Virus record (IMG/VR): IMGVR_UViG_3300045988_127492
Location: 87,921-151,920 of that record
Reading direction: 5' to 3' (one strand)
DNA from: a virus
Length of the DNA stretch: 64,000 bases
Shown piece after piece: positions 1 through 64,000 of the stretch. How positions within the stretch are numbered: the stretch's first letter is position 1; the number at the start of each line of letters is the position of its first letter. Position numbers and translations under genes: made by a program. A model generated the notes under the pieces. It was not told the origin of the DNA and searched no databases. It was given only the letters and a program-made list of their open reading frames with translations.

Positions 1-67
1 CTTTCTTTTTTGCAATGATGTAACTTGAAGATGAGCTATTAGTAACAAACCCTCTTCTTATTTTCAT
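1..67 (-). CDS. 5' end (22 codons) of a GFVTNSSSSS N-terminal-motif family protein; remainder lies left of the window
   Basis: Reverse complement reads MKIRRGFVTNSSSSSYIIAKKK, the same N-terminus as 24726-25499, 26366-26824 and 26821-27105. ATG overlaps the stop of 67-444 (TAATG). Confidence 0.5.
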   Translation of the reverse strand, partial: MKIRRGFVTNSSSSSYIIAKKK

Positions 68-444
68 TATCCATCTCTCCCTTCTCCTTCAGCAACTTCT
101 ATATCAGCAAATCCATTTTCTTCCGTAATGGCATCAATCGCTTCATTCATAGAAAAATTATAATTATAATTAACATCACCCCACTCATCTTCATAGGCCT
201 CATTGCTATCCATAATTACAATATATTCTCCATCAGGATGCTTTTCTAAAATGTCATCAACTCCATAAATTGTTGCTCCGCACCAGCTAGCCCCGAGACC
301 ACCACACCAATCTTTTTCATCATTTACGCCGGCAACATCTAATACATTAAGATTAAATTGATCAATTATCTTCTGAACTTTTTTCTTTGTCAGCGATTCT
401 TGCAAAACAGATAATGAAACTGCTAGAGCTTGAATTAGTGACAA
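67..444 (-). CDS. hypothetical acidic protein
   Basis: 125-aa ORF with a strongly acidic C-terminal half. Coupled to the downstream start. No family recognised. Confidence 0.6.
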   Translation of the reverse strand: MSLIQALAVSLSVLQESLTKKKVQKIIDQFNLNVLDVAGVNDEKDWCGGLGASWCGATIYGVDDILEKHPDGEYIVIMDSNEAYEDEWGDVNYNYNFSMNEAIDAITEENGFADIEVAEGEGRDG

Positions 445-474
445 ATCCTTTCCGTATTTTCATGGTCCTCCCTT

Positions 475-663
475 CTAGTGGCTTTCGCCACTAGATTTCT
501 TATTCCAATTTGGTTTGTTAGTTTTCATTTTATTTACATGTTTAGAAAACGCTAGGGACTTCTTAGATGGCTTTAATCCATGCTTAGTCATTCTGGTGTG
601 TTCTTTTCCGTTTTTATCTACTCTCGTTGTATACTCTTTGTTCCAAGAATTCTTTGATTTCAT
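475..663 (-). CDS. small lysine-rich basic protein
   Basis: 62-aa ORF starting 1 nt after the nadE-like stop. Very K/H/N rich. No family recognised. Confidence 0.45.
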   Translation of the reverse strand: MKSKNSWNKEYTTRVDKNGKEHTRMTKHGLKPSKKSLAFSKHVNKMKTNKPNWNKKSSGESH

Positions 664-664
664 A

Positions 665-1810
665 TTACATATCCTCCATTGAATAAATTACTCTCTCTAA
701 GCTTCTTTTGGATTTAAAGCATTTCTTAAGTAAACACCACATAATTGCCTTTTCAACATCGTCTTCATCTTCCCAATCATTTAAGACTACAGAAGTTTGA
801 GTTCCATCTTTAAAGCCAACAGTTGTTCTAATCTTTTCTGTAGAAATATCTCTTGTTCTTCCTACAAATGCAATATCGTCTTTCGATAAGGTTTTACAAA
901 CGTGTTTATCAGTTTTGTTTTTAGGTACAATATATACATCAATACCCAAAGCATCTTTAATCTGACGTTCGCAACTTCTAAGCTCCTCTCCAATAGTATG
1001 TTCTTTTTCTTTTTTCGCTACTACTTTTTCAAGTGCTTTTAAGATTTCATCTGGTGACATGTTCATATCTGTTTTCTCCTCTTTATAATCAAAATATGGC
1101 ATTGGTTTCAGTTTAAACTCATTCTTCTCATGTAAACGATCAATTCGTCTTTTTACTTCTGGATCGTCACATACTCCTGTACGAATATATCTATCTAATA
1201 CTGCATAGGTGAATCCAAAGTTATCTTCATCTGACTTGCCGCATAAACCATCTGCTGGCGTTTTCTCTACATATTTTTTAGGCAATCTTAAATAATGACC
1301 AATTGCTACAACTTCCTTTTTTACAAAAGGAGCTAATGGAGCTAAATCTCCTGCTCCGTCACCATCACGAGTAAAATATCCAATATATATTTCACTAAGA
1401 TTTCCAGTATTGACTACTCTTCCATTATGAGACTGTGCTACCCCGCGTAAAACAGCCATTCTTAATCTTGGAGCAAGATTAATCAGGGTCTGATCTGATA
1501 CATCCAGTGCAAGATCAATCTGATCAATGATATCATCATAAGCATATCCAATATTAATAGTAAGATAATCAATACCTAATACGTGCTGGCAGATATCATA
1601 CGCCACATCTATATCATCCTGTTTGTAATTTGGCATAATTACTCCGAGGACTTTGCTTGGTCCGACAGCTTCCACACATAACTTAGCAGCTACTAAAGAG
1701 TCAACACCGCCGGAAATACCTACTATAAAGTTACATTCTGGGCCATTTTTCTCTCTCCAATCTCTGATCCACTGAATGCAATCATTTGTTGCTTTTTCTA
1801 CATTAAACAT
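665..1810 (-). CDS. nadE: NH3-dependent NAD+ synthetase (PP-loop ATPase) with ~130-aa C-terminal extension
   Basis: PP-loop GISGGVDSLVAA near the N-terminus. NadE-like body of ~245 aa, then an extra domain (res ~250-381) of unknown family. Confidence 0.85.
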   Translation of the reverse strand: MFNVEKATNDCIQWIRDWREKNGPECNFIVGISGGVDSLVAAKLCVEAVGPSKVLGVIMPNYKQDDIDVAYDICQHVLGIDYLTINIGYAYDDIIDQIDLALDVSDQTLINLAPRLRMAVLRGVAQSHNGRVVNTGNLSEIYIGYFTRDGDGAGDLAPLAPFVKKEVVAIGHYLRLPKKYVEKTPADGLCGKSDEDNFGFTYAVLDRYIRTGVCDDPEVKRRIDRLHEKNEFKLKPMPYFDYKEEKTDMNMSPDEILKALEKVVAKKEKEHTIGEELRSCERQIKDALGIDVYIVPKNKTDKHVCKTLSKDDIAFVGRTRDISTEKIRTTVGFKDGTQTSVVLNDWEDEDDVEKAIMWCLLKKCFKSKRSLERVIYSMEDM

Positions 1811-2303
1811 TCTGTTCCTCCAATTTCCATAATTCTACTTCAAAGTTACACAATTCTTCTTCTATAATTTTGTAAATCACATCCCAATCTGCGCCTCCTC
1901 TTCCGCAGCCTATTTTATATGGGAGTGCAATGCTTGTCTTGTGAGGCCTATTATCAACATCAAACCAATAAATAGGTATCTGTTGCCGAATGAAATTTAA
2001 TCCCTCTCGAAAAGCTTTAAGATCTGTATATTGCTTACCATCATATCCATACTTGTCTTGTGCAAATAAAGACAATATTACTTGATTTTTCCATCTGATA
2101 AAGTACTCGTCATATGTTCCAAGAAGTAATTCTGGATTAAACTCACGTAATTTACAGACGTTTCTATAATGTATATAAATACTTTCGTCATAATCTCTTA
2201 ATGCTTTAGCAACACCAGTATTCATTTCTCCTTGGCAGTTAACTTGATGAATTATATAATCGGTCTTTGCATCTACAATGTTGCCTTCAATAATTCTAAT
2301 CAT
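1803..2303 (-). CDS. macro-domain (ADP-ribose binding/processing) protein
   Basis: IIHQVNCQGEMNTGVAKAL and IGCGRGGADW motifs typical of stand-alone macro domains. 166 aa. Overlaps the nadE start. Confidence 0.75.
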   Translation of the reverse strand: MIRIIEGNIVDAKTDYIIHQVNCQGEMNTGVAKALRDYDESIYIHYRNVCKLREFNPELLLGTYDEYFIRWKNQVILSLFAQDKYGYDGKQYTDLKAFREGLNFIRQQIPIYWFDVDNRPHKTSIALPYKIGCGRGGADWDVIYKIIEEELCNFEVELWKLEEQNV

Positions 2304-2844
2304 TTTTTACCTCTTTATAATTTGCATCTCCTACGTCATACATACTAAAATGGAAATCCATATAATCTTTATCATCTATATCTTCTTTGTCAAAGAAATC
2401 TTCAATCTGCTTTCCATCTGCAATTACAATATAGAGATTTCCATCTTTGCTTATGTACGTTTTTTGAGCTTCGTTTGTATAATCACTATCACCTGTCCAA
2501 TCTGTATAATACTCATAAGATTCTACCGGTTCGTCAGGATGATATTCGTCTTCTAGTTCAAACTTAATTTTTGTAATGTCATTATACATAGACAATGTAT
2601 CAAATATCATTTCTGAAAAACCTTCTGGTACCGCAAAACAACCAAACTGATTTCTCTTTTTATTTGCATCTTTATGAATTTCAATGGCAATAATGTTAGC
2701 TGACACCATTTTACAAATAGCGTTACATGCTATTCTTCTTACAGAAGTGTCTATATCCTCTACTATAAAATCTCCTATGTATTTACCATCAATGGTCACA
2801 TAATCACAATTTTCTAAAATGAAGGTAATTGATTTTAGTCTCAT
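2296..2844 (-). CDS. hypothetical protein
   Basis: Track ORF 2296-2937. Start moved to the internal ATG 2844, preceded by AGGAGA, which avoids an 85-nt overlap with the upstream gene. Confidence 0.6.
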   Translation of the reverse strand: MRLKSITFILENCDYVTIDGKYIGDFIVEDIDTSVRRIACNAICKMVSANIIAIEIHKDANKKRNQFGCFAVPEGFSEMIFDTLSMYNDITKIKFELEDEYHPDEPVESYEYYTDWTGDSDYTNEAQKTYISKDGNLYIVIADGKQIEDFFDKEDIDDKDYMDFHFSMYDVGDANYKEVKND

Positions 2845-2852
2845 TTTTTCTC

Positions 2853-3266
2853 CTATAAATCCTGGAACGTAAACTTCTCGCCACAAGAGCAAATCACTTC
2901 TCCAATAGTTCCAATTGATGTAGGTGTGAAGCACCATGTAAGAGATCCACCTATGCAGCCATGTCCCATTGCTCTCTGTTTAGAAGTTTTAAGTCCATGT
3001 TTTTCTGCATCATGTTTCAACTGCCACTCTCTAATTTTCTTTTCTTCCTTTTCAGAAATTGGGAATCCTCTGTACAGATCTTCTTTTGCTTTTTTCAATT
3101 CAGCTTCCATTCTCTGCATTTCAGAATCTTTATAATGCTCATCTTTGAGATTTTTATTTTCTTCACTCAGATACTTAATTCGTCTTTCATAAGAATCTGC
3201 CTTATCAATAATTCCCTGACAAAGTTCTGAAACCGAATCAGTAAAATATGTTTTTCTCATTTTCAT
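2853..3266 (-). CDS. hypothetical coiled-coil protein with Cys/His-rich C-terminus
   Basis: 137-aa ORF with charged heptad-like N-terminal two thirds. C-terminal GHGCIGG...CSCGEKF. Confidence 0.6.
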   Translation of the reverse strand: MKMRKTYFTDSVSELCQGIIDKADSYERRIKYLSEENKNLKDEHYKDSEMQRMEAELKKAKEDLYRGFPISEKEEKKIREWQLKHDAEKHGLKTSKQRAMGHGCIGGSLTWCFTPTSIGTIGEVICSCGEKFTFQDL

Positions 3267-3267
3267 C

Positions 3268-4734
3268 TTAATGTTCTCCGTTTAATCTGTTTCTGATTTT
3301 TTCAAAACACTCATCATCATATGTTCCCCCATTAATGAACACTGTCCTTAATGCATCATCATATACAAGACTGTCATATCCATCTGCACACTGTAGTTCT
3401 CCATTTTCATCATAATAGATATAACAACATCCTTTATGAGATTTCTTTAAATGACTTGTATCAGTCTTCGGATCCTTATAAATCATGACTGGTTGTCCAT
3501 TAACTTCTCCGAACGTAGCTTTCATAGCAATTCCAAACATATCTCTAGTTACAACGACCATACGTCCATCAGGTTCTACGACCGCTGAAAAACAAAAAGC
3601 TCCCACACCAAAAACAATATTGTTCGCGGCGAATCCTTTCTTCTCAAGTTCCTCCCATACCTGCCTTACATTATTAAGAGTACAGCCATCTCCATAGATA
3701 ATTCCAATATGAGGGTCCAGTACTTTATATCCTTTGCTATTCACTGATCCTTCAAATGTGTTCCAGAGTTTTTCAATTGTCTTTACTGAAATTTCTACCA
3801 TATTTCCACTGTCCGGACGAACCAGAAGCTTACCGTTATGCTGCATAATTTCTTCTTTACAAGCTGGAAGAATGTTGTCAATCATATTCCAGTAATCATA
3901 TGTATCAGATACCATACTGAATGATGCATTAGGATAAAGCTCTGTAAGCAGTCTCTTCACAAATGTAATTTCATCTCCGTCTACGGCGAAGTTTGAAGCC
4001 ATAACTGAGTGTTCTGTTGAGATTGCTCCAATTCCAATACCTTCTGTATAACAATCAGCATCGTAATATTTGTCCAAATAATCAATTGCTGGGATTGTGC
4101 TGGTTTTATCGAATGATAATAACCATGCGGCAGAACATCTTTTAGCTTCTTCAATACAGGACATTCCTCTCATTCCAAAGTCAGAGCAAGCTAAATTGGG
4201 TTTTAAAGAGTCATCACAAGTCTTTTTGTAATAGAAATTAGCCAACTCTCTGTACATATGTCCGATTGTCGCATGAGCACATGGCTTCCAGAGTTCTACC
4301 TGCAGGATACATTCAATCCACTGTACAACCCATGCAAAGTCTGGATGTGTATTTGTGATCTCGATACACGGTACCCCCATCGGAACCAGTGTTCCCTCCG
4401 GTAATGCGCGGATTTGAATTGGAAGATATCCTAATTCGTGGAGTTTAAGGATTGGAGAAATATCGTAATTTCTTTCCCCTAACTGGATATCCATACTATA
4501 TGTATAGAGTTCCTGAATTTCGTCAGTATTCAACTTGAAAAAATCCCTTTTGAAATATTTAACAAGATACTCTTTAATAAAAGCCTGCAGTCCGAAGAAA
4601 ACCATATGATCTTGCTCCTTTAACATTGATCTTCTCGGAGTCCAATAAGAGACTAACTTCGTAAGTCCCTTCGGATAGATTTTATTATGGATTTGCTTAT
4701 AAGTGTCACTTAATAAAATTGCAAGTGTATTCAT
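3268..4734 (-). CDS. NAMPT-family phosphoribosyltransferase (NadV, or NARP1 Namat-like nicotinamide ADP-ribosyl transferase)
   Basis: N-terminus LLSDTYKQIHNKIYPKGLTKLVSYWTPR parallels the NAMPT signature [25 protein letters not shown]. 488 aa is a typical family length. Confidence 0.9.
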   Translation of the reverse strand: MNTLAILLSDTYKQIHNKIYPKGLTKLVSYWTPRRSMLKEQDHMVFFGLQAFIKEYLVKYFKRDFFKLNTDEIQELYTYSMDIQLGERNYDISPILKLHELGYLPIQIRALPEGTLVPMGVPCIEITNTHPDFAWVVQWIECILQVELWKPCAHATIGHMYRELANFYYKKTCDDSLKPNLACSDFGMRGMSCIEEAKRCSAAWLLSFDKTSTIPAIDYLDKYYDADCYTEGIGIGAISTEHSVMASNFAVDGDEITFVKRLLTELYPNASFSMVSDTYDYWNMIDNILPACKEEIMQHNGKLLVRPDSGNMVEISVKTIEKLWNTFEGSVNSKGYKVLDPHIGIIYGDGCTLNNVRQVWEELEKKGFAANNIVFGVGAFCFSAVVEPDGRMVVVTRDMFGIAMKATFGEVNGQPVMIYKDPKTDTSHLKKSHKGCCYIYYDENGELQCADGYDSLVYDDALRTVFINGGTYDDECFEKIRNRLNGEH

Positions 4735-5123
4735 TATTTTTTATTCTCCTCTTTGTTGTTTACAACTTTATCAATCTGGTCAGTAATGTAATCAATAACA
4801 TCCTTGCCGGTTTTCCCAACTGCTTGAATGTTATCTGTCGTTACATTATCTAATACAATCATTGTATACATTGTATCTTTCGATGGAGTTACTGCAAAAA
4901 GTAAACTACTAACGCAAAGCCAGATAACTGATTTCTTTAAATACTTTTTACATGCAACAACAGGTTCCTCATCCTGTTCATAATCCATAGAACTAAGAAA
5001 CCAAATAATTGATAATACCACCGCTGCACATCCAAGTAAAAATAATACAACACTAAATAATCCCTTTAAATCATCAAATAAATCAATTAAATAAATCAAC
5101 CATGGGTTAATAATCGGTTTCAT
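4734..5123 (-). CDS. membrane protein (2 predicted TM helices)
   Basis: 129 aa with hydrophobic stretches LFSVVLFLLGCAAVVLSIIWFL and VIWLCVSSLLFAV. Start/stop coupled to its neighbours. Confidence 0.6.
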   Translation of the reverse strand: MKPIINPWLIYLIDLFDDLKGLFSVVLFLLGCAAVVLSIIWFLSSMDYEQDEEPVVACKKYLKKSVIWLCVSSLLFAVTPSKDTMYTMIVLDNVTTDNIQAVGKTGKDVIDYITDQIDKVVNNKEENKK

Positions 5124-5136
5124 ATTTTTATCTCCT

Positions 5137-5526
5137 TTATAACTTTCCTATCAAACAGCTCCAAGTAAAACCAATCTGAAACATATGAGTTATTTGATCT
5201 TGAATTAAATTAATTTTCTTTTTATTGGCTTTCATATCATCTACTAACATATGTATCAATAAATTCATAACCAATAATAAAGGATTCCATTTACCACCAA
5301 TAATCATAAGCGCAATTGTTGGTGGTAACATAATCATAAATGACCAACTAAAGCTATGCATAAACAATGCTGCTAAATAATCATATTTATATAATTTTCC
5401 TGGTGCATTCTTTTCCCACCATGATTTTTGCTTTGCAGATGCTAACCATCCTTGCAAGTAATAATCATCTACAATATGACAGAAAATCATAGTAAATAAG
5501 ATAAATATTTTATATGCAATATTCAT
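5137..5526 (-). CDS. polytopic membrane protein
   Basis: 129 aa with 3-4 hydrophobic segments and an N-terminal HIVDDYYLQ motif. Shares a 1-nt junction with the Prs-like gene. Confidence 0.6.
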   Translation of the reverse strand: MNIAYKIFILFTMIFCHIVDDYYLQGWLASAKQKSWWEKNAPGKLYKYDYLAALFMHSFSWSFMIMLPPTIALMIIGGKWNPLLLVMNLLIHMLVDDMKANKKKINLIQDQITHMFQIGFTWSCLIGKL

Positions 5527-6329
5527 TATCTAAACCTCTCAATCAGTTCAATCTTAGGACTTTCAAGATTTGTCAAAATCGTATCTGTCGTATAAATCTT
5601 CTCAATCAGTCCATTATTCTTCAGAAGCTCTCCATCATAAATAGTGTTTTCACAATGAGTAACATAGAGATAAATCTTACCTACACCGGCCTCCTTTAGC
5701 TTTTTAGCACTATGATAAAAAGTACCGCCTCTGCTACAGATATCATCTACTATAAGGATATCTTTACCTGGGAGTTGATTAATTTCACCTGATAGATCAA
5801 GACCTTTGATTTCTCCTGTCTCCCAGTCTCTATTCTTAATACCAAACGCATATGGAAGATGTACCATGGAAGAATATCTCTTCATAGATCCTGCGTCTGG
5901 ATAAAACATCATGAGATTATCACTCGCAATCTTCTTGACAGTAGCTTCAATCATTCGATTCGGTGACTCTACATGCACTTTATTAAATAACGCAACAGAT
6001 ACATCAGAGTGAGGATCTAAAACTTCTACCTTATTAAAATGCAATGAATTAATAATCTGAGCAAAATATTTTAAAGTAAATAATTCGTTCTCATGCTTAA
6101 CTCGATCCATACGAGCATCTGGGATATAAGGCATGTATAAACTAGGTACTACTCTATGGTCCCAACAATATCTAGCTATATATTCAACTGCTGTTAACTC
6201 TTCCATTGATTCAAAGAACCATTCAATATTATCTCTACTCCATCCACCGATGGGTGGGAGATTCTTAAATAAGAATGTCCCATCCGGATATTTATCAAGT
6301 TTGATTTCTACACCGTTTAATTTAATCAT
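5526..6329 (-). CDS. ribose-phosphate pyrophosphokinase family protein (Prs, or NARP1 Adps-like ADPR pyrophosphokinase)
   Basis: PRPP-loop ILIVDDICSRGGTFYH. 267 aa, shorter than housekeeping Prs (~315 aa). Confidence 0.85.
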   Translation of the reverse strand: MIKLNGVEIKLDKYPDGTFLFKNLPPIGGWSRDNIEWFFESMEELTAVEYIARYCWDHRVVPSLYMPYIPDARMDRVKHENELFTLKYFAQIINSLHFNKVEVLDPHSDVSVALFNKVHVESPNRMIEATVKKIASDNLMMFYPDAGSMKRYSSMVHLPYAFGIKNRDWETGEIKGLDLSGEINQLPGKDILIVDDICSRGGTFYHSAKKLKEAGVGKIYLYVTHCENTIYDGELLKNNGLIEKIYTTDTILTNLESPKIELIERFR

Positions 6330-6684
6330 TCCAAATCTCCTTGTAATTTATTTCTCGCTGCTCAATGATGTTATTTCTTGTGAAAACAATCTCAAAATCT
6401 GAAATCTGTTTCGTTCCAACAAGCTGAAATTCATAAACTTTATATCCAAGTTTCTTCAGTTCAAGAACATCAGTAAGGCTGAACCAGTGTTTTAATGTTT
6501 CCTTTGATGGTGCTGCTGAGAACCACTGTTTCCCACCTTCTCTGTATAATTCACTATCTTCCATTGGCAGGTTTCTACTTAATCCTTCTGAGAGCTGGTC
6601 GAATACAGGATTCCATGTTCCATCAAAATTCCGCCACAGTCCATGTTTCTCAATTTGGTCTTCTACTCTATATCCGAAAATCAT
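6322..6684 (-). CDS. hypothetical protein inside the NAD island
   Basis: 120-aa ORF overlapping the Prs-like start by 8 nt. No family recognised. Confidence 0.6.
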   Translation of the reverse strand: MIFGYRVEDQIEKHGLWRNFDGTWNPVFDQLSEGLSRNLPMEDSELYREGGKQWFSAAPSKETLKHWFSLTDVLELKKLGYKVYEFQLVGTKQISDFEIVFTRNNIIEQREINYKEIWND

Positions 6685-6702
6685 TTCTTTTCTCCTATCA
6701 CA

Positions 6703-7398
6703 CTAATCTGACAACTTTTCATTGTATTTTTCTTTTAGTTTTTCATAAGCGAGATGTGCTTCATATTCTGTTTCATATCTTCCACCATATATATTTTTAC
6801 TATTGTGAACATATGTGACCTGCCATTTTCCATCTTTTAGTCTTGTTACACCTACATATCTTGATGTTGTTGTTAATTTTCTCCTGCCAAGCATTTCATC
6901 GAAATTAATTCTATTTGGTAAAAACATGCATGTCTCTATTGAGTATATTTTATTATTACTTCCAATATATGACATATCTTTATCTAATTGAATTTCTCCT
7001 TTTAAAAATTTTTGTTCATTATACCCTTTTATATTAGGGATATCTTTATAGAAATATTCAAAACACAACCATCTGTCGCATACCCGTATTCCCTTCTCCC
7101 CGTACAATTTATATCCCTTATGATTTTTGTTGTAACATCTTTCAATCATAAATTTCCATAAATTAAATTCTTTCTTATGATTGGATTTTTTTATATCGCC
7201 TTGACAGGCAACGCCATAATAAATAGGATAGTAAGGATCTCTTATTTCTCCATATATAACGCAAGATGCACATATATCTTTTTCATAATTAGTTAATAAA
7301 AATCTCACTCTATATTTCTGAGAATTATATCTTTTTATAATCTCATAATCTCCATATTTATTGGATTTTCTTATATCTCCAACTTTAATTTTACTCAT
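6703..7398 (-). CDS. AP2-domain DNA-binding protein, free-standing homing-endonuclease-like
   Basis: C-terminal YVGVTRLKDGKWQVTYVHNSKNIYGGRYETEYEAHLAYE (AP2/ERF-like). Central RCYNKNHKGYKLYGEKGIRVCDRW motif is common in phage HEG-like proteins. Confidence 0.65.
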   Translation of the reverse strand: MSKIKVGDIRKSNKYGDYEIIKRYNSQKYRVRFLLTNYEKDICASCVIYGEIRDPYYPIYYGVACQGDIKKSNHKKEFNLWKFMIERCYNKNHKGYKLYGEKGIRVCDRWLCFEYFYKDIPNIKGYNEQKFLKGEIQLDKDMSYIGSNNKIYSIETCMFLPNRINFDEMLGRRKLTTTSRYVGVTRLKDGKWQVTYVHNSKNIYGGRYETEYEAHLAYEKLKEKYNEKLSD

Positions 7399-7957
7399 TT
7401 ATGGCCTCAATCTGAAGTGATTTTAAAATTAACACCGTATTTTTATACATTTCTGTAGTAGTTGCAGCAGTACATTTTAAATCAATAAATATATTTGCTT
7501 CTGGAAAAGCTGTTTTTAATAATACCAAATTAGTAATAACACATACATCCAAGCACAAACCACAAAGCTCTATGAAATATTCGCCCTGAATTTCCTTATT
7601 TTCCGTTATAAATGGCTTTAAATATTCAATGAGTTCAAGAGATCCGAATGTATGTTTTAATATAGGTTTGTAATAACTGTATCCTCTTAAACAATTGTAA
7701 ATACTATCTTCAATTTGCCAACCATCTGAACTAACAATACAGTGCTTTATAGGTAATTTTTTACCTTCATTTGTCTCTAAGTAATCAGCATAATGAGTAT
7801 CTTGTGTAGATATAATAATGCCATTATTTGATTTATACTCTTCAATTTTTTTCACTATATTTGGTACAACTGCCTGAGCTTCCGGTGTACCTAGCGAACC
7901 TGTCACAAAATCATTCTGCACATCAACTACAATCAGAACTTTCTTTTTACTTTCCAC
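7391..7957 (-). CDS. pncA: nicotinamidase / isochorismatase-family hydrolase
   Basis: VLIVVDVQNDFVTGSLG N-terminal motif and catalytic-Cys region GLCLDVCV. 188 aa. Confidence 0.8.
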   Translation of the reverse strand: MESKKKVLIVVDVQNDFVTGSLGTPEAQAVVPNIVKKIEEYKSNNGIIISTQDTHYADYLETNEGKKLPIKHCIVSSDGWQIEDSIYNCLRGYSYYKPILKHTFGSLELIEYLKPFITENKEIQGEYFIELCGLCLDVCVITNLVLLKTAFPEANIFIDLKCTAATTTEMYKNTVLILKSLQIEAINE

Positions 7958-8570
7958 AAATATTACCTCCGATAATCATTTTCCCAAATGGATACTCGAC
8001 AATTCCATAGCTGCATAGGACTTCCATTTCTTTAGTTGGATCATTTCCACACACCTCTAACAATGCCTCAACTTCTTCTACTTTTCTATTGATTTGAGCT
8101 CTATCATCTTCATTATCCTTTAACAACTTATCTCTCATCTTTTTGCTATTTTCAGTCGCTTTATCAAACACATTAGGCATCTCAACTTTATAGCCTTCAT
8201 CCGTAAGTCGTTTCATACAAGCAATTAACTCATGTGTATTAGTATCTGAATTAAGTATCTCTAAAAGTTTTTCATTCATTTCCTTTTCGATTTTCTCAAG
8301 TGACCTTTTCTTCCAAAGTTTTACAACTGATGTGGAATTACTCACTGTTTTCACTTCCTTCTTTTCTGTCTGTAAAATATTTGCTAAATTATCTTCTTTT
8401 AAATAAAAGTACCCAAAATTGGATTTTTCATTGTATTTTCCAGGTACCTCCACTGCAACGAGGCCGGTATCACATATGCCTTTAACAGTTCCATTAAAAT
8501 GTAATAAATTACAAGATTGATACTTTTTAGGAACCGATATTATAAAGACTTTATTTCCTACATTAAACAT
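7947..8570 (-). CDS. hypothetical protein
   Basis: Track ORF 7947-8633 trimmed to ATG 8570 (GGAG RBS), because the 5' extension runs into tRNA-Leu. Confidence 0.6.
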   Translation of the reverse strand: MFNVGNKVFIISVPKKYQSCNLLHFNGTVKGICDTGLVAVEVPGKYNEKSNFGYFYLKEDNLANILQTEKKEVKTVSNSTSVVKLWKKRSLEKIEKEMNEKLLEILNSDTNTHELIACMKRLTDEGYKVEMPNVFDKATENSKKMRDKLLKDNEDDRAQINRKVEEVEALLEVCGNDPTKEMEVLCSYGIVEYPFGKMIIGGNICGK

Positions 8571-8594
8571 TTTTAACTCCTTTCTATTTATTAA

Positions 8595-8676
8595 TCCACC
8601 CAGAGAGACTCGAACTCTCACGCCGTTAAGCATTAGAACCTAAATCTAACGTGTCTACCAGTTCCACCATGAGTGG
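8595..8676 (-). tRNA. tRNA-Leu (anticodon TAG), class II
   Basis: Hand-folded. Acceptor CCACTCA/TGGGTGG. Anticodon stem TTAGA/TCTAA with loop TTTAGGT. Long variable arm. T-arm GAGAG-TTCGAGT-CTCTC. No encoded CCA. Confidence 0.8.
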
Positions 8677-8813
8677 GTACAACTGGCAGGTAAACTGCCA
8701 ATTGTTAATAATGAGAGCTACGATTATTTACTTATTCACTACTTACCAGCCTTGTACAAACTAAGAGCCAAGTATAATCATGCTCATAAACTTTTACCAA
8801 GGATTTGATAAAT

Positions 8814-8901
8814 CTTTATTCTTTATGCTTTATTCTTTAATCTTTAAATTGGGATAAACTTTGAATTTTGAATTTTAAGATTTGATATTTGAGCTTTGAA
8901 C
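8814..8901. repeat. two adjacent heptad tandem-repeat blocks: (CTTTATN)x5 then (TTTGANN)x6
   Basis: Read directly. CTTTATT CTTTATG CTTTATT CTTTAAT CTTTAAA at 8814-8848. TTTGA recurs at 8860, 8867, 8881, 8888 and 8895 in a 7-nt register. Confidence 0.7.
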
Positions 8902-9093
8902 TTTACAGCACTATGGCTATCTGCCTCATCTAATAATGTAAATATTAGACATACCAGTCTAATCCTTTTTGTATTTTATACCATTTGCTGTATAAGTAAT
9001 GCTGCAGTTTCTTTATTGTTTTATATATGTCTAACCCAGCTAAAAAGACATATAGATTATAGTTTAAAGTTTTCGATAAGCAGTGAATATATC

Positions 9094-9732
9094 TTAGTAT
9101 GTAATTTCGATTTCTGTCAGAGAATTACTTACTGAAAGTGCCGCATCTACTTCAGCAGTGAACTCTGCAATTTCTGTTTCCAAATCCTCCATTTCTTTAA
9201 GAACACCAATTGGATCAACAAGTTCCATTGTCTGAGCTTCTATATAAGCTTCTCTAGTTTTTGTAAACTCTTCAGTAGAGGTTTTACCTTCTTTACTGCC
9301 ATAGAGCCCTACAACATAATTTTCAGCTTTATCTTCCAATTTACCATTCTCAGTTATGATCTGAGCCATAGCAGCATCATACTGTTTTTTAATTTTCTGT
9401 TTTAAAAGTTTCTTGAAGTCCATTCCATGATTTTTCATTTCAATAGCTTCAGCTACTGTATACTCTTTATCGGCAACAGTGACTTTAGTTACTGCATTTG
9501 AAAGAACTACAGCTCTTTTAATAGCTTCTCTTCTCTTGATTAAATCAGTTGCTTTATCATAAGAAGATTTCATAACTCCTGTGTAAACTTTGATATCTAC
9601 ACCTTTGACTTTTGTGTTAGAATGCTTATTTGAAATACAAGCTTCTACACTGTTAATCGCTTTAATAATGCGATCATCTAAGATTTTCAGTTCTGCTAAT
9701 GCCTTATGGACATTCATTTTTTCTGTTGTCAT
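9094..9732 (-). CDS. hypothetical coiled-coil protein
   Basis: 212-aa ORF with a strong AGGAGG RBS and charged helical composition. No family named with confidence. Confidence 0.65.
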   Translation of the reverse strand: MTTEKMNVHKALAELKILDDRIIKAINSVEACISNKHSNTKVKGVDIKVYTGVMKSSYDKATDLIKRREAIKRAVVLSNAVTKVTVADKEYTVAEAIEMKNHGMDFKKLLKQKIKKQYDAAMAQIITENGKLEDKAENYVVGLYGSKEGKTSTEEFTKTREAYIEAQTMELVDPIGVLKEMEDLETEIAEFTAEVDAALSVSNSLTEIEITY

Positions 9733-9773
9733 AATAAATACCTCCTGAATTTTAAACTTTAAATTAGTTATCT

Positions 9774-9847
9774 GTGATAAGAGTGGACTCGAACCACTGA
9801 CGCCAAGAGCTATGTGCTCTCCGCTCTCCCAACTGAGCTACTTATCA
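9774..9847 (-). tRNA. tRNA-like gene with CAT anticodon and an aberrant anticodon loop (A33, C32:G38)
   Basis: Acceptor TGATAAG/CTTATCA, canonical D-arm GCTC-AGTTGGGA-GAGC and T-arm AGTGG-TTCGAGT-CCACT. The anticodon loop reads CACATAG and the variable region is 6 nt. Confidence 0.6.
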
Positions 9848-9910
9848 CTTTTCATGCATGACCTGTCGTGCTGCAGTCACAACAGGATTATGTGTACTTT
9901 TTCTTTCTCC

Positions 9911-10237
9911 TTATCCATTATAATTTTCTCCATAGATTGCGATTTCTGGTTTACCATTTTCATCTAATACGTAATATGGTGTAATGCCACTAATGCCACC
10001 ATAACGGTCTGAACCTTGTGCTACATATACAATTTTAGTAGTTTTATCATATACAAAATATTGACTGACCATATACCACCCATTACTCGATGCGATTTTT
10101 ATTTCCTTAAATTCAATAAATTGTCCAAATGATTGAACTTTTTCCCCACTGTCATTTATCTCTTTGTCACCACATCCTGCAAATGAAAATACCAATCCTG
10201 CCATCAATAATCCAACAGTCAAATTTTTAATTTTCAT
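9911..10237 (-). CDS. lipoprotein
   Basis: Signal peptide plus lipobox MKIKNLTVGLLMAGLVFSFAGC. 108 aa. Confidence 0.7.
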   Translation of the reverse strand: MKIKNLTVGLLMAGLVFSFAGCGDKEINDSGEKVQSFGQFIEFKEIKIASSNGWYMVSQYFVYDKTTKIVYVAQGSDRYGGISGITPYYVLDENGKPEIAIYGENYNG

Positions 10238-10353
10238 TTAACTTCTCGCTTCCTTAAGTAATTCTTTTGAATTTTCATCATCTAATTCAAGTTCTCGCTT
10301 GTTTCTTATTGGAACTTTACAGCCTATAAAAGTCACTCCTTCGTCAGGAGAAA

Positions 10354-10427
10354 TGGAAACTCTGGGACTCGAACCCAGGACCGACCGGTTATGAGCCGGT
10401 TGCTCTAACCAACTGAGCTAAGTTTCC
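10354..10427 (-). tRNA. tRNA with CAT anticodon (elongator Met or lysidine-Ile type)
   Basis: Canonical cloverleaf. GGAAACT/AGTTTCC acceptor, ACCGG-CTCATAA-CCGGT anticodon arm, CTGGG-TTCGAGT-CCCAG T-arm. Confidence 0.9.
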
Positions 10428-10795
10428 ATAGTGGGTGAACTTTGAAAACACCCACATATAAAAACGTAACAACTATAATGATTGATTTGTAATCATGTCA
10501 GCTACACGAACAGTCGTCACCATTCCGTTGCCCCATCACTCACCTCTACCTCACTGACTCAATTACTTTTTTCGCCTTATACTAATTACTCATTAGTACA
10601 AAGCACATCTATATAAATGTTTCGTACATCCAAACCATTACTACCAATGTACTGCGTTCCCTTTTTTGAACAGGTTCCAGTTATTAAACCATCCAAATTT
10701 TCACTTAAGTTTTATCTATGTTCGCCATGAACATAAGTAGGTATACCTTAGTTCTATTGGTTACCTCTTTGGCCTTCAGAGCTAACTTAGAACTA

Positions 10796-10867
10796 CGGGG
10801 TAGATGGGATTCGAACCCATGAATGCTGGAGTCAAATTCCAGTGCCTTGCCGCTTGGCCACTACCCT
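10796..10867 (-). tRNA. tRNA-Gln (anticodon TTG)
   Basis: Closely parallels bacterial tRNA-Gln (GCCAAGCGG D-arm, CTGGA-ATTTGAC-TCCAG anticodon arm, ATGGG-TTCGAAT-CCCAT T-arm). Has an A1-C72 mismatch. Confidence 0.8.
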
Positions 10868-10904
10868 CTATAGATACCTATGAAGGTATCTATATATAGA
10901 TTAT

Positions 10905-12005
10905 TTATACTGCATAATGCAATTCTCTACTTTTTACTCTTACAAAAGTCATATATGCTGGCTTCATTGCTTTGATGATCTTTTCATCTTCTTCATCATT
11001 GTAATAATTATCATTCTCTAATTTAATATCATTTCCAGATACATAAATGATGCCTTTCTTATGATCAAACTCACAATCAAGAACTTTACAAGAAGCATCT
11101 ACATAGGTTCCTTTAAAGCAGAATTCCGGTTCAATCCTTGCACTCTTATCAAAGAAATCAATAGTCAATTTTGTGGTTGCTTCAGAACCATCTTCAAGAT
11201 GTAAAGTGGCTTCATATGCAATACTGTTTAAATTAATAATATTTAGATCTTTAATTGCTGTCTCAAAAGGTTCTCCAAAGTTTAATTCAAATGCGATTGC
11301 TCTTAAACAGTCATAGTTTAAATCTACTTTGTGAGCGAAAGAAATTACTTTTTCAATTTCACTGTAATACTGTCTATCCAACTTATCTTCTAGGTACTCT
11401 GTAATTTCAGCATCTGACGGATACTCAAACCTAAAGTGATAGTGGAATCTTCCAGGTCTGTTTACTAAGTAACTATTTAATGAATTGAGATCATTACAAG
11501 TAATTACAAATAATTTCTTTCCCTGCGATAGCCCATCGAATAATGTAAGCATTTCTGTTTGAGGATCCGCCATACCCTCAGCAGCTTTGACACCGCCAAA
11601 TGTCTTGTCAAACTCATCAAACAGTACCATCACTTCCTGTTCAATCTCCTCTATGAAGCTAGCAATTCCGGGGATATATGTATCCACAATGATAACTGGC
11701 AATCCAGTTTTTGCCGCTTCAACAGCCAACGTTTTCGCAAATAATGATTTTCCAATTCCTTTGTTTCCAGAAAGAATAACACCAAGATTTTTCTCTGCTT
11801 TTGGAAAGGCTTTAAGAACTTTCTCAACCTTACTCATATGTACTCCATAAGTTTTCTCTTTAATTTCAATATCTGCATACTTTTCTAAAAAGAAACCGGA
11901 ATTTTTTTGGAATCTCACAACGTAATTCTGTGCTGGAAGCTTATCAAAAGTTTCTAATGAATCGTCATAAGTTCTAAATGTGTTTCCTACTTTAATAATT
12001 CTCAT
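10905..12005 (-). CDS. AAA+ ATPase
   Basis: Walker A GNKGIGKS and Walker B VLFDEFDK. Sensor region followed by a ~130-aa C-terminal domain of unknown family. Confidence 0.8.
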   Translation of the reverse strand: MRIIKVGNTFRTYDDSLETFDKLPAQNYVVRFQKNSGFFLEKYADIEIKEKTYGVHMSKVEKVLKAFPKAEKNLGVILSGNKGIGKSLFAKTLAVEAAKTGLPVIIVDTYIPGIASFIEEIEQEVMVLFDEFDKTFGGVKAAEGMADPQTEMLTLFDGLSQGKKLFVITCNDLNSLNSYLVNRPGRFHYHFRFEYPSDAEITEYLEDKLDRQYYSEIEKVISFAHKVDLNYDCLRAIAFELNFGEPFETAIKDLNIINLNSIAYEATLHLEDGSEATTKLTIDFFDKSARIEPEFCFKGTYVDASCKVLDCEFDHKKGIIYVSGNDIKLENDNYYNDEEDEKIIKAMKPAYMTFVRVKSRELHYAV

Positions 12006-12054
12006 TCTTCATTTCTCCTATTTGAGTTTTACAAAATGGTTTATATGTTAAAAA

Positions 12055-12960
12055 TTAGTGACCATTGACATCTGCTTCATGTAATAACATTACATCTGAA
12101 AACATTTTGTCTCCGATCAATCGTTTATCTTTATTTCTTGCTCTTCTTGATTGAGCCCATGATAAATATGGATGCATATGATAATAAATCAAATTAGCTA
12201 TATAAAAGATATCAAACATATCTTTCCCCGTAGTTACATCAGAGAAATCGCAAGATGTCAAAAATTCATATGCTCCAACACAATGATGCTGATAATAGTG
12301 ACAGTAATCATCCTCTTCTCCTTTTTTATTGATTCTTGATTTAGTAAATAATTTTCCTATATCATGAACCCAAGCTGCAACCCATAAATTAGAGTCTTCT
12401 GTTGGAACTCCTGCTGAAACCTTTTTCAGATGTCCGTAAAGAGTCAAGGTATGATGTGGATTTTCCTGATCAAAATCACGAGTCATATCTATTAAATCAT
12501 TCAAATCTTTACAGTCATCCTGTACAACTCTGATTTCATTGAATCCTTCATGGCACATAGGCGGAGAAAACGTTTTTCTCATTCTAGTAATTACTTCGTC
12601 AGGCACTGGAATTTCTCTTTTTAAATTATCTTCCAAACACTTTTCATATGTTTTTAAGAATACAACACAGGTTTTATAAACTTGTTTACTAACCTGCTTT
12701 AAAAAATGCACTCTCCTTTTCTTTACTAAGTTAGTAGCATCATAGATAACTGAATGAGTTTTCAGATCTTCCAGTATCCTTCGATGTAACTCTTCAAATA
12801 CTTTATTATTATCTGAATCATCAAAATTATCTCCGTACATTTCTCTTCTGAGTTTATCAGATGAATGTAGTATATACTCCGGATTAGCTTCTACATAGGC
12901 CTTAGCCCAAGTACTCTTACCAGAAGCAGGAAGTCCTACTAACATAATCAATTCATTCAT
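12055..12960 (-). CDS. bifunctional polynucleotide 5'-kinase (T4 Pnk-like P-loop) fused to a C-terminal HD phosphohydrolase domain
   Basis: N-terminus LVGLPASGKSTWAKAY...DATNL...RR...VPDEVITRM parallels the T4 Pnk kinase domain. The C-terminus has H...HD (AAWVHDIGK) metal-site motifs. Confidence 0.75.
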   Translation of the reverse strand: MNELIMLVGLPASGKSTWAKAYVEANPEYILHSSDKLRREMYGDNFDDSDNNKVFEELHRRILEDLKTHSVIYDATNLVKKRRVHFLKQVSKQVYKTCVVFLKTYEKCLEDNLKREIPVPDEVITRMRKTFSPPMCHEGFNEIRVVQDDCKDLNDLIDMTRDFDQENPHHTLTLYGHLKKVSAGVPTEDSNLWVAAWVHDIGKLFTKSRINKKGEEDDYCHYYQHHCVGAYEFLTSCDFSDVTTGKDMFDIFYIANLIYYHMHPYLSWAQSRRARNKDKRLIGDKMFSDVMLLHEADVNGH

Positions 12961-13595
12961 TATGTAATCTCCTCTATCTCTTTACAAATTTTTTCTGCAG
13001 TTTCTTTAGATATATACTTCTGATTAAAGAACTCTTGTCCAATATCTGATCTAATTTGATATTTCTGCTTGTCAGGATTAGGTTTTCCTTCTCCATTTAC
13101 AATTTGAGGTAATGAAGCAGTTTGGAGATAATCTATATAATATAAATCTTCTTTTATACTTCTTCGTTTCTCTCTAATTGCTTTCTTAATTTTATAAGCC
13201 CAATATCCAGAAGTAACATTTAATTTATTAAATTCGATATAGTGATCAAGGTCCTGAGATATAAGTTCTAGTTCTTTTAACTGTTTCTCTAATGGTCCTC
13301 TATTACCTAAAATTTCTTTAATAGGCAATATACTGTCATCTATTTTCTTTTTATAATCACCAATTTCTACAAGAGATTTATTCTGCTGTACAAAACCGAC
13401 TCTCTCATCAACTGATGTTACTTTCCAAGGGGCGTATGTACTTAAGTTTTTTGGAATTGTTGATATCCTGTTTAAAGCTTTTGGCACATTATCAAACTTC
13501 TGTGCAGACTTTAGATCTACTACATGAGGCGGATATCCATGCTTAAACAATAAGTAATTTCCAGGATATTTTTCACTTTCTAAAACATATTTCAT
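12960..13595 (-). CDS. hypothetical protein
   Basis: 211-aa ORF with a GGAAGAGG RBS, directly downstream of two sigma-A type promoters. Confidence 0.6.
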   Translation of the reverse strand: MKYVLESEKYPGNYLLFKHGYPPHVVDLKSAQKFDNVPKALNRISTIPKNLSTYAPWKVTSVDERVGFVQQNKSLVEIGDYKKKIDDSILPIKEILGNRGPLEKQLKELELISQDLDHYIEFNKLNVTSGYWAYKIKKAIREKRRSIKEDLYYIDYLQTASLPQIVNGEGKPNPDKQKYQIRSDIGQEFFNQKYISKETAEKICKEIEEIT

Positions 13596-13618
13596 TTTCC
13601 TCTTCCTTCGATGTTTGT

Positions 13619-13647
13619 ATTATATCGCAGTTTACATTTTGCGTCAA
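13619..13647 (-). promoter_or_regulatory. sigma-A type promoter TTGACG-N17-TATAAT
   Basis: Minus strand reads TTGACG caaaatgtaaactgcga TATAAT, ~24 nt upstream of the 13595 start codon. Confidence 0.75.
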
Positions 13648-13707
13648 GAGGTTTTACAAACTTGTTTATAAGTTTAAAAAATTTGTTTCCTCTCTTAACT
13701 TGTTTTA

Positions 13708-13736
13708 AGTATATCACAGTCATTTCATCTTGTCAA
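13708..13736 (-). promoter_or_regulatory. sigma-A type promoter TTGACA-N17-TATACT (tandem with 13619-13647; -35 overlaps the ligA stop)
   Basis: Minus strand reads TTGACA agatgaaatgactgtga TATACT. It has the same upstream TATAAAC-N5-TGTAAAAC element as its neighbour. Confidence 0.65.
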
Positions 13737-15769
13737 CATGTTTTTACAAAATTGTTTATAAAATCTTTTTCTGAAATAATCGGCACACCAAGCTGTGTAG
13801 CCTTTACATTTTTACTGCTCTTTGATGTTGTATCATTATTAATAAGGTAGCTAGTCTTTTTAGTCACAGAGCCTGTCACTTTGCCTCCCAGTGATTCTAT
13901 CTTCTCTACCAACGCAACCCTATTGGTGAACTCAGTGAGTGTCCCAGTAATGCAGAACGTTTTTCCCTTTAAACTATCTTCTACAATTTGTTGAGGAATC
14001 TCTTCAAACTGAAATTCTGCTGCAAGTTCATTTATATATCTTTCATTTTCTTCAAAATAATTTTTTAGAGAAGATGCTTTCGCGAATCCAAAATCCTCCA
14101 GACATGTGAAATCATACTGAGAATTCATATCTTCAATGAAACTGTCAAAAGCTGTTTTTAATCCTTTTTCTCTTGCTCTTTTCTCTTCGATATTATTTAA
14201 TTGTTTACTAACATTACGACCTATTAAAGGTATCGACAACCCATAAAGGAATTTAGGTAACGTTGTTTTACGGCATTTTTCTATTGATTCCAGAATTTTA
14301 TCAACTTTCTTTGCACCTAATCCTTGTAGTGTCAGCAACATTTCTCTACAATTCTTTAAATAAAATAAATCTATTGGCCCTTTAATAAACTCTTTCTCTA
14401 TTAAAAGATTCAAGGTAGATTTAGAAAGCCCAGTAATATCATGCGCTTCTTTACTTACAAAAGTACACAATTCACCAAGAAGTTTTCCCTTGCACTCAAG
14501 GTTCATACATTGAAGTTCCTCTGTTTCGTTCCCACCAATAACCTTTGTATGTCCACCACAAATAGGACATTTATCTGGAACTGTAAACAAATTATTTTTG
14601 TTTCTAGTCAGGTTCTCCGCAATCTGCGGAATGATCATATTAGCTTTATATACAGTGATCGTATCCCCTACAGATAACTCATAGCTTTTGAAAATACTTA
14701 CATTGTGTAAACTAGCTCTCTCAACGATGGTATCATCTATCTCAACCGGATCAAACACTGCTACGGGTGTTAACTGACCAGTCTTTCCCATGCTCCATTC
14801 TACGTTTCTGATCACTGTTTCAAACTTATCATCTGCAAATTTATAAGCCAATTGAGAACGAACATGGTGTGATGTTTCTCCTAGGCTTTCGCCATAGGCA
14901 ATATCATCATATGAAAATACGATTCCATCAATAGGAACATCTTTTTCTCTTGCAGTCTCTCTAAGGATTCTAATATCTTCTTCAATATTATCAACCTTTA
15001 CCCAAGGAACCACTTCAAATCCAAGAAGTTCTAATATCTGCAGTCTTTTCATAAAGCTATTACCATCTATGCCGCGAACCGCCTTCCAAGCAACAAAATT
15101 AATTTTTCTTTCTTTTGTAATAGAGCTATCAAGCTGCCTGACGGAACCAGCAGCTAAGTTCCTAATATTCTTAATGCCGTTCTCCTTGATATATTTTTCT
15201 AATTCTTCACCAAAAAGACCTTTTCTTTCTCCTTCTTCTTTCAACTCAATGTCTTTCAGTTCTTTAAGATGAATGTATTGATGAATTTCCATAATAGCTT
15301 CTCCATCTACTACCACCTCATCTTTATACGGAATTTCTTTCGGAAGATTTACAAAAGTGTTTACTGTATGTAAAACATCTTCGCCAATAACTCCATTACC
15401 TCTAGTCTCTGCTGCAACTAATTTACCATCTATATATTTTACTGAAATAGTAAGCCCATCCATTTTTAGCATAGCCAATCCAGGCAAACCATTCATAAAG
15501 TTTTCAACATCACTTATATCTTTTGTCTTGTCTAAAGACAGCATTGGATGATCGTGTTCAACTTTTTCCAACTCACTAACTGTTTCTGAGCCAACACTAA
15601 TAGTGGGACTGTTGGCTAAAATAATACCTGTAGCATGTTCAAGTTCTTTAAGTCGATCATATTTTTTATCATATTCATAATTAGAAATTAGAGAAGTGTC
15701 TTCCATATAATATGCATGAGCATATATACTTAATTCTTCCACTAATTCACGCATTTCCTTTAAAAGCAC
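13733..15769 (-). CDS. ligA: NAD+-dependent DNA ligase
   Basis: KxDG adenylation motif (LKMDGLTISVKY), Zn finger CPICGG...CMNLEC, HhH region and C-terminal BRCT (GKTFCITGTL). 678 aa. Confidence 0.92.
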   Translation of the reverse strand: MLLKEMRELVEELSIYAHAYYMEDTSLISNYEYDKKYDRLKELEHATGIILANSPTISVGSETVSELEKVEHDHPMLSLDKTKDISDVENFMNGLPGLAMLKMDGLTISVKYIDGKLVAAETRGNGVIGEDVLHTVNTFVNLPKEIPYKDEVVVDGEAIMEIHQYIHLKELKDIELKEEGERKGLFGEELEKYIKENGIKNIRNLAAGSVRQLDSSITKERKINFVAWKAVRGIDGNSFMKRLQILELLGFEVVPWVKVDNIEEDIRILRETAREKDVPIDGIVFSYDDIAYGESLGETSHHVRSQLAYKFADDKFETVIRNVEWSMGKTGQLTPVAVFDPVEIDDTIVERASLHNVSIFKSYELSVGDTITVYKANMIIPQIAENLTRNKNNLFTVPDKCPICGGHTKVIGGNETEELQCMNLECKGKLLGELCTFVSKEAHDITGLSKSTLNLLIEKEFIKGPIDLFYLKNCREMLLTLQGLGAKKVDKILESIEKCRKTTLPKFLYGLSIPLIGRNVSKQLNNIEEKRAREKGLKTAFDSFIEDMNSQYDFTCLEDFGFAKASSLKNYFEENERYINELAAEFQFEEIPQQIVEDSLKGKTFCITGTLTEFTNRVALVEKIESLGGKVTGSVTKKTSYLINNDTTSKSSKNVKATQLGVPIISEKDFINNFVKTC

Positions 15770-16026
15770 CCTTCTTCCTCCATTTTGTACAAAATAATAT
15801 AATCTTTATCATGAACAAACTTTTGTCCTTCCTCTGTCGGAACCTCTTCATATAAATCTGGTTCCAATTTTATGTATGAGTCTCCGGTCTCTATTCTTAC
15901 CGTACTTCCCTCTTCGTATATATTTTCGATTACAAAATTCATCCACCCCATTTCTGTGCCGTTCATATGACAAATTAATCCAATTCTTTCTTCAGTTCCA
16001 AAACATTCATAAAGTCTTTCTAACAC
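15760..16026 (-). CDS. hypothetical acidic protein
   Basis: 88-aa ORF with a GGAGGG RBS. Overlaps the ligA start by 10 nt. Confidence 0.55.
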   Translation of the reverse strand: MLERLYECFGTEERIGLICHMNGTEMGWMNFVIENIYEEGSTVRIETGDSYIKLEPDLYEEVPTEEGQKFVHDKDYIILYKMEEEGCF

Positions 16027-16072
16027 TGCAATCCCTCCAATGTTCGAACGTTTGTTCGGTTGCTATGTTTAA

Positions 16073-16113
16073 ATATTACCACACACAGAGAATTAAGTCA
16101 ATCTATGTGTGGT
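16073..16113 (-). promoter_or_regulatory. sigma-A type promoter TTGACT-N17-TAATAT bracketed by an 8-bp inverted repeat (ACCACACA / TGTGTGGT), a candidate operator
   Basis: Minus strand reads TTGACT taattctctgtgtgtgg TAATAT. Inverted-repeat arms at 16078-16085 and 16106-16113 flank the -35 and overlap the -10 region. Confidence 0.7.
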
Positions 16114-16122
16114 ATCATTTAT

Positions 16123-17028
16123 TTATAAATAATTATAATATTTGATTCTAAGTGCCTTTTTAGTATAGCCATTTATATTATAATTTGAATTAACCTTTTT
16201 GATATATTGTTCTTCAAAAATTGTTTCTTTAGAAACGCCATATTTTTCCATTATGTCTTTTAATTGTTCCACTATCCCAGCTGTATAAAGTCGAGGTATG
16301 GTAAGATATGGAATATTTTCTTCTTTCCTAAGAACTATCAATCGACTTGTTAATCTTAAATTCAGAGCCTCCAACGTATTACTACGTATATTCTTCCTGG
16401 AGTTAACTATATTTCCCTCCATATTTAATGAAGTTACATTCCCAGTAGAAGATATATACTCTTCTTCTTGTGAACTAGCTTTAGCTAACTCTACTAATTC
16501 CTCTGATAAAATTCTTTTTTCTCCATTTTCAAAAGTAAGGATATTCCCGTTGAGTTTACTTATTTTAACTCTTAAAAGTTCACCAACTTCTTCTGTTCTT
16601 ACCCCTTCAAATAAAGCCAAAATTAAAAATTTATCAGAAAAATTTTTAAATTGGGAAATGTCTTCTAAAACTTGTGCTCTACTAGGGCACACTGCTTTCT
16701 CTTTATTAAGATATTTTTGTAAATATTCCGCACTTGTGCCTAGCTCATCATAATGATTTATATTATCAATTGAAATATTGCAAGAACAACACCAATCCGT
16801 ATACTTCCGTAAAATACTTATAATTTTTCTTATTGCATTTAATGAGGAAGCTAAAAATATAGGTAATAATTTATCTATCTCAGACAAAGTAAAATCACAT
16901 ATATCTTTATCAAGTAGTTCCTCATAACTCTCTGTTTTGTTAAAAAGCGATTTAGCACTTGATGGAGTTTGTTCAAGATCTTCTACTATATAACGTAAAT
17001 ACTCTTGCTTCCGTTCTTTGTTATACAT
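16123..17028 (-). CDS. tyrosine-recombinase-like protein lacking catalytic His/Tyr residues (possible MrpR/YopR-type repressor)
   Basis: N-terminal SAM-like region and box I-like LALFEGVRTEEVGELL, but no HxxR and no His at all in the C-terminal half. ATG 17028 with a GAGGAGG RBS. Confidence 0.45.
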   Translation of the reverse strand: MYNKERKQEYLRYIVEDLEQTPSSAKSLFNKTESYEELLDKDICDFTLSEIDKLLPIFLASSLNAIRKIISILRKYTDWCCSCNISIDNINHYDELGTSAEYLQKYLNKEKAVCPSRAQVLEDISQFKNFSDKFLILALFEGVRTEEVGELLRVKISKLNGNILTFENGEKRILSEELVELAKASSQEEEYISSTGNVTSLNMEGNIVNSRKNIRSNTLEALNLRLTSRLIVLRKEENIPYLTIPRLYTAGIVEQLKDIMEKYGVSKETIFEEQYIKKVNSNYNINGYTKKALRIKYYNYL

Positions 17029-17029
17029 A

Positions 17030-18244
17030 TCACACCTCCTCAAATAAAGCTTTTATTTTATTCAATTTTGTATCTGTAGCATTATCAATAATCGGTATAT
17101 CTTTTTCTAAGGCATTTTCTATTTTTTCTGCACACTTATATATATCTTTAGAAATTGATGTCCCATATATTATTACTGGCATAGTTGTATCGTCAAGTAT
17201 AACATCCGGATCATTCTCTTGCAGTATTTTCAAAATGCTTATAATAAAAACAGCAGTTCTAATACACTGGCTTCTATTCATCTTATTAGTTTTAAGAATA
17301 AACTCCAATAATGAAAATAGAGATGCTCTGTCTATTTCTCCTCTATGCGCTCTTTCAATCTTACCTCTTACAGGACTATCTAATGTATTGTTTAATTTAT
17401 CAATAATTATATTAGTAGGAGCTGATTTATCCATTGAAGCTAAATAGCTCTTAGAAATTTTATTTCTTTTATCTTCCTGTTCAATATACTGACATGCTTT
17501 ATTTTCTGAGAAATTCATGATATTCAGAATGAAATTAAACTGAAAATCAGGATTTTTTATTTTTGTATTCATTGCAGCTCTAAACCGGTGAAAACCATCA
17601 ATAATATCAAACTTCCCAGAATTAAGTACCAACTCAGAATCAACTATATCAAAATCCACATTTGGATCATCAACATTAAGATTTAAAGTCAGAGCATTAG
17701 GTACAAATTCTCCTTTACTCATTAAATCCTCGATAGCTTTTACAGATGTAGCAACTATATCAATTGTATATGATATATCTTGTCCTCTACGCCTTTGCTT
17801 AAGCTGACGCTGGGTCCTTGGATTATATATTATAAGTTGCTGATCATAAAGTTCTTTTAACAGATCAATGCTGATTTTTGCTACCCACTGATCTTCAGCT
17901 ATTTCTATTACCGGGCTTATTTTTATTGGATAAATCTCAGCTTTTCGATAATCTGCCTTCAAATTTGAAAAACGTACAATTTCTTTATCTGAGAAATATG
18001 TTTTTATTTCCATGTTTGCCCTAAAAACATTATTAAAAGCATCAATAAGCCAGTACATTTCATTATCTGGTATTTCATCTTTGCTCTTAGCACCGATAAC
18101 ATACTGCATATATTCTATATCTGAATATTCATATTTTTCCATAAGAAATTTTTTAGTTTCTTTCTTAAAGTATGAATTTTTTTGGAGCTGAGAAAAATAT
18201 CCATCCAATGTTTTATATAGGTTTTCACTTCTTAACATTTCCAA
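17030..18244 (-). CDS. DGQHR/ParB-Srx superfamily protein (DndB-like)
   Basis: 404 aa with FDIIDGFHRFRAAM (DG-x-HR motif). Length matches DndB-like proteins. Confidence 0.6.
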   Translation of the reverse strand: MEMLRSENLYKTLDGYFSQLQKNSYFKKETKKFLMEKYEYSDIEYMQYVIGAKSKDEIPDNEMYWLIDAFNNVFRANMEIKTYFSDKEIVRFSNLKADYRKAEIYPIKISPVIEIAEDQWVAKISIDLLKELYDQQLIIYNPRTQRQLKQRRRGQDISYTIDIVATSVKAIEDLMSKGEFVPNALTLNLNVDDPNVDFDIVDSELVLNSGKFDIIDGFHRFRAAMNTKIKNPDFQFNFILNIMNFSENKACQYIEQEDKRNKISKSYLASMDKSAPTNIIIDKLNNTLDSPVRGKIERAHRGEIDRASLFSLLEFILKTNKMNRSQCIRTAVFIISILKILQENDPDVILDDTTMPVIIYGTSISKDIYKCAEKIENALEKDIPIIDNATDTKLNKIKALFEEV

Positions 18245-18278
18245 GCCTCCTTTCTAGTATTATAACATTGTTTAGGAA

Positions 18279-19277
18279 TTATTTCAACAAGCTATTTACA
18301 TATTTAGCTGCTTCTGCATCAACAGGTTTCTGAACAATATATCTTTGTGTAGTATCCACGCGTGAATGATGCATATTTTGCTGAACATACGCAATATCTC
18401 CTGTTTTCTCGTAAAGTAATGTTGCATAAGTACTTCTAAACTTATGTGGTGTAATATGCTTTTCAAAATCTACTGTATATGCTTTAACCAGATCCCTTAC
18501 AGATTTATCTGTAATCCTTGTCCTTCTATTTGATATGAATAAAGCATTACATTCTCGTTTAGCTAAAAGTTCGCTTCTTTTTATTGACCAATCTCTTAGT
18601 ATTTCAATAGTATCATCATCAAGTTCATATTCATACGTGTTCCTACGCTTATCAGTAACTCTAATGATTTTCTGATCCCAGAATATATCTTCCACATTAA
18701 GTTCTGTAAGCGCAGTAACACGAATACCAGTTACCATAAGAAGAGTAAATATAGCTAGGTTCCTTTCTTTCCAAGCCTCTCTTCTTGCATTAGCTCTTTT
18801 TGTACCAATAGAATTATCATTTATTCTATCCACAACTTTTTTCAACTCTGCAGCTGTCATAGCAACTTGCTTATGTGGATCTTTTACAGAAACCCTTTTT
18901 ATGCCACAGTCAAAAGGGTTTTCTGAAATTATTTTTCTACTTAATAAGTAATCAGCAAATGATTTTAATGCCGTATAAGCAGTTGCTTTAGCACTATCTG
19001 AACTATATCCTCCATCTCGCCCTCTCAAACAAGAAAGATAAGAGTTTACATTATCAATAGTCATTGCCCCATTGCAATCTTCTATTGACTCTATAAATCC
19101 ATTTTCTTTCAAATAATTCATAAATCTAACAGCTGTCATAGTATAATTTTGAGCAGTAAGATATTCGCATGAATTGAACAGACCATTATAATAACCAGTA
19201 AAATACTGTGGCTTATCTCTAAGTAATGTTCTCATCTTGCTTTCTGATTTATATTTATGTTCTTCTCTTCCCTTCAT
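18279..19277 (-). CDS. tyrosine recombinase / phage integrase
   Basis: Complete catalytic set: TGIRVTALTEL (Arg I), HKFRST (HxxR), MHHS (His), QRY (Tyr). Start ATG 19277 is preceded by GAGGTGA. Confidence 0.85.
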   Translation of the reverse strand: MKGREEHKYKSESKMRTLLRDKPQYFTGYYNGLFNSCEYLTAQNYTMTAVRFMNYLKENGFIESIEDCNGAMTIDNVNSYLSCLRGRDGGYSSDSAKATAYTALKSFADYLLSRKIISENPFDCGIKRVSVKDPHKQVAMTAAELKKVVDRINDNSIGTKRANARREAWKERNLAIFTLLMVTGIRVTALTELNVEDIFWDQKIIRVTDKRRNTYEYELDDDTIEILRDWSIKRSELLAKRECNALFISNRRTRITDKSVRDLVKAYTVDFEKHITPHKFRSTYATLLYEKTGDIAYVQQNMHHSRVDTTQRYIVQKPVDAEAAKYVNSLLK

Positions 19278-19287
19278 GCAAATCACC

Positions 19288-19989
19288 TCACCATCTAAAT
19301 TTGTGATCTAATCCACTTCCACGGACTCCATTCTTTTCTCTTTCCTCAAGTATTTCTTTCCTAATTTTCTCATGTTTAGAGTGGAAATATGCCATTGCCA
19401 CCAACCAGATCATAATTAGCATAGCCCATCCTGATGGACCCGCTAACAAAAACATGAATGATATCAATACTAATACAATTATAGTTTTTGCATCAGATTC
19501 ATCCCACACCTCAACATGATTATCTGCTTTTGTTACTGGTCTATCGCTTGCTTTTCTCCAATTCCATGGATTGGGCAATGGGATTGGTTCATAATCATCT
19601 CTTACTACTGCAATAGGAAACGGATGTGCTTCTTCCATTTCAAAATCCAATGAATCTACTTTTACCCAAACAGTATAATTAGGATGGTATGTCCAAATTT
19701 TATTTCCTGTTCTTACCACCTGAAAAGTCCCTTGTTGTCCAGGTCTTAATGCTTTTTCCGCTAACTCATTTGCCTCATATACTAAATAAAGCTGGAACCC
19801 ATATGTATCATCATATGTTTCATGCTTAATGTCTGGAGCTAAAAATAATCCTGTATTAGGAACCATATTTTCAAGATGAGGCGGATACATACACTGCTCT
19901 TTATATAGCTCTTCTATAGTTTTATCTGGCATAGTATATGTCCAGCCTCGCTGCATATCTCTTACTTTAACTTTCTTTCCCAAATTCAC
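19288..19989 (-). CDS. membrane-anchored hypothetical protein
   Basis: 233 aa with two C-terminal TM helices (IIVLVLISFMFLLAG, AMLIMIWLVAMAYF). Its stop lies 8 nt before the integrase start. Confidence 0.6.
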   Translation of the reverse strand: MNLGKKVKVRDMQRGWTYTMPDKTIEELYKEQCMYPPHLENMVPNTGLFLAPDIKHETYDDTYGFQLYLVYEANELAEKALRPGQQGTFQVVRTGNKIWTYHPNYTVWVKVDSLDFEMEEAHPFPIAVVRDDYEPIPLPNPWNWRKASDRPVTKADNHVEVWDESDAKTIIVLVLISFMFLLAGPSGWAMLIMIWLVAMAYFHSKHEKIRKEILEEREKNGVRGSGLDHKFRW

Positions 19990-20028
19990 CTTACCTTTCC
20001 TTGGTACAAAAAGATAGCTATTTACAGT

Positions 20029-20559
20029 TTATGGCATCTGTGTAGTATTTTCAATAGGCCGCCATCCTACAACATATTTATTTGACCAGTTTCTCCATTC
20101 ATAATTTCCATATTTTCCTTTAATCATCATATCTCTTTTAAGACTACCATCAGTCATGAGAATTTCTACTTCTTTATATAATTCTGGAAAATCTCCCCAT
20201 TCTGTATGCCATTCCATATTTTCATCTTCTCTTTTTCTTACATATTCAATTACGGGAATCATTTTTTCTATCTTTTCCACTTCGTAAATGTCGATAAAAG
20301 TAACATCTCGTACATCTTTACAAAAATTATGGCTTATTTTTTCTGTTATATGGAAATAGCGATCTTCAACTCGCACAATATTCGAAAAATAATATACATT
20401 GAAAACGTCAAAGTTTTCATTCTTTGGCGAATTGCATGTGCGGACTTTTCCAAAGTCACAAATGAATTTGCATTGCAATTCTGTAAGTTCGCCTTTTGCC
20501 ATTTTATCAGCGGTGATTCCGCGTTCTTTTAGTCCTTCTCTGTAGTAGTAATCTGTCAT
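20029..20559 (-). CDS. hypothetical protein with DUF551-like C-terminus
   Basis: C-terminal W-x-W-x-D-FPE...VVGWRPI pattern resembles the phage DUF551 domain. 176 aa. Confidence 0.55.
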   Translation of the reverse strand: MTDYYYREGLKERGITADKMAKGELTELQCKFICDFGKVRTCNSPKNENFDVFNVYYFSNIVRVEDRYFHITEKISHNFCKDVRDVTFIDIYEVEKIEKMIPVIEYVRKREDENMEWHTEWGDFPELYKEVEILMTDGSLKRDMMIKGKYGNYEWRNWSNKYVVGWRPIENTTQMP

Positions 20560-20730
20560 AATGGTATCCTTTCTTGTAACATAATCCTTGTAGCGAGAGG
20601 TAATTAAAATAAATCAAATTATTTCAATTATGCTTGAACTAATAGGGAATGCCGGGCTTGCCTGGTAAATAATTTTGACATTTAGAGTACCTCCATAAGA
20701 AACTTCTGATCCATCAAACTCCTAAAATCA

Positions 20731-20844
20731 TCAATATAAGTATGACATCAATACTAAGAATACTCTGTCAGCAACTTTTTCATTCATATTTGTAAGCATA
20801 TACCAACAAGTCAAACTAATTATTGCACTTGAAATACTTCTCAT
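20731..20844 (-). CDS. 37-aa hydrophobic micro-protein (below the ORF-track cutoff)
   Basis: MRSISSAIISLTCWYMLTNMNEKVADRVFLVLMSYLY, preceded by AGGAGAATGTT. Confidence 0.35.
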   Translation of the reverse strand: MRSISSAIISLTCWYMLTNMNEKVADRVFLVLMSYLY

Positions 20845-20964
20845 AACATTCTCCTATACTCTCTTTGTTCATTTATCCTTTAAAATCTAAAAGTGGGCGG
20901 ACATACGGCTGGATATGTTCTACGTTCATGAATCTTGATGACATATTTTATTCCCTCCAATCTC

Positions 20965-21138
20965 CTACATATTCTTTAGTATTTCCATTGCATCATCTAA
21001 TGCTACTTGTTTTTCTTCTAATTGTTTCTGTAAGCTCTTTATCTCTTCGTCTCTGGCCTTTATCATAAGCTTTAACTGTTCTTTTGTAGCATTATGTGTA
21101 TTTAAATATTCTCCGTTTTCATACTGTTTATATGTCAT
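20965..21138 (-). CDS. 57-aa coiled-coil small protein (below the ORF-track cutoff)
   Basis: MTYKQYENGEYLNTHNATKEQLKLMIKARDEEIKSLQKQLEEKQVALDDAMEILKNM, preceded by AGGAGAACATT. Starts 10 nt after the 21148 gene stop. Confidence 0.5.
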   Translation of the reverse strand: MTYKQYENGEYLNTHNATKEQLKLMIKARDEEIKSLQKQLEEKQVALDDAMEILKNM

Positions 21139-21147
21139 AATGTTCTC

Positions 21148-21357
21148 CTACACTCTCATATTCCACGCATCAATCAATCCATGCGGTGTTTGATCCCAAC
21201 CTCTATCAATTCCTGCTATACAATTGCAACAATAAATTCTCCATCTTTTTCCTACTATGTGTGTATATTCTTCTAAAATAATTTCTGATTCTCCACAAAA
21301 CGGACACGGTTTGAATTTTACACCTTGATATAAATTTTTTGCCTTGATAGTCTTCAT
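21148..21357 (-). CDS. Lar-family-like zinc-ribbon protein (restriction-alleviation type)
   Basis: KPCPFCGESE ... CCNC ... IDAWNMRV matches the Lar-family pattern PCPFCG...AWN-x-R. 69 aa. Confidence 0.6.
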   Translation of the reverse strand: MKTIKAKNLYQGVKFKPCPFCGESEIILEEYTHIVGKRWRIYCCNCIAGIDRGWDQTPHGLIDAWNMRV

Positions 21358-21366
21358 AATATTCTC

Positions 21367-21555
21367 CTATGTAACTAATTCAAACTCTTTAATAAGTCTC
21401 TGTACAACCATCCGGTTACACTTCTTATAAGCAATCGAAAGTGTTTTCTTTGCACCTTCTTTCTTATAAATAGTGTGTCCGCCAGTGCAATGATCCAGTT
21501 CCCAACCATTTTTTAGAATGATTCTCTCAACTTCTCTTCTGTTATAAGTTTTCAT
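21367..21555 (-). CDS. hicA: HicA-like mRNA interferase toxin
   Basis: 62 aa. The pattern ILKNGWELDHCTGGHTIYKK...LSIAYKKCNRMVVQRLIKE fits the HicA/YcfA fold (G-H-x-x-Y). Confidence 0.65.
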   Translation of the reverse strand: MKTYNRREVERIILKNGWELDHCTGGHTIYKKEGAKKTLSIAYKKCNRMVVQRLIKEFELVT

Positions 21556-21644
21556 GTTTCACCTTCTTCCATCTAAATATCCATTCAATAATGATTCTTA
21601 CTACAACGCCTATTAAAAACCATTTCAAAATTTCGCCCTCTTCA

Positions 21645-22427
21645 TCATATCTTAAAATATCCAACTGTTTTATTCTTTGGCTTTCCCCAAATAGATTCAT
21701 ACAGATACTCTACCGTACTAGGTGCAATTCCATGATAGTTACACAATTCTTTAAATACTTCATATTTTGGTCTGGCATCAATATCTTCAATTACTTCTTC
21801 TAATGAAGTTTCGGCATGATTAGGACTACAACCATACATTGGAAGCGGCTCATACATATTCTTCAATTCTTTATAAACTTCATCATTATACTTATGAGTA
21901 CTATTATCCTGCTTCTCATCATACATAATTTCGCTTATTTTAAACTGAACAATATCACACATATGCCATTGATTATCATCGTCAACACATGAATCGAAAA
22001 AATTAACTTCAAATATATCATCGTTGGTTATATCAATATCATAATCATTTGCTACTTTAGCTGCAGAATCTAACATTTGATTTCTACATTGTTCCAAAGT
22101 GCCGATTTTCTCTACATAGAATCCAACACCATCATAGGCATGATGATAGATGCAGAGATAATTCCCGTCTTCTATTTCAATTTCATGGATAGTATTAACA
22201 TAGAATTCTCCATCTCCGAATGAATACGCAATGCGCATAATTTGATCATCAGATCCGTCTACATTTTTATATTCAAGCTCACTCATTACTTCTTCTCGGC
22301 TTTCCTCTGCAATACTGACTAAGTTGTCTATAACCCATTTATGAGCCGCAAAAGCAGTTTTGAAAAAGTAAAAATATGGTTCTCTATAATATTCATCATT
22401 CAATGTACATACTAAATATACTTTCAT
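21645..22427 (-). CDS. hypothetical acidic protein
   Basis: 260-aa ORF. No family recognised. Confidence 0.6.
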   Translation of the reverse strand: MKVYLVCTLNDEYYREPYFYFFKTAFAAHKWVIDNLVSIAEESREEVMSELEYKNVDGSDDQIMRIAYSFGDGEFYVNTIHEIEIEDGNYLCIYHHAYDGVGFYVEKIGTLEQCRNQMLDSAAKVANDYDIDITNDDIFEVNFFDSCVDDDNQWHMCDIVQFKISEIMYDEKQDNSTHKYNDEVYKELKNMYEPLPMYGCSPNHAETSLEEVIEDIDARPKYEVFKELCNYHGIAPSTVEYLYESIWGKPKNKTVGYFKI

Positions 22428-22428
22428 C

Positions 22429-22785
22429 TCACATTTCTCCTAAACGATCAATATATTGTTCAATATTTCCATTATCATACGTTTTTGTAACTAATATAGC
22501 AGATACTGTTTCTCCTATTCTTTTATAATATTTCTGATATGTGTCTGCACCATAGAGAAAATACTCTGTACCGTTATAATCTACAGTAATTTCATATTCT
22601 ACCTGATCTGTATAGACAAATGGTCTACCATTGAACATCGTCATATATTCTTCTTCTGGCTTATAATACTCATTTACAATTTTAACTTTTACAATCTTTT
22701 CTTTCTTGTTAATACATTTAGCACATCCAGCTAGCATAAACATACTGATAAGCATAATAGATAATATTGTAAATATTTTTTTCAT
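22429..22785 (-). CDS. lipoprotein
   Basis: MKKIFTILSIMLISMFMLAGC signal peptide plus lipobox. 118 aa. Confidence 0.7.
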   Translation of the reverse strand: MKKIFTILSIMLISMFMLAGCAKCINKKEKIVKVKIVNEYYKPEEEYMTMFNGRPFVYTDQVEYEITVDYNGTEYFLYGADTYQKYYKRIGETVSAILVTKTYDNGNIEQYIDRLGEM

Positions 22786-22800
22786 TCCAATATTCTCCTC

Positions 22801-23163
22801 TTACAATCCTAATTCGTTTAAAATAGGAAGCATTACAATAGTAAGTTCTGGATGAATTTTTTCCAAAGTTTCTCTAGCATTAAGTGGTTTATCTGGCTTA
22901 GTCAGTCTTGCGCATTCTCAATCAATTGCCATCTGGATATAATCATCATGAGTCTTAGCTTTTAAATGATGTCTACTATGATGTCTGTGCCAGTTATGCA
23001 CTTGTTTATAATCAAAGAATGGATATAAAAATACTTTATCTAAATCATGAAATAAACTTCTTACTGTATTATGACCTAATAATTGTTTCTCTACTACACG
23101 AAAAGCTTTCCTATGATCAAGTGTATATTTAATTCTGTCTTTATTTTTCATTTTTGTTTCCAC
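22801..23163 (-). pseudogene. His-rich small protein gene interrupted by an in-frame TGA (nonsense mutation, or readthrough/Trp decoding)
   Basis: Track ORF 22918-23163 stops at TGA. The same frame stays open for 41 more codons (ECARLTKPDKPLNARETLEKIHPELTIVMLPILNELGL) and ends 13 nt before the next gene's start codon. Confidence 0.5.
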
Positions 23164-23732
23164 TGTCTCTTTCTCTTACTCTGCATTTTCCAACCTGATA
23201 CTTTAGAGCATCTTTCATTATCATAAGCATTCAAATTTCTTTTATTTTTTATAGGTTTAAGAGTAATACCATACTCATATTTAATTTCATCAAGTTCCTC
23301 TGGCGTAATGCTTTTACGCTGATCAGAAGTCAATTTGGACCAATGATTGTTCCAACCACAATAACGATGTTTGTAATGTAATGTCCAATTTTTCTTATAT
23401 TGATCAGTAAGTTGATAAAAATCTCGCACATTACCATGATCGTCAATAATCAAATATCTATGATATTCGTGATAGCAAATATAATTAAAATCCAATTTAT
23501 TTTCTACTTTAGAATATTCATCTTCAAAATAATTAAATGAATAGTAGAAATCAATACTTCTCGTGCTATACAGGAACTTTAATTTGAAATATTTGTACAG
23601 ATTTTTAGTTCCAGTAACATATCCTATATATTCCCATGGAAGCCATCTGTAAATAGTATAATTGCAATGACATCCTACTGGTTTTGTCCGTTGCATATAA
23701 ATATGGTATTTTCTCATACTATAACCTTTCAT
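23148..23732 (-). CDS. hypothetical protein
   Basis: 194-aa ORF rich in Y/W/K/H. An alternative start is ATG 23717. Confidence 0.55.
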   Translation of the reverse strand: MKGYSMRKYHIYMQRTKPVGCHCNYTIYRWLPWEYIGYVTGTKNLYKYFKLKFLYSTRSIDFYYSFNYFEDEYSKVENKLDFNYICYHEYHRYLIIDDHGNVRDFYQLTDQYKKNWTLHYKHRYCGWNNHWSKLTSDQRKSITPEELDEIKYEYGITLKPIKNKRNLNAYDNERCSKVSGWKMQSKRKRQWKQK

Positions 23733-23762
23733 TTATCTCCCTCAAAAAGAGGGAGATTTATT

Positions 23763-24710
23763 TTATCCTATACAAATAACATTGTGAGTATCTTTTTTAT
23801 ACATATAAATCTTAGAAGTCAGGAAATCTTCCTTTGGAGTAGCTTCTTCTAAAGTGTCTTTTAACACCGATTTCAGGTCTTCTGGATCTACTCCCCCTGC
23901 CTTATGTATCATTACTTCATGAATACTTGTGAATACCAGATATAAATCTGAATCTAACAAATCTGCCAATTTTTCAGCCACTCCTGGTAAGAAAATAGCT
24001 ATGGCTCCATTTGTCTTTATTGTTGTACTGATACAATTTCCACTGTATCCAGCACTAATTTCACATTCTCTGTTTGGACTCATAAAATCATCACCATTAT
24101 AGCTTGGATCAAAAATCATTTTCTCCCACTTATAGAGTCTTGGTGGAGTCATTCGGTAGGTGTTATCAATTGCTTCTTTGAATAAGTTATCCTCATTCAG
24201 TTCCGGATGATCTTTCTTCCAATGTTCTAACATTGCTTTTCGAATCTTTGTACTTGTAACACAACCTTCCTGTTCTGAAACCTGCGCATAAGTGACAAGA
24301 GCAATATCACCAACAATCCTATGAATGGTATCCTGTAAGTCTGCAGCATTTTTATCTTTATTAAGTAAGCGTACAAATAAACGTTTTTTTGCTACTTCAT
24401 AATCTCTTAATCCTTTGGTCTGATCATAAACATTTGCATCTTTGATTCTAAGGATATCTTCAATGACCTTTGCCAGAATGTTTGCAAATGTATCACCTTC
24501 TTCATAGGACTTAAACAATTCCTGTGTATAAAGCCCACAGACCTCCCAGGCATCGTCATGCTCTGCAAACTTTACCAACAGTCTGTCTCCTACAGGCGCA
24601 AACCTCCCGCCTTCTTTCTCAAAAGAAATATTCTCTCTTGGAATGCTAATAGCTGCACTAATTTCATTTTTAAGTTCTTCTACAAATATTTCATAGTTCA
24701 TCATAAACAT
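23763..24710 (-). CDS. hypothetical protein; C-terminal domain paralogous to 45052-45546
   Basis: C-terminal GAIAIFLPGVAEKLADLL...LVFTSIHEVMIH aligns with GAIALFYPGAMERFAQLI...VIPSSTEEVILM of 45052-45546. Confidence 0.6.
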   Translation of the reverse strand: MFMMNYEIFVEELKNEISAAISIPRENISFEKEGGRFAPVGDRLLVKFAEHDDAWEVCGLYTQELFKSYEEGDTFANILAKVIEDILRIKDANVYDQTKGLRDYEVAKKRLFVRLLNKDKNAADLQDTIHRIVGDIALVTYAQVSEQEGCVTSTKIRKAMLEHWKKDHPELNEDNLFKEAIDNTYRMTPPRLYKWEKMIFDPSYNGDDFMSPNRECEISAGYSGNCISTTIKTNGAIAIFLPGVAEKLADLLDSDLYLVFTSIHEVMIHKAGGVDPEDLKSVLKDTLEEATPKEDFLTSKIYMYKKDTHNVICIG

Positions 24711-24725
24711 ACCCTCACTTTCTCG

Positions 24726-25499
24726 CTAACCCATATGGTTGCATGAATACTCTGCCATTTCACTTAACTTTTTAACTATAAAATCTGGTATATAACCACA
24801 TTCAGAGCAGATACAAATCTTTCCTAAAATATACAAACATGCTTGATCCCTTGGAATTTCTTTTCCCATGAACTGTTGTTTAGTTTCTTGGCATTCACCT
24901 TCATAACAGTATTCGTTCTGTGGACAGCTATCACAGTCATATTCCAGAGCATTTTCAATCCAAGGAAAATACCAAGCTAAGATATCAGATTCAATCCCGT
25001 TGCCATTGTCACCTGTACATTCCGTTATTCCTGTACTGAAGTCCAAAGGGATATATGGATCATTAGAAGAAAAATCCCTTATGTAAAAAGGTGCACATTT
25101 ATTCATGCCTGACTGCTGCATTTTTTGAATCCAAAACTGTTTATACTCTTCATAGGATTCACACTCTGTCCAAGAAAGTTCTTCTGGACTTGGTAAATCA
25201 TCATACCAAGTGGTTCCAAACATTGCTTCTAACTGTTTATTAATATTATCAGTGCATCTCCAGTCATACCCGTTTTGCTGATGAATGCTCTTTCCTCTAT
25301 TAGTATTAACAATTTCAAATACTGCCGGATAGTATTTCTCTACATAGTCATACATTTCTGAACAGGATTTATAATATTGTTTATAAAGTTTTCTCACTTC
25401 CTTATATACCGAATCAATAGTTACTGTGTTGTCGTTTGCCTTACCAATAATAAAACTTGAAGAACTACTATTGGTCACAAAACCATTACGAATCTTCAT
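24726..25499 (-). CDS. GFVTNSSSSSF N-terminal-motif family protein, Cys-rich C-terminus
   Basis: Starts MKIRNGFVTNSSSSSFIIGKAN when the internal ATG is used (track start is GTG 25508). GGAAGGGG RBS. Confidence 0.65.
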   Translation of the reverse strand: MKIRNGFVTNSSSSSFIIGKANDNTVTIDSVYKEVRKLYKQYYKSCSEMYDYVEKYYPAVFEIVNTNRGKSIHQQNGYDWRCTDNINKQLEAMFGTTWYDDLPSPEELSWTECESYEEYKQFWIQKMQQSGMNKCAPFYIRDFSSNDPYIPLDFSTGITECTGDNGNGIESDILAWYFPWIENALEYDCDSCPQNEYCYEGECQETKQQFMGKEIPRDQACLYILGKICICSECGYIPDFIVKKLSEMAEYSCNHMG

Positions 25500-26067
25500 T
25501 GGTACCACCCCTTCCTATATCATATGCTCTTTTACAGTAGACCCAATCATCACATAATGAACCTGCCATTTCTTTGTAGCACCCTTTGCACAAGTGTTGT
25601 CTGTCTTCTACTATTTTATTAAATTGGTCATAGTCTACATAGAATTCTTTCCGGTAAGTTCCATCTTCATCTTTAACTTTTCCTATATAACCACCATTTG
25701 CCATATCATAAGCAGTTTGGTCTATATATGGATGTAAGAAATCATAAATATCCTGTCCCAGATCATCTCCATCATACATGTACCCCTTCATGCAGAAGTT
25801 TATAGAAAAGCACCAGCCCGTGTAGTTATCAGTAGGACTCTTATAGAAATCCAAATAATATGCTGGATATAGCAGTCTATAATGATCTGCCCATTTAGAT
25901 TCCTTAAATTCTTTACATAACAGTTTATCCCAAAAATCTTCTTCGGAGCATTTTTTTGTCAAAAGGCTCAGATCATGAAGCAAGTCTTCCGGAATATCTT
26001 TTTTTAGTCCGAATGCTAAATTCCCCTCATAATAATTCCCCACTTTTCCACATCCTTTCGAACACAT
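25486..26067 (-). CDS. hypothetical protein
   Basis: 193-aa ORF overlapping its neighbours at both ends. Confidence 0.55.
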   Translation of the reverse strand: MCSKGCGKVGNYYEGNLAFGLKKDIPEDLLHDLSLLTKKCSEEDFWDKLLCKEFKESKWADHYRLLYPAYYLDFYKSPTDNYTGWCFSINFCMKGYMYDGDDLGQDIYDFLHPYIDQTAYDMANGGYIGKVKDEDGTYRKEFYVDYDQFNKIVEDRQHLCKGCYKEMAGSLCDDWVYCKRAYDIGRGGTNEDS

Positions 26068-26356
26068 AAATAGAATTCTCTGTTTCTACTGTTACCTCAG
26101 TTACTTTTACTGTAATGCCTACTACACGACTTGTGTATAATACTAATCCTTCGAGAGAGGTTCCATCAGAATCACATACGTAGCTAATTATCATAGGAGC
26201 GTTCCCTGTAATTTTATTTACATCAAGGTCTACTATCCGTCCTATTCTTAATGGATAACGCCCATCCGTTCTTTTGATTCCTCTAATGCCACAACTGCCA
26301 GAATGTAATATTTCTTTTATTTTATATTGTGTATTCTTTTTTCGCAGTGTTTCCAT
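26027..26356 (-). CDS. hypothetical protein
   Basis: 109-aa ORF with beta-rich composition. Confidence 0.55.
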   Translation of the reverse strand: METLRKKNTQYKIKEILHSGSCGIRGIKRTDGRYPLRIGRIVDLDVNKITGNAPMIISYVCDSDGTSLEGLVLYTSRVVGITVKVTEVTVETENSIYVFERMWKSGELL

Positions 26357-26365
26357 ATGGTCTCC

Positions 26366-26824
26366 TTAATGATGACTAATAGTAGCAAGACAACATTTCA
26401 TCTTTGGAACAACATAATGTTCAAGTTCTGAGTATTTAAGTCCATCATTGTCTGAATAACTGATTTCCACAAACACAGAGAGACCTTCCATTGCTTTTTC
26501 TAAATTAGACACTTTATTTGTAATTGCTTTATTAAGTTCTTTCTGAAATTCTTCTGTTTCTCGAACTTTAAATCTCTCGCTATAAGGGATATTTAAAGTA
26601 TTTTCTACTTCCCATCTGGTATAATAACGAATTTCTTCTGTATATCCCCCCAGAACATCTTCTTTATCCAATCTTGTAGCTTCCGTTACATCTCTCAGAA
26701 TCTCTTCAAAATACTCTTTAAGATTTTCTGCTTTCAGTTCTTCTTTGACGCTCTCTTCACTTTTAAAGCCAAGGATGAAGCTACTACTGCTACTGTTAGT
26801 TACAAATCCTTTTCTAATTTTCAT
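26366..26824 (-). CDS. GFVTNSSSSSF N-terminal-motif family protein
   Basis: MKIRKGFVTNSSSSSFILGFKSEE from ATG 26824. ATGA overlap with the upstream paralog's stop. Confidence 0.65.
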   Translation of the reverse strand: MKIRKGFVTNSSSSSFILGFKSEESVKEELKAENLKEYFEEILRDVTEATRLDKEDVLGGYTEEIRYYTRWEVENTLNIPYSERFKVRETEEFQKELNKAITNKVSNLEKAMEGLSVFVEISYSDNDGLKYSELEHYVVPKMKCCLATISHH

Positions 26825-27105
26825 GACCAATCCTCCCATTCAACGTCTTCACCATCTACACCAATTAACCGTAAGAACTTACTCATATTAAAATTGTCCA
26901 TAATAGTAAAACCACGAATTGATTGATCCGTTTCAGTAATACTCCATCTGTCCCACTCATCATAATAAGAACTATCCATTTCTAATTCTTTTGCAACTTT
27001 AATATGATTTTTAATCTTTTCAATCTGATCAGCTGTTAAATTACTTTTTGCAATAGTAAAACTGGATGAAGAACTATTAGTTACAAAACCGGTTCTTAAT
27101 TTCAT
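26821..27105 (-). CDS. GFVTNSSSSSF N-terminal-motif family protein (short)
   Basis: MKLRTGFVTNSSSSSFTIAKSN. 94 aa. Confidence 0.65.
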   Translation of the reverse strand: MKLRTGFVTNSSSSSFTIAKSNLTADQIEKIKNHIKVAKELEMDSSYYDEWDRWSITETDQSIRGFTIMDNFNMSKFLRLIGVDGEDVEWEDWS

Positions 27106-27524
27106 GTATCCTCCTCTATGATTTTATAATTTTTCTCTTGAGCATAGCTTTTTGTGTAGGTATTACAAGTGGCATAAACATACACATCTTTATTTCCTTT
27201 ATCAATTAAATTTCTTTGGCTTAAATCTCTCACTTTTGCTTCGGCAGCAAGATTATTTCTAGCCTTTATAGCTATGCAATTCTTAAAACGAGTTTCTATG
27301 GACACCAAGTAATATTCTTTAGGCTCTCCTGAAGCTTCATCATACATATCACTTAAATCATTGGTATCAAAATCAATAGTCTTACTGTCCGGATCACAAT
27401 GAACATATCCATTCTTTTTACCTTCAAAGTGGACGATCCCATCCTGAGGCAACCGCTGCAGAGCTTCAATCATCTCTGCAACAGTTGTTCCCTCACACCT
27501 CACTCTCTTACTAATATCCAGCAT
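27102..27524 (-). CDS. hypothetical protein
   Basis: 140-aa ORF with a 4-nt overlap with the downstream gene. Confidence 0.55.
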   Translation of the reverse strand: MLDISKRVRCEGTTVAEMIEALQRLPQDGIVHFEGKKNGYVHCDPDSKTIDFDTNDLSDMYDEASGEPKEYYLVSIETRFKNCIAIKARNNLAAEAKVRDLSQRNLIDKGNKDVYVYATCNTYTKSYAQEKNYKIIEEDT

Positions 27525-27535
27525 AGAACTCCTTT

Positions 27536-27802
27536 CTACTCCGTAACTTTAATGACGTAGATTTTATTTCCTCGTTTAGCATATTTAATAACTTCTTTTC
27601 CATCCTCCTCATTGAGTCTCTTGCAACAATTCATTACTGCAGAAGCTCTTCTTTTAGCCTCAGCTTCATCATCGTACTCAAAACACATATTAGCTCTGCC
27701 AGTTTTCATGAACTCAACAATGGCTCTTCCCTCTTCTGTTGTAACAAGACCTCTTCTGTTTGCTCCTAAATCTTCTACCTGTACGTCATAGCTCATTTTC
27801 AT
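27536..27802 (-). CDS. hypothetical protein
   Basis: 88-aa ORF. Confidence 0.55.
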   Translation of the reverse strand: MKMSYDVQVEDLGANRRGLVTTEEGRAIVEFMKTGRANMCFEYDDEAEAKRRASAVMNCCKRLNEEDGKEVIKYAKRGNKIYVIKVTE

Positions 27803-27806
27803 AATT

Positions 27807-28031
27807 TTAGTTCTCCTTTTCTCTTTTATTTAAAATTAATAATTTTAACGAATTTAGTGGTACCATAAAATACCTATTTACAGGATGCTCATGTTCCAAT
27901 ACTGGATAGTATACGACACCCCAAGAACCCTTTAGGGACTCTTCTCCAGTTAAAGTAAATATTCTATTTTCCCATGAATCTATTAAAGTATCTTTCATAA
28001 TCACTTGTAACCCTTTTTTATTCGGAACCAT
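27807..28031 (-). CDS. hypothetical protein
   Basis: Track ORF 27807-28094 trimmed to ATG 28031, immediately after the upstream stop. The RBS is weak, so the start is uncertain. Confidence 0.45.
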   Translation of the reverse strand: MVPNKKGLQVIMKDTLIDSWENRIFTLTGEESLKGSWGVVYYPVLEHEHPVNRYFMVPLNSLKLLILNKREKEN

Positions 28032-28032
28032 A

Positions 28033-28824
28033 TTAAAAACCTGTTTGCTTTCCAACAAAGTTAATTGGCTCACCAGTAACTTTGTTAATACCATGCCCTA
28101 CTACTTCGACAAAATAATCTTCCCAGTAGTCTCCTTTCTTGTAATAGGATGTATCTTCTTCATAGTATCCTTCTGTATGTTTAACAACAAATTTTACGGT
28201 TCCTTTAAAATCTTTGATCCAAGTAGTTGACCATTCTCTATTCAGATGGTAATCAAATTCCGGATTATATTTCAGTACTTCTTCTAACAAAAATACTGAC
28301 ACCAATCCAGCGTCTGCACAAAAATCGCCAATAACTTTCTTTGTATCTGTGTTAAAAGTAGTACAGCTCCAATCACCATAAAGTGTATCTCTTGTCATGT
28401 AATGAGTGATTCCAAGAGCTTCCATCTCACTACCGTAATTACATGCAGCCCAATCATCTTTTGTGAGTTCGTTAATTTCTCTCATAATGTAACAAGGATC
28501 TGTGATGATGATGTCTCCATCAAATTCCATTCCCGTATCAAGGTATCTCCTCAAATTATTTTTATTCCTGTATTTATAGAACAGTTCAATTACACCTGAG
28601 TGTTTTAACCACTTGTAAGTATTAGCGTCATAGTCATCTTCAAGACACTTCATGCACAGCATGTCTAAATAAAAATCTACATCTCTATGCATATTTTCCA
28701 AATCTTCAAAGACCTCATCCATTTTTTGATCTGTTAATGGTAACTTTTCTCTTAAAATTTTCTCAATTTCAGGCCGAACACTTTCACATTCTTTTGTTTT
28801 CTGTTCTAACCAAGCTTTGTTCAT
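28033..28824 (-). CDS. hypothetical protein
   Basis: Start moved to ATG 28824, preceded by AAAGGAGAG. 263 aa. Confidence 0.6.
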   Translation of the reverse strand: MNKAWLEQKTKECESVRPEIEKILREKLPLTDQKMDEVFEDLENMHRDVDFYLDMLCMKCLEDDYDANTYKWLKHSGVIELFYKYRNKNNLRRYLDTGMEFDGDIIITDPCYIMREINELTKDDWAACNYGSEMEALGITHYMTRDTLYGDWSCTTFNTDTKKVIGDFCADAGLVSVFLLEEVLKYNPEFDYHLNREWSTTWIKDFKGTVKFVVKHTEGYYEEDTSYYKKGDYWEDYFVEVVGHGINKVTGEPINFVGKQTGF

Positions 28825-28837
28825 TTTTCTCTCTCCT

Positions 28838-29233
28838 TTAATTTGGTTCGTCATAACTAAGTCCAGAAAGATTTACAAACTCATTTAATGCTAAAAACAT
28901 ATCTTTTTCCAATTTCTCCTTCCATATGTTACTCCACCAATCTACATCTGCTTCAATTCCAAGGTACCCAGCAGACTCCCAACCATCTTCCGTTTTAACA
29001 CAAGTGAAATACTCAATAATTGGTTTATATGTTGGTAATTCATTAAACATCCCACGGACAAAAATATTCACCTCAATGTCAACGTAACCTATTTCTAATA
29101 CCGCTTCACCTATGAGAGGTCCATTGTCAAGATCAATCTCTAAATGGTCTGCTTTTATGACTCTTATCCAATGTTGAATTCCATTGAGTCGAAATTCGTA
29201 ATCTGGGCGTTGTTTAGCTTCTTCAAATGTCAT
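28838..29233 (-). CDS. hypothetical protein
   Basis: Start ATG 29233 with GAGGTG 7 nt upstream. 131 aa. Confidence 0.55.
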   Translation of the reverse strand: MTFEEAKQRPDYEFRLNGIQHWIRVIKADHLEIDLDNGPLIGEAVLEIGYVDIEVNIFVRGMFNELPTYKPIIEYFTCVKTEDGWESAGYLGIEADVDWWSNIWKEKLEKDMFLALNEFVNLSGLSYDEPN

Positions 29234-29235
29234 AG

Positions 29236-29682
29236 CTAGCACCTCGAATATAATTCAATTTCCATATGAATGTATTTTCCCATGTTACTATTTAAAATTT
29301 CTAACAGATCATGCCCTCCACATTTAAATTCTTCTTCAGTCCAAAGATATCCTGTGTAATCACTATACCGATGATAATATTCAGATTCAGTGATACCTTC
29401 CATTGATACAATCTTTGTTTCGTCAATATGATCCATATCAATAGGAGTATCTCCTGTAAGCATTTGAATACTTGCATATCTGTCAAGCCACCCGCATCGA
29501 CTTTCCATTTCTTTTGAAAAAGCAAATCCATTATTAGATACAACAATTTCTTCACCAGAAAATCTTTTTACTTTCTGAATATTTTGTATTCCAATAATGC
29601 TATCAGCAACATCTTCTGTGTTTACCCACCCTACTTTTCCATTGAGAATAATAGTGTCCTCTAATTTATACCCTTCTTTCAT
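29236..29682 (-). CDS. hypothetical protein
   Basis: 148-aa ORF. The nested ORF 29301-29555 in another frame was ignored. Confidence 0.55.
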   Translation of the reverse strand: MKEGYKLEDTIILNGKVGWVNTEDVADSIIGIQNIQKVKRFSGEEIVVSNNGFAFSKEMESRCGWLDRYASIQMLTGDTPIDMDHIDETKIVSMEGITESEYYHRYSDYTGYLWTEEEFKCGGHDLLEILNSNMGKYIHMEIELYSRC

Positions 29683-29914
29683 GTCTATAATTCTCCTTTC
29701 TTTTCTCTATAGTATTCCTCAAATTGTGTTCTCCATATATAATAGAGTAATACTTCAAAGCTTCTAATAATGGAACCGGATTTCCATCTAAGAAATATCC
29801 ATAACCATTACCGCATTTGTGTTGAGGATTTATAAAACTTATTTGACAGATACTGCAGTACGGAGACTTACAACAGAATTCTCTTAACTTGAAATATATT
29901 TCATATCTATCCAT
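29666..29914 (-). CDS. Cys-rich small protein
   Basis: 82 aa with CCKSPYCSIC...HKCGNG. Confidence 0.5.
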   Translation of the reverse strand: MDRYEIYFKLREFCCKSPYCSICQISFINPQHKCGNGYGYFLDGNPVPLLEALKYYSIIYGEHNLRNTIEKRKENYRHERRV

Positions 29915-30196
29915 GTCTTCTCCTATAAATTAATGTGCTTAAAGGAAGTTCTAACATCTGGCTATTCCAACAATATCTTGCTTCTTTTATATGATAAAGC
30001 TTATTTTCATGTCCTTCAAATGCGCTATGTATCGTAACTTTTTGACCACATAGTTTTTTCATTTATTCATTGAAGCCACAGATGACAATTGGCATTCCAT
30101 CCTCTTCCTGCGGCCGATATTCTTCTATTAAACGATCAAACGGTTTTACTTTATAGTGACCACCAATTTTAAGAACTTTAAGTTTACTTAGATTCA
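29907..30196 (-). pseudogene. family-A small-protein paralog split by an in-frame TAA
   Basis: MNLSKLKVLKIGGHYKVKPFDRLIEEYRPQEEDGMPIVICGFNE-TAA-MKKLCGQKVTIHS...LPLSTLIYRRRHG. Aligns end to end with 31860-32144 (..NCGFVREMKKYCGQKLRIRAI..). Confidence 0.55.
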
Positions 30197-30516
30197 TTGT
30201 TTATCCTTTCATATAGTTTTCTAAACTTTACAAAATCTTCTTGTTTACCTCCATTGTCAGGATGAGCTTTAACCATTGCATAATGAACAGCTTCTTCTAT
30301 TTCTAAAGATGGTGTAATAATTTGGGGCTTTTTAAGTTTTATTGCAAGCCTTTTATTTTCTTCACATACACATATTATATTGAAGCGTAAAGAGTCATTC
30401 TGTCTTTTTAATTTATCTACTTCCATTTTCAAATTTATGTTTCCACTTATACAAACAAACAAAATTATTAATGTTGCTACCAATACAACACTCAACCCTA
30501 CTATTTGTACTAACAT
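30184..30516 (-). CDS. membrane-anchored J-domain-like protein
   Basis: From ATG 30516 (GAGGAG RBS): N-terminal TM helix, a coiled coil, then AVHYAMVKAHPDNGGKQEDFVKFRKLYERI, which carries the HPD tripeptide. Confidence 0.6.
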   Translation of the reverse strand: MLVQIVGLSVVLVATLIILFVCISGNINLKMEVDKLKRQNDSLRFNIICVCEENKRLAIKLKKPQIITPSLEIEEAVHYAMVKAHPDNGGKQEDFVKFRKLYERINNESK

Positions 30517-31574
30517 AAATCTTTCTCCTCTTTTGTACATAAGACGATTTCTCTTCTGATCGGACATCCACCTAAGCAATCACACTGACGGCTACAGCCT
30601 CTACAAGAATTCCTGAAATGACTTCTGAAATCATCGAATACATCTGAATCCCATGCTTCCTGAATAGTGTGTTCATTAAGATCAACTGCCCACTTAAGTT
30701 CCTGATTATCAAAGCTACATGGCAGCATTTTCATATCTGACGTAATGTAACCAGAAAATCTTGCTCCTTCACACGGTTCCAGAGTAGAATTTAAAATCTC
30801 TTCTGTAAAATTCAACAGTCCAGGCACAGAACATGAATCAAATCCAATCTGAAATTTATAATCATGTTTATCAATCAAAGAGAAAAATTCTTTGACTCTT
30901 TCATCATCAGGAGATAAGACATTTGCCTGAGTTCCTAAGCCTACTGGTTTATGTAGCAAGAAAATCACTGCATTAATACCATCTGGAAAATCTTCACGCT
31001 GCAAATGTTCAATAGCTTCGTCAATAGAATTTCGACCAAGAACATAATGAATATTAGTAGTAACACCAGCAGCTACTAACATGTTAATTGCTTTTTCAGT
31101 ATACTCACTTCTGTACCAAGAAATAGCTACAGCGCCACAATATCCTTTGCAAAGGGCTACGATTTCATCAGTAAATCCTAAACCTGAGCTTGTAAAATTT
31201 GGTACAATCCCTTGTGAACGACAGTATTTAAGAATTTCTTCAAAGTTCTCATGCTGATCCACATCGCCTCTACCTCCAAGAGCAAACTGGAATGTTTTTC
31301 CTTTACATTCATCTACTATTCTCTTGAAATTCTCAAGGGACATATTAGGCTCCTGTGTGTGTAATCCATTCTGATAACACTGAACTCCTGACTGAATACA
31401 CAAACCAGATGCCCCATGAACGCAATGTCCCATAACACCAATATCTAACAAAGCAGGAAAATTTCTCATAAATGGTTCCTTTCCTGTTGTCAAATCATCA
31501 GACCGGATATAGAACCCTGTCTTCGGATTAAATGTTTCTACAAAGTTATTTTTCTTGTCGTAATATCTATACAT
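30510..31574 (-). CDS. radical-SAM-fold enzyme with C-terminal SPASM domain and non-canonical N-terminal Cys spacing
   Basis: C-terminal PCSF...EAWDSDVFDDFRSHFRNSCRGCSRQCDCLGGCP (SPASM pattern). GGRGD in place of the GGE SAM motif. N-terminal Cys cluster is GHCVHGASGLCIQSGVQCY, not CxxxCxxC. Confidence 0.7.
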   Translation of the reverse strand: MYRYYDKKNNFVETFNPKTGFYIRSDDLTTGKEPFMRNFPALLDIGVMGHCVHGASGLCIQSGVQCYQNGLHTQEPNMSLENFKRIVDECKGKTFQFALGGRGDVDQHENFEEILKYCRSQGIVPNFTSSGLGFTDEIVALCKGYCGAVAISWYRSEYTEKAINMLVAAGVTTNIHYVLGRNSIDEAIEHLQREDFPDGINAVIFLLHKPVGLGTQANVLSPDDERVKEFFSLIDKHDYKFQIGFDSCSVPGLLNFTEEILNSTLEPCEGARFSGYITSDMKMLPCSFDNQELKWAVDLNEHTIQEAWDSDVFDDFRSHFRNSCRGCSRQCDCLGGCPIRREIVLCTKEEKDLC

Positions 31575-31872
31575 TTTTTCTTCTCTCCTTAATCATAATT
31601 TCTAATTTCCCTGTGAATGGAATAAGCATTACTTCATCCCAAGAGAAATAAAGCAATTCTTTATCCTCATCCTCGTATCCTGTAATGGTTTCCAAATCAT
31701 ATATGTTATTAACTGGATCATATATTGCTTTAATTTTGTATATTTTCCCACAAAAGCATCGCATATCTGGGATAAAACTTGATGGTGTATTTATAGTTCC
31801 ATCAGTGACACCATACTCCTTTGCCATCTGATCCCAAGACTTAACCCTTACTTTCTGTCCTACTTCATACAT
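31567..31872 (-). CDS. family-A small protein (KVGxxVxV...W..M..E(F/Y)G...CG...L-I-x-x-R-R tail)
   Basis: MYEVGQKVRVKSWDQMAKEYG...FCGKIYKIKAI...LEIMIKERRKNV. Confidence 0.65.
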   Translation of the reverse strand: MYEVGQKVRVKSWDQMAKEYGVTDGTINTPSSFIPDMRCFCGKIYKIKAIYDPVNNIYDLETITGYEDEDKELLYFSWDEVMLIPFTGKLEIMIKERRKNV

Positions 31873-32144
31873 TCTTGCCTCCTTGTGATTAACATTGATA
31901 AGTCTCCTTTTTCAAACATCTCACTTGTAAAAGTCCATGTATCTGCAGCATTCAAATAATAATAGATGTCATCAAATTTCTGTATAGCACGTATCCGCAA
32001 CTTTTGGCCACAATATTTTTTCATTTCTCTTACAAAACCGCAATTGTTACATCGAATAACACCATAATAATTAACACCAAATTCTTTAACCATATCATCC
32101 CATTGACGAATCTGAACTATGTCTCCTACTTTGTATTGCCTCAT
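31860..32144 (-). CDS. family-A small protein
   Basis: MRQYKVGDIVQIRQWDDMVKEFG...YCGQKLRIRAI...LSMLITRRQECMK. The AGGAGG codons encoding RR form the downstream gene's SD. Confidence 0.65.
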   Translation of the reverse strand: MRQYKVGDIVQIRQWDDMVKEFGVNYYGVIRCNNCGFVREMKKYCGQKLRIRAIQKFDDIYYYLNAADTWTFTSEMFEKGDLSMLITRRQECMK

Positions 32145-32403
32145 GCAAACCTCCTATTGGCATAATCATGTCTGTAGACCATGTGAACATTCTTCCATCT
32201 TCTTCAATATCGAAAAGATCTCTATCCCAGGGCAAAACATATTTGATTGTTACTATATTTCCACAATACTTACGCATATCTCTAACAAACGAAGCTTGAC
32301 ATGATATATATTCATTGTACGATCCAGCATGTCTTAATCCAAATTCTTTTTTCATACTTTCCCATGAACGTACTCTATACTTTTGTCCTACTTTTACTTT
32401 CAT
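32095..32403 (-). CDS. family-A small protein
   Basis: MKVKVGQKYRVRSWESMKKEFG...YCGNIVTIKYV...GGLHEAIQSRRH. Confidence 0.65.
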   Translation of the reverse strand: MKVKVGQKYRVRSWESMKKEFGLRHAGSYNEYISCQASFVRDMRKYCGNIVTIKYVLPWDRDLFDIEEDGRMFTWSTDMIMPIGGLHEAIQSRRHSSDSSMG

Positions 32404-32680
32404 TTCTTACCTCAATTAAATTCATCAACCCAGGCTTAATAAGCATATTTTCAGTAAATAAATATTGCTCTCCAGTTTCTATATTCTGCCCTTTATATAC
32501 ATGGTCTTTTTTATACCAATTATCCCTTGTAATTATGCGAATATTTTTCTCGCATAAAGGCTCCATTTCAAGTAAAAATACTATTGGTCCAAAATCTAAA
32601 CATCCAAGGAATTTGCCATTAGAAGCTTTTTTAAGTTCTTCCCATCTTTTTACACGGTATACTTCTCCTATTTTTATCAT
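32375..32680 (-). CDS. family-A small protein
   Basis: MIKIGEVYRVKRWEELKKAS...LCEKNIRIITR...PGLMNLIEVRNESK. Confidence 0.6.
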   Translation of the reverse strand: MIKIGEVYRVKRWEELKKASNGKFLGCLDFGPIVFLLEMEPLCEKNIRIITRDNWYKKDHVYKGQNIETGEQYLFTENMLIKPGLMNLIEVRNESKSRTKV

Positions 32681-32688
32681 AATTTCAC

Positions 32689-33765
32689 CTACTCAATAAG
32701 CAGTACATCAACTGCATTTCTAAATTTCTTTAACAACTCCGGATTAGCACAAACAATTTTCTTTCTGGTTACTCTACTTTTTCCATGCTTGTTAATATAT
32801 CTGGTTTCTAAATTATGCCAGTTGATAGAAGAATTCATTTCTTTCATCTTCTGATAAACTTTTCTATATGTAACCATGTTTCCATTGCTCTTATCTTTAT
32901 ATTTTTCTGCTAAAGGAATAATAATAGAATCAGTTGCATCCTGATTACAAACTGGTTTATACTTTTCGTAGAGATCTCCTAAAGCTGCACTAAAGATAGA
33001 TCTAAGAGTATCATTTGCATAGACAACATCATAAGTGCTAAACTTACTTACCGGATTATGTTTTGCTTTGTAATCTTTTACTTCCTGATCCCAACAGATA
33101 CCATAGTTTTTATTCATATATTTATATACTGCACCCATAACTGAGCCACGGTCTGAAAATCTATCACATGTAGTAAGTGCATCAATCATCTGGTACATAT
33201 CATTTTTCCATTTCTTACAGGGGTCTTCTACCTTTTTCACTGGTAATGCGACAGCAGGAGCTTTTGATTCTAACAATACAGAAACTACTTTACCCATATC
33301 CGCATAAACTCTATCTACTTTTTCCTGTAGAATTTCAATCTGTTTACTAAAATCAGGCATCTGTAACTGAATGATATTAGAATTATCAACTTTCTTTTCT
33401 AAGAAAGCTGCTGCCAGTACATCTTTTGCTTTGAGCTGGTATGATACAAGCTTTTCAGTAATTCCTGGGGAATCTTTTTTCATTGCTGGAGTGATTGAAA
33501 TTTTAGTTAGCCATAAAGGTAAGTAATCCAGTTGTAAACATAAAACATTTTGATTCCCACCATTTGTAAGGAGGGTAAAATTTTGTACCCCCTTTGAAAT
33601 TACTGAATCTGTTTGCATTTTTCTTCTTTCATATTTGATCCGGTTGTCGTCGAGTCCAATAGCCTCACACACCCAACGAGCACCGACCCAGACATTCCCT
33701 TCTGGATCCTGTGCCGCTCTAAGAATATCTCCCTGAAAATTTATTTCTTTAGCTACTAAATCCAT
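32689..33765 (-). CDS. phage antirepressor-like protein
   Basis: N-terminal INFQGDILRAAQDPEGNVWVGARWVCEAIGL resembles P22-type antirepressor N-terminal domains. 358 aa. Confidence 0.55.
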   Translation of the reverse strand: MDLVAKEINFQGDILRAAQDPEGNVWVGARWVCEAIGLDDNRIKYERRKMQTDSVISKGVQNFTLLTNGGNQNVLCLQLDYLPLWLTKISITPAMKKDSPGITEKLVSYQLKAKDVLAAAFLEKKVDNSNIIQLQMPDFSKQIEILQEKVDRVYADMGKVVSVLLESKAPAVALPVKKVEDPCKKWKNDMYQMIDALTTCDRFSDRGSVMGAVYKYMNKNYGICWDQEVKDYKAKHNPVSKFSTYDVVYANDTLRSIFSAALGDLYEKYKPVCNQDATDSIIIPLAEKYKDKSNGNMVTYRKVYQKMKEMNSSINWHNLETRYINKHGKSRVTRKKIVCANPELLKKFRNAVDVLLIE

Positions 33766-33767
33766 AA

Positions 33768-34310
33768 TTATTCTCCTTTTAACTTACTGATTGCTAATTT
33801 AATTGCTTCTTGTTCTTTTGGAGTTTTACAAACATTGTCATCGAGATAGCTTTGAAGCAACGCGACTGCTTTCTCGTCAGTCATTTCATTTAATTTATTT
33901 CTTACAATTTCCAGAAGCTTTTCTTCATTCCCTTTCCATTCATATGCTTTACATAAATTTCCGCTACAATGTACATTTGTGATTGATAAGGCACATGAAG
34001 AACAATTTTTATCGCCACACCCAGCAACATATTTAATCATGTCCTCAATAAACTCTCTGGCAGTCATTTCTTTCTCTTCTGACCGACTCTCATCAATAAT
34101 TTCGGAAGCTGTATATAAATTATGATGATAACCGGTGGCAACTGTTCCATCACTACGAAAACGAAGTACATCTGGAAATTTCTGTCCTTCAAAAACTCTT
34201 AATTCTCCTCCTGTAACCCATTTGTATCCCTGTTTCCTTGCAATTTCAAAGAACTTTTCACATTCTTCTCTTGTATTTACTCTTACATAAATATTTCTTA
34301 AATCAATCAT
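33768..34310 (-). CDS. family-C (MIDLR) domain protein with Cys-rich C-terminal extension
   Basis: MIDLRNIYVRVNTREECEKFFEIARKQGYKWVTGG...FPDVLRF matches 34727-35002 and 34995-35276. Confidence 0.6.
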   Translation of the reverse strand: MIDLRNIYVRVNTREECEKFFEIARKQGYKWVTGGELRVFEGQKFPDVLRFRSDGTVATGYHHNLYTASEIIDESRSEEKEMTAREFIEDMIKYVAGCGDKNCSSCALSITNVHCSGNLCKAYEWKGNEEKLLEIVRNKLNEMTDEKAVALLQSYLDDNVCKTPKEQEAIKLAISKLKGE

Positions 34311-34333
34311 ACTGTTTTATCTCCTCTTTATCA

Positions 34334-34708
34334 TTATTCAAGTACTGGTTTTAATGGACATGCTTCAGGAATTGTAGAGTGTTCTTTCTTTTTTAATATT
34401 TCGATATATTCATGTAATAAATTACAATAATATCCATTGATAAGTTTTGAAAATGGACATTCATTGCATGTATTCGGAGCGTTTATGATTATCATTTTCT
34501 TGTTTGTTTTCTCACCTTTTGATAATCGCACTAACAATCCCTGTTCTTCTAAGTCCTCATAATCGGCAAGTTTTTCAATAGCTTTTCCAACAGGACACGC
34601 CCAGCAACCTGAAAATGTATAATCATCACAGAAACATTTACAAGCTGTATCTCCGACTTCTGCCAAAAGAGTGTTTTCATCTTCTATTCTCTTTGTTAAT
34701 CTCTCCAT
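34334..34708 (-). CDS. Cys-rich hypothetical protein
   Basis: 124 aa with several Cys pairs (CKCFCDD, CWACPVG, CNECPF). Confidence 0.55.
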   Translation of the reverse strand: MERLTKRIEDENTLLAEVGDTACKCFCDDYTFSGCWACPVGKAIEKLADYEDLEEQGLLVRLSKGEKTNKKMIIINAPNTCNECPFSKLINGYYCNLLHEYIEILKKKEHSTIPEACPLKPVLE

Positions 34709-34726
34709 CTACTTCACCTCAAAAAT

Positions 34727-35002
34727 TTACATCTCCGAAACATCTTCCCTTTTTAAAATCAAACCTCTTAATCCAAGTATATCTTTACACTGATAATCTC
34801 GTGGATAATATTGATAAGCCGTAGCATTATAATGTACACTATATTCTTCATCAAAACGCAATCTAGTCGGGAACCGACAATAAACATGATCTAAAGAAAC
34901 ACTATTCGCCCAATAGAATCCTTGTCTCTTCGCTACTACAGCTATTGCCTTGTACTCAACTTCATTATTCACTAAAACAGTACATTTTCTTAAATCAATC
35001 AT
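34727..35002 (-). CDS. family-C small protein with L-I-L-x-R tail
   Basis: MIDLRKCTVLVNNEVEYKAIAVVAKRQGFYWAN...FPTRLRF...LRGLILKREDVSEM. Confidence 0.6.
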   Translation of the reverse strand: MIDLRKCTVLVNNEVEYKAIAVVAKRQGFYWANSVSLDHVYCRFPTRLRFDEEYSVHYNATAYQYYPRDYQCKDILGLRGLILKREDVSEM

Positions 35003-35276
35003 TAGTTCTTCCCTTTTGTCTAATTAAAATAAGTTTTCGTACACCTTTTATTAGAACCATACAGTTTGGATAGTCACGCGGCTGGCAACCTATCCATGCT
35101 CCATAATATGTACAATGATTTCTCTTAAATTCTAATCTAGTTGGGAATTCACACATAATATTATTTAAAGAACTTCCACTAGCCCATTCAAAGCCTTGCT
35201 TTATAGCCATTTTAGTTATAGCTCTGTACTCTTTTTCATTGTTAATCTTTACAGTACAATCTCTAAGGTCAATCAT
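34995..35276 (-). CDS. family-C small protein with L-I-L-x-R tail
   Basis: MIDLRDCTVKINNEKEYRAITKMAIKQGFEWAS...FPTRLEF...VRKLILIRQKGRTND (from the internal ATG). Confidence 0.6.
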   Translation of the reverse strand: MIDLRDCTVKINNEKEYRAITKMAIKQGFEWASGSSLNNIMCEFPTRLEFKRNHCTYYGAWIGCQPRDYPNCMVLIKGVRKLILIRQKGRTND

Positions 35277-35413
35277 TTCCATCCCCATCCTTTCAAAGTA
35301 AGCATCTTTTTCAGGTTCTTACATTTAATGAAACTTGGTGTATATTCTTTTGTCTCTTCACAATATCCAAACCATTTACCTGATACATCCTTTTGAATAA
35401 TATATACTTTCAT
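35273..35413 (-). CDS. 46-aa small protein (below the ORF-track cutoff)
   Basis: MKVYIIQKDVSGKWFGYCEETKEYTPSFIKCKNLKKMLTLKGWGWK. ATGA overlaps at both ends fill an otherwise empty 120-nt gap. Confidence 0.5.
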   Translation of the reverse strand: MKVYIIQKDVSGKWFGYCEETKEYTPSFIKCKNLKKMLTLKGWGWK

Positions 35414-35703
35414 TGCTGATTCTCCTTCCTAAGTTTTATAATATTGTTTAATCCTGATGGAGAACGTAGCATAGCGTTGTTAAAGTACCATTCGATTCCA
35501 TGTCCATCTATTTTTATGAAGTACTCATCTGCTGTACCATCCGTTATAGCAACAATCTTACCTAATTTTCCACGATATTTTGCCATAGAAGTATTAAAAA
35601 GCAATGTTTCATATCCACAAATTGGTTTATGTTCATATACATAAAGATTATTGATAATCAAATCCTCTCTAACAATTACCTTGTCTCCAATCTTATATCT
35701 CAT
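35410..35703 (-). CDS. family-A small protein
   Basis: MRYKIGDKVIVRED...MAKYRGKLGKIVAI...PSGLNNIIKLRKENQQ. Confidence 0.65.
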   Translation of the reverse strand: MRYKIGDKVIVREDLIINNLYVYEHKPICGYETLLFNTSMAKYRGKLGKIVAITDGTADEYFIKIDGHGIEWYFNNAMLRSPSGLNNIIKLRKENQQ

Positions 35704-35923
35704 AATTTTCCTTTCTGGCTTCTATCAGTCTACTTAGACTTCCTACCGGAATAAGTGATGATCTATACCAGCATCCATCTGGAACCCCAATTAGATTATA
35801 ACCATTAAGACTCTTTCTACCAATCCTATAAACTTTTCCGAGATATTTTACCCCTATCTCACGAACTGCTAAGTTACGTTTTATACGAACCCAGTCTCCT
35901 ACTTTATATTCTCTCTTCTGCAT
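35693..35923 (-). CDS. family-A-like small protein (short form)
   Basis: MQKREYKVGDWVRIKRN...VGSLSRLIEARKENYEI. Confidence 0.6.
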   Translation of the reverse strand: MQKREYKVGDWVRIKRNLAVREIGVKYLGKVYRIGRKSLNGYNLIGVPDGCWYRSSLIPVGSLSRLIEARKENYEI

Positions 35924-36183
35924 ATCAAACCTCCTAAGCTATTAGCTGGCAATAACATGGCATCGTTAAATACCCACATGTTTTGTTCTACTTCTAAAGA
36001 TAATTCATAAAACTCTCCTTCATTATCAATTGAAGCTTTTGTTATTTTATATTCTCTCCCGCAAAATTTTTCCATTTGATGAGCAAACCATAATTTTCTA
36101 CTTGATGAATTTGAGTAGGGATATTCATTTCCTCCAATTAAATCTGTTCGAACTCTAACTCTATCCCCAACTTTATATCTCAT
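35899..36183 (-). CDS. family-A small protein
   Basis: MRYKVGDRVRVRTD...MEKFCGREYKITKA...NSLGGLICRRENIK. Confidence 0.65.
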   Translation of the reverse strand: MRYKVGDRVRVRTDLIGGNEYPYSNSSSRKLWFAHQMEKFCGREYKITKASIDNEGEFYELSLEVEQNMWVFNDAMLLPANSLGGLICRRENIK

Positions 36184-36428
36184 GTTCGTTTTCTCCTCCT
36201 ATCAATCAGTACAGTTAATCCTTTGTAAGGGATAAATTCGTCTGCTGGAAATACATAACCTCTAAGTTCTTCAAACATATAAGCTTCAAACGTATAAGCT
36301 TCTATCCCAGAAGTTAAACTTTTAATTAATCTTATAGTATATATATTTCCTAACAACCGTTCTCTATGGATACCCCATATCTTAAGAGGTGCATTAGTTT
36401 TAAGGATTACTTTGTCTCCTGGCCTCAT
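36180..36428 (-). CDS. family-A-like small protein
   Basis: MRPGDKVILKTN...YKGLTVLIDRRRKRT. Confidence 0.6.
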   Translation of the reverse strand: MRPGDKVILKTNAPLKIWGIHRERLLGNIYTIRLIKSLTSGIEAYTFEAYMFEELRGYVFPADEFIPYKGLTVLIDRRRKRT

Positions 36429-36642
36429 ATTGCCTCCTTTTGTGAATTGCAGAAGATAATGTGTCTTTTATAGGGATCAACATATCTATATCAAATATAT
36501 ATTTTGATTCTTCCACTAAACAGGAACCATAGTCATATATACTTTGTATGGTCAAAATTCTTCTTTGTACGTCTTTCACAGGAATCCCAAATACAGTCCC
36601 AGATAATCTAGGATCAACTATCACTTTATCTCCAACCTTCAT
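36400..36642 (-). CDS. family-A-like small protein
   Basis: MKVGDKVIVDPRL...KDTLSSAIHKRRQYE from the internal ATG 36642. Confidence 0.6.
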   Translation of the reverse strand: MKVGDKVIVDPRLSGTVFGIPVKDVQRRILTIQSIYDYGSCLVEESKYIFDIDMLIPIKDTLSSAIHKRRQYEARRQSNP

Positions 36643-36643
36643 G

Positions 36644-36799
36644 TTATTTCTCCAGTATAAAATCAAGTACTTCTACAATACTCATACCTGATATATCTAA
36701 TAGTTTCATTTCCTTTGAAGCATACTGCACAATACAAATCCCGTCCTTGATTGTACAGCTTGTTATGCCTCTCTTTTTTAATAACTTGTTCAGCTCCAT
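36644..36799 (-). CDS. 51-aa small protein (below the ORF-track cutoff)
   Basis: MELNKLLKKRGITSCTIKDGICIVQYASKEMKLLDISGMSIVEVLDFILEK, preceded by AAGGAG. Its stop lies 1 nt before the 36642 start. Confidence 0.5.
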   Translation of the reverse strand: MELNKLLKKRGITSCTIKDGICIVQYASKEMKLLDISGMSIVEVLDFILEK

Positions 36800-36810
36800 G
36801 ATGACTCCTT

Positions 36811-36850
36811 AAAATTCTCTTGGGGAGTCGAACCCCAAGAGAACTGTTTT
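36811..36850. terminator. bidirectional Rho-independent terminator (11-bp stem TTCTCTTGGGG/CCCCAAGAGAA)
   Basis: Perfect 11-bp stem with a 7-nt loop and T-tracts on both strands. Lies between 36865-37389 and the small-ORF array. Confidence 0.8.
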
Positions 36851-36864
36851 TATTTTATTGTTTA

Positions 36865-37389
36865 TTACTCAGCATCCGGCAGATAGAACTTTTTAATTCT
36901 ATCCTCACCAACAGCCTCTACAGCAGCCATTGCTACCTCATGAGAGCTGAAGTAAATACCGTCAGTGATTTTTCTTCTGCTCCATGTGGAGTCAACTTTC
37001 TCTGTCTCTCTGTTCCAGCAGAGTTTGTATTTTCTCTGAGAGTGATCGTCCCAATCAATCTCATCGTTGTGATCAATAGCGAAGCGTTTCAGCTCTGCTA
37101 CAATCATCAGATACTCAGCAGCTGCATCTCTCTCCTCCTCAGTCTTGAAGCAGTTACCTACTGCAAGTCTCATTACATCTTTCTGGTTCTCTGTTGTGAA
37201 TACTCCGCCGTCTTTCTTACCTGTACCCCACAGATAGAAGTACTGCTCGCCCTCTGTTGGCTCCCAATGTTTCTGTACTGTCTCTGGTGCATCAATCATT
37301 TCCTGAAATGCTCCGATGAGTTCTTTAAGCTCGTCCTGTCCAAGTGTTGCAAAAATTCTTGTAATAGTAGTAATGTTCATCATAGTCAA
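36865..37389 (-). CDS. hypothetical protein (isolated, terminator-flanked cassette)
   Basis: 174-aa ORF that looks GC-richer by eye than its neighbours. AAAGGAG RBS. No family recognised. Confidence 0.65.
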   Translation of the reverse strand: MTMMNITTITRIFATLGQDELKELIGAFQEMIDAPETVQKHWEPTEGEQYFYLWGTGKKDGGVFTTENQKDVMRLAVGNCFKTEEERDAAAEYLMIVAELKRFAIDHNDEIDWDDHSQRKYKLCWNRETEKVDSTWSRRKITDGIYFSSHEVAMAAVEAVGEDRIKKFYLPDAE

Positions 37390-37521
37390 ATTCTCCTTTT
37401 AATCCTTGTTTTCTTATTTTTTCTTATTTCTCTTTTTAAATCCTATATTCAGTTGTAATTTATATGAAAACCTCTTAGTGGGCTAGAGGTCAATCATATA
37501 CTTTGGCATATCCATTCCTCC

Positions 37522-38508
37522 TTACGCTGCTGATTTAATATCTATAATGTCACAAACAGAATAATACTGATAATGACTTAAAACGATACCAATTGCTTCC
37601 ATTTCATTTACTGCAAGAACTTCACAACATATTTCTTCTTCCTTGTATCCTAGAAGATATACATGAAAGTATTTCTTAGCTGCTTTTTCATTTGAAAACA
37701 TAAGGACACCAGAATCTGTATAAGCTGTTGTGTAATCTGTGCTAATAGGTGATGTCTCTTCTTCATCATCCCAGTCTTTCCACCAGTTTCCATATTTACC
37801 ATAGCCATAAGCAGCTTCGATGTACTCAAAAGGCTCTTCACATGGTAAAGCAAGAATCTTTTTCGCTTCTTCAATCGTTGATAAAAGAGCTTCTACATTG
37901 ATGGTTTCTGTTATTGTGTGCTCATTAAAGTATCCAGATGAAAGATTCACTGCCGCTACTTGCAATACAGGAGCAATTATTGAAATATCAGACACTGAAC
38001 CCCATTCTGTTTTGAAATAACCAGTTGATTCAATAAACTCTTTAAAATCTGGGTTATCACAAGAGTAAAATACACAATCGTTTGTTCCTCTACGGTCAAT
38101 TTCAATTATGTAATTTATATTATTGTTTACTACATAATCACTCTTTGCAAACTTCCCAGATCCTACACAACCAATCTCTTCATCTTCTGTAAATAATACA
38201 GAACAATGATAGTCCTTAATGATCTGTAAGATAGCGTAGATTCCACACCGGTCATCTCCCCCAATTCCTTGAGGGGAAGACATAATTGCTCCGTTATATT
38301 TGATTTTCTGGACACATTCTTTATGTACTGTGTCCATATGAGCAACTAAGAGTACTGGGAAAGTTCCTTCTGCATAAAGGAAACCATCTTCTGACTTAGG
38401 CTCATAACCTGCTGCTTCCAATTTAGCTTCCAGATGTCTCTTGAGAGTCATCTGTTTCATTTTTAAGATTTCTTCAAATTCTACAATTCTGTATTTATTT
38501 TCATTCAT
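37522..38508 (-). CDS. M28/M42-like metallopeptidase-fold protein with C-terminal extension
   Basis: VLLVAHMDTVH, GIGGDDRCG and FTEDEEIGCVGS resemble the metal-ligand motifs of co-catalytic Zn aminopeptidases. Confidence 0.55.
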   Translation of the reverse strand: MNENKYRIVEFEEILKMKQMTLKRHLEAKLEAAGYEPKSEDGFLYAEGTFPVLLVAHMDTVHKECVQKIKYNGAIMSSPQGIGGDDRCGIYAILQIIKDYHCSVLFTEDEEIGCVGSGKFAKSDYVVNNNINYIIEIDRRGTNDCVFYSCDNPDFKEFIESTGYFKTEWGSVSDISIIAPVLQVAAVNLSSGYFNEHTITETINVEALLSTIEEAKKILALPCEEPFEYIEAAYGYGKYGNWWKDWDDEEETSPISTDYTTAYTDSGVLMFSNEKAAKKYFHVYLLGYKEEEICCEVLAVNEMEAIGIVLSHYQYYSVCDIIDIKSAA

Positions 38509-40021
38509 CTCCGGTCTCCTTTTCTACACAATCTGGACAAAGTCCTTTATCATCGTCTCCGATTACATAGAGACTGCCGCATTCTTTGCATTCTTTAACT
38601 TTTTCGTTAAAGAAATAGTCACCCTCACGTTCAACATATGTATAATTTTCCTCTAAACACTGACTACACACATTTTCATTAGTCGACTCTACATGAATAA
38701 CATCTTCATCTCTTCGTAATCTTCCACAACAATCACATGTTGTGAATTCATTATCTTTACAATCATCACAGATATCCATATCTAATTCACTATAATAATG
38801 AATATAATCGTTAGGGATTCTTTCATCACAGCAATCACAGAAAGTAGAACAATCACAACAGTACCATTGGTCGTCAATAAGATACATATCATCTTCATCA
38901 TAACGACAGCCGCATCTATGACATCTTCGTGTTCCATCGGATCCGTCATAGCAATCTTCACAAAGAAGTGTTGATTCATTATCATGCCAATCGCCGCATT
39001 TTACACAATAGATATCATGTCCTACAGTCATTTTTCTATTGTCAACTCTTCCCTTGGGAATCATTTTGACGATTCTACTTACTGAACACTCATTCTGATA
39101 GCTATAATCTCTATAATGAGTTCCCTCAGAATGAATAACTCCGCAGCAAGCTTCTGTTCCACCTTTCTTTCTCCAAAGATTAGGTGCTACTAAGCAGTCA
39201 GCAATAATCTTCTGAAGCTGTGCTCTGATTGGTGTATACAGTGAGTTCTGACCATCATTACACTGAGGATACAGTCTTCCCTGTATGAGGATTCCATCCT
39301 TATAATGAAACATCTGACGAATGATCTTAGGCTCAAACTCTAAGTCATTTCCGTCATATTCTTTGTCTACCTGATAATAAACCATTGTAGTTCCATCAAG
39401 CAGATAACTCATGGTACCGGAACAATGGCATCCTGAATATCCATTAGGATTATTCTTATCAAGTGTGTGGCAAGAAGACCAGCTGTTTCCGTTGCTTGAT
39501 AATAAATAATCAACTGGATTAACTGACAGAATCGTATGTCTGACCTGATCCAGTGGATTGATTGCATCAGAATACTTTGCGTATTCTTTTTCATAACCAC
39601 TTCTTTTGTCTATTCCTAAGAGCTTACAAATCTTATTTACTGCTCTTGAAGTTTTCTGTCCTGCTGCGATTCCTTTGATTTCTGGATAGGACTTTTTAAT
39701 TCTTTCTGCCATATCCTCAGTTAAAAGCTGTTCTTTATAATATTTCAAACAATCAAGGGCATCTGTATAACCGCTCACATCTATCACTCTATCAAGAAAC
39801 CGATAAATTTTATTTTCATCAACTTTTCCTTTGACATTCTGATCAAATGCTACATAACATTTCTCTTCATTCCAATTCGGATGATGTCTTAACAACTCAA
39901 TCAGAGGAGCTTTGCCCTCTGCCCAGATGTCAATAATTTTATTAATTGCACTGGTACCCCAAGGGATATCATACATATTAAGAACTTTAATCATACCCTG
40001 TTTCATTGTTTCCTTATTCAT
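38501..40021 (-). CDS. large hypothetical protein with multi-CxxC C-terminal region
   Basis: 506 aa. The last ~190 aa hold more than 10 CxxC pairs. Nested alternative-frame ORFs were ignored. Confidence 0.6.
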   Translation of the reverse strand: MNKETMKQGMIKVLNMYDIPWGTSAINKIIDIWAEGKAPLIELLRHHPNWNEEKCYVAFDQNVKGKVDENKIYRFLDRVIDVSGYTDALDCLKYYKEQLLTEDMAERIKKSYPEIKGIAAGQKTSRAVNKICKLLGIDKRSGYEKEYAKYSDAINPLDQVRHTILSVNPVDYLLSSNGNSWSSCHTLDKNNPNGYSGCHCSGTMSYLLDGTTMVYYQVDKEYDGNDLEFEPKIIRQMFHYKDGILIQGRLYPQCNDGQNSLYTPIRAQLQKIIADCLVAPNLWRKKGGTEACCGVIHSEGTHYRDYSYQNECSVSRIVKMIPKGRVDNRKMTVGHDIYCVKCGDWHDNESTLLCEDCYDGSDGTRRCHRCGCRYDEDDMYLIDDQWYCCDCSTFCDCCDERIPNDYIHYYSELDMDICDDCKDNEFTTCDCCGRLRRDEDVIHVESTNENVCSQCLEENYTYVEREGDYFFNEKVKECKECGSLYVIGDDDKGLCPDCVEKETGDE

Positions 40022-40677
40022 GCTGCAAAACCTCCTAATATTGTTTCGTATAACTCTTCCGGAACCTGTTCTTTTCCTAAGTACTGCTCTGAAATTTCCT
40101 TTGCTTTAACTACTGCCGAAGTTCCTTTATCTTTGATTCTTTCATAGAAAGCTTCAACAGTATTCATGACTTTGGATATTGTCTCATACTCCGTGTACAA
40201 TTCCTTATCATCTGCCTGGACCTGTTCAAACACTTCCTGTACTCCATAAGCTACGAAACATTCTGGACAATAATCGTTCACCAGAGGACCGGAAATAATC
40301 TTTCCGCAGTGCTTACAAATGCTCAACTGGTAATCTCGCTCATCCAGATCCTTGTAGTCATCATTTTCAAACTTGAAAACTTCATACTGGTCAAAGATAT
40401 ATGCTGCATCGTATCCCTTGGCGAGTTCCTCAAATTTAATCAGAACTTCTACAGAATCTTCATTGTCCTGCGTAAATGGTTTTATTTTGTGGTTTAAGGG
40501 TTTCGTTTTTAACTGATCCTCATCAATATAGAGATATTTTGAGTCAAAGTTCTCAGTGATGTCTTCTCCTTGGACGTATTTCTTGAAGATAAAACCAAGA
40601 ATAATATTAATATTTTCTGTTTCTGCTTCTGATGAAGTGATTTTGTTATCTTTATATAAACTAATAAGTGTTGCCAT
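40018..40677 (-). CDS. hypothetical protein with central zinc ribbon
   Basis: CKHCGKIISGPLVNDYCPEC. 219 aa. Preceded by a consensus promoter. Confidence 0.6.
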   Translation of the reverse strand: MATLISLYKDNKITSSEAETENINIILGFIFKKYVQGEDITENFDSKYLYIDEDQLKTKPLNHKIKPFTQDNEDSVEVLIKFEELAKGYDAAYIFDQYEVFKFENDDYKDLDERDYQLSICKHCGKIISGPLVNDYCPECFVAYGVQEVFEQVQADDKELYTEYETISKVMNTVEAFYERIKDKGTSAVVKAKEISEQYLGKEQVPEELYETILGGFAA

Positions 40678-40706
40678 GTCTGTTCTCCTTTCTTGACTGT
40701 AACTGC

Positions 40707-40735
40707 ATTATAAACCATTTTGTAAAACCTGTCAA
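40707..40735 (-). promoter_or_regulatory. consensus sigma-A promoter TTGACA-N17-TATAAT
   Basis: Minus strand reads TTGACA ggttttacaaaatggtt TATAAT, ~30 nt upstream of the 40677 start. Confidence 0.8.
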
Positions 40736-40764
40736 TAGTTTAAAATAAGTTTTTACAAAATAGT

Positions 40765-41607
40765 TTAAGAAATTTTTCTTCCTCTTTCATTAAACATTTT
40801 TGCTTCTCCGATAGATACCAGATAATCCTGCATGTAGAGAGCTAAACTCATACCTGGCCTCTCTGGATAGGCGGCTAATCCTTTAGCTCTGAGTGTACTT
40901 GGCTCAGTTTCTCTCATAATAGGAACAAGTTTAAACAAACCAACTGAACCATAGTAGGTATAAATAGTATATAAGGCATGTAATACATATTTGCTTAAAC
41001 CATTAATTTCCATTGTATAGCCAGCTCTATAACAAGTACCAACAATTGCTTCTAATCCAATATATCCTGAAGATCTAGAAATATTGTAGGCTAAATCATA
41101 AGAGCCAATTGCACCTGCACTCTGGTTTCCTTTGTAGTTACTAATTGTTAAGTTGTATTCATCAATTACTTTCTGTATAGCGGTACATACAGGGTCATTT
41201 AATACTAATCCTGCTTTGTGCTGCTGCATTTTACTTACTTTCTCTGTACAATTTGACTGACGTACAAAAATTGAAGCCTCATATTTTCTTCTCTCTTCCG
41301 GATCAGTTGGTGCTGTAGTGATAACCACACACTCAAGTGCATCTAAAATTCCTTCTGATGCACAACATCTTCCATTGCCGTCTACAATAGAGAACGTTCC
41401 TTCTTCCGGATGCGGCACTACTAACAGCGGATCCATAAGAGTGTGATCAAATTCTTTATGCAGTTTTGCAATTTTCTTTGATCTACCTGCTTCTAACCGC
41501 TGATATGCTGGATCAACGGATAACAGCTCTCTTGGGATTACCGCTAAGTGCTTGCTTCCTGATACTAAAAGGTTGTTCATAATTGTATTAAATAATACGT
41601 TGTTCAT
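40765..41607 (-). CDS. ParB/Srx-like N-terminal-domain protein
   Basis: LLSVDPAYQR...IVDGNGRCCA (ParB-like nuclease/NTPase fold motifs). Start moved to ATG 41607. Confidence 0.6.
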   Translation of the reverse strand: MNNVLFNTIMNNLLVSGSKHLAVIPRELLSVDPAYQRLEAGRSKKIAKLHKEFDHTLMDPLLVVPHPEEGTFSIVDGNGRCCASEGILDALECVVITTAPTDPEERRKYEASIFVRQSNCTEKVSKMQQHKAGLVLNDPVCTAIQKVIDEYNLTISNYKGNQSAGAIGSYDLAYNISRSSGYIGLEAIVGTCYRAGYTMEINGLSKYVLHALYTIYTYYGSVGLFKLVPIMRETEPSTLRAKGLAAYPERPGMSLALYMQDYLVSIGEAKMFNERGRKIS

Positions 41608-41681
41608 TGCTTCTTTTCCTCTTTTCTTAAATTTATATAATAAAAAAGAGCTGTTTCCACAGCTCTGATTTACTTTCTTGT

Positions 41682-41915
41682 TTACTGATTGCATTCTACT
41701 AAATTAGTAAGATACTCAATACCATGCCCACAAAATGCTGTCAACACTTCATCGAGTACATTGTACTGTTCTTCTGTTTCACAGAGTTCTAATGCCTGGA
41801 GAACTCCGTAACCTCTCTCATACTCACTGCTGTTCTGCAGTTCCTTAGTGAGCACGTCTCCTAAGATTTCTGTTGCGTAATCAACAGAGAATAATCTTTC
41901 TTTTGCTGTTTTCAT
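41682..41915 (-). CDS. hypothetical small protein
   Basis: Start ATG 41915, preceded by AAGGAGG and overlapping the upstream stop (ATGA). Confidence 0.55.
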   Translation of the reverse strand: MKTAKERLFSVDYATEILGDVLTKELQNSSEYERGYGVLQALELCETEEQYNVLDEVLTAFCGHGIEYLTNLVECNQ

Positions 41916-42235
41916 CTTGAAAACCTCCTTGATATAATTAATTCTTTGAGATTCTTTGGTTCTCTTGTCCAAATTAAATCTTTGTCTTTGTAGTCCATTT
42001 TGTATGTAAGACTATCCACGGTAGACTTGTATAATGCTATTATTGAATATACAGGATTACCTTCAGAGTTCAAATTTTCTTTGTAACTATTGCTTGTCAT
42101 AAATCCACTAGAATTAATAAAGCAAAAGTCTTGACTACCATAGTTTTTAGTCTCACAATTGGTAAGAACAAGATATTTCCCACATGGCATAACAGCTGTC
42201 ATGCCAGACCGGAGTTTCTTTCTTAAATCAACCAT
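41912..42235 (-). CDS. small protein with L-I-x-x-R-R tail
   Basis: Ends KNLKELIISRRFSR. The AGG AGG (RR) codons are the SD of 41682-41915. Confidence 0.55.
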   Translation of the reverse strand: MVDLRKKLRSGMTAVMPCGKYLVLTNCETKNYGSQDFCFINSSGFMTSNSYKENLNSEGNPVYSIIALYKSTVDSLTYKMDYKDKDLIWTREPKNLKELIISRRFSR

Positions 42236-42431
42236 TTTGTCTCCTCTCTATCAGTCCACGTAGGCGTAGAATAGAAATTAAATCTTGATCGTTAGTCCAG
42301 TGTAATTGGTTATTTTTACGATAATGGATCAAATAAGGTGAATCAAGTAATGGATCTTTATAAATATATACTACTTTTCCAATACCATAAAGTCGATGAC
42401 AGACTATATCATCTATTTTTATCTTGTGCAC
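42228..42431 (-). CDS. family-B small protein (Tudor-like H-x-x-(F/Y)-G-x-G-K-V motif plus L-I-x-x-R-R tail)
   Basis: GTG start. IVCHRLYGIGKVVYIY ... LRGLIERRQNG. Confidence 0.65.
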   Translation of the reverse strand: MHKIKIDDIVCHRLYGIGKVVYIYKDPLLDSPYLIHYRKNNQLHWTNDQDLISILRLRGLIERRQNG

Positions 42432-42651
42432 TTCTTCTCCTTTCTATTAGACCGTACAACGATATTGAAATAAAAGTAAGTGTACTTTTAAAACACCAGT
42501 AATAATGACAGTCTGAACCTCTCCCAAATCCATCATGTAGTATCTTATTTTCTTTATAAAAATAAATCAAATAAAGCGCAGGACTAATCCTAATATCTAC
42601 AATTTTTCCAATACCAAATTCTTCTCGCCATACAATATCACCTATTTGCAT
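42409..42651 (-). CDS. family-B small protein
   Basis: MQIGDIVWREEFGIGKIVDIR ... LYGLIERRRSAQDKNR. GAAAGGAGA (ERR) serves as the SD for the next gene's GTG. Confidence 0.65.
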   Translation of the reverse strand: MQIGDIVWREEFGIGKIVDIRISPALYLIYFYKENKILHDGFGRGSDCHYYWCFKSTLTFISISLYGLIERRRSAQDKNR

Positions 42652-42872
42652 TGCTGTCTCCTCTTTATAATACGTCCTAAGGTATTTTTATTTATTAATA
42701 TATGTCCAACTTCATGAGGCCAAGCCCAATATATGTGTCTACTTTTGTCAAAGATGAATGTCTCGTTTGCCTTGTAGAAGTATATTTCATAAAAAGAACC
42801 GTCGTACCCTATAACTTTTCCAACTCCACATTGGGGATGACATACTATTCCGCCTATCCATCTTTGTCTCAT
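42642..42872 (-). CDS. family-B small protein
   Basis: IVCHPQCGVGKVIGYDG ... TLGRIIKRRQQCK. Confidence 0.65.
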   Translation of the reverse strand: MRQRWIGGIVCHPQCGVGKVIGYDGSFYEIYFYKANETFIFDKSRHIYWAWPHEVGHILINKNTLGRIIKRRQQCK

Positions 42873-43126
42873 ATCTTTGCCTTTCTGATTTCAATCAAAG
42901 CTTTTAATGAATTATCATCACAGAAAAAACACTGTAATTCTTTTTTGCTGAACCACCATCCATGGTTATTTTTACAAGATCCAGGTATAGCGGCTCCGTC
43001 ATGTAGATCTTGATGTGCCTTGAAAAAGTAAACTAAATAATTAAGATCATCAAAGTGTTCTTCATACTTAATAATTTTACCTATACCATAAATCGGATGG
43101 TGTATTAATTTATTGAAATCTCCCAT
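42869..43126 (-). CDS. family-B small protein
   Basis: LIHHPIYGIGKIIKYEE ... HDGAAIPGSCKNNHGWWFS ... LKALIEIRKAKI. Confidence 0.65.
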   Translation of the reverse strand: MGDFNKLIHHPIYGIGKIIKYEEHFDDLNYLVYFFKAHQDLHDGAAIPGSCKNNHGWWFSKKELQCFFCDDNSLKALIEIRKAKI

Positions 43127-43410
43127 TCTTTATCACTTTCCTTTCCATGTGGTATATAATCTACATATATACATATCTTTTTTGATTCGCGTCTCTTTTC
43201 TATAAGCAACCCTAAAGGTGAAGTTTTCATATCTTTGATTTGACATGGACTAAACCACCAACCATGATTATCTTCACATGCACCAGGCTCTATTGCACCA
43301 TCATGCAAATCTTCATCTTCTTTGAAAAAATAAACAAGCTCACTTCCAGGGCGTACTCGTATTACTTTCCCTATTCCAAAATGTGGGTGTCTGACATAGT
43401 TTCCTATCAT
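43105..43410 (-). CDS. family-B small protein
   Basis: YVRHPHFGIGKVIRVRPG ... HDGAIEPGACEDNHGWWFS ... LGLLIEKRRESKK plus a 24-aa extra tail. Confidence 0.65.
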   Translation of the reverse strand: MIGNYVRHPHFGIGKVIRVRPGSELVYFFKEDEDLHDGAIEPGACEDNHGWWFSPCQIKDMKTSPLGLLIEKRRESKKICIYVDYIPHGKESDKEWEISIN

Positions 43411-43643
43411 TTGCCTTGCCTCTTTTCTATAAAATGTCTCAATGGTTTCTTATGCAGAAACTTAATCTCTTGTTTCGTATAAATCATACAATTAGGCATG
43501 TGTTTCCCATCGCCATCCAGTACATGAAAAGTCGCTTCATTTTGCTTGCAAACTTGTACAGCATAGGGGTAAATACATTTATAAAGATAACATTTGAATT
43601 TTCCCAACCCAAATTTAGGTTCCCATACATATATGTTCTGCAT
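43407..43643 (-). CDS. family-B small protein
   Basis: YVWEPKFGLGKFKCY ... PLRHFIEKRQGK. Confidence 0.6.
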   Translation of the reverse strand: MQNIYVWEPKFGLGKFKCYLYKCIYPYAVQVCKQNEATFHVLDGDGKHMPNCMIYTKQEIKFLHKKPLRHFIEKRQGK

Positions 43644-43645
43644 AA

Positions 43646-43888
43646 TTATCCCTTCTTTCTCTTGGTTATCAAATCAATTAATGGTCTTTTGCGTAAATAT
43701 ACGAATTCACCTTTTCTATAGGCCTGCGCATTAACTACTGTTCTTCCTTTATATTCGCCAGTATAAAGGAAATAACCATTTTTATAATGTTCTACCACAT
43801 ACCTGCGACTTTGATAAGCTATCGGATCATAGAAACTTAACTTGCCGAATCCATCAAGAGTTTTTACATAGATGTGTCTCATTTCCAT
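43646..43888 (-). CDS. family-B-like small protein
   Basis: YVKTLDGFGKLSFYD ... PLIDLITKRKKG. Confidence 0.6.
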   Translation of the reverse strand: MEMRHIYVKTLDGFGKLSFYDPIAYQSRRYVVEHYKNGYFLYTGEYKGRTVVNAQAYRKGEFVYLRKRPLIDLITKRKKG

Positions 43889-44067
43889 TCTCCTTTTCTG
43901 CGCAAGATTGCTTCATAAAGAGTATTGTAAACTACGAATGGCTGCAATACCTCTTCTGAAAATTCAAGGACACTATCGTAATGTAAAAAATCCACAAGAC
44001 ATTTACCTTCTTTTATTTTTTCCACTGCGCATCCTGTTCTTCCTACTTTTGTGTATATTATTTTCAT
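43879..44067 (-). CDS. family-B-like small protein (most divergent, first of the array)
   Basis: From ATG 44067 (GGGAGG RBS): MKIIYTKVGRTGCAVEKI ... LYEAILRRKGEWK. Confidence 0.55.
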   Translation of the reverse strand: MKIIYTKVGRTGCAVEKIKEGKCLVDFLHYDSVLEFSEEVLQPFVVYNTLYEAILRRKGEWK

Positions 44068-44109
44068 GTTTACCTCCCGAATGAATAGTAGCAAACATAC
44101 GTTCGGATG

Positions 44110-44334
44110 TCAAGTATCTATATAACAGAAACTTCCGGTTCCTGTATCCACAGTGCAGCAAGCATGTTCATATTTCATGATCAAACGATTGAATTTCTCT
44201 TCTGACATTTTTGTTGTGACCTTAAAAGGATGTGCCCAAGGTGAATCCACTGGCATTCTATTAGGAAGTAAATATACGGGCGTTCCCTTGGAAAGTTCTT
44301 TCTGCGCTTCTCTTCTAGTTACTTTCTTTAACAT
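44110..44334 (-). CDS. hypothetical small protein
   Basis: Internal ATG 44334 used (MLKKVTRREAQKELSKG...). The track's 5' extension lacks an RBS. Confidence 0.5.
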   Translation of the reverse strand: MLKKVTRREAQKELSKGTPVYLLPNRMPVDSPWAHPFKVTTKMSEEKFNRLIMKYEHACCTVDTGTGSFCYIDT

Positions 44335-44441
44335 AAAATCCCTTTCTATAAGTAGCATAATTAAGCATCTTGGAGGAAATCGGGTAGCCCTAGGTTTCAT
44401 GCTACCCTTTTTGAGCAATTCAAGATGTTTAAGTATACTGC

Positions 44442-44807
44442 TTATTCAGCAGTATATTTCGCAAGCTGGTTTAAGCTACCAGCGTAATGAGCTAAGATAA
44501 CTTCATCATCATAAACTTCTGTAGTTCCATTGGAGTTCATAATGCATGATGCAAGATCATAGAGTTCCCAACAATCTGTACTATCTTCATACCAAGAGAA
44601 CATGTTTCCGTTGGCACATGTTATTGTAAGTAAGTCATATCCTGGTTCTGCATCATATTCAATTTCCGTTATAATGCCTGTTAAAGGGTATGTATTTTCA
44701 TAGGTATTCAATCCTAAAACATCTTCACTCCCATCTGTGAGATCTTTAGCTGATACTGGCACTGCTAATATTGCTACAGTTAATAAACATATCAATAATC
44801 TTTTCAT
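44442..44807 (-). CDS. secreted protein (signal peptide)
   Basis: MKRLLICLLTVAILAVPVSAKD from ATG 44807 (AAAGGAAA RBS). Confidence 0.6.
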   Translation of the reverse strand: MKRLLICLLTVAILAVPVSAKDLTDGSEDVLGLNTYENTYPLTGIITEIEYDAEPGYDLLTITCANGNMFSWYEDSTDCWELYDLASCIMNSNGTTEVYDDEVILAHYAGSLNQLAKYTAE

Positions 44808-44821
44808 AATAATTTCCTTTC

Positions 44822-45055
44822 CTATATAAAGTTCACGATTTCTCTTGCTAAATAGCTGTACATGATGGACACTGAGATCCGGTGCCATGATCCATTCTGG
44901 AACATCATTACTGGAATATCAAAAGGATCTTTTGGACGTTCAATACATATGAACTGAAGTCCGTTACCTCTAATAAATAAGGCTCCTTTAGGTACTATGT
45001 AACCCAAAAGAGCCTCTTTCCGTTGTATTCTGACGGTTGTATATTTATAAATCAT
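44822..45055 (-). CDS. hypothetical protein, paralog of the N-terminal half of 47909-48367
   Basis: ...PKGALFIRGNGLQFICIERP...YSYLAREIVNFI versus ...PEGSLFIEAPGKLRFVCCSRN...DTVLAREILEFI. Confidence 0.55.
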   Translation of the reverse strand: MIYKYTTVRIQRKEALLGYIVPKGALFIRGNGLQFICIERPKDPFDIPVMMFQNGSWHRISVSIMYSYLAREIVNFI

Positions 45056-45546
45056 GCTGATTTCCTCCTTGCTATAGATTCGCTCAAAGATACTACAGGT
45101 TTTAGTGTGCTAGCTGCCTTGTCAAAGAAATAGGCATGGCTGTCTAAGACTAAATCATCTCCTACACATACTGCATTCACTTCTCGAATCATCTTATTGA
45201 CACCTGTAGAGTCAGTTCCAGGCATGAGGATCACTTCTTCTGTTGAAGAAGGAATAACAAAGAAACTCCCAATAAGTTGAGCGAAGCGTTCCATTGCTCC
45301 CGGATAAAACAGAGCTATTGCCCCACAAGAAGTTTTGTTGGTTACAACATAACCAGTAGGAGATTTTGGTACAGGAGATGTATAGAATCCTTCATCATTA
45401 AAGGATCCAAAAATAGCAGATTCCATTGTGCAGAGGATTCCCGGATGCTCTGCTTCCAGCTTATCAAGGTAAACTGACTGTCTATCTTCTGTGGTTTCAA
45501 ATGAATCGTTTCCTGAGAATTGCTTATAAAATATATTAAGAGTCAT
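45052..45546 (-). CDS. hypothetical protein, paralog of the C-terminal domain of 23763-24710
   Basis: GAIALFYPGAMERFAQLIGSFFVIPSSTEEVILMPG motif block is shared with 23763-24710. Confidence 0.6.
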   Translation of the reverse strand: MTLNIFYKQFSGNDSFETTEDRQSVYLDKLEAEHPGILCTMESAIFGSFNDEGFYTSPVPKSPTGYVVTNKTSCGAIALFYPGAMERFAQLIGSFFVIPSSTEEVILMPGTDSTGVNKMIREVNAVCVGDDLVLDSHAYFFDKAASTLKPVVSLSESIARRKSA

Positions 45547-45548
45547 GA

Positions 45549-45956
45549 TTAATACCTTCTTTCTAAATAATGTGTTTCGCTTGCAAAGTGGACTAAAGCT
45601 CCCTCTTCACCTGCTTCTATTTCTATAGGCAGAGATTGAGCTTCACTGACAACAGCAGATTTAATATAATCGTCTGCTGTCTTAGATGTGCCATTGTTAG
45701 ACACAACACAAGATACTGTATCTCCTACTGTGAAGCCTTTTCCCTTGTAGTTCCATGTCTGTTTATCAGGAGATACAATGGATACAGAGCGTCCAGAAAC
45801 AAAATAGACAGTGCCTGTCATTGGACGGGTACTATCTTCCTTTGCGTCGGTAGGAATAACTACTGCTAAGAATATTACAGAAGCAATTAATGCTCCTATT
45901 AATGAAGGGATTACTACTTCCTTGATTAATTTCTGTTTTACTTTGTCTATGTTCAT
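45549..45956 (-). CDS. membrane-anchored extracytoplasmic protein
   Basis: From ATG 45956 (GGAGG RBS): N-terminal TM IPSLIGALIASVIFLAVVI followed by a beta-rich domain. Confidence 0.55.
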   Translation of the reverse strand: MNIDKVKQKLIKEVVIPSLIGALIASVIFLAVVIPTDAKEDSTRPMTGTVYFVSGRSVSIVSPDKQTWNYKGKGFTVGDTVSCVVSNNGTSKTADDYIKSAVVSEAQSLPIEIEAGEEGALVHFASETHYLERRY

Positions 45957-46018
45957 AAATTTTCCTCCAATCAAAAAAAGACAACCGGTATTAAACCGAT
46001 TGCCTTGTTAAAAATTTT

Positions 46019-46438
46019 TTAATATTTTTTTTGTACACCTAATACATTCATTAGTGCATCTTGCAAAACCCTTGATACATTTACACCTGCATGTTCTGCT
46101 TCGTAATTTAACCAACTTGGTAAAGCTACATTTCGACGAACAGTTTTAGTATCTATTTTTCTTCTGTACTCAGCAGAATCTACGTCTACCAACGAAATAA
46201 TTGTTTTGCCTTCTCCTGAAAATGTTGTTTTACTTAAATCAATAGTAGACACATCAGATGGTTTAGGAATTTCTTCACCTCCATCTTCCATAGAAACACA
46301 TTTTAATTCGATTGCATCTCTTGCCATTTCAATTGCGTTATTAAAGTCTTTCCCTTCTGTCAAAATTTCTAAATCTGGCACTTCAACCAAAATTGCGCCA
46401 TCAACCTCTGTAAATACTGCTGGGTAAACTCCTTTCAT
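46019..46438 (-). CDS. hicB: HicB-like antitoxin
   Basis: From ATG 46438 (GGAGG RBS): MKGVYPAVFTEVDGAILVEVPDL...AIEMARDAIEL (HicB N-terminal fold pattern), with a C-terminal RHH-like VALPSWL... Confidence 0.65.
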   Translation of the reverse strand: MKGVYPAVFTEVDGAILVEVPDLEILTEGKDFNNAIEMARDAIELKCVSMEDGGEEIPKPSDVSTIDLSKTTFSGEGKTIISLVDVDSAEYRRKIDTKTVRRNVALPSWLNYEAEHAGVNVSRVLQDALMNVLGVQKKY

Positions 46439-46495
46439 AGTATTATTCCTCCACGTGTATGTTCTTTTCATATTATTTATTCCCAAAAGGAAGGG

Positions 46496-46669
46496 TTATA
46501 ATAACCCGTTCCTTCTAAGGATTGCTCTCGCTAATTGCTCATTAATTTCTTTATGTCTTGGTACAGTTTCCCTTTGGTTACCTCGGACATAAATGTCGTG
46601 ACCCGCCCCGTGACGTTCAAAGACGAAACCACCATTTTCTAATCTTTTAACAAGATCCTTTTGCTTCAT
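46496..46669 (-). CDS. hicA: HicA-family mRNA interferase toxin
   Basis: From ATG 46669 (AAAGGAG RBS): MKQKDLVKRLENGGFVFERHGAGHDIYVRGNQRETVPRHKEINEQLARAILR. Confidence 0.75.
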   Translation of the reverse strand: MKQKDLVKRLENGGFVFERHGAGHDIYVRGNQRETVPRHKEINEQLARAILRRNGLL

Positions 46670-46706
46670 CTTTGGTGACCACTCCTTTCTATCTTGTTTG
46701 GTTATT

Positions 46707-46749
46707 ATTATACACACTTTTTACACAATGTCAATAGTTATTGTGTAAT
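46707..46749 (-). promoter_or_regulatory. sigma-A promoter TTGACA-N16-TATAAT with the -35 box centred in a 9-bp inverted repeat (TTACACAAT / ATTGTGTAA)
   Basis: Minus strand reads TTGACA ttgtgtaaaaagtgtg TATAAT. The perfect inverted repeat flanks the -35 box and is a candidate HicB operator. Confidence 0.7.
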
Positions 46750-47009
46750 TAATGTGTATAATCGCTAGCATATCCTACTACTTCACCAGTAAATAGATTA
46801 ATAGCACACTCATAATCTTCTCCCACTACTGGAACCAACAGATTTGCTTTGTGCTTCTGTTTCTTAACGGAAGATTTCCAGAGTAAAGACAGTTCGCTTG
46901 TACTTGGACACAATAAACCTGCGTATCCATAGTCAAGGATCTCACTGTGCCTAAGGACTAAGACAACAGCTTCTTTCTGCCTTGCAGAAAGTGTAGAATA
47001 CAGAGACAT
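46749..47009 (-). CDS. hypothetical protein
   Basis: 86-aa ORF. Confidence 0.5.
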   Translation of the reverse strand: MSLYSTLSARQKEAVVLVLRHSEILDYGYAGLLCPSTSELSLLWKSSVKKQKHKANLLVPVVGEDYECAINLFTGEVVGYASDYTH

Positions 47010-47036
47010 AAAGTCAAAGAGTTCATTGTACTCAAG

Positions 47037-47306
47037 TCATTCTTTCAGCAGCTCTTTAGCTGCATTGATAGATGACCTAAATTCTGCTTTGCCTTCCAGA
47101 ATTTCTGCATAGACATTATTGTGTTCTGCCCACGCTTCATAGTCAGCAAGATACTGACAAAACTGCTCTGGAGAATAGCTGAAAGAGAACTCATCAAGTA
47201 CGTTTGTCCAGTAGTTTCCGTTGTAGATGTAAAGCTCTCTTCCTAATACGGATTTAAGCTCTACTGATGTGATTTCTCTGTTGATGATTCTTGTGTAAAT
47301 AGTCAT
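47037..47306 (-). CDS. hypothetical protein
   Basis: 89-aa ORF with an AGGAGG RBS. Confidence 0.55.
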   Translation of the reverse strand: MTIYTRIINREITSVELKSVLGRELYIYNGNYWTNVLDEFSFSYSPEQFCQYLADYEAWAEHNNVYAEILEGKAEFRSSINAAKELLKE

Positions 47307-47339
47307 AGTAATTTCCTCCTGCCTTTAGGGTGGCAATCC

Positions 47340-47579
47340 CTAATTTTCAGTTATGTAGGTTGCTATTTTTTCCGTACAATCCATACAGAAATCTTTTTCA
47401 TTAATTTCGGCATATTGTGCATCCTGTTTCCGTTCTCTTGTGGATGAGGATACAGAGACTCCAACACACCCAGTTTTCTGTTCATGCACTGGATTTGTAT
47501 GCCGACTAATTGCTATTTTGGTATAGTTTTCACCTTGGATAATTTCTTTCCCACATTTATCACAGATTAATTTACGCAT
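47340..47579 (-). CDS. zinc-ribbon small protein
   Basis: CDKCGKEI ... CMDCTEKI. 79 aa. GGGGG RBS. Confidence 0.55.
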   Translation of the reverse strand: MRKLICDKCGKEIIQGENYTKIAISRHTNPVHEQKTGCVGVSVSSSTRERKQDAQYAEINEKDFCMDCTEKIATYITEN

Positions 47580-47667
47580 AATCTACCCCCTTTATTAATG
47601 CCCTATCAAGGTTTGACCTTGTTTGTTGCACAAACAAACCTACTCCTCGCAGGAATAGAGCATCTGC

Positions 47668-47895
47668 CTAAGTAACTAGACAGTAGAATACAAAGAGAGC
47701 ATTTTCAAAATTGCCTTGTACAGAGACAAATTTTAAGATACTTTCAGAGTATTCTTCTTCTGTCATTTCCTTTTCCCAATATGGACAATGTTTTTTCCAT
47801 GTTGAGTAAGTAGAATAACAATGAGTGAGCAAATAATCGCTCATTTGCCTAACCGCTCTTGCCTTGCGAGAGTTAGACCAGTGTTCATAGATCAT
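47668..47895 (-). CDS. hypothetical small protein
   Basis: Internal ATG 47895 (AAAGGGGG RBS) used. The longer track ORF overlaps the upstream gene by 137 nt. Confidence 0.45.
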   Translation of the reverse strand: MIYEHWSNSRKARAVRQMSDYLLTHCYSTYSTWKKHCPYWEKEMTEEEYSESILKFVSVQGNFENALFVFYCLVT

Positions 47896-47908
47896 AGAAC
47901 ACCCCCTT

Positions 47909-48367
47909 TCATGGTCTGATTTTAGTTCCAGCAGGTTTATGTGATACCTGTGGACGATTTTTGCCTGTAGACCAATAGCATTCATGGAAAGTAACCTCCA
48001 TATCATTGATACCTCCGGCAATGTGAGAATGTTCCCTAAACTCATAACCTACACGACGTTCTTTTGGAATGCATGAATACAGACCTACACACTGAGACGG
48101 TTTGAGTCTCTGTGGGAGATAGAATCCATTCTGTCGAATGAACTCCAGAATTTCCCTTGCAAGTACAGTATCAAAATGGATGATACCTTTTGTCCATGTA
48201 TATACATCATTGTCAGTATTAGACATATATACTCGAATACCTTTATCAAAGTTACGGGAACAACATACAAACCGCAGTTTTCCTGGCGCTTCAATGAAGA
48301 GACTACCCTCCGGAAATTTAATGCCGTAGTGGCGTTCGGCTTTTTTTATAGCTCTGATTTTGTACAT
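47909..48367 (-). CDS. hypothetical protein (paralog of 44822-45055 plus a C-terminal extension)
   Basis: 152-aa ORF with a GGAGGAAA RBS. See 44822-45055. Confidence 0.55.
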   Translation of the reverse strand: MYKIRAIKKAERHYGIKFPEGSLFIEAPGKLRFVCCSRNFDKGIRVYMSNTDNDVYTWTKGIIHFDTVLAREILEFIRQNGFYLPQRLKPSQCVGLYSCIPKERRVGYEFREHSHIAGGINDMEVTFHECYWSTGKNRPQVSHKPAGTKIRP

Positions 48368-48437
48368 GATGATTTCCTCCTGTCATGTTCTTATTCCTAC
48401 CTATGACCGAAGTCATAGGCAGAGTATAAGCCCACGA

Positions 48438-49214
48438 TTATGCTACAGGTGTTTCAACCTCGGTCTTTTCAGCTCTGGACAGCAGATATACACCTAACAA
48501 GTCAGAGATAGCATTAGCTACGGAACGTTTAGAAAAGTCGTTCTTGTAATCGAAATCAGAGACAGTATTCTTGCCGTCTTTAGACTTCACATTACGTCCA
48601 GCTTTTCCACCAAAAGCCGCAAGGAAGTTACGAACATCTTCACCAGCCATGTCGGAGTTTTTGAGCTTTAAGCCATTGAACATATCCCCAGACTGACCAC
48701 AGAACTGATAAAAAGCATCTCTAAGAAGTCTGTTAATGCCTTTAATCTCTTTACCCTGAGTATAATATTTTTTGAGTAAATCACTCATACTGTCAGGAAC
48801 TAACTCTGTCGGGAGCTTTTCAGACACAACTACAGAGTGAATCATCAGAGTTAAGAAGATTTTGTCAGTGTCAGATATCGCCTTGAAACTAGTATCATCA
48901 CATTTGCACTGACTGAGATGGTCAACACATTCTTTATAGTCGTCGCGGAGTTCGGACATTTTGTCTGTACTGCCGGCAAATGCTGTAGACATCTCAGTAT
49001 CAGAAAATTCAAGCCAGTCTTTGCCCGGATACATTTTTTCAGCTTCGGAGACAAGTTCAGAAACTTTTTTACTGTTGACCTGTCTGGACAAAATCCGCTC
49101 TTTTTCAATAGAGTATACTCTAAAAGCAAGAATATCTTTAACTGTCGCCTCTGATTCAGATTTCAAGTTTGCTGGCATAGTCATAGCGTTGAGAATAATA
49201 GTAGATTTTAACAT
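48438..49214 (-). CDS. hypothetical protein, first gene of the leftward transcription unit
   Basis: 258-aa ORF with an AGGAGGAAAAACT RBS. Followed by a UUCG-tetraloop hairpin at 48399-48420. Confidence 0.65.
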   Translation of the reverse strand: MLKSTIILNAMTMPANLKSESEATVKDILAFRVYSIEKERILSRQVNSKKVSELVSEAEKMYPGKDWLEFSDTEMSTAFAGSTDKMSELRDDYKECVDHLSQCKCDDTSFKAISDTDKIFLTLMIHSVVVSEKLPTELVPDSMSDLLKKYYTQGKEIKGINRLLRDAFYQFCGQSGDMFNGLKLKNSDMAGEDVRNFLAAFGGKAGRNVKSKDGKNTVSDFDYKNDFSKRSVANAISDLLGVYLLSRAEKTEVETPVA

Positions 49215-49464
49215 AGTTTTTCCTCCTGTTGCTCTTATGGATAGAACATGACCGTAGTTTTATATTATTGTTTACAGTGTTACTATAATGTCCATGCTAG
49301 GCAATGAACCTAGTTACCGCCTGGTTAGCGGTTCATGGACTGATATTTTATGCCATTGTACCCATTTTCTAGTACAATGCGCTATTAACATTGACGGACT
49401 TTTTATGAGCCATCCCACTATTATAAGGCCTATTGCTTTAATATACCCTTTTTTGCAGAATTTT

Positions 49465-49660
49465 CCCGTCACTCTCAAAACCCACCCGTTAATAAAGACA
49501 CTAGAGAATTGAAACAATTCAGGCACCCGTTGAAACAACGCTATTATTAACAGATTTGATGAAACTATAGATTTATAGTGCAACCGCTCTCACACTTTAT
49601 GAACCTTTTCACTATGGTTCATGGGCTACTATCACCCGTCACTGTCGTTCTATACCCGTC
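49465..49660. repeat. iteron-like direct repeats (C)ACCCGT(C/T) x5 in two 12-nt subtypes
   Basis: CCCGTCACTCTC (49465) / CCCGTCACTGTC (49635). CCACCCGTTAA (49482) / GCACCCGTTGAA (49524). TACCCGTC (49654). Degenerate ACCGT copies at 49731 and 50045. Confidence 0.6.
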
Positions 49661-49905
49661 TCAAGAACTAAACTTTTTTTACCTACCATGCTTTTCACAA
49701 TTTCGCGAACCTTTTTTCTTGCTATTGCAAACCGTCCAGTCGTTTCACTGTTATGAGAATTAAACATAATCAGTATGGATGTACTATTGATATCGGTTTA
49801 GTAATACCGCTTGCTACCTGCTAACAAGTGCCTATGTAGTATTTACGTCCTACATAGTGGACGAATCATTTTTTATCACCTCTTTTTTCCCCTGTCGTTG
49901 ATGTT

Positions 49906-49934
49906 ACTATACACGTGTCACGTGTATTTGTCAA
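49906..49934 (-). promoter_or_regulatory. sigma-A promoter TTGACA-N17-TATAGT with a double CACGTG palindrome in the spacer
   Basis: Minus strand reads TTGACA aatacacgtgacacgtg TATAGT. A 21-nt block TTACTATACACGTGTCACGTG is repeated exactly at 50066-50086. Confidence 0.75.
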
Positions 49935-50067
49935 GAGTTATTTTAAAACTTTTTGAAAAAGTTTTATTTGCTAGTTTACAATTACATATTTGAACACTAG
50001 GTTGTGTAGTGAACTACACTCCCACCAACAAGGACTCTGTGAAAACCGTTCCCCGTTGACACCACTT

Positions 50068-50096
50068 ACTATACACGTGTCACGTGCAAATGTCAA
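50068..50096 (-). promoter_or_regulatory. second copy of the leftward promoter, TTGACA-N17-TATAGT with CACGTGTCACGTG in the spacer
   Basis: Minus strand reads TTGACA tttgcacgtgacacgtg TATAGT, 162 bp upstream of the first copy. Confidence 0.75.
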
Positions 50097-50369
50097 TACC
50101 TTTTTGAAAAAAGTTTTATAATACAGTTTAAAAAGCCGTGAAACCCGTATAAATACAGGCTTTATGGCATGAAAAAAAGTTTTTAGTGAAAAAATTACTT
50201 CCTATTAAAGCGAAAAAATGAGTTTGTCCAGATCCTTAACAGTGAAGTGTGTAAGACATAGTGTATAATATACGTGATGTAATACATACTACAAAAGATA
50301 TATTATATACGTAATGTAATATGTATTACTATAGATAATATGCTAGAATATTCAGATGATATATAAAGT

Positions 50370-50546
50370 TTAATCAATTATATCAGAAATACGTGATTTA
50401 ATGATAGTTGCGCGTGCAATATTATTATCTTTGCAATATTTTTGTAATTTATCGTATTGTGAGTTAGAAAGTCTGATAGTTATTGTTTTTGTGTTATTGT
50501 CGTTCCACTTTTTGTTATATTCTTTCTTATATTCATAATTTGGCAT
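50370..50546 (-). CDS. 58-aa ribbon-helix-helix (Arc/CopG/MobC-like) putative regulator (below the ORF-track cutoff)
   Basis: MPNYEYKKEYNKKWNDNNTKTITIRLSNSQYDKLQKYCKDNNIARATIIKSRISDIID. The beta-strand TITIRLS plus two helices is the classic RHH pattern. GAGGA RBS 9 nt upstream. Confidence 0.55.
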   Translation of the reverse strand: MPNYEYKKEYNKKWNDNNTKTITIRLSNSQYDKLQKYCKDNNIARATIIKSRISDIID

Positions 50547-51236
50547 TAATCTTGTCCTCTTCTTTATAATATTTTCTTAATTGTATTTACAATTCAATAG
50601 TTACATCGAACTTTTTATTCAATTATTTAAATTTGTATATATATTCAGGCTTTTATACAATCGTACATACTAATAGTAGTCAATTTAACCAAAACAATAT
50701 TTATCAGATACAATTGTTGTTATTGCATATAAACTTTATTAATTTAAAGCATCGCATTTATAACGCATTAATATTGTATAAGGGTACTGAATTAATATAT
50801 TAATTTTATACATTTATAACGTGGTGCAGTATTAATTTTATGCATTAGTACAGTTTTAAAAATTTGACGTTTTACAACGGGGCTACGGTAACACGATAAT
50901 TTTTTAACGTTGTAAGTCCCACTATTCCTACTAAATCAGTCAGAAATAGTCATTTTCAGTCCAAAGTGTTCACAAACAGCCACTAAAGGTTTGAAAATAA
51001 GCATTTTCACACCTTTTACAACCGGGGGTACTTATGCCCTGAGATCCCCAGAAATTCAGCGATTCCGCCCTATGCAAGTCTTTTTAGACACCAAGTTCAG
51101 ATTTCAGACCATGTTCCCACTTTCTCCGATCAAAGCTGCTCTCTCACTCAATCCTCAAACCAGAGTTTCTTCCTTATTATATATGTTTTCCGGATCTACC
51201 CTTTTTTATTTTCTAAACCATCTTGTAAAACCCTCA

Positions 51237-51265
51237 TTGACTTTTCTTGTAATCAGTGTTATAAT
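51237..51265 (+). promoter_or_regulatory. sigma-A promoter TTGACT-N17-TATAAT driving the rightward module
   Basis: TTGACT tttcttgtaatcagtgt TATAAT, followed by the palindrome TATCCCgtagGGGATA at ~51271-51287 and the RBS AGGAGG of 51306. Confidence 0.8.
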
Positions 51266-51305
51266 ACACTTATCCCGTAGGGGATAGAAATCACAGGAGG
51301 TACAT

Positions 51306-51575
51306 ATGAACGACATTACATTTTATGGAGTAGATCTAGTCCAAGAACTCCAAAAACAGCTAGACTCCCACAAGTCAGCTATCTTATCTACTGCACCCCC
51401 AGATGCAGTAAAAGGCTACAATCTAGGTGTAAAAAACACTCTTCTACTTTTAGAATCACTTCTCTCATCTTTCGAACCCCACGAGTTCCTGATCAATACC
51501 ACAGATTCCCACTTAACTGAGTATGATTATGATGAGCTTATAGCTTTAACTTGTAAACCATTTTATAAATCCTAA
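51306..51575 (+). CDS. hypothetical small protein (first rightward gene)
   Basis: 89-aa ORF with an AGGAGG RBS. Confidence 0.6.
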   Translation: MNDITFYGVDLVQELQKQLDSHKSAILSTAPPDAVKGYNLGVKNTLLLLESLLSSFEPHEFLINTTDSHLTEYDYDELIALTCKPFYKS

Positions 51576-51588
51576 AGGAGAATTTTAT

Positions 51589-52680
51589 ATGAAAACTTTT
51601 ACTAATACACATTCATTACTATACCATATCAACGATTCAATTTCAATCCCTCTCAGATATTCTACTATTGAAGGTACTACATGGTTCATCGGCAAAGATG
51701 TAGCAGCCATCTGTGGGTATAAAGACACTTGGAAAGCTATAAAATACCATGTTTCACCTGAAAACATTGATCATACCGTATTAGATTCCCACAAATTTGT
51801 TATCATCAACTACGCAGGATTCAAAGAGATAGATCCTACTGAAGAGCATCTAAACTGGTTTGTAAATCATCTTCCAGAATCAAAATCATCCATAGAAGCT
51901 CCAACAGTGTTCACCCACCCACAATTCGGTACTCTTACTGTTATCAAGAAGGAAAATGATGAACTCTGGTTCGTTGGTAAGGAAGTAGCGGCAAAACTTG
52001 GATACAAAGATACCCCTAAAGCTGTTAAAGCACACGTTAGCATTGATGACAGAGGGGTGGGCGTTTTACCCACCCTTAAAGGATCCCAACAGATGACTAT
52101 CATCAATGAATCTGGTCTCTACTCTCTTATCCTCAGCAGTAAGCTACCGTCAGCGAAGGAGTTCAAACACTGGGTTACTTCCGAAGTACTCCCATCCATC
52201 CGTAAGACAGGGGGCTATGTTAACCCATCGCAGTCAGATCTTTTCCTAGACACCTATCTCCCATTTGCAGATCAGAACACTCGACTTCTCTTTAAAACTA
52301 CTCTTGATACTATTCAGCAGCAGAATAATACAATTCAGCAGCAGAACCACACTATCTCACATCAGGAAGACATCATTCGTAATCTCACATCAGACATTCC
52401 TTTAGCAGACAGACGACAGATTCTCAATCGAATTGTACGTTTCGGTGGCAGTCCTTATACAAGATGGTCTTTCCTCTATAGAGAGTTCGACAATAAGTTC
52501 CATATGAACACTAAGGTACAGCTTGAACGCTACAACGAAACTCATAGACCTAAGTTACAGAATCGTTTAGATTACATTGAGCACATCGGTATGTTCAATG
52601 AATTAGCTGAAATTGCATCCGTAATCTTTGGTCCTGACATCGAGAAATTATCTGCTCAGTATTACGAAATCTGCAAGTAA
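51589..52680 (+). CDS. antirepressor-like protein with two Bro-N domains
   Basis: TWFIGKDVAAICGYKDTWKAIKYHV and LWFVGKEVAAKLGYKDTPKAVKAHV, plus GLYSLILSSKLPSAKEFKHWVTSEVLPSIRKTG (Bro-N/Ant signature). Confidence 0.8.
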   Translation: MKTFTNTHSLLYHINDSISIPLRYSTIEGTTWFIGKDVAAICGYKDTWKAIKYHVSPENIDHTVLDSHKFVIINYAGFKEIDPTEEHLNWFVNHLPESKSSIEAPTVFTHPQFGTLTVIKKENDELWFVGKEVAAKLGYKDTPKAVKAHVSIDDRGVGVLPTLKGSQQMTIINESGLYSLILSSKLPSAKEFKHWVTSEVLPSIRKTGGYVNPSQSDLFLDTYLPFADQNTRLLFKTTLDTIQQQNNTIQQQNHTISHQEDIIRNLTSDIPLADRRQILNRIVRFGGSPYTRWSFLYREFDNKFHMNTKVQLERYNETHRPKLQNRLDYIEHIGMFNELAEIASVIFGPDIEKLSAQYYEICK

Positions 52681-52784
52681 ATTTTGATTCTATAGTGAGA
52701 GGCTTACAACTTTACAGTGAGCCTCTTACAAAAGAAATCTGATCCATATATTCAAATAAACCCATTATTTAGGAGGTAAAAAAC

Positions 52785-53672
52785 TTGATTGATACCACAA
52801 AAATTTTACCCGGTCAGGAATTTAAGAACATGCAGGAACTGTCAGTAGCTCTTACAGGTCAGAAGATGCCAGCCGGAAACAGATATGTTGTTAGAGTCAA
52901 CGAGATGAAGAAGTATTTAGCATGGGAAAAAGTCCCTGGGAGCAATAGAATTATCATTACTGATATATTCTCTGAACCAATTGAAAAGCCTAGAAAGAAA
53001 TATAAAAAAAGAACTATTACTCCAAGAGAGTATTATCCTCAGGGTAAATATAATTCTATGATGTATTCTAATCTAACCACTTTGGAACTTAATCATAAAT
53101 ACTCTATTGCTGAATTATTTGAAGTTCTAGGAATGACAAGTTGTAAATTTACTCGACCTAAGTATTATTTAGAGTGTGTGAATAAAACAGAATTGTCTCT
53201 TTCGACTTACAAATACTTTTATAATAAATTGAATTTAATCTTAAGTAAGACTTTGTACTCTACTCTCACTAATTTTAAAAAGAGAGGATGTATTTCTTAT
53301 CATATGGAATATAGATATACATTTAAAAGTGGTTACAAAGAAGTAGATATTCCAATAGAAATAATGGAAGAAGTTAAAGAACAGGCGCTGCAGGAAACTG
53401 CACATAAAGATGAATGGTCTGTTTTGCATAGCTCTGATGCTAAAGCCTACACACAATCTATTTTAGATAAATTGTCTGTATATGGTATAAAAAAATATAC
53501 TAAGTGCTATGTATTTACTTCTGTTAAGCAATTTAATAATTTGCCAGAACCAGATTTATCTGAAATGAATAATCTAACAATTGAGAAACTTTATAAATAC
53601 AGTAATAAGTTCGACCAGGTAAATCAAAAGAAAATTCAATCCATCATAAACACCAGTATTTTAAGTCGGTAG
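52785..53672 (+). CDS. hypothetical protein
   Basis: 295-aa ORF with a TTG start and an AGGAGG RBS. Confidence 0.6.
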   Translation: MIDTTKILPGQEFKNMQELSVALTGQKMPAGNRYVVRVNEMKKYLAWEKVPGSNRIIITDIFSEPIEKPRKKYKKRTITPREYYPQGKYNSMMYSNLTTLELNHKYSIAELFEVLGMTSCKFTRPKYYLECVNKTELSLSTYKYFYNKLNLILSKTLYSTLTNFKKRGCISYHMEYRYTFKSGYKEVDIPIEIMEEVKEQALQETAHKDEWSVLHSSDAKAYTQSILDKLSVYGIKKYTKCYVFTSVKQFNNLPEPDLSEMNNLTIEKLYKYSNKFDQVNQKKIQSIINTSILSR

Positions 53673-53793
53673 ACCGAAAGGCGAAGCCTGAGGTCTGAAC
53701 ACACGAAATCTTTTTCAGCGCATCTTTCTTACCTCGGCGGCTATGTACGCCTCGCCTAAAGCTGCTGCTTCTGAAAAAATTTTGCGTTCAGAC
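53671..53793 (+). ncRNA. candidate structured RNA/DNA element (nested and mutually exclusive helices), function unknown
   Basis: GTCTGAAC (53693) pairs with GTTCAGAC (53786). TTTTTCAG (53711) pairs with CTGAAAAA (53771). AGACC..GGTCT (53671/53692) competes with the first helix. Locally GC-rich in an AT-rich spacer. Confidence 0.3.
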
Positions 53794-53978
53794 GTTGATT
53801 ATTTTTGTTGGTGAAAAGTTTTCCACCAAAATAAAAATTGTACATATATCTTTTATATAAAAAATATTTGTACCTTTTTTATTAAGTAGAAAAAATATTA
53901 TTCGAAGTTGAACGAATGAGCGAAGCGAATGAGAGAAAACTATAAGACCCTCATGGCTCGCATAAGTTAAAGAAAGGA

Positions 53979-55625
53979 ATGATTACAATAGCAAAGCAGA
54001 AAAAATGTAAAAGATACTTATTCAAGCTCCACAGTGAACGTCTTCGTAGGTCACGCTGGAAGCTAGAATATCCATTAGAGGAAGCTCTAAATACAGAAGA
54101 CATTATTTCTCTGTCAGATAGCCAGATTCTCAGGTTCATAGATGAAATGAACGGTGCCACCAGTGAAGCCAGAGAAGAAGAAGCTTCTTATATAAAGAAA
54201 GAAATCAAACGTCTCAAAAAATCTGATTCTTCTAAGAAAGATACTCTCATAGCAAATCTCTATAAAAGATTCTATAATCTTCAGTTTGTCCCAGATTACA
54301 TGTGTTTAATCATTGATAAGATGTCCGACTATGACAGAGCCAATAAAGGCTTTTCTATCAACGGAATTAAATATCACAGACTCTTAGGCACCAACGGGGG
54401 TGTGAAAAATTCTACCATCGTTTATGTCTCTGAGAGATTATACCCTCAGATCTATGAACGTCTCTGCTGCGGAAGAAACATGGAACAAAAATTTGTGCCA
54501 GCTAAACTTGAAGCATATCAGGCACTGATCTGTTCCGGTAGCATCCCAGTGAGTATGCCAAAAGGGGTCATAGTTGTCCCAGACTGTATCACTCATTTCA
54601 GAGAAGATATCATTCGTGTAGATGACTCCCAGTCAGATGAGCCAATCGTAGAATTTCTCAAGGATCAAGAAATAGAACTTACGGAATCAGACGGTTACGG
54701 AATCATGCTCCCATCACTCTCCTACCGTTGGGCTAGAGAACTTGATGAAGAAGAGGACTTTTTATCTGGCTGTAACCTCAGAGGACTCCCATGGACAAAA
54801 GGTATGGTATTCACAATGGATTACTTAGCTTTCGGAGAATCTGTAGCGAAAAACTTCTATATAAAAGATGCTTGGGGCGATCTGAGAGACATCAGAGAAT
54901 CTGAATTAATCATCACTACTTCTATGCTCAAACTCTGGGACTCCTACTCTTCTTTCGAAGATTACTGGTCCAATGTAGAAAAATATCATTATCAGATATC
55001 TATAGCTAAGACTGCTCCTGCAAGACTTGATGAGTACAGAAGCACAAATTACCAGTTCCTGCAGAATTACCACCTTACACCGGAAGAAGTAACTGAGTTA
55101 GTCCGTCCGACAGTAGAAGAAATTCAAGAAATCCTCGGATTAGACTACAGGAAGTCACTCCTGTTCCTGAGAGGAACTAATCTTACGGAAGATTCCTACA
55201 TTGATGAGGAACCGTATATTAATGCTCTTATGATAGAGCCACAGATGATCAACGATCCTTATATCAGAGATAGAATCTACAATATGATTAAGAAGAAGAT
55301 CAGGCAAGCTAAGATTGGTGTTCTCAAAGTAAGGGGTAACTTTGCCATCATTGGTGGGGATCCGTATAGTCTGATGCAGAGTATCTTTGATCTGCCAGTA
55401 ACTGGATTACTCCACTCAGGTGAATGTTGGCATAAACATTGGCTCGATCGAGGAGTCAGTGAAGTATGCTGCTTCAGAGCACCTATGACAAGTAAGTACA
55501 ATGTGCGCAAACTTAAAGTAGTAGGTACTCCTGATATGACTTACTGGTATAGATATATAAACACATGCATGTTGTTAAACTCATGGGATAGTACTAAAGA
55601 AGCTCTCAACGGAGCTGATTGTGAT
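53979..55625 (+). CDS. YonO / cellular-RdRP-like single-subunit RNA polymerase, exon 1
   Basis: SDGYGIMLPSLS and RAPMTSKYNVRKLKVV resemble the RdRP motifs SDG-x-G-x-(I/M)S and R-N-P-x6-V-R-V-L-x-A-V. The exon ends ...LNGADCD at a U. Confidence 0.75.
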
Positions 55626-56617
55626 AAAACTCTGTCACCTTATACAGCGATGTATATGTAAAACTCGGTGAACTTACAAATGTAAGGTGTCCGGTACAAC
55701 CGGGCTAACAGTGGAACTCTTATTGGAAAAATAGATTATAAAAAGAAGGTGAGAACAATAGAAGAAAGAATTTTAAATGTAAAAGGTATTGAGTACATAG
55801 TCCGTGAAGATGGAAAGGTATTCAGTACTCATAACCGTGGTCGAGGTAAATACCATCAAGAAATTAAGCAGCGTATGAATTCAGATGGATACATGTGCGT
55901 TACTGTCGGTAGAACAGGGAACAGATCATCTGCCAGAATCCATAGATTAGTGGCGGAAGCATTTATCCCTAATCCTTTAAATTTACCGGAAGTAAATCAC
56001 AAAGACTACGATCGCACAAACAACAGTGCAGATAACTTAGAATGGTACTCACATAAAGAAAATATTGACTATACTCTCGCTGCTGGCAGACATATTTCGC
56101 AGACTGCAGATTATAGTGGCAAGAAAAATCCCAACTATGGGAACACCACGTTAAGTCAAAAATATAAAGCTGATCCTGCATACTCAAAAGAAAAACAATC
56201 TCGTCCAGGAGGCAAGAATGGAAGAGCTATTCCAGTATGCTTGTTAGATAAAGACAAAAATGTAATAGCAACTTTTCCATATATGCAGTTGTGCGCAGAA
56301 TATGTGTTAGAGCAACTGCACTCTTCTTCATCTCCGGCAGGTCTAGCAGGAAGAATTCCATATTATATAAAAACAGGCAACATATATAAACACACATACT
56401 ATTTTTCCAAAGACAATACTGTGCTAAGTCTCAACAATGAGAACAGTTCAACGACTATCGAAAGCATAGCTTAAGAGAAATACTTAAGTAAAGAAGCAAG
56501 TAGAGTACCTTGTGAGTGAAATTCTCACAGGGGAAGTGCCGAGCATCTGTATCTTGGTGATAGAGTTACAGATGAAGATATAGTCTAGCCCTTATGGAAA
56601 CATAAGGTATTAAGTCG
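55626..56617 (+). mobile_element. group I intron (992 nt) carrying an HNH homing endonuclease ORF
   Basis: P1: exon GTGAT pairs with GTCAC (55634-38), forming a G-U at the splice site. P10: CTCT (55630-33) pairs with exon-2 GGAG. R-like GTTCAACGACTATCG (56446-60). S element AAGATATAGTC (56575-85). GAAA-tetraloop hairpin 56590-56607. The intron ends in G. Confidence 0.85.
55749..56474 (+). CDS. HNH-family homing endonuclease (intron-encoded)
   Basis: DGYMCVTVGRTGNRSSARIHRLVAEAFIPNP...VNHKDYDRTNNSADNLEW (H-N-H pattern). GTG start. The 3' end overlaps the intron core R element. Confidence 0.8.
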   Translation: MRTIEERILNVKGIEYIVREDGKVFSTHNRGRGKYHQEIKQRMNSDGYMCVTVGRTGNRSSARIHRLVAEAFIPNPLNLPEVNHKDYDRTNNSADNLEWYSHKENIDYTLAAGRHISQTADYSGKKNPNYGNTTLSQKYKADPAYSKEKQSRPGGKNGRAIPVCLLDKDKNVIATFPYMQLCAEYVLEQLHSSSSPAGLAGRIPYYIKTGNIYKHTYYFSKDNTVLSLNNENSSTTIESIA

Positions 56618-57703
56618 GGAGACTTAATGTTTACTACTAATAATACTATTCTATTAAAACATACAGAAAACTTACCGCCAATCTATTGTATTCAGCGTAA
56701 AGGAAACAAGGTAGTTCCGACTGAAGCAGATATGATACAAGCTAATAAAGGATCTTTTGGTGATGCGATTGGTTCTATTACTAATGTTATCACTTCACAG
56801 ATATGCTTACAGGCAAGGTTCCCGAAAGACAGTGAGGAATATAAAGTCTTAGACTACAGGATATTGTGTGGGCAAATGTTTCAACAGAATTCCATCGACA
56901 AAGCGAAGGGCATCATTGCCAAGCCCATGCCGAAACATTGGTATGACAATAACTACAACCGTATAGAAGAAACAGATACACCGGAAGAAATAGCTAAAAA
57001 AGAGTTCAACCAGAGGATCTGCGCAGATAAGAAGCCGTACTTCTTCATCTACAACTACCCTACTCTCATGAAAGAATACAAAGATTACATAAAAACATCA
57101 GATGCCGTGAGCAGGTCCAGATTCAATATTCCACTGGAAACGCTGCTGTCAGCACAAGATTTGACTGAGGAACAGGCAGAGTTTCTTAAATTTTACAAAG
57201 AGTTCTATCCGGTCAATGCAGAAACATGTGTAGTTAATGAACTCTGTTGGGAAATTGAGAAGGAACTTTCTGATGTGAAAGAAAGCAAGGTGCCGTTTGA
57301 TAGCTCTATTCTGAAATCGGATGCTGCTTACACTGAAAATGAAAAGATGTTCATTAAATATATTTATGACAAATATAACAAAGCCTATGCAAATAGAATG
57401 AGCCGCCATAGTTCTGTATATGAAGATACTTCTTTAACACCTATTGGGATGACCTTTGAATCAGAGTGCGCTGAGTATGTGCCAAATGCAGAAAAGCTTT
57501 GCAACATTCTGGTTGACTTAGGATATAACACCAAAAAAGGAAAAACTTTCATCTGGGAAATGTCCGGGGATACCATTATTGATAATCTTCTGTCTCGAAC
57601 AGATGGCTATGCTCAGTTTCCAGTAAAGGATCCAGACGGTGATATAGAGTTTTGCGGCGAACACTTCTCAATGAAAAAAGTAAAAATGAAAGGTGAAGAA
57701 TAA
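56618..57703 (+). CDS. YonO / RdRP-like RNA polymerase, exon 2
   Basis: In-frame GDLMFTTNN... begins right after the intron-terminal G. Joining the exons restores NGADCDGDLMF, compare the beta-prime motif NADFDGDQM. Confidence 0.75.
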   Translation, partial: GDLMFTTNNTILLKHTENLPPIYCIQRKGNKVVPTEADMIQANKGSFGDAIGSITNVITSQICLQARFPKDSEEYKVLDYRILCGQMFQQNSIDKAKGIIAKPMPKHWYDNNYNRIEETDTPEEIAKKEFNQRICADKKPYFFIYNYPTLMKEYKDYIKTSDAVSRSRFNIPLETLLSAQDLTEEQAEFLKFYKEFYPVNAETCVVNELCWEIEKELSDVKESKVPFDSSILKSDAAYTENEKMFIKYIYDKYNKAYANRMSRHSSVYEDTSLTPIGMTFESECAEYVPNAEKLCNILVDLGYNTKKGKTFIWEMSGDTIIDNLLSRTDGYAQFPVKDPDGDIEFCGEHFSMKKVKMKGEE

Positions 57704-58569
57704 TGGATTTAATACTTAATGAAAAACAATATGTAGAAAAAATGTTAGAGCTTGGTGATTGTAGTCCTAAAGATTTAGGGGCAAACATAGCTCTACTAAC
57801 CAGATATATGTATCAGGAAAATTATACTCAGAAAGAAATCTACAATGGTATAGAAGAATTTGCTTCCAAAGTAGATTCTGACTTTGACATTAACAACTGG
57901 TATTCATTTATAGACAAATGCATCAGTAAAGCTAAGAAGAGAGATCTGTTGAACATTGACTATATACCTGTTACCCAGAAAGAATTAGATACTATCAAGG
58001 AAATCAAGAATCCTGCCAGAGAAAGACTTGCATTTACTCTCTTAGTTATTGCTAAATTTAATAATTTGAAATCAGAGACAAATAATAACTGGATCAATTA
58101 TTCTATGGATGTATATTTTAATCTTGCTAGAGTAACGTGCAAAGTAGATGATCGTCCATATATGATTTATGATCTGAAAGAAGCTGGTCTAGTTGAAGTG
58201 AGCAAAAAGATAACTCGATTCAATATAAGAATCACATTTGTTGATAATGAGTCTGATCCGGTACTTAAAATTACAGATATGCGTGAGTTGGGCTACCAGT
58301 ACCAGAACTTAGGTCCGAAATCTAAGATAAAACTGTGTAAACGCTGCGGCAAGCCATACAAAGTAAAAAGTTCCAAAGCAAGAAGCGCTTTCTGCTCTGA
58401 CTGCCAGAGTATCCAAGAAAAGAAACCTAAAGTAATTAAATGTGAAAAGTGTGGTAAAGAGTTTTTGACATCACCCAAAAATAATAGTTCTACACTCTGT
58501 TCAGAGTGCCATAGAGAAGTAAAAAATGAAATCAATCGAACTTTTATGCGCAAAGCACGACAAAAATAA
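57703..58569 (+). CDS. hypothetical protein with two C-terminal zinc ribbons
   Basis: CKRCGKPY...CSDCQ and CEKCGKEF...CSECH. 288 aa. Its start overlaps the polymerase stop (TAATG). Confidence 0.6.
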   Translation: MDLILNEKQYVEKMLELGDCSPKDLGANIALLTRYMYQENYTQKEIYNGIEEFASKVDSDFDINNWYSFIDKCISKAKKRDLLNIDYIPVTQKELDTIKEIKNPARERLAFTLLVIAKFNNLKSETNNNWINYSMDVYFNLARVTCKVDDRPYMIYDLKEAGLVEVSKKITRFNIRITFVDNESDPVLKITDMRELGYQYQNLGPKSKIKLCKRCGKPYKVKSSKARSAFCSDCQSIQEKKPKVIKCEKCGKEFLTSPKNNSSTLCSECHREVKNEINRTFMRKARQK

Positions 58570-58600
58570 GGGTTTGTGGATCGCACAAAAAAAGTTCAGT

Positions 58601-58642
58601 CTCCGCAAATGCGCTCTACAGGCGCGTTTGCGAGATTTCGTT
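58601..58642 (+). terminator. Rho-independent terminator candidate
   Basis: 13-bp GC-rich stem CTC(C)GCAAATGCGC / GCGCGTTTGCGAG with one bulge, followed by ATTTCGTT. Confidence 0.5.
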
Positions 58643-58674
58643 GATTGAGTATATATGAAAGGGAAGATATAGAG

Positions 58675-58905
58675 ATGAAAAACAATAATAGACTTTATTT
58701 TGCCAGACAGAAATTTTTAGGAAAATGTCCTGTCTGTGGAAAAACACTGAAAAAAGTAGATGGCGTGAATATCCTTCGCTGTAACAACGCTGCCTGTTCC
58801 GGAGTGACCGTGAGAAGAAATGGGGAAGTTTCTCAGGAACCCTACTACAGAATGCTAAACGACAGAGGTATGGAAATCTACGAACATCTATTTAATAAAA
58901 AATAA
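58675..58905 (+). CDS. zinc-ribbon small protein
   Basis: CPVCGKTL...CNNAAC. ATG 58675 preferred over the upstream TTG. Confidence 0.55.
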   Translation: MKNNNRLYFARQKFLGKCPVCGKTLKKVDGVNILRCNNAACSGVTVRRNGEVSQEPYYRMLNDRGMEIYEHLFNKK

Positions 58906-58918
58906 ATTACAGAAAGAG

Positions 58919-59098
58919 TTGATTATTATTAAACCGATTTCTAAGAAAGAAATTGAAAAGCTAATGGACAAAGGTATCATTAGAAACACACACAAAGGCT
59001 ACATTAACAAAAAGGGATATCATGTAGGATATTACAAAACCACAGGTAATAAGAGATACATTGAGGACTATTATGCTGACAAAGCAAAATCACTGTAA
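58919..59098 (+). CDS. 59-aa small basic protein (not in the ORF track at this length; TTG start, or ATG 58964)
   Basis: (M)IIIKPISKKEIEKLMDKGIIRNTHKGYINKKGYHVGYYKTTGNKRYIEDYYADKAKSL fills the gap. The RBS is weak. Confidence 0.4.
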   Translation: MIIIKPISKKEIEKLMDKGIIRNTHKGYINKKGYHVGYYKTTGNKRYIEDYYADKAKSL

Positions 59099-59112
59099 AG
59101 GAGTGCCTAACT

Positions 59113-60324
59113 ATTACTAAATTTTATGATACCAATGCTCTCCTGAATCTTCAGGAATCGGCATTCAAAGAAACATTTTTTATCTCTGATGAAACTCTTA
59201 GAGAAATCGAAAATATCAAAACATCCTCTCGTAAAGATGAGAATATCAAATACAAAGCTAGACATATAGCTCGTCTTTTAGATCAGAATCATGATCAGTA
59301 TTCCGTAGTAAATTATAATTTCGAAATGGAAAAACAACTGTTGAACTTTGAGTTGGATCCAGATAAACCAGACAATAGAATTGTCTTTAGTGCTTATGCT
59401 CTGTCTAAAACTCAGGACATTGAATTCATTTCAGATGACTTATGCTGCAAAAATATTGCGAGAAAAATCTTCGGTCTGCCGGTATATGGAATCGTAGAAC
59501 CTACTAATGAAATATACAAAGGATATAAAGTAATCAAAGGTGATACTGCAGCTATCAATCAGGCTATGGCTGAACTAGATTACTCTACTTGGTATACCAA
59601 TGAGTATCTTATTATTGAGAATACTGATGATGGTACTACTAAAGAGATGCGCTATGACGGTCAGGGGTTTGTAGCATTAAAGTTACCATCTTCTAAATTT
59701 ATTAAAGCAAAGAACTCTTTACAGCGTTGTGCATTAGATATTCTGAATAACCCAGACATTACTATTGCTGCTATTCTTGGTGGCTACGGTAGTGGTAAGA
59801 CTTATCTTTCTATGCAGATGGCACTGTACAACGTAAAGGAAAAAGGTAGAAACAGTAAAATCTTAGGTGTTCGAGAAGTTTCTGGTGAAGGTAAAGAGAT
59901 TGGGTTCCTGCCAGGTGATATGGAAGATAAGGTCGGAAAATTCTTTGAACCACTCTCCCAGTCTCTCAATGGCGGAGAATTTGAATTACAGAGCTTAAAA
60001 GTATCTGGTGTGTTAGATACTAATGTACCATTCTTTATGAAAGGTACTACTTATAATGACACTGTTATCATCTGCGATGAAGCAGAAGATTTATCAGAAA
60101 GTCAGATTAGACTCATCGGTACACGACTTGGAGAAAACAGTAAGATTTATCTTGCAGGTGACTATAAGCAGTCCCTATTAAGTAAGACAATTAACAACCC
60201 TCTCATCAAAATGTGTAATGAGTTTAAAGGAAATGAAAAGTTTGGATGTATCTATCTTGGAGAAGATGTGCGATCAGAAACCAGTAAACTCTTCGCTGAT
60301 CTTTTCGAAAAGGATCACTTCTAA
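59113..60324 (+). CDS. phoH: PIN-domain / PhoH-like ATPase fusion (YlaK-type), probable non-ATG (ATT) start
   Basis: Walker A GGYGSGKT and Walker B VIICDEAEDL. The frame is open upstream of the track ATG (59326) and encodes ITKFYDTNALLNL (first acidic motif of PIN). AAGGAG lies 9 nt before ATT 59113. Confidence 0.65.
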   Translation: MTKFYDTNALLNLQESAFKETFFISDETLREIENIKTSSRKDENIKYKARHIARLLDQNHDQYSVVNYNFEMEKQLLNFELDPDKPDNRIVFSAYALSKTQDIEFISDDLCCKNIARKIFGLPVYGIVEPTNEIYKGYKVIKGDTAAINQAMAELDYSTWYTNEYLIIENTDDGTTKEMRYDGQGFVALKLPSSKFIKAKNSLQRCALDILNNPDITIAAILGGYGSGKTYLSMQMALYNVKEKGRNSKILGVREVSGEGKEIGFLPGDMEDKVGKFFEPLSQSLNGGEFELQSLKVSGVLDTNVPFFMKGTTYNDTVIICDEAEDLSESQIRLIGTRLGENSKIYLAGDYKQSLLSKTINNPLIKMCNEFKGNEKFGCIYLGEDVRSETSKLFADLFEKDHF

Positions 60325-60350
60325 AATATAAGGATTACAAGGAGAAACGT

Positions 60351-60968
60351 ATGGAAGAATTATTTGATTTTCCAATTATGAAAAGTGGGGTGGATGAATT
60401 AGTTGCTGATATCATCAAAAGCAATTATGACAATCGTAGATTAATCATCAATGATGAAATCAACAATAATCTGTTAGAATCCATCTGTCTCTATATTTTG
60501 AAATATAATCAGGAAGATAAAGATGTCCCTGAGGATAAAAGAAAACCTATCTGGATTATTCTTAACTCCGTAGGTGGGGTCGTAAACTTCGGAATGGGAC
60601 TTATTGATTGTATCAAACATAGCATCACACCTGTATATTGCTTAGTAATCGGAATGGCTGCAAGCATGGCAAGTTATATTCCAATGGTATGTGATAAGTC
60701 ATATATCTTTCCAAACAGTACCATTTGTATTCATGATGGACAGACTGGTATTATGCAGACTTCCAGAAAAGCAAATGATATCATGAACTTCTACAATAAA
60801 TGTGATGAAAGATTGGCTGAACTTGTATATGCTAACACTTCTATTACTAAAGAGTTCTTAGATGGTATTGCTGACCGTGAATATTATATGTTCCCGGAAG
60901 AAGCTAAAGAATTAGGTATCGTTGATATTATTGTTGGTGTTGACTGCTCTATTGATGAAGTATTATGA
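60351..60968 (+). CDS. clpP: ClpP-family serine protease
   Basis: LNSVGGVV, GMAASMASYI (Ser), ICIHDGQTG (His), ADREYYMFPEEAKELGIVDII (Asp region). Confidence 0.8.
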   Translation: MEELFDFPIMKSGVDELVADIIKSNYDNRRLIINDEINNNLLESICLYILKYNQEDKDVPEDKRKPIWIILNSVGGVVNFGMGLIDCIKHSITPVYCLVIGMAASMASYIPMVCDKSYIFPNSTICIHDGQTGIMQTSRKANDIMNFYNKCDERLAELVYANTSITKEFLDGIADREYYMFPEEAKELGIVDIIVGVDCSIDEVL

Positions 60969-61309
60969 AATATTCCAAAAAGGATTTAATCGCTAAAGTT
61001 TCAGAGAAAACAGGCTATCAGGAAGAAAGTATATCTGAAATATATGAAGCTTTAGAAGAAACTGTGTATGATTTGCTCCTCTCGGCAAATGAACATAAGG
61101 ATGTAGAAGTCCGACTATTTTCAGGATTCGGTATGTTCAGTAAATTAGTGCCAAGTCATGAGAAAAAGATGCCTGACGGAGAAATTAAAACAATAGAACC
61201 TACATTAAAGTTTTCTGCCCGTTACAGCGCTCGCTGGAGGAAAGATAATATCAAAGTGTACAGAGAAGCTTTAAAATTGTGGGAAAGAGTGAAAGGAAGA
61301 AAAGGATAA
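60965..61309 (+). CDS. divergent HU/IHF-like DNA-binding protein
   Basis: KKDLIAKVSEKTGYQEESISEIYEALEETV...GFGMF... follows the HU fold pattern. 114 aa. Confidence 0.55.
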   Translation: MKYSKKDLIAKVSEKTGYQEESISEIYEALEETVYDLLLSANEHKDVEVRLFSGFGMFSKLVPSHEKKMPDGEIKTIEPTLKFSARYSARWRKDNIKVYREALKLWERVKGRKG

Positions 61310-61501
61310 ATGAATGGCGTAGAGATTAAAACAACGACTACTACCCAGATGAAAATCAAGAAAGCCACTATTGATGAACAGGGAACTGTTTATGTAGATG
61401 GCGAGGTAGTTGATCTTATCAATGCACTGAAGAATACATTTGAAGATTGTATTTTTGATTTAGCAGTGACAGAAAAGACAGAGGTTCCTGTAGAGGACTG
61501 A
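61310..61501 (+). CDS. hypothetical small acidic protein
   Basis: 63-aa ORF abutting the previous stop. Confidence 0.5.
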   Translation: MNGVEIKTTTTTQMKIKKATIDEQGTVYVDGEVVDLINALKNTFEDCIFDLAVTEKTEVPVED

Positions 61502-61507
61502 TGTTGA

Positions 61508-62281
61508 GTGCCCTGTGGTATATATTGCATTGAGAATAAAATAAATCATAAAAAATATGTTGGACAGTCTATTGATATAAAGTCACGATGGACCCAACAT
61601 AGACATACAAGTTCTTTAGTAAAAGATACATTTCTTTATAGAGCAATGGACAAATATGGTGTTGAAAACTTCGATTTTTATATACTCGAAGAATGTCAAC
61701 CTGATGAACTAGACAATAAAGAAATTTATTGGATAGCTGCCCTAGATACATATAATCATGGATATAATATGACTCTTGGCGGATCAGGTTTAGTAGGTTA
61801 CAACGCCTACAATAGAAATTGTATTCCTAAAAACTTTGGTATGCTTTCTGACGGTGTAGATGAAACTGTACCTATTATAAAGTTAGATACCAACTATGAG
61901 GTACTAGAGTATTATGTAAGCGTACAAGACTGTGCCAGAGCTAATGGCATAGCTTCCACAAACATTTCTAAAACTGCATCAGGGAAAAATAATACATGTC
62001 ACGGATACATTTTTATGTATTTCAATGATATTAAGGATATGACAACTGATGAAATTATAGCTTATCGGTCACATCAAAGGGACCATTATAAAGATTCTAC
62101 TTTAAAATCTATAGATCGAATCTCCTCTTCTGGAGAAGTTATCAATAATTATGTAAGCATTGCTCAGGCAGCTAAAGAACTACATTTAGATGCATCTTCT
62201 ATAAGTAAGGTGTGCAAAGGAAAACTAAAGCAAACTCACGGCTATAAATTTAGATATGCCGTAGTAAACAATAAAGAATAA
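61508..62281 (+). CDS. GIY-YIG homing endonuclease (free-standing)
   Basis: GIYCIENKINHKKYVGQS...R...H...YN motif series. The C-terminal half has two repeated DNA-binding modules (SVQDCARANGIASTNISK / SIAQAAKELHLDASSISK). Confidence 0.8.
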   Translation: MPCGIYCIENKINHKKYVGQSIDIKSRWTQHRHTSSLVKDTFLYRAMDKYGVENFDFYILEECQPDELDNKEIYWIAALDTYNHGYNMTLGGSGLVGYNAYNRNCIPKNFGMLSDGVDETVPIIKLDTNYEVLEYYVSVQDCARANGIASTNISKTASGKNNTCHGYIFMYFNDIKDMTTDEIIAYRSHQRDHYKDSTLKSIDRISSSGEVINNYVSIAQAAKELHLDASSISKVCKGKLKQTHGYKFRYAVVNNKE

Positions 62282-62298
62282 AAGGAGAAATAAACATT

Positions 62299-62571
62299 AT
62301 GACAAAAGCAGAAGTAATTACAAAAGTAGCAGAGACAACAGGAATCACAAAGAAAGATACAGGTGCAATGGTAGACGCTCTTCTTCAGGTTATCACTGAC
62401 GAACTGGTAGCAGGCGGAAAAGTTGCTTTCACTGGATTTGGTTCTTTCTCAGTAGTTGACAGAGCTGCTAGAGAATGCCGCAACCCACAGACAGGAGAAA
62501 CTATGATGACAGAAGCTCATACTGCTCCGAAATTCAAAGCTGGTAAAGCACTCAAAGATGCTGTGAAATAA
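62299..62571 (+). CDS. hup: HU-type DNA-binding protein
   Basis: MTKAEVITKVAETTGITKKDTGAMVDALL...GFGSFSVVDRAARECRNPQTGETM...FKAGKALKDAV, near-canonical HU. Confidence 0.9.
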   Translation: MTKAEVITKVAETTGITKKDTGAMVDALLQVITDELVAGGKVAFTGFGSFSVVDRAARECRNPQTGETMMTEAHTAPKFKAGKALKDAVK

Positions 62572-62618
62572 TTATACATATTGAATTGCTGGCCTAGAGA
62601 ATTCTAGGTTGGCAGTTT

Positions 62619-62691
62619 GTCCGGTTAGTCTAGCGGTGTAGGACACTGCGCTTTCAATGCAGTAACATGGGTTCAAATCCCGTACCGGATA
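62619..62691 (+). tRNA. tRNA-Glu (anticodon TTC)
   Basis: GTCCGGT/ACCGGAT acceptor, GTCTAGCGG D-arm, CTGCG-CTTTCAA-TGCAG anticodon arm, ATGGG-TTCAAAT-CCCGT T-arm. Confidence 0.85.
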
Positions 62692-62698
62692 TTGGTAT

Positions 62699-62734
62699 AT
62701 TTGAGAGATGTGGGGAACCTCAAATGTCTTTTTT
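62699..62734 (+). terminator. hairpin plus T-tract after tRNA-Glu
   Basis: ATTTGAG..(13 nt)..CTCAAAT followed by GTCTTTTTT. Confidence 0.45.
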
Positions 62735-62784
62735 CGTAAAATCATTTTTTTTCATAGGAGAGCTAGAACTCTCCTCCTTTCTTT

Positions 62785-62857
62785 GGCTCTATAGTTAAGC
62801 GGTTTATAACACCTGCCTGTCACGCAGGAGTCCGGAGTTCAACTCTCCGTAGAGCCG
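62785..62857 (+). tRNA. tRNA-Asp (anticodon GTC)
   Basis: GGCTCTA/TAGAGCC acceptor, CCTGC-CTGTCAC-GCAGG anticodon arm, CGGAG-TTCAACT-CTCCG T-arm. Confidence 0.9.
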
Positions 62858-62863
62858 TCATTT

Positions 62864-62946
62864 GCAAAGTAAATTCACAAGGCGTGGAACCGACCTGCTA
62901 AGTCGTGTGATCCGACAGGATTGAGTTTCGATTACTCTGCTTTGCG
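62864..62946 (+). tRNA. tRNA-Ser (anticodon GCT), class II, with weak stems
   Basis: GCAAAGT/GCTTTGC acceptor, 3-bp D-stem, CGAC-CTGCTAA-GTCG anticodon arm, variable-arm hairpin ATCC-gaca-GGAT. The T-arm has only 4 bp (GAGT-TTCGATT-ACTC). Confidence 0.55.
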
Positions 62947-63067
62947 CTAGATTGAAAACATGACACAAGTTTTGCAAGGAAGGATACTTTTAGGTGATAT
63001 TACATCATCCTATTAAGAGAATTCGCTGAGTTTTAGAATGTCTGACAATCTGGAAAGACAGATAAAT

Positions 63068-63151
63068 GTTACGTGTCCGGTAGGTCGAGGGTGCAGTCTT
63101 GAAAACTGTCTGGGCGTAAAAGCCTCTGGGGTTCGAATCCCTAACGTAACG
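63068..63151 (+). tRNA. tRNA-Ser (anticodon TGA), class II
   Basis: GTTACGT/ACGTAAC acceptor, GCAGT-CTTGAAA-ACTGT anticodon arm, variable arm GGGC-gtaaaa-GCCT, TGGGG-TTCGAAT-CCCTA T-arm. Confidence 0.8.
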
Positions 63152-63154
63152 TCT

Positions 63155-63236
63155 GGGAGAACTGTAGAGTTGGAGATCTACGGCGGTCTGTAAAACCGTT
63201 GCAATTGCTTTGAGTGTTCGAATCATTCTTCTCCCA
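63155..63236 (+). tRNA. tRNA-Tyr (anticodon GTA), class II
   Basis: GGGAGAA/TTCTCCC acceptor, GTAG..CTAC D-stem, GCGGT-CTGTAAA-ACCGT anticodon arm, GAGTG-TTCGAAT-CATTC T-arm. Confidence 0.85.
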
Positions 63237-63498
63237 TATTGAGATGATTATTTTTAAGACTATTACCGTAGGTTTAAACAGAGAGTTTAATCCTTCACTA
63301 CTCGCTGAGTACTTTTATCGGCGTGGGAAGCTTCTAAAGTGCTCGCACACATGCTCGACTTTGCCGAAGCGAAGTCGGGTATATGCACGGACATGTACTT
63401 GTTTGAAATTATCTCCCATAATACATCACCGCCTTTCGTTAGTGACGGTAATAGTCTATGTTTTGTATTATATCACAAACTATTATATATTGCAATAT

Positions 63499-63571
63499 CG
63501 CAGGTTACGTAGGATCGGCACCTCGGAGCTTTCATAGGGCTTGTAGATGGGTTCAACTCCCATACCTGCTA
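63499..63571 (+). tRNA. non-canonical tRNA-like element with CAT anticodon
   Basis: Good T-arm (ATGGG-TTCAACT-CCCAT), anticodon arm GAGCT-TTCATAG-GGCTT and 6-bp acceptor GCAGGT/ACCTGC. The acceptor-to-D-arm junction has 2 extra nt and only a 3-bp D-stem. Confidence 0.35.
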
Positions 63572-63576
63572 TTATC

Positions 63577-63599
63577 AAGATACTTCGGTATCTTTTTTT
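63577..63599 (+). terminator. Rho-independent terminator closing the tRNA cluster
   Basis: AAGATAC-TTCG-GTATCTT stem-loop followed by TTTTTTT. Confidence 0.85.
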
Positions 63600-63623
63600 A
63601 TTGGATGAAAAGGAGGTGCTCTA

Positions 63624-64000
63624 GTGGCACAAGAAGTTGAAAAAAAGCCAGTACCAAGAGCAAAGCCTAAAGCACCTGCTCAGAAAGTTATTGATCGTGC
63701 TATTGATGAAGCTCTTTATGAAGTTGGTCGTACTAAATTTACATGTAATATGTGTGGTAAATTGAAAGATTCTTCTGAATTTTATATGAGTACGGATCCA
63801 CTATGTACTACTGGTGTAACGAGGATATGCAAAGCATGTGCAGCTAAATTAGCATATTCTGAAGATTTAAAAGGTAATAAGAAAGCTCCTGATGAGCAAA
63901 GCGTGCAGTTAGCACTTAGATACTTAGATAAACCTTTTTTCCAAGATCTTTATGATAAATCTATACTCGAAGCTGCCAATACAATGTCTGGTAAAGGGAA
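63624..64000 (+). CDS. 5' part of a protein with an N-terminal zinc ribbon (continues beyond the window)
   Basis: GTG start 7 nt after AAGGAGG. Open frame to the window end: VAQEVEKKPVPRAK...CNMCGKLK...CKACAAKL...LRYLDKPFFQDLYDK. Not in the ORF track because it is truncated. Confidence 0.6.
   Translation, partial: MAQEVEKKPVPRAKPKAPAQKVIDRAIDEALYEVGRTKFTCNMCGKLKDSSEFYMSTDPLCTTGVTRICKACAAKLAYSEDLKGNKKAPDEQSVQLALRYLDKPFFQDLYDKSILEAANTMSGKG

What the first reader, a model, noticed from the sequence alone, without database searches (positions are those of the whole stretch)
53979..57703. YonO/RdRP-like single-subunit RNA polymerase gene split inside its DxDGD catalytic motif by a group I intron with an HNH endonuclease
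The two ORFs 53979-55661 and 56627-57703 are one gene.
- Exon 1 ends ...LNGADCD at 55625 (a U).
- Nine nt upstream of the track's ATG 56627, the same frame reads GDLMFTTNN.
- Splicing 55625 to 56618 gives NGADCDGDLMF, close to the universal Mg-binding motif of two-barrel RNA polymerases (beta-prime NADFDGDQM; DxDGD in YonO and cellular RdRPs).
- Upstream motifs SDGYGIMLPS and RAPMTSKYNVRKLKVV parallel conserved RdRP-family blocks.
- The joined product is 910 aa.

The 992-nt insert has group I hallmarks that I could read directly:
- P1: GTGAT|aaaactct GTCAC, with a G-U pair at the splice site.
- P10: CTCT with GGAG.
- An R-like element, GTTCAACGACTATCG.
- The S element AAGATATAGTC, pairing GACTA/TAGTC as P7.
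- A GAAA-capped hairpin.
- A terminal G.

An intron sitting exactly on the catalytic triad of a phage-encoded non-canonical RNAP means polymerase activity depends on splicing. It is also a textbook homing site. A YonO-type polymerase together with an MrpR-like protein (16123-17028) suggests an SPbeta-like transcription strategy.
Basis: partly seen in the sequence, partly recalled or inferred. Interest (0 to 1): 0.8.

Follow-up and report, generated by a model that had tools for sequence, protein, structure and literature searches.

The report
Self-splicing intron splits phage RNA polymerase
A gut-phage gene for a single-chain RNA polymerase of the YonO type is interrupted, exactly inside its metal-binding DxDGD motif, by a mobile group I intron carrying a homing endonuclease gene; this is a real and well-supported example of a known kind of selfish element in a host gene where it had not been described.

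Summary
ORFs 53979-55661 and 56627-57703 are two exons of one gene. Joining 55625 to 56618 gives a 910-aa protein reading NGADCDGDLMF. Natural intron-less alleles (92-96% aa identity) are collinear with the window up to 55625 and resume at 56618, so the insert is 55626-56617 (992 nt).

The spliced protein matches SPbeta YonO (E 2e-25) and folds confidently (pLDDT 90). Its best structural matches are QDE-1 and RDR2 (E about 1e-16).

The insert passes the Rfam group I gathering score (50.4 against 50) and can be drawn as P1-P10 with every helix fully paired. It belongs to a large phage intron family whose helices covary strongly (covariation score 0.526 against 0.175 shuffled, 0/500). The guide sequence tracks the exon codon in all 18 distinct introns at this site.

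The intron ORF is an I-HmuI-like HNH endonuclease. Intron-plus and intron-minus alleles are interleaved and differ fixedly only between -9 and +39 nt of the site, which is a homing footprint. Splicing and cleavage themselves were not tested.

The closest precedent is the PhiPA3 RNAP intron with its HNH nickase. I rate this a new member of a known kind, of moderate interest.

The parts
53979..55625 (+). Exon 1 of the YonO-type RNA polymerase gene (aa 1-549, ending ...NGADCD; last base U)
   Evidence: ORF. phrog_25339 matches at E 1e-191. It is collinear with the intron-less allele L006 up to 55625.
55626..56617 (+). Group I intron, 992 nt, ending in omega-G at 56617
   Evidence: Rfam RF00028 scores 50.4 bits. 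The boundaries come from intron-less alleles. Helices are, and family covariation.
55621..55638 (+). P1: exon GUGAU (55621-25) paired with the internal guide GUCAC (55634-38), U.G at the splice site. CUCU 55630-33 can pair with exon-2 GGAG 56618-21 (P10).
   Evidence: 5/5 and 4/4 pairs. The guide sequence tracks the exon codon in 18 distinct site-1 introns.
55641..55656 (+). P2 hairpin (UAUACA/UGUAUA, GCGA loop)
   Evidence: 6/6 pairs. 71% of cells are paired across the family, with changes on both sides at all 6 pairs.
55664..55668 (+). P3 5' strand CUCGG, pairing with CCGAG at 56539-56543
   Evidence: 5/5 pairs. 49 of 51 distinct strand combinations pair fully, against 12% when swapped. 99.4% of cells are paired.
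55673..55705 (+). Two extra helices between P3 and J3/4: hairpin 55673-77/55682-86 and helix 55689-94/55700-05 (provisionally P3.1 and P3.2)
   Evidence: 5/5 and 6/6 pairs. There are 25 and 38 distinct paired versions in the family. 99.4% and 98.6% of cells are paired.
55708..55734 (+). P4 5' strand (55708-13), J4/5, and the P5/P5a 5' strand (55723-34)
   Evidence: P4 pairs 6/6 with 56417-22 and P5a pairs 12/12 with 56399-410. P4 is 97.2% paired with compensatory changes.
55749..56474 (+). Intron ORF: I-HmuI-like HNH homing endonuclease (241 aa). It lies in the P5a loop, and its last ~75 nt overlap the 3' strands of P5a and P4, all of P6, and the 5' strand of P7.
   Evidence: Pfam HNH_3 scores 31.5 bits (cut-off 24.8). 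phrog_59 matches at E 4e-33. PDB 1U3E I-HmuI matches at E 3.4e-7. The overlap follows from the coordinates.
56399..56617 (+). 3' half of the ribozyme: P5a', P4' (56417-22), P6 (56423-47), P7 (56453-58 with 56580-85), P7.1 (56470-88), P7.2 (56508-32), P3' (56539-43), P8 (56544-74), P9 (56590-607), omega-G 56617
   Evidence: All helices are fully paired.
56618..57703 (+). Exon 2 (aa 550-910, beginning GDLMF...; stop at 57701-03). The annotated ATG at 56627 is an internal Met.
   Evidence: phrog_35857 matches at E 4e-59. It is collinear with L006 from 56618.
55616..56656 (+). Homing-site / co-conversion tract in the exons (-9 to +39 nt around the insertion point)
   Evidence: These are the only fixed differences between 22 intron-plus and 8 intron-minus alleles over 2,733 nt.
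57703..58569 (+). Downstream syntenic gene (288 aa, two zinc ribbons), probably co-transcribed; a terminator-like hairpin lies at 58604-58632
   Evidence: The start overlaps the polymerase stop codon. It matches the YonO C-terminal tail weakly at E 0.013. Synteny is seen in c-st, PMBT24 and BUCT082. The terminator scan is.

Best explanation
One gene encodes a single-chain, two-barrel RNA polymerase of the YonO/cellular-RdRP family. A mobile group I intron sits between codons 549 and 550, between the second Asp and the Gly of the Mg-binding D-x-D-G-D motif.

**Splicing (inferred).** The primary transcript folds into a group I ribozyme. P1 pairs exon GUGAU with the guide GUCAC. The core is P3-P9 with P7.1 and P7.2, plus two extra helices between P3 and J3/4. 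Guanosine attacks after U55625, and the freed exon then attacks after omega-G 56617. This joins GAU|GGA and restores DCDGD in a 910-aa enzyme. Unspliced RNA can only give a 560-aa fragment that lacks the third Asp and the C-terminal 40% of the protein.

**Mobility (inferred).** The intron carries an I-HmuI-like HNH endonuclease in its P5a loop. This enzyme most likely nicks intron-less alleles in co-infecting relatives near the DxDGD codons. Repair then copies in the intron together with about 50 nt of flanking exon.

**Shown here:** the gene structure, the exact boundaries, the polymerase homology and fold, the ribozyme structure with covariation, the presence/absence polymorphism, and the co-conversion footprint.

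**Inferred:** self-splicing, endonuclease specificity, and that the enzyme is a DNA-dependent polymerase for late phage genes as YonO is.
For: **Boundaries**
- blastn against the intron-less allele L006 breaks at 55625|56618.
- P0001, 92% identical, reads NGADCDGDLMFTTNN without interruption.
- In the closest clade 8 alleles are intron-minus and 22 intron-plus.

**Polymerase**
- YonO aligns at E 2e-25 with FDNDGD over ADCDGD.
- D547, D549 and D551 are invariant in 52 homologues.
- A 56%-identical relative passes Pfam RdRP PF05183 across the motif.
- The AlphaFold2 model has pLDDT 90.2 and pTM 0.84.
- Foldseek finds RDR2 and QDE-1 at E 1e-16 to 1e-12, probability 1.0, about 900 columns.
- Mutating the YonO Asp triad abolishes activity (PMC5467207).

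**Ribozyme**
- RF00028 scores 50.4 bits, E 7.7e-10.
- All helices P1-P10 are fully paired.
- Across the family, 86.9% of cells are paired, against 68.2% shuffled and 34-42% slid. The covariation score is 0.526 against 0.175, with 0/500 shuffles reaching it.
- P3 pairs fully in 49 of 51 strand combinations, against 12% when swapped.
- All 18 distinct introns at this site follow a U, end in G, and have a guide sequence complementary to their own exon codon.

**Mobility**
- The ORF has an HNH_3 domain and resembles I-HmuI.
- Plus and minus alleles are interleaved within clusters of about 1% divergence.
- The only fixed plus/minus differences lie at -9 to +39.
- All plus alleles read GCT GAT TGT GAT|GGA GAC; all minus alleles read GCC GAC TGC GAT|GGA GAT.
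- A different intron occupies the same site in L034, with converted flanking exon.
- 73 of 120 family members lie in YonO-like genes.
Against: - No RNA data exist, so splicing in vivo or in vitro is not shown.
- The Rfam score is only just at the gathering threshold. The 5' half of that alignment is wrong, because the ORF splits the core.
- The window protein itself gives no Pfam hit at E <= 1. Only a relative passes PF05183.
- The endonuclease ORF starts at GTG with a Shine-Dalgarno-like AAGGUG overlapping the start codon, so its true start is uncertain.
- The ORF's overlap with P4', P6 and P7 could in principle impair folding while it is being translated.
- GGGAG at 56617-21 lies 5 nt upstream of ATG 56627 and could act as a ribosome-binding site for a separate C-terminal fragment. 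The same bases are forced by the Gly-Asp codons and are also present in intron-less alleles.
Confidence: 0.9

Rival explanations
1. The gene is genuinely split. Two polypeptides (560 aa and 358 aa) are translated separately, with a free-standing HNH gene between them, and they assemble without RNA splicing. This would resemble the split beta/beta' subunits of jumbo-phage RNAPs.
For: - GenBank annotates c-st and the CB473 phages this way.
- PHROGs holds separate families for the two pieces.
- A GGGAG lies 5 nt upstream of ATG 56627.
Against: - A protein starting at ATG 56627 would lack G550, D551 and L552, including an invariant catalytic Asp.
- The intervening DNA is a complete, covarying group I ribozyme whose guide sequence matches the exon.
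- Near-identical phages carry the gene uninterrupted.
- The GGGAG is dictated by the Gly-Asp codons and is also present in intron-less alleles.
Confidence: 0.03
2. The intron has decayed and no longer splices, so the polymerase gene is a pseudogene in this phage.
For: Splicing is untested. The Rfam score is marginal. The ORF overlaps core helices.
Against: - Every helix is intact in the window copy.
- The same intron is kept in 22 independent contigs. Exons are under purifying selection, with about 90% nt but about 97% aa identity to the window.
- The HNH ORF is intact at 241 aa in the relatives.
- The low Rfam score is a property of the whole family. ORF-less members in intact genes score 20-39 bits.
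Confidence: 0.05
3. The insert is another kind of element, such as an intein, a group II intron or an insertion sequence, or it is an assembly artefact.
For: None beyond the bare fact of an insertion in a conserved motif.
Against: - The exon 1 frame runs into a stop 11 codons into the insert, so there is no in-frame intein.
- There is no reverse transcriptase or group II structure, and no terminal inverted repeats or target duplication. The exon sequence is exactly contiguous in empty alleles.
- The same structure is seen in more than 20 independent assemblies.
Confidence: 0.01

Closest known systems
PhiPA3 gp210 intron in the virion RNAP beta-like subunit gene (Birkholz et al. 2024, PMC11620839)
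   Same: - A group I intron in a phage RNA polymerase gene.
- It is inserted beside conserved aspartates.
- It encodes an I-HmuI-like HNH enzyme that nicks the intron-less allele of a related phage.
   Different: - The host gene there is a subunit of a multisubunit RNAP of a nucleus-forming jumbo phage of Pseudomonas.
- Here it is a single-chain YonO-type enzyme of a gut Bacillota phage, and the site is the beta'-type DxDGD motif itself.
- Cleavage and competition were demonstrated there and not here.
SPO1 DNA polymerase intron with I-HmuI (PDB 1U3E)
   Same: - The endonuclease family is the same (E 3.4e-7 over about 100 aa).
- It is a phage group I intron of the IA type with P7.1 and P7.2, in an essential polymerase gene.
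   Different: - The host gene is different.
- From my own knowledge, not tested here, I-HmuI lies in the P8 loop, whereas this ORF lies in the P5a loop.
- This intron family has two extra helices between P3 and J3/4.
SPbeta YonO (Forrest et al. 2017, PMC5467207)
   Same: - Homologous single-chain two-barrel RNAP (E 2e-25, 26% identity over 513 aa, Asp triad aligned).
- Phage-encoded, with an HU gene nearby.
- An MrpR-like protein is present in the same genome.
   Different: - yonO is uninterrupted in SPbeta.
- The window protein is 910 aa against 839 aa, and only aa 119-608 align well.
- The zinc-ribbon tail of YonO may be a separate downstream protein here, on weak evidence (E 0.013).
- The activity and target genes of the window enzyme are untested.
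QDE-1 / RDR2 cellular RNA-dependent RNA polymerases (PDB 2J7N, 7W82)
   Same: These are the best structural matches of the spliced model (E 1e-16, TM about 0.45-0.5 over about 900 columns). They share the DxDGD motif.
   Different: Sequence identity is 12-14%. They are eukaryotic silencing enzymes. The window protein is closer in sequence to YonO, which is DNA-dependent.
Clostridium phage c-st CST179/CST178 and Enterocloster phages CB473P1/P3
   Same: They carry the same gene with the same kind of interruption. c-st (317 nt) and CB473P3 (433 nt) are interrupted at the identical codon boundary. The inserts are related introns.
   Different: - They are annotated in GenBank as separate hypothetical proteins, not as introns.
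- The c-st and CB473P3 site-1 inserts lack an ORF.
- The CB473 phages have a second intron at aa 642|643 that the window gene lacks.

Membership tests
Group I intron | Conserved catalytic core (P3-P9 with the P7 guanosine-binding helix) recognised by the family covariance model | tested here: met
   RF00028 scores 50.4 bits against a gathering score of 50, E 7.7e-10. This is marginal, and only the 3' half is aligned correctly.
Group I intron | Helices P1-P10 can be formed and are supported by compensatory changes in relatives | tested here: met
   All helices are fully paired. Covariation is 0.526 against 0.175 shuffled (0/500) and about 0.11 slid. P3 pairs in 49 of 51 combinations.
Group I intron | 5' splice site follows a U that forms a U.G pair in P1; the intron ends in G (omega-G) | tested here: met
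   U55625 pairs with G55634, and G56617 is the last base. All 18 distinct introns at this site follow U and end in G, with matching guide sequences.
Group I intron | Guanosine-dependent self-splicing | not testable with these tools
   This needs in vitro transcription and splicing, or RNA from infected cells.
YonO / two-barrel (double-psi beta-barrel) RNA polymerase, RdRP clan | Sequence homology to YonO across the catalytic region | tested here: met
   BLASTP gives E 2e-25 over 513 aa. tblastn hits the yonO genes of SPbeta-like phages at E 1e-16 to 2e-22.
YonO / two-barrel (double-psi beta-barrel) RNA polymerase, RdRP clan | Mg-binding D-x-D-G-D motif | tested here: met
   DCDGD is present at aa 547-551 only after joining the exons. 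The three Asp are invariant in 52 homologues.
YonO / two-barrel (double-psi beta-barrel) RNA polymerase, RdRP clan | Match to Pfam RdRP (PF05183) | tested here: inconclusive
   The window protein gives no hit at E <= 1. The 56%-identical relative P0023 scores 29.0 bits (cut-off 23.8) at aa 420-590. Many homologues carry the precomputed PF05183 label.
YonO / two-barrel (double-psi beta-barrel) RNA polymerase, RdRP clan | Fold similarity to solved two-barrel polymerases | tested here: met
   Model pLDDT is 90.2. Foldseek finds RDR2 and QDE-1 at E 2e-16 to 7e-12, the crAss-like vRNAP at 5e-4, and RNAP beta' weakly.
YonO / two-barrel (double-psi beta-barrel) RNA polymerase, RdRP clan | Template-dependent RNA synthesis (DNA-dependent for YonO) | not testable with these tools
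   This is a biochemical assay.
HNH homing endonuclease, I-HmuI type | HNH catalytic domain | tested here: met
   Pfam HNH_3 scores 31.5 bits (cut-off 24.8) at aa 64-105. phrog_59 matches at E 4e-33. I-HmuI 1U3E matches at E 3.4e-7.
HNH homing endonuclease, I-HmuI type | Encoded within a self-splicing intron, with evidence of mobility | tested here: met
   The ORF lies in the P5a loop. There is presence/absence polymorphism, with a co-conversion tract from -9 to +39.
HNH homing endonuclease, I-HmuI type | Site-specific nicking of the intron-less allele | not testable with these tools
   This needs purified protein and a plasmid carrying the empty site.

The most novel reading that the evidence does not exclude
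YonO-type polymerase genes of gut Clostridia phages may be the main habitat of a distinct group I intron lineage.
- The lineage is marked by two extra helices between P3 and J3/4.
- It has colonised two invariant motifs, DxD|GD and ID|KAKG.
- Its cargo is interchangeable: HNH, HNH-AP2, an AntA-domain ORF, or none.

On this reading the endonucleases act as interference weapons between co-infecting phages, as in PhiPA3. The five silent changes fixed in intron-less alleles would then be resistance alleles rather than mere co-conversion markers. Splicing, in competition with translation of the ORF through P4', P6 and P7, would gate the onset of polymerase-dependent (late) transcription.
Probability: 0.25. 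Interest if true: 0.65.

Novelty: new member of a known kind. Interest (0 to 1): 0.45.

Why it matters
**Annotation.** This polymerase is filed in GenBank and in PHROGs as two unrelated hypothetical proteins plus an HNH gene (c-st CST179/178, CB473P1_00001-3, phrog_25339 and phrog_35857). Surveys of phage RNA polymerases therefore miss or miscount it.

**Detection.** The Rfam group I model barely detects this large intron family. ORF-less members score 20-39 bits against a gathering score of 50, which supports published concerns that phage introns are under-called.

**Biology.** The intron splits the catalytic triad of a non-canonical polymerase that, by analogy with YonO, drives late transcription. 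Polymerase production therefore depends on ribozyme activity.

**Population genetics.** The interleaved plus and minus alleles and the roughly 50-nt conversion tract give a natural system for studying intron homing, and possibly intron-mediated phage competition, in uncultivated gut phages.

None of this overturns current understanding. It extends a known phenomenon to a new host gene and shows that it is recurrent there.

Tried and rejected
- **Near-DNA search of the phage collection**. It found only a 61-nt intron-core match in Yersinia phage phiR1-37. That turned out to be a related intron in a split DNA polymerase gene, not a relative of the phage.
- **PDB sequence search with the spliced protein**. 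There were no hits, and no YonO structure is deposited. Fold comparison was needed instead.
- **Rfam scan of five relatives at E <= 0.01**. It found nothing, which first suggested the relatives' inserts might not be introns. Local rescans and covariation showed they are, so the miss is a model-sensitivity problem.
- **The Rfam placement of P3.** I considered taking the strand just 5' of J3/4 as the P3 5' strand and rejected it. It does not pair in the window, whereas the distal strand CUCGG pairs and covaries family-wide.
- **A first P4 register** was off by one and was corrected.
- **Close relatives in bacterial genomes.** None were found with P0001. The profile found only 43-50% relatives, all uninterrupted, in Clostridia, so the host is inferred only broadly.
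- **Literature.** The whole-word search for 'group I intron' plus YonO would have missed plurals. I repeated it by word start, and again with 'YonO-like' and Enterocloster. No report of an intron in a YonO-type gene turned up. A search for 'P3.1'/'P3.2' did not settle whether the extra helices are a described subgroup feature.
- **Promoter and terminator scan**. Promoter-like sites were not enriched, so nothing can be said about separate expression of the endonuclease.
- **The downstream ORF as the YonO C-terminus.** Only a zinc-ribbon match at E 0.013 supports this, and it is left as a weak lead.

Full report
**1. What is in the sequence**

The region holds three same-strand ORFs: 53979-55661 (560 aa), 55749-56474 (241 aa) and 56627-57703 (358 aa). 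The first ends its homology at ...LNGADCD, whose last base is T55625, and then runs 11 more codons into a stop. Nine nucleotides upstream of ATG 56627 the third frame already reads GDLMFTTNN. Joining 55625 to 56618 is in frame. It gives a 910-aa protein with DCDGD at residues 547-551.

**2. The two ORFs are one gene, and the boundaries are exact**

- A protein-database search with the joined sequence returned more than 4,000 homologues. One is a 900-aa protein, 92% identical over 99% of the query, that reads NGADCDGDLMFTTNN without interruption.
- Its contig (L006) aligns to the window gene in two blocks that abut in L006. The blocks correspond to window 53979-55625 and 56618-57697. The insert is therefore 55626-56617, 992 nt.
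- Among viral contigs of the closest clade (92-97% aa identity), 8 carry the gene uninterrupted and 22 carry the same insert at the same point.
- More distant homologues are continuous across the motif. These are PMBT24, BUCT082, contigs at 47-54% identity, and 80 copies in genomes or MAGs of gut Clostridia.
- D547, D549 and D551 are invariant in alignments of 12 and 52 sequences.

**3. What the protein is**

- SPbeta YonO aligns at E 2e-25 (26% identity over 513 residues), with YonO's FDNDGD over ADCDGD.
- tblastn finds the yonO genes of SPbeta-like phages at E 1e-16 to 2e-22, spanning the junction.
- The window protein itself has no Pfam hit. A 56%-identical relative passes RdRP PF05183 (29.0 bits, cut-off 23.8) at residues 420-590.
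- An AlphaFold2 model built on 52 homologues is confident and forms a single fold (pLDDT 90.2, pTM 0.84).
- Foldseek against the PDB returns maize and Arabidopsis RDR2 and Neurospora QDE-1 (E 2e-16 to 7e-12, probability 1.0, about 900 aligned columns). Next come the virion RNAP of a crAss-like phage (5e-4) and, weakly, bacterial beta' subunits.
- YonO is a DNA-dependent RNAP that transcribes SPbeta late genes, and it is inactivated by mutating its Asp triad (PMC5467207).
- I infer the same activity and role for the window enzyme. This was not tested.

The SPbeta-like context holds:
- The window has an MrpR_N_CB protein, on the minus strand at 16123-17043 (72.9 bits).
- HU genes lie a few kb downstream, as yonN follows yonO in SPbeta.

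**4. What the insert is**

Rfam's group I model reaches its gathering score (50.4 against 50; E 7.7e-10 for the window). Only the 3' part of that alignment (R, P3', P8, S, P9) is sensible. The 5' part falls inside the ORF. I therefore derived the structure directly. All helices below are fully paired.

| Element | 5' strand | 3' strand | Note |
|---|---|---|---|
| P1 | 55621-25 | 55634-38 | U.G at the splice site |
| P10 | 55630-33 | 56618-21 | pairs with exon 2 |
| P2 | 55641-46 | 55651-56 | GCGA loop |
| P3 | 55664-68 | 56539-43 | |
| Extra hairpin | 55673-77 | 55682-86 | between P3 and J3/4 |
| Extra helix | 55689-94 | 55700-05 | between P3 and J3/4 |
| P4 | 55708-13 | 56417-22 | follows J3/4 (GCUAA) |
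| P5a | 55723-34 | 56399-410 | 12 bp; its loop holds the ORF |
| P6 | within 56423-47 | | outer pair 56423-24/56446-47, inner 56429-32/56439-42 |
| P7 | 56453-58 | 56580-85 | |
| P7.1 | 56470-75 | 56483-88 | |
| P7.2 | 56508-16 | 56524-32 | |
| P8 | 56544-51 | 56567-74 | |
| P9 | 56590-96 | 56601-07 | GAAA loop |
| Omega-G | 56617 | | last base of the intron |

**5. Comparative support for the structure**

- **Related inserts in the same gene.** The inserts at the same codon boundary in c-st (317 nt) and CB473P3 (433 nt), a second-site insert in CB473P1 and P3, and a different 991-nt insert at the same site in L034 are all recognisably related.
- **A large family.** Of 129 cores, 104 have the characteristic 5' module upstream.
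- **Anchor-based strand extraction.** P3 pairs 5/5 in 49 of 51 distinct strand combinations, across about 22 different strand pairs. This compares with 12% when partners are swapped between introns. The two extra helices exist in 25 and 38 different fully paired versions.
- **Alignment-based count.** This used a MAFFT alignment of 36 sequences that was not fitted to any structure.
  - 86.9% of cells pair, against 68.2% shuffled and 34-42% with the partner slid.
  - The covariation score is 0.526 against 0.175 shuffled (0/500) and about 0.11 slid.
  - P3, both extra helices, P4 and outer P6 are 97-100% paired.
- **Splice junctions.** All 18 distinct introns at this site follow a U, end in G, and carry a guide sequence complementary to their own exon. 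AAGGAU pairs with GUCCUU, AUGGAU with GUUCAU, UUCGAU with GUCGAA, UGCGAU with GUCGCA, and the window's UGUGAU with GUCAC.

This is strong evidence for a functional ribozyme and for the exact splice site. It is not a demonstration of splicing.

**6. The intron ORF and mobility**

- The 241-aa ORF has an HNH_3 domain (31.5 bits), matches phrog_59 (E 4e-33), and resembles I-HmuI (PDB 1U3E, E 3.4e-7).
- It starts in the P5a loop. It then reads through the 3' strands of P5a and P4, all of P6, and the 5' strand of P7 before its stop at 56472-74.
- Intron-plus and intron-minus alleles are interleaved. One cluster with about 1% exon divergence holds 14 plus and 3 minus alleles.
- Over 2,733 exon positions, the only fixed plus/minus differences lie at -9, -6, -3, +6, +15, +28, +29, +37 and +39 from the insertion point.
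- All plus alleles read GCT GAT TGT GAT|GGA GAC. All minus alleles read GCC GAC TGC GAT|GGA GAT. The TGT/TGC difference decides whether P1 can form.
- L034 has a different intron at the same site, with an AntA-domain ORF in P6. Its flanking codons are converted to SDKD|GDLYF.

These patterns are what homing with co-conversion produces. Cleavage was not tested.

**7. Recurrence**

Of the 120 loci found with the generic core pattern, 73 lie in YonO-like genes. About 32 inserts are at DxD|GD and 25 at aa 642|643 (ID|KAKG, also invariant). Several genes carry both. The window gene has only the first.

**8. Comparison with what is known**

- Group I introns with homing endonucleases in conserved motifs of essential phage genes are classical.
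- The closest case is PhiPA3. There, an intron with an I-HmuI-like HNH nickase interrupts a virion RNAP subunit gene beside conserved aspartates and handicaps co-infecting PhiKZ (PMC11620839).
- A mobile intron in the beta-like RNAP gene of 201phi2-1 is also on record (PMC2919709).
- I found no report of an intron in a YonO-type gene in the held library.
- The c-st and CB473 genes are annotated as separate hypothetical proteins.

**9. Verdict**

- The rivals are a genuinely split gene, a decayed intron, or another kind of element. Together I give them under 10%.
- It is a new member of a known kind, clean and recurrent. It is useful for annotation and as a natural homing system, but not surprising in principle. 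Interest is 0.45.

Noticed in passing
window 9000-9087 (-), with tRNAs at 8595-10867 (-) and 62619-62857 (+): A RAGATH-27 RNA (RF03100, 89.3 bits, gathering 76.1) sits inside a phage tRNA cluster. There are five tRNA genes in the window in all.
   Followed up: no
It lies on the minus strand and ends at 17043, not 17028.
   Followed up: yes
window 57703-58569 (+) and 58604-58632: The gene overlapping the polymerase stop codon encodes a 288-aa protein with two CxxC...CxxC zinc ribbons. It weakly resembles the C-terminal tail of SPbeta YonO (E 0.013). It is syntenic in c-st (annotated 'YonO C-ter'), PMBT24 and BUCT082. A 12-bp terminator-like hairpin follows it. YonO's zinc-ribbon tail may be a separate subunit in this lineage.
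   Followed up: partly
window 60965-62571 (+): Three genes lie in a row. 60965-61309 is an HU-like ORF matching only the N-terminal half of the HU domain. 61508-62281 is a free-standing GIY-YIG / I-HmuI-NUMOD endonuclease gene. 62299-62571 is a complete HU gene. This may be a second homing-endonuclease insertion event next to or within an HU gene.
   Followed up: no
L094-L213 (IMG/VR loci); window 55664-55713: The intron belongs to a large phage family with a signature 5' module: NNNGG-UGAAC-hairpin-GGUGU-helix-GCUAAC. That is two extra covarying helices between the P3 5' strand and J3/4. Rfam RF00028 scores ORF-less members only 20-39 bits. I could not establish whether this architecture is a described subgroup.
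   Followed up: partly
L004, L005, L095-L211; corresponds to window aa 642|643 (about 56894): There is a second recurrent intron site in YonO-like genes, between I642/D643 and K644 of the invariant IDKAKG motif, at the end of the long predicted helix 622-646. 25 of the fetched loci carry it, and several genes carry introns at both sites. The window gene is empty at this site.
   Followed up: partly
L034 1753-2743 (IMGVR_UViG_3300029249_000004): A 96%-identical host gene carries a different intron of the same family at the same site. Its ORF lies in P6 and has an AntA/AntB antirepressor-type domain (PF08346, 52 bits) instead of a classical homing-endonuclease domain. The flanking exon codons are changed to SDKD|GDLYF.
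   Followed up: partly
L093 2387-2718 (Yersinia phage phiR1-37, NC_016163 about 110578-110909): The DNA polymerase of phiR1-37 is annotated as two ORFs (g167, g164). The gap between them contains a 61-nt stretch 87-89% identical to the window intron's P7-P7.1 region, plus R and S elements. This looks like an unannotated related intron in a Gram-negative jumbo phage.
   Followed up: partly
PHROGs phrog_25339, phrog_35857, phrog_8308: phrog_25339 (558 positions) and phrog_35857 (354 positions) match exon 1 and exon 2 end to end, so they appear to be families built from intron-split fragments of this polymerase. phrog_8308 (847 positions) matched exon 1 over profile positions 56-552 and may hold unsplit versions; it did not match exon 2 at E <= 0.01.
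   Followed up: no
window 56610-56627: A 7-bp hairpin (UUAAGUC / GACUUAA) spans the 3' splice site, pairing the last intron bases with exon 2. It is not conserved in other family members at this site, so its significance is unclear.
   Followed up: partly
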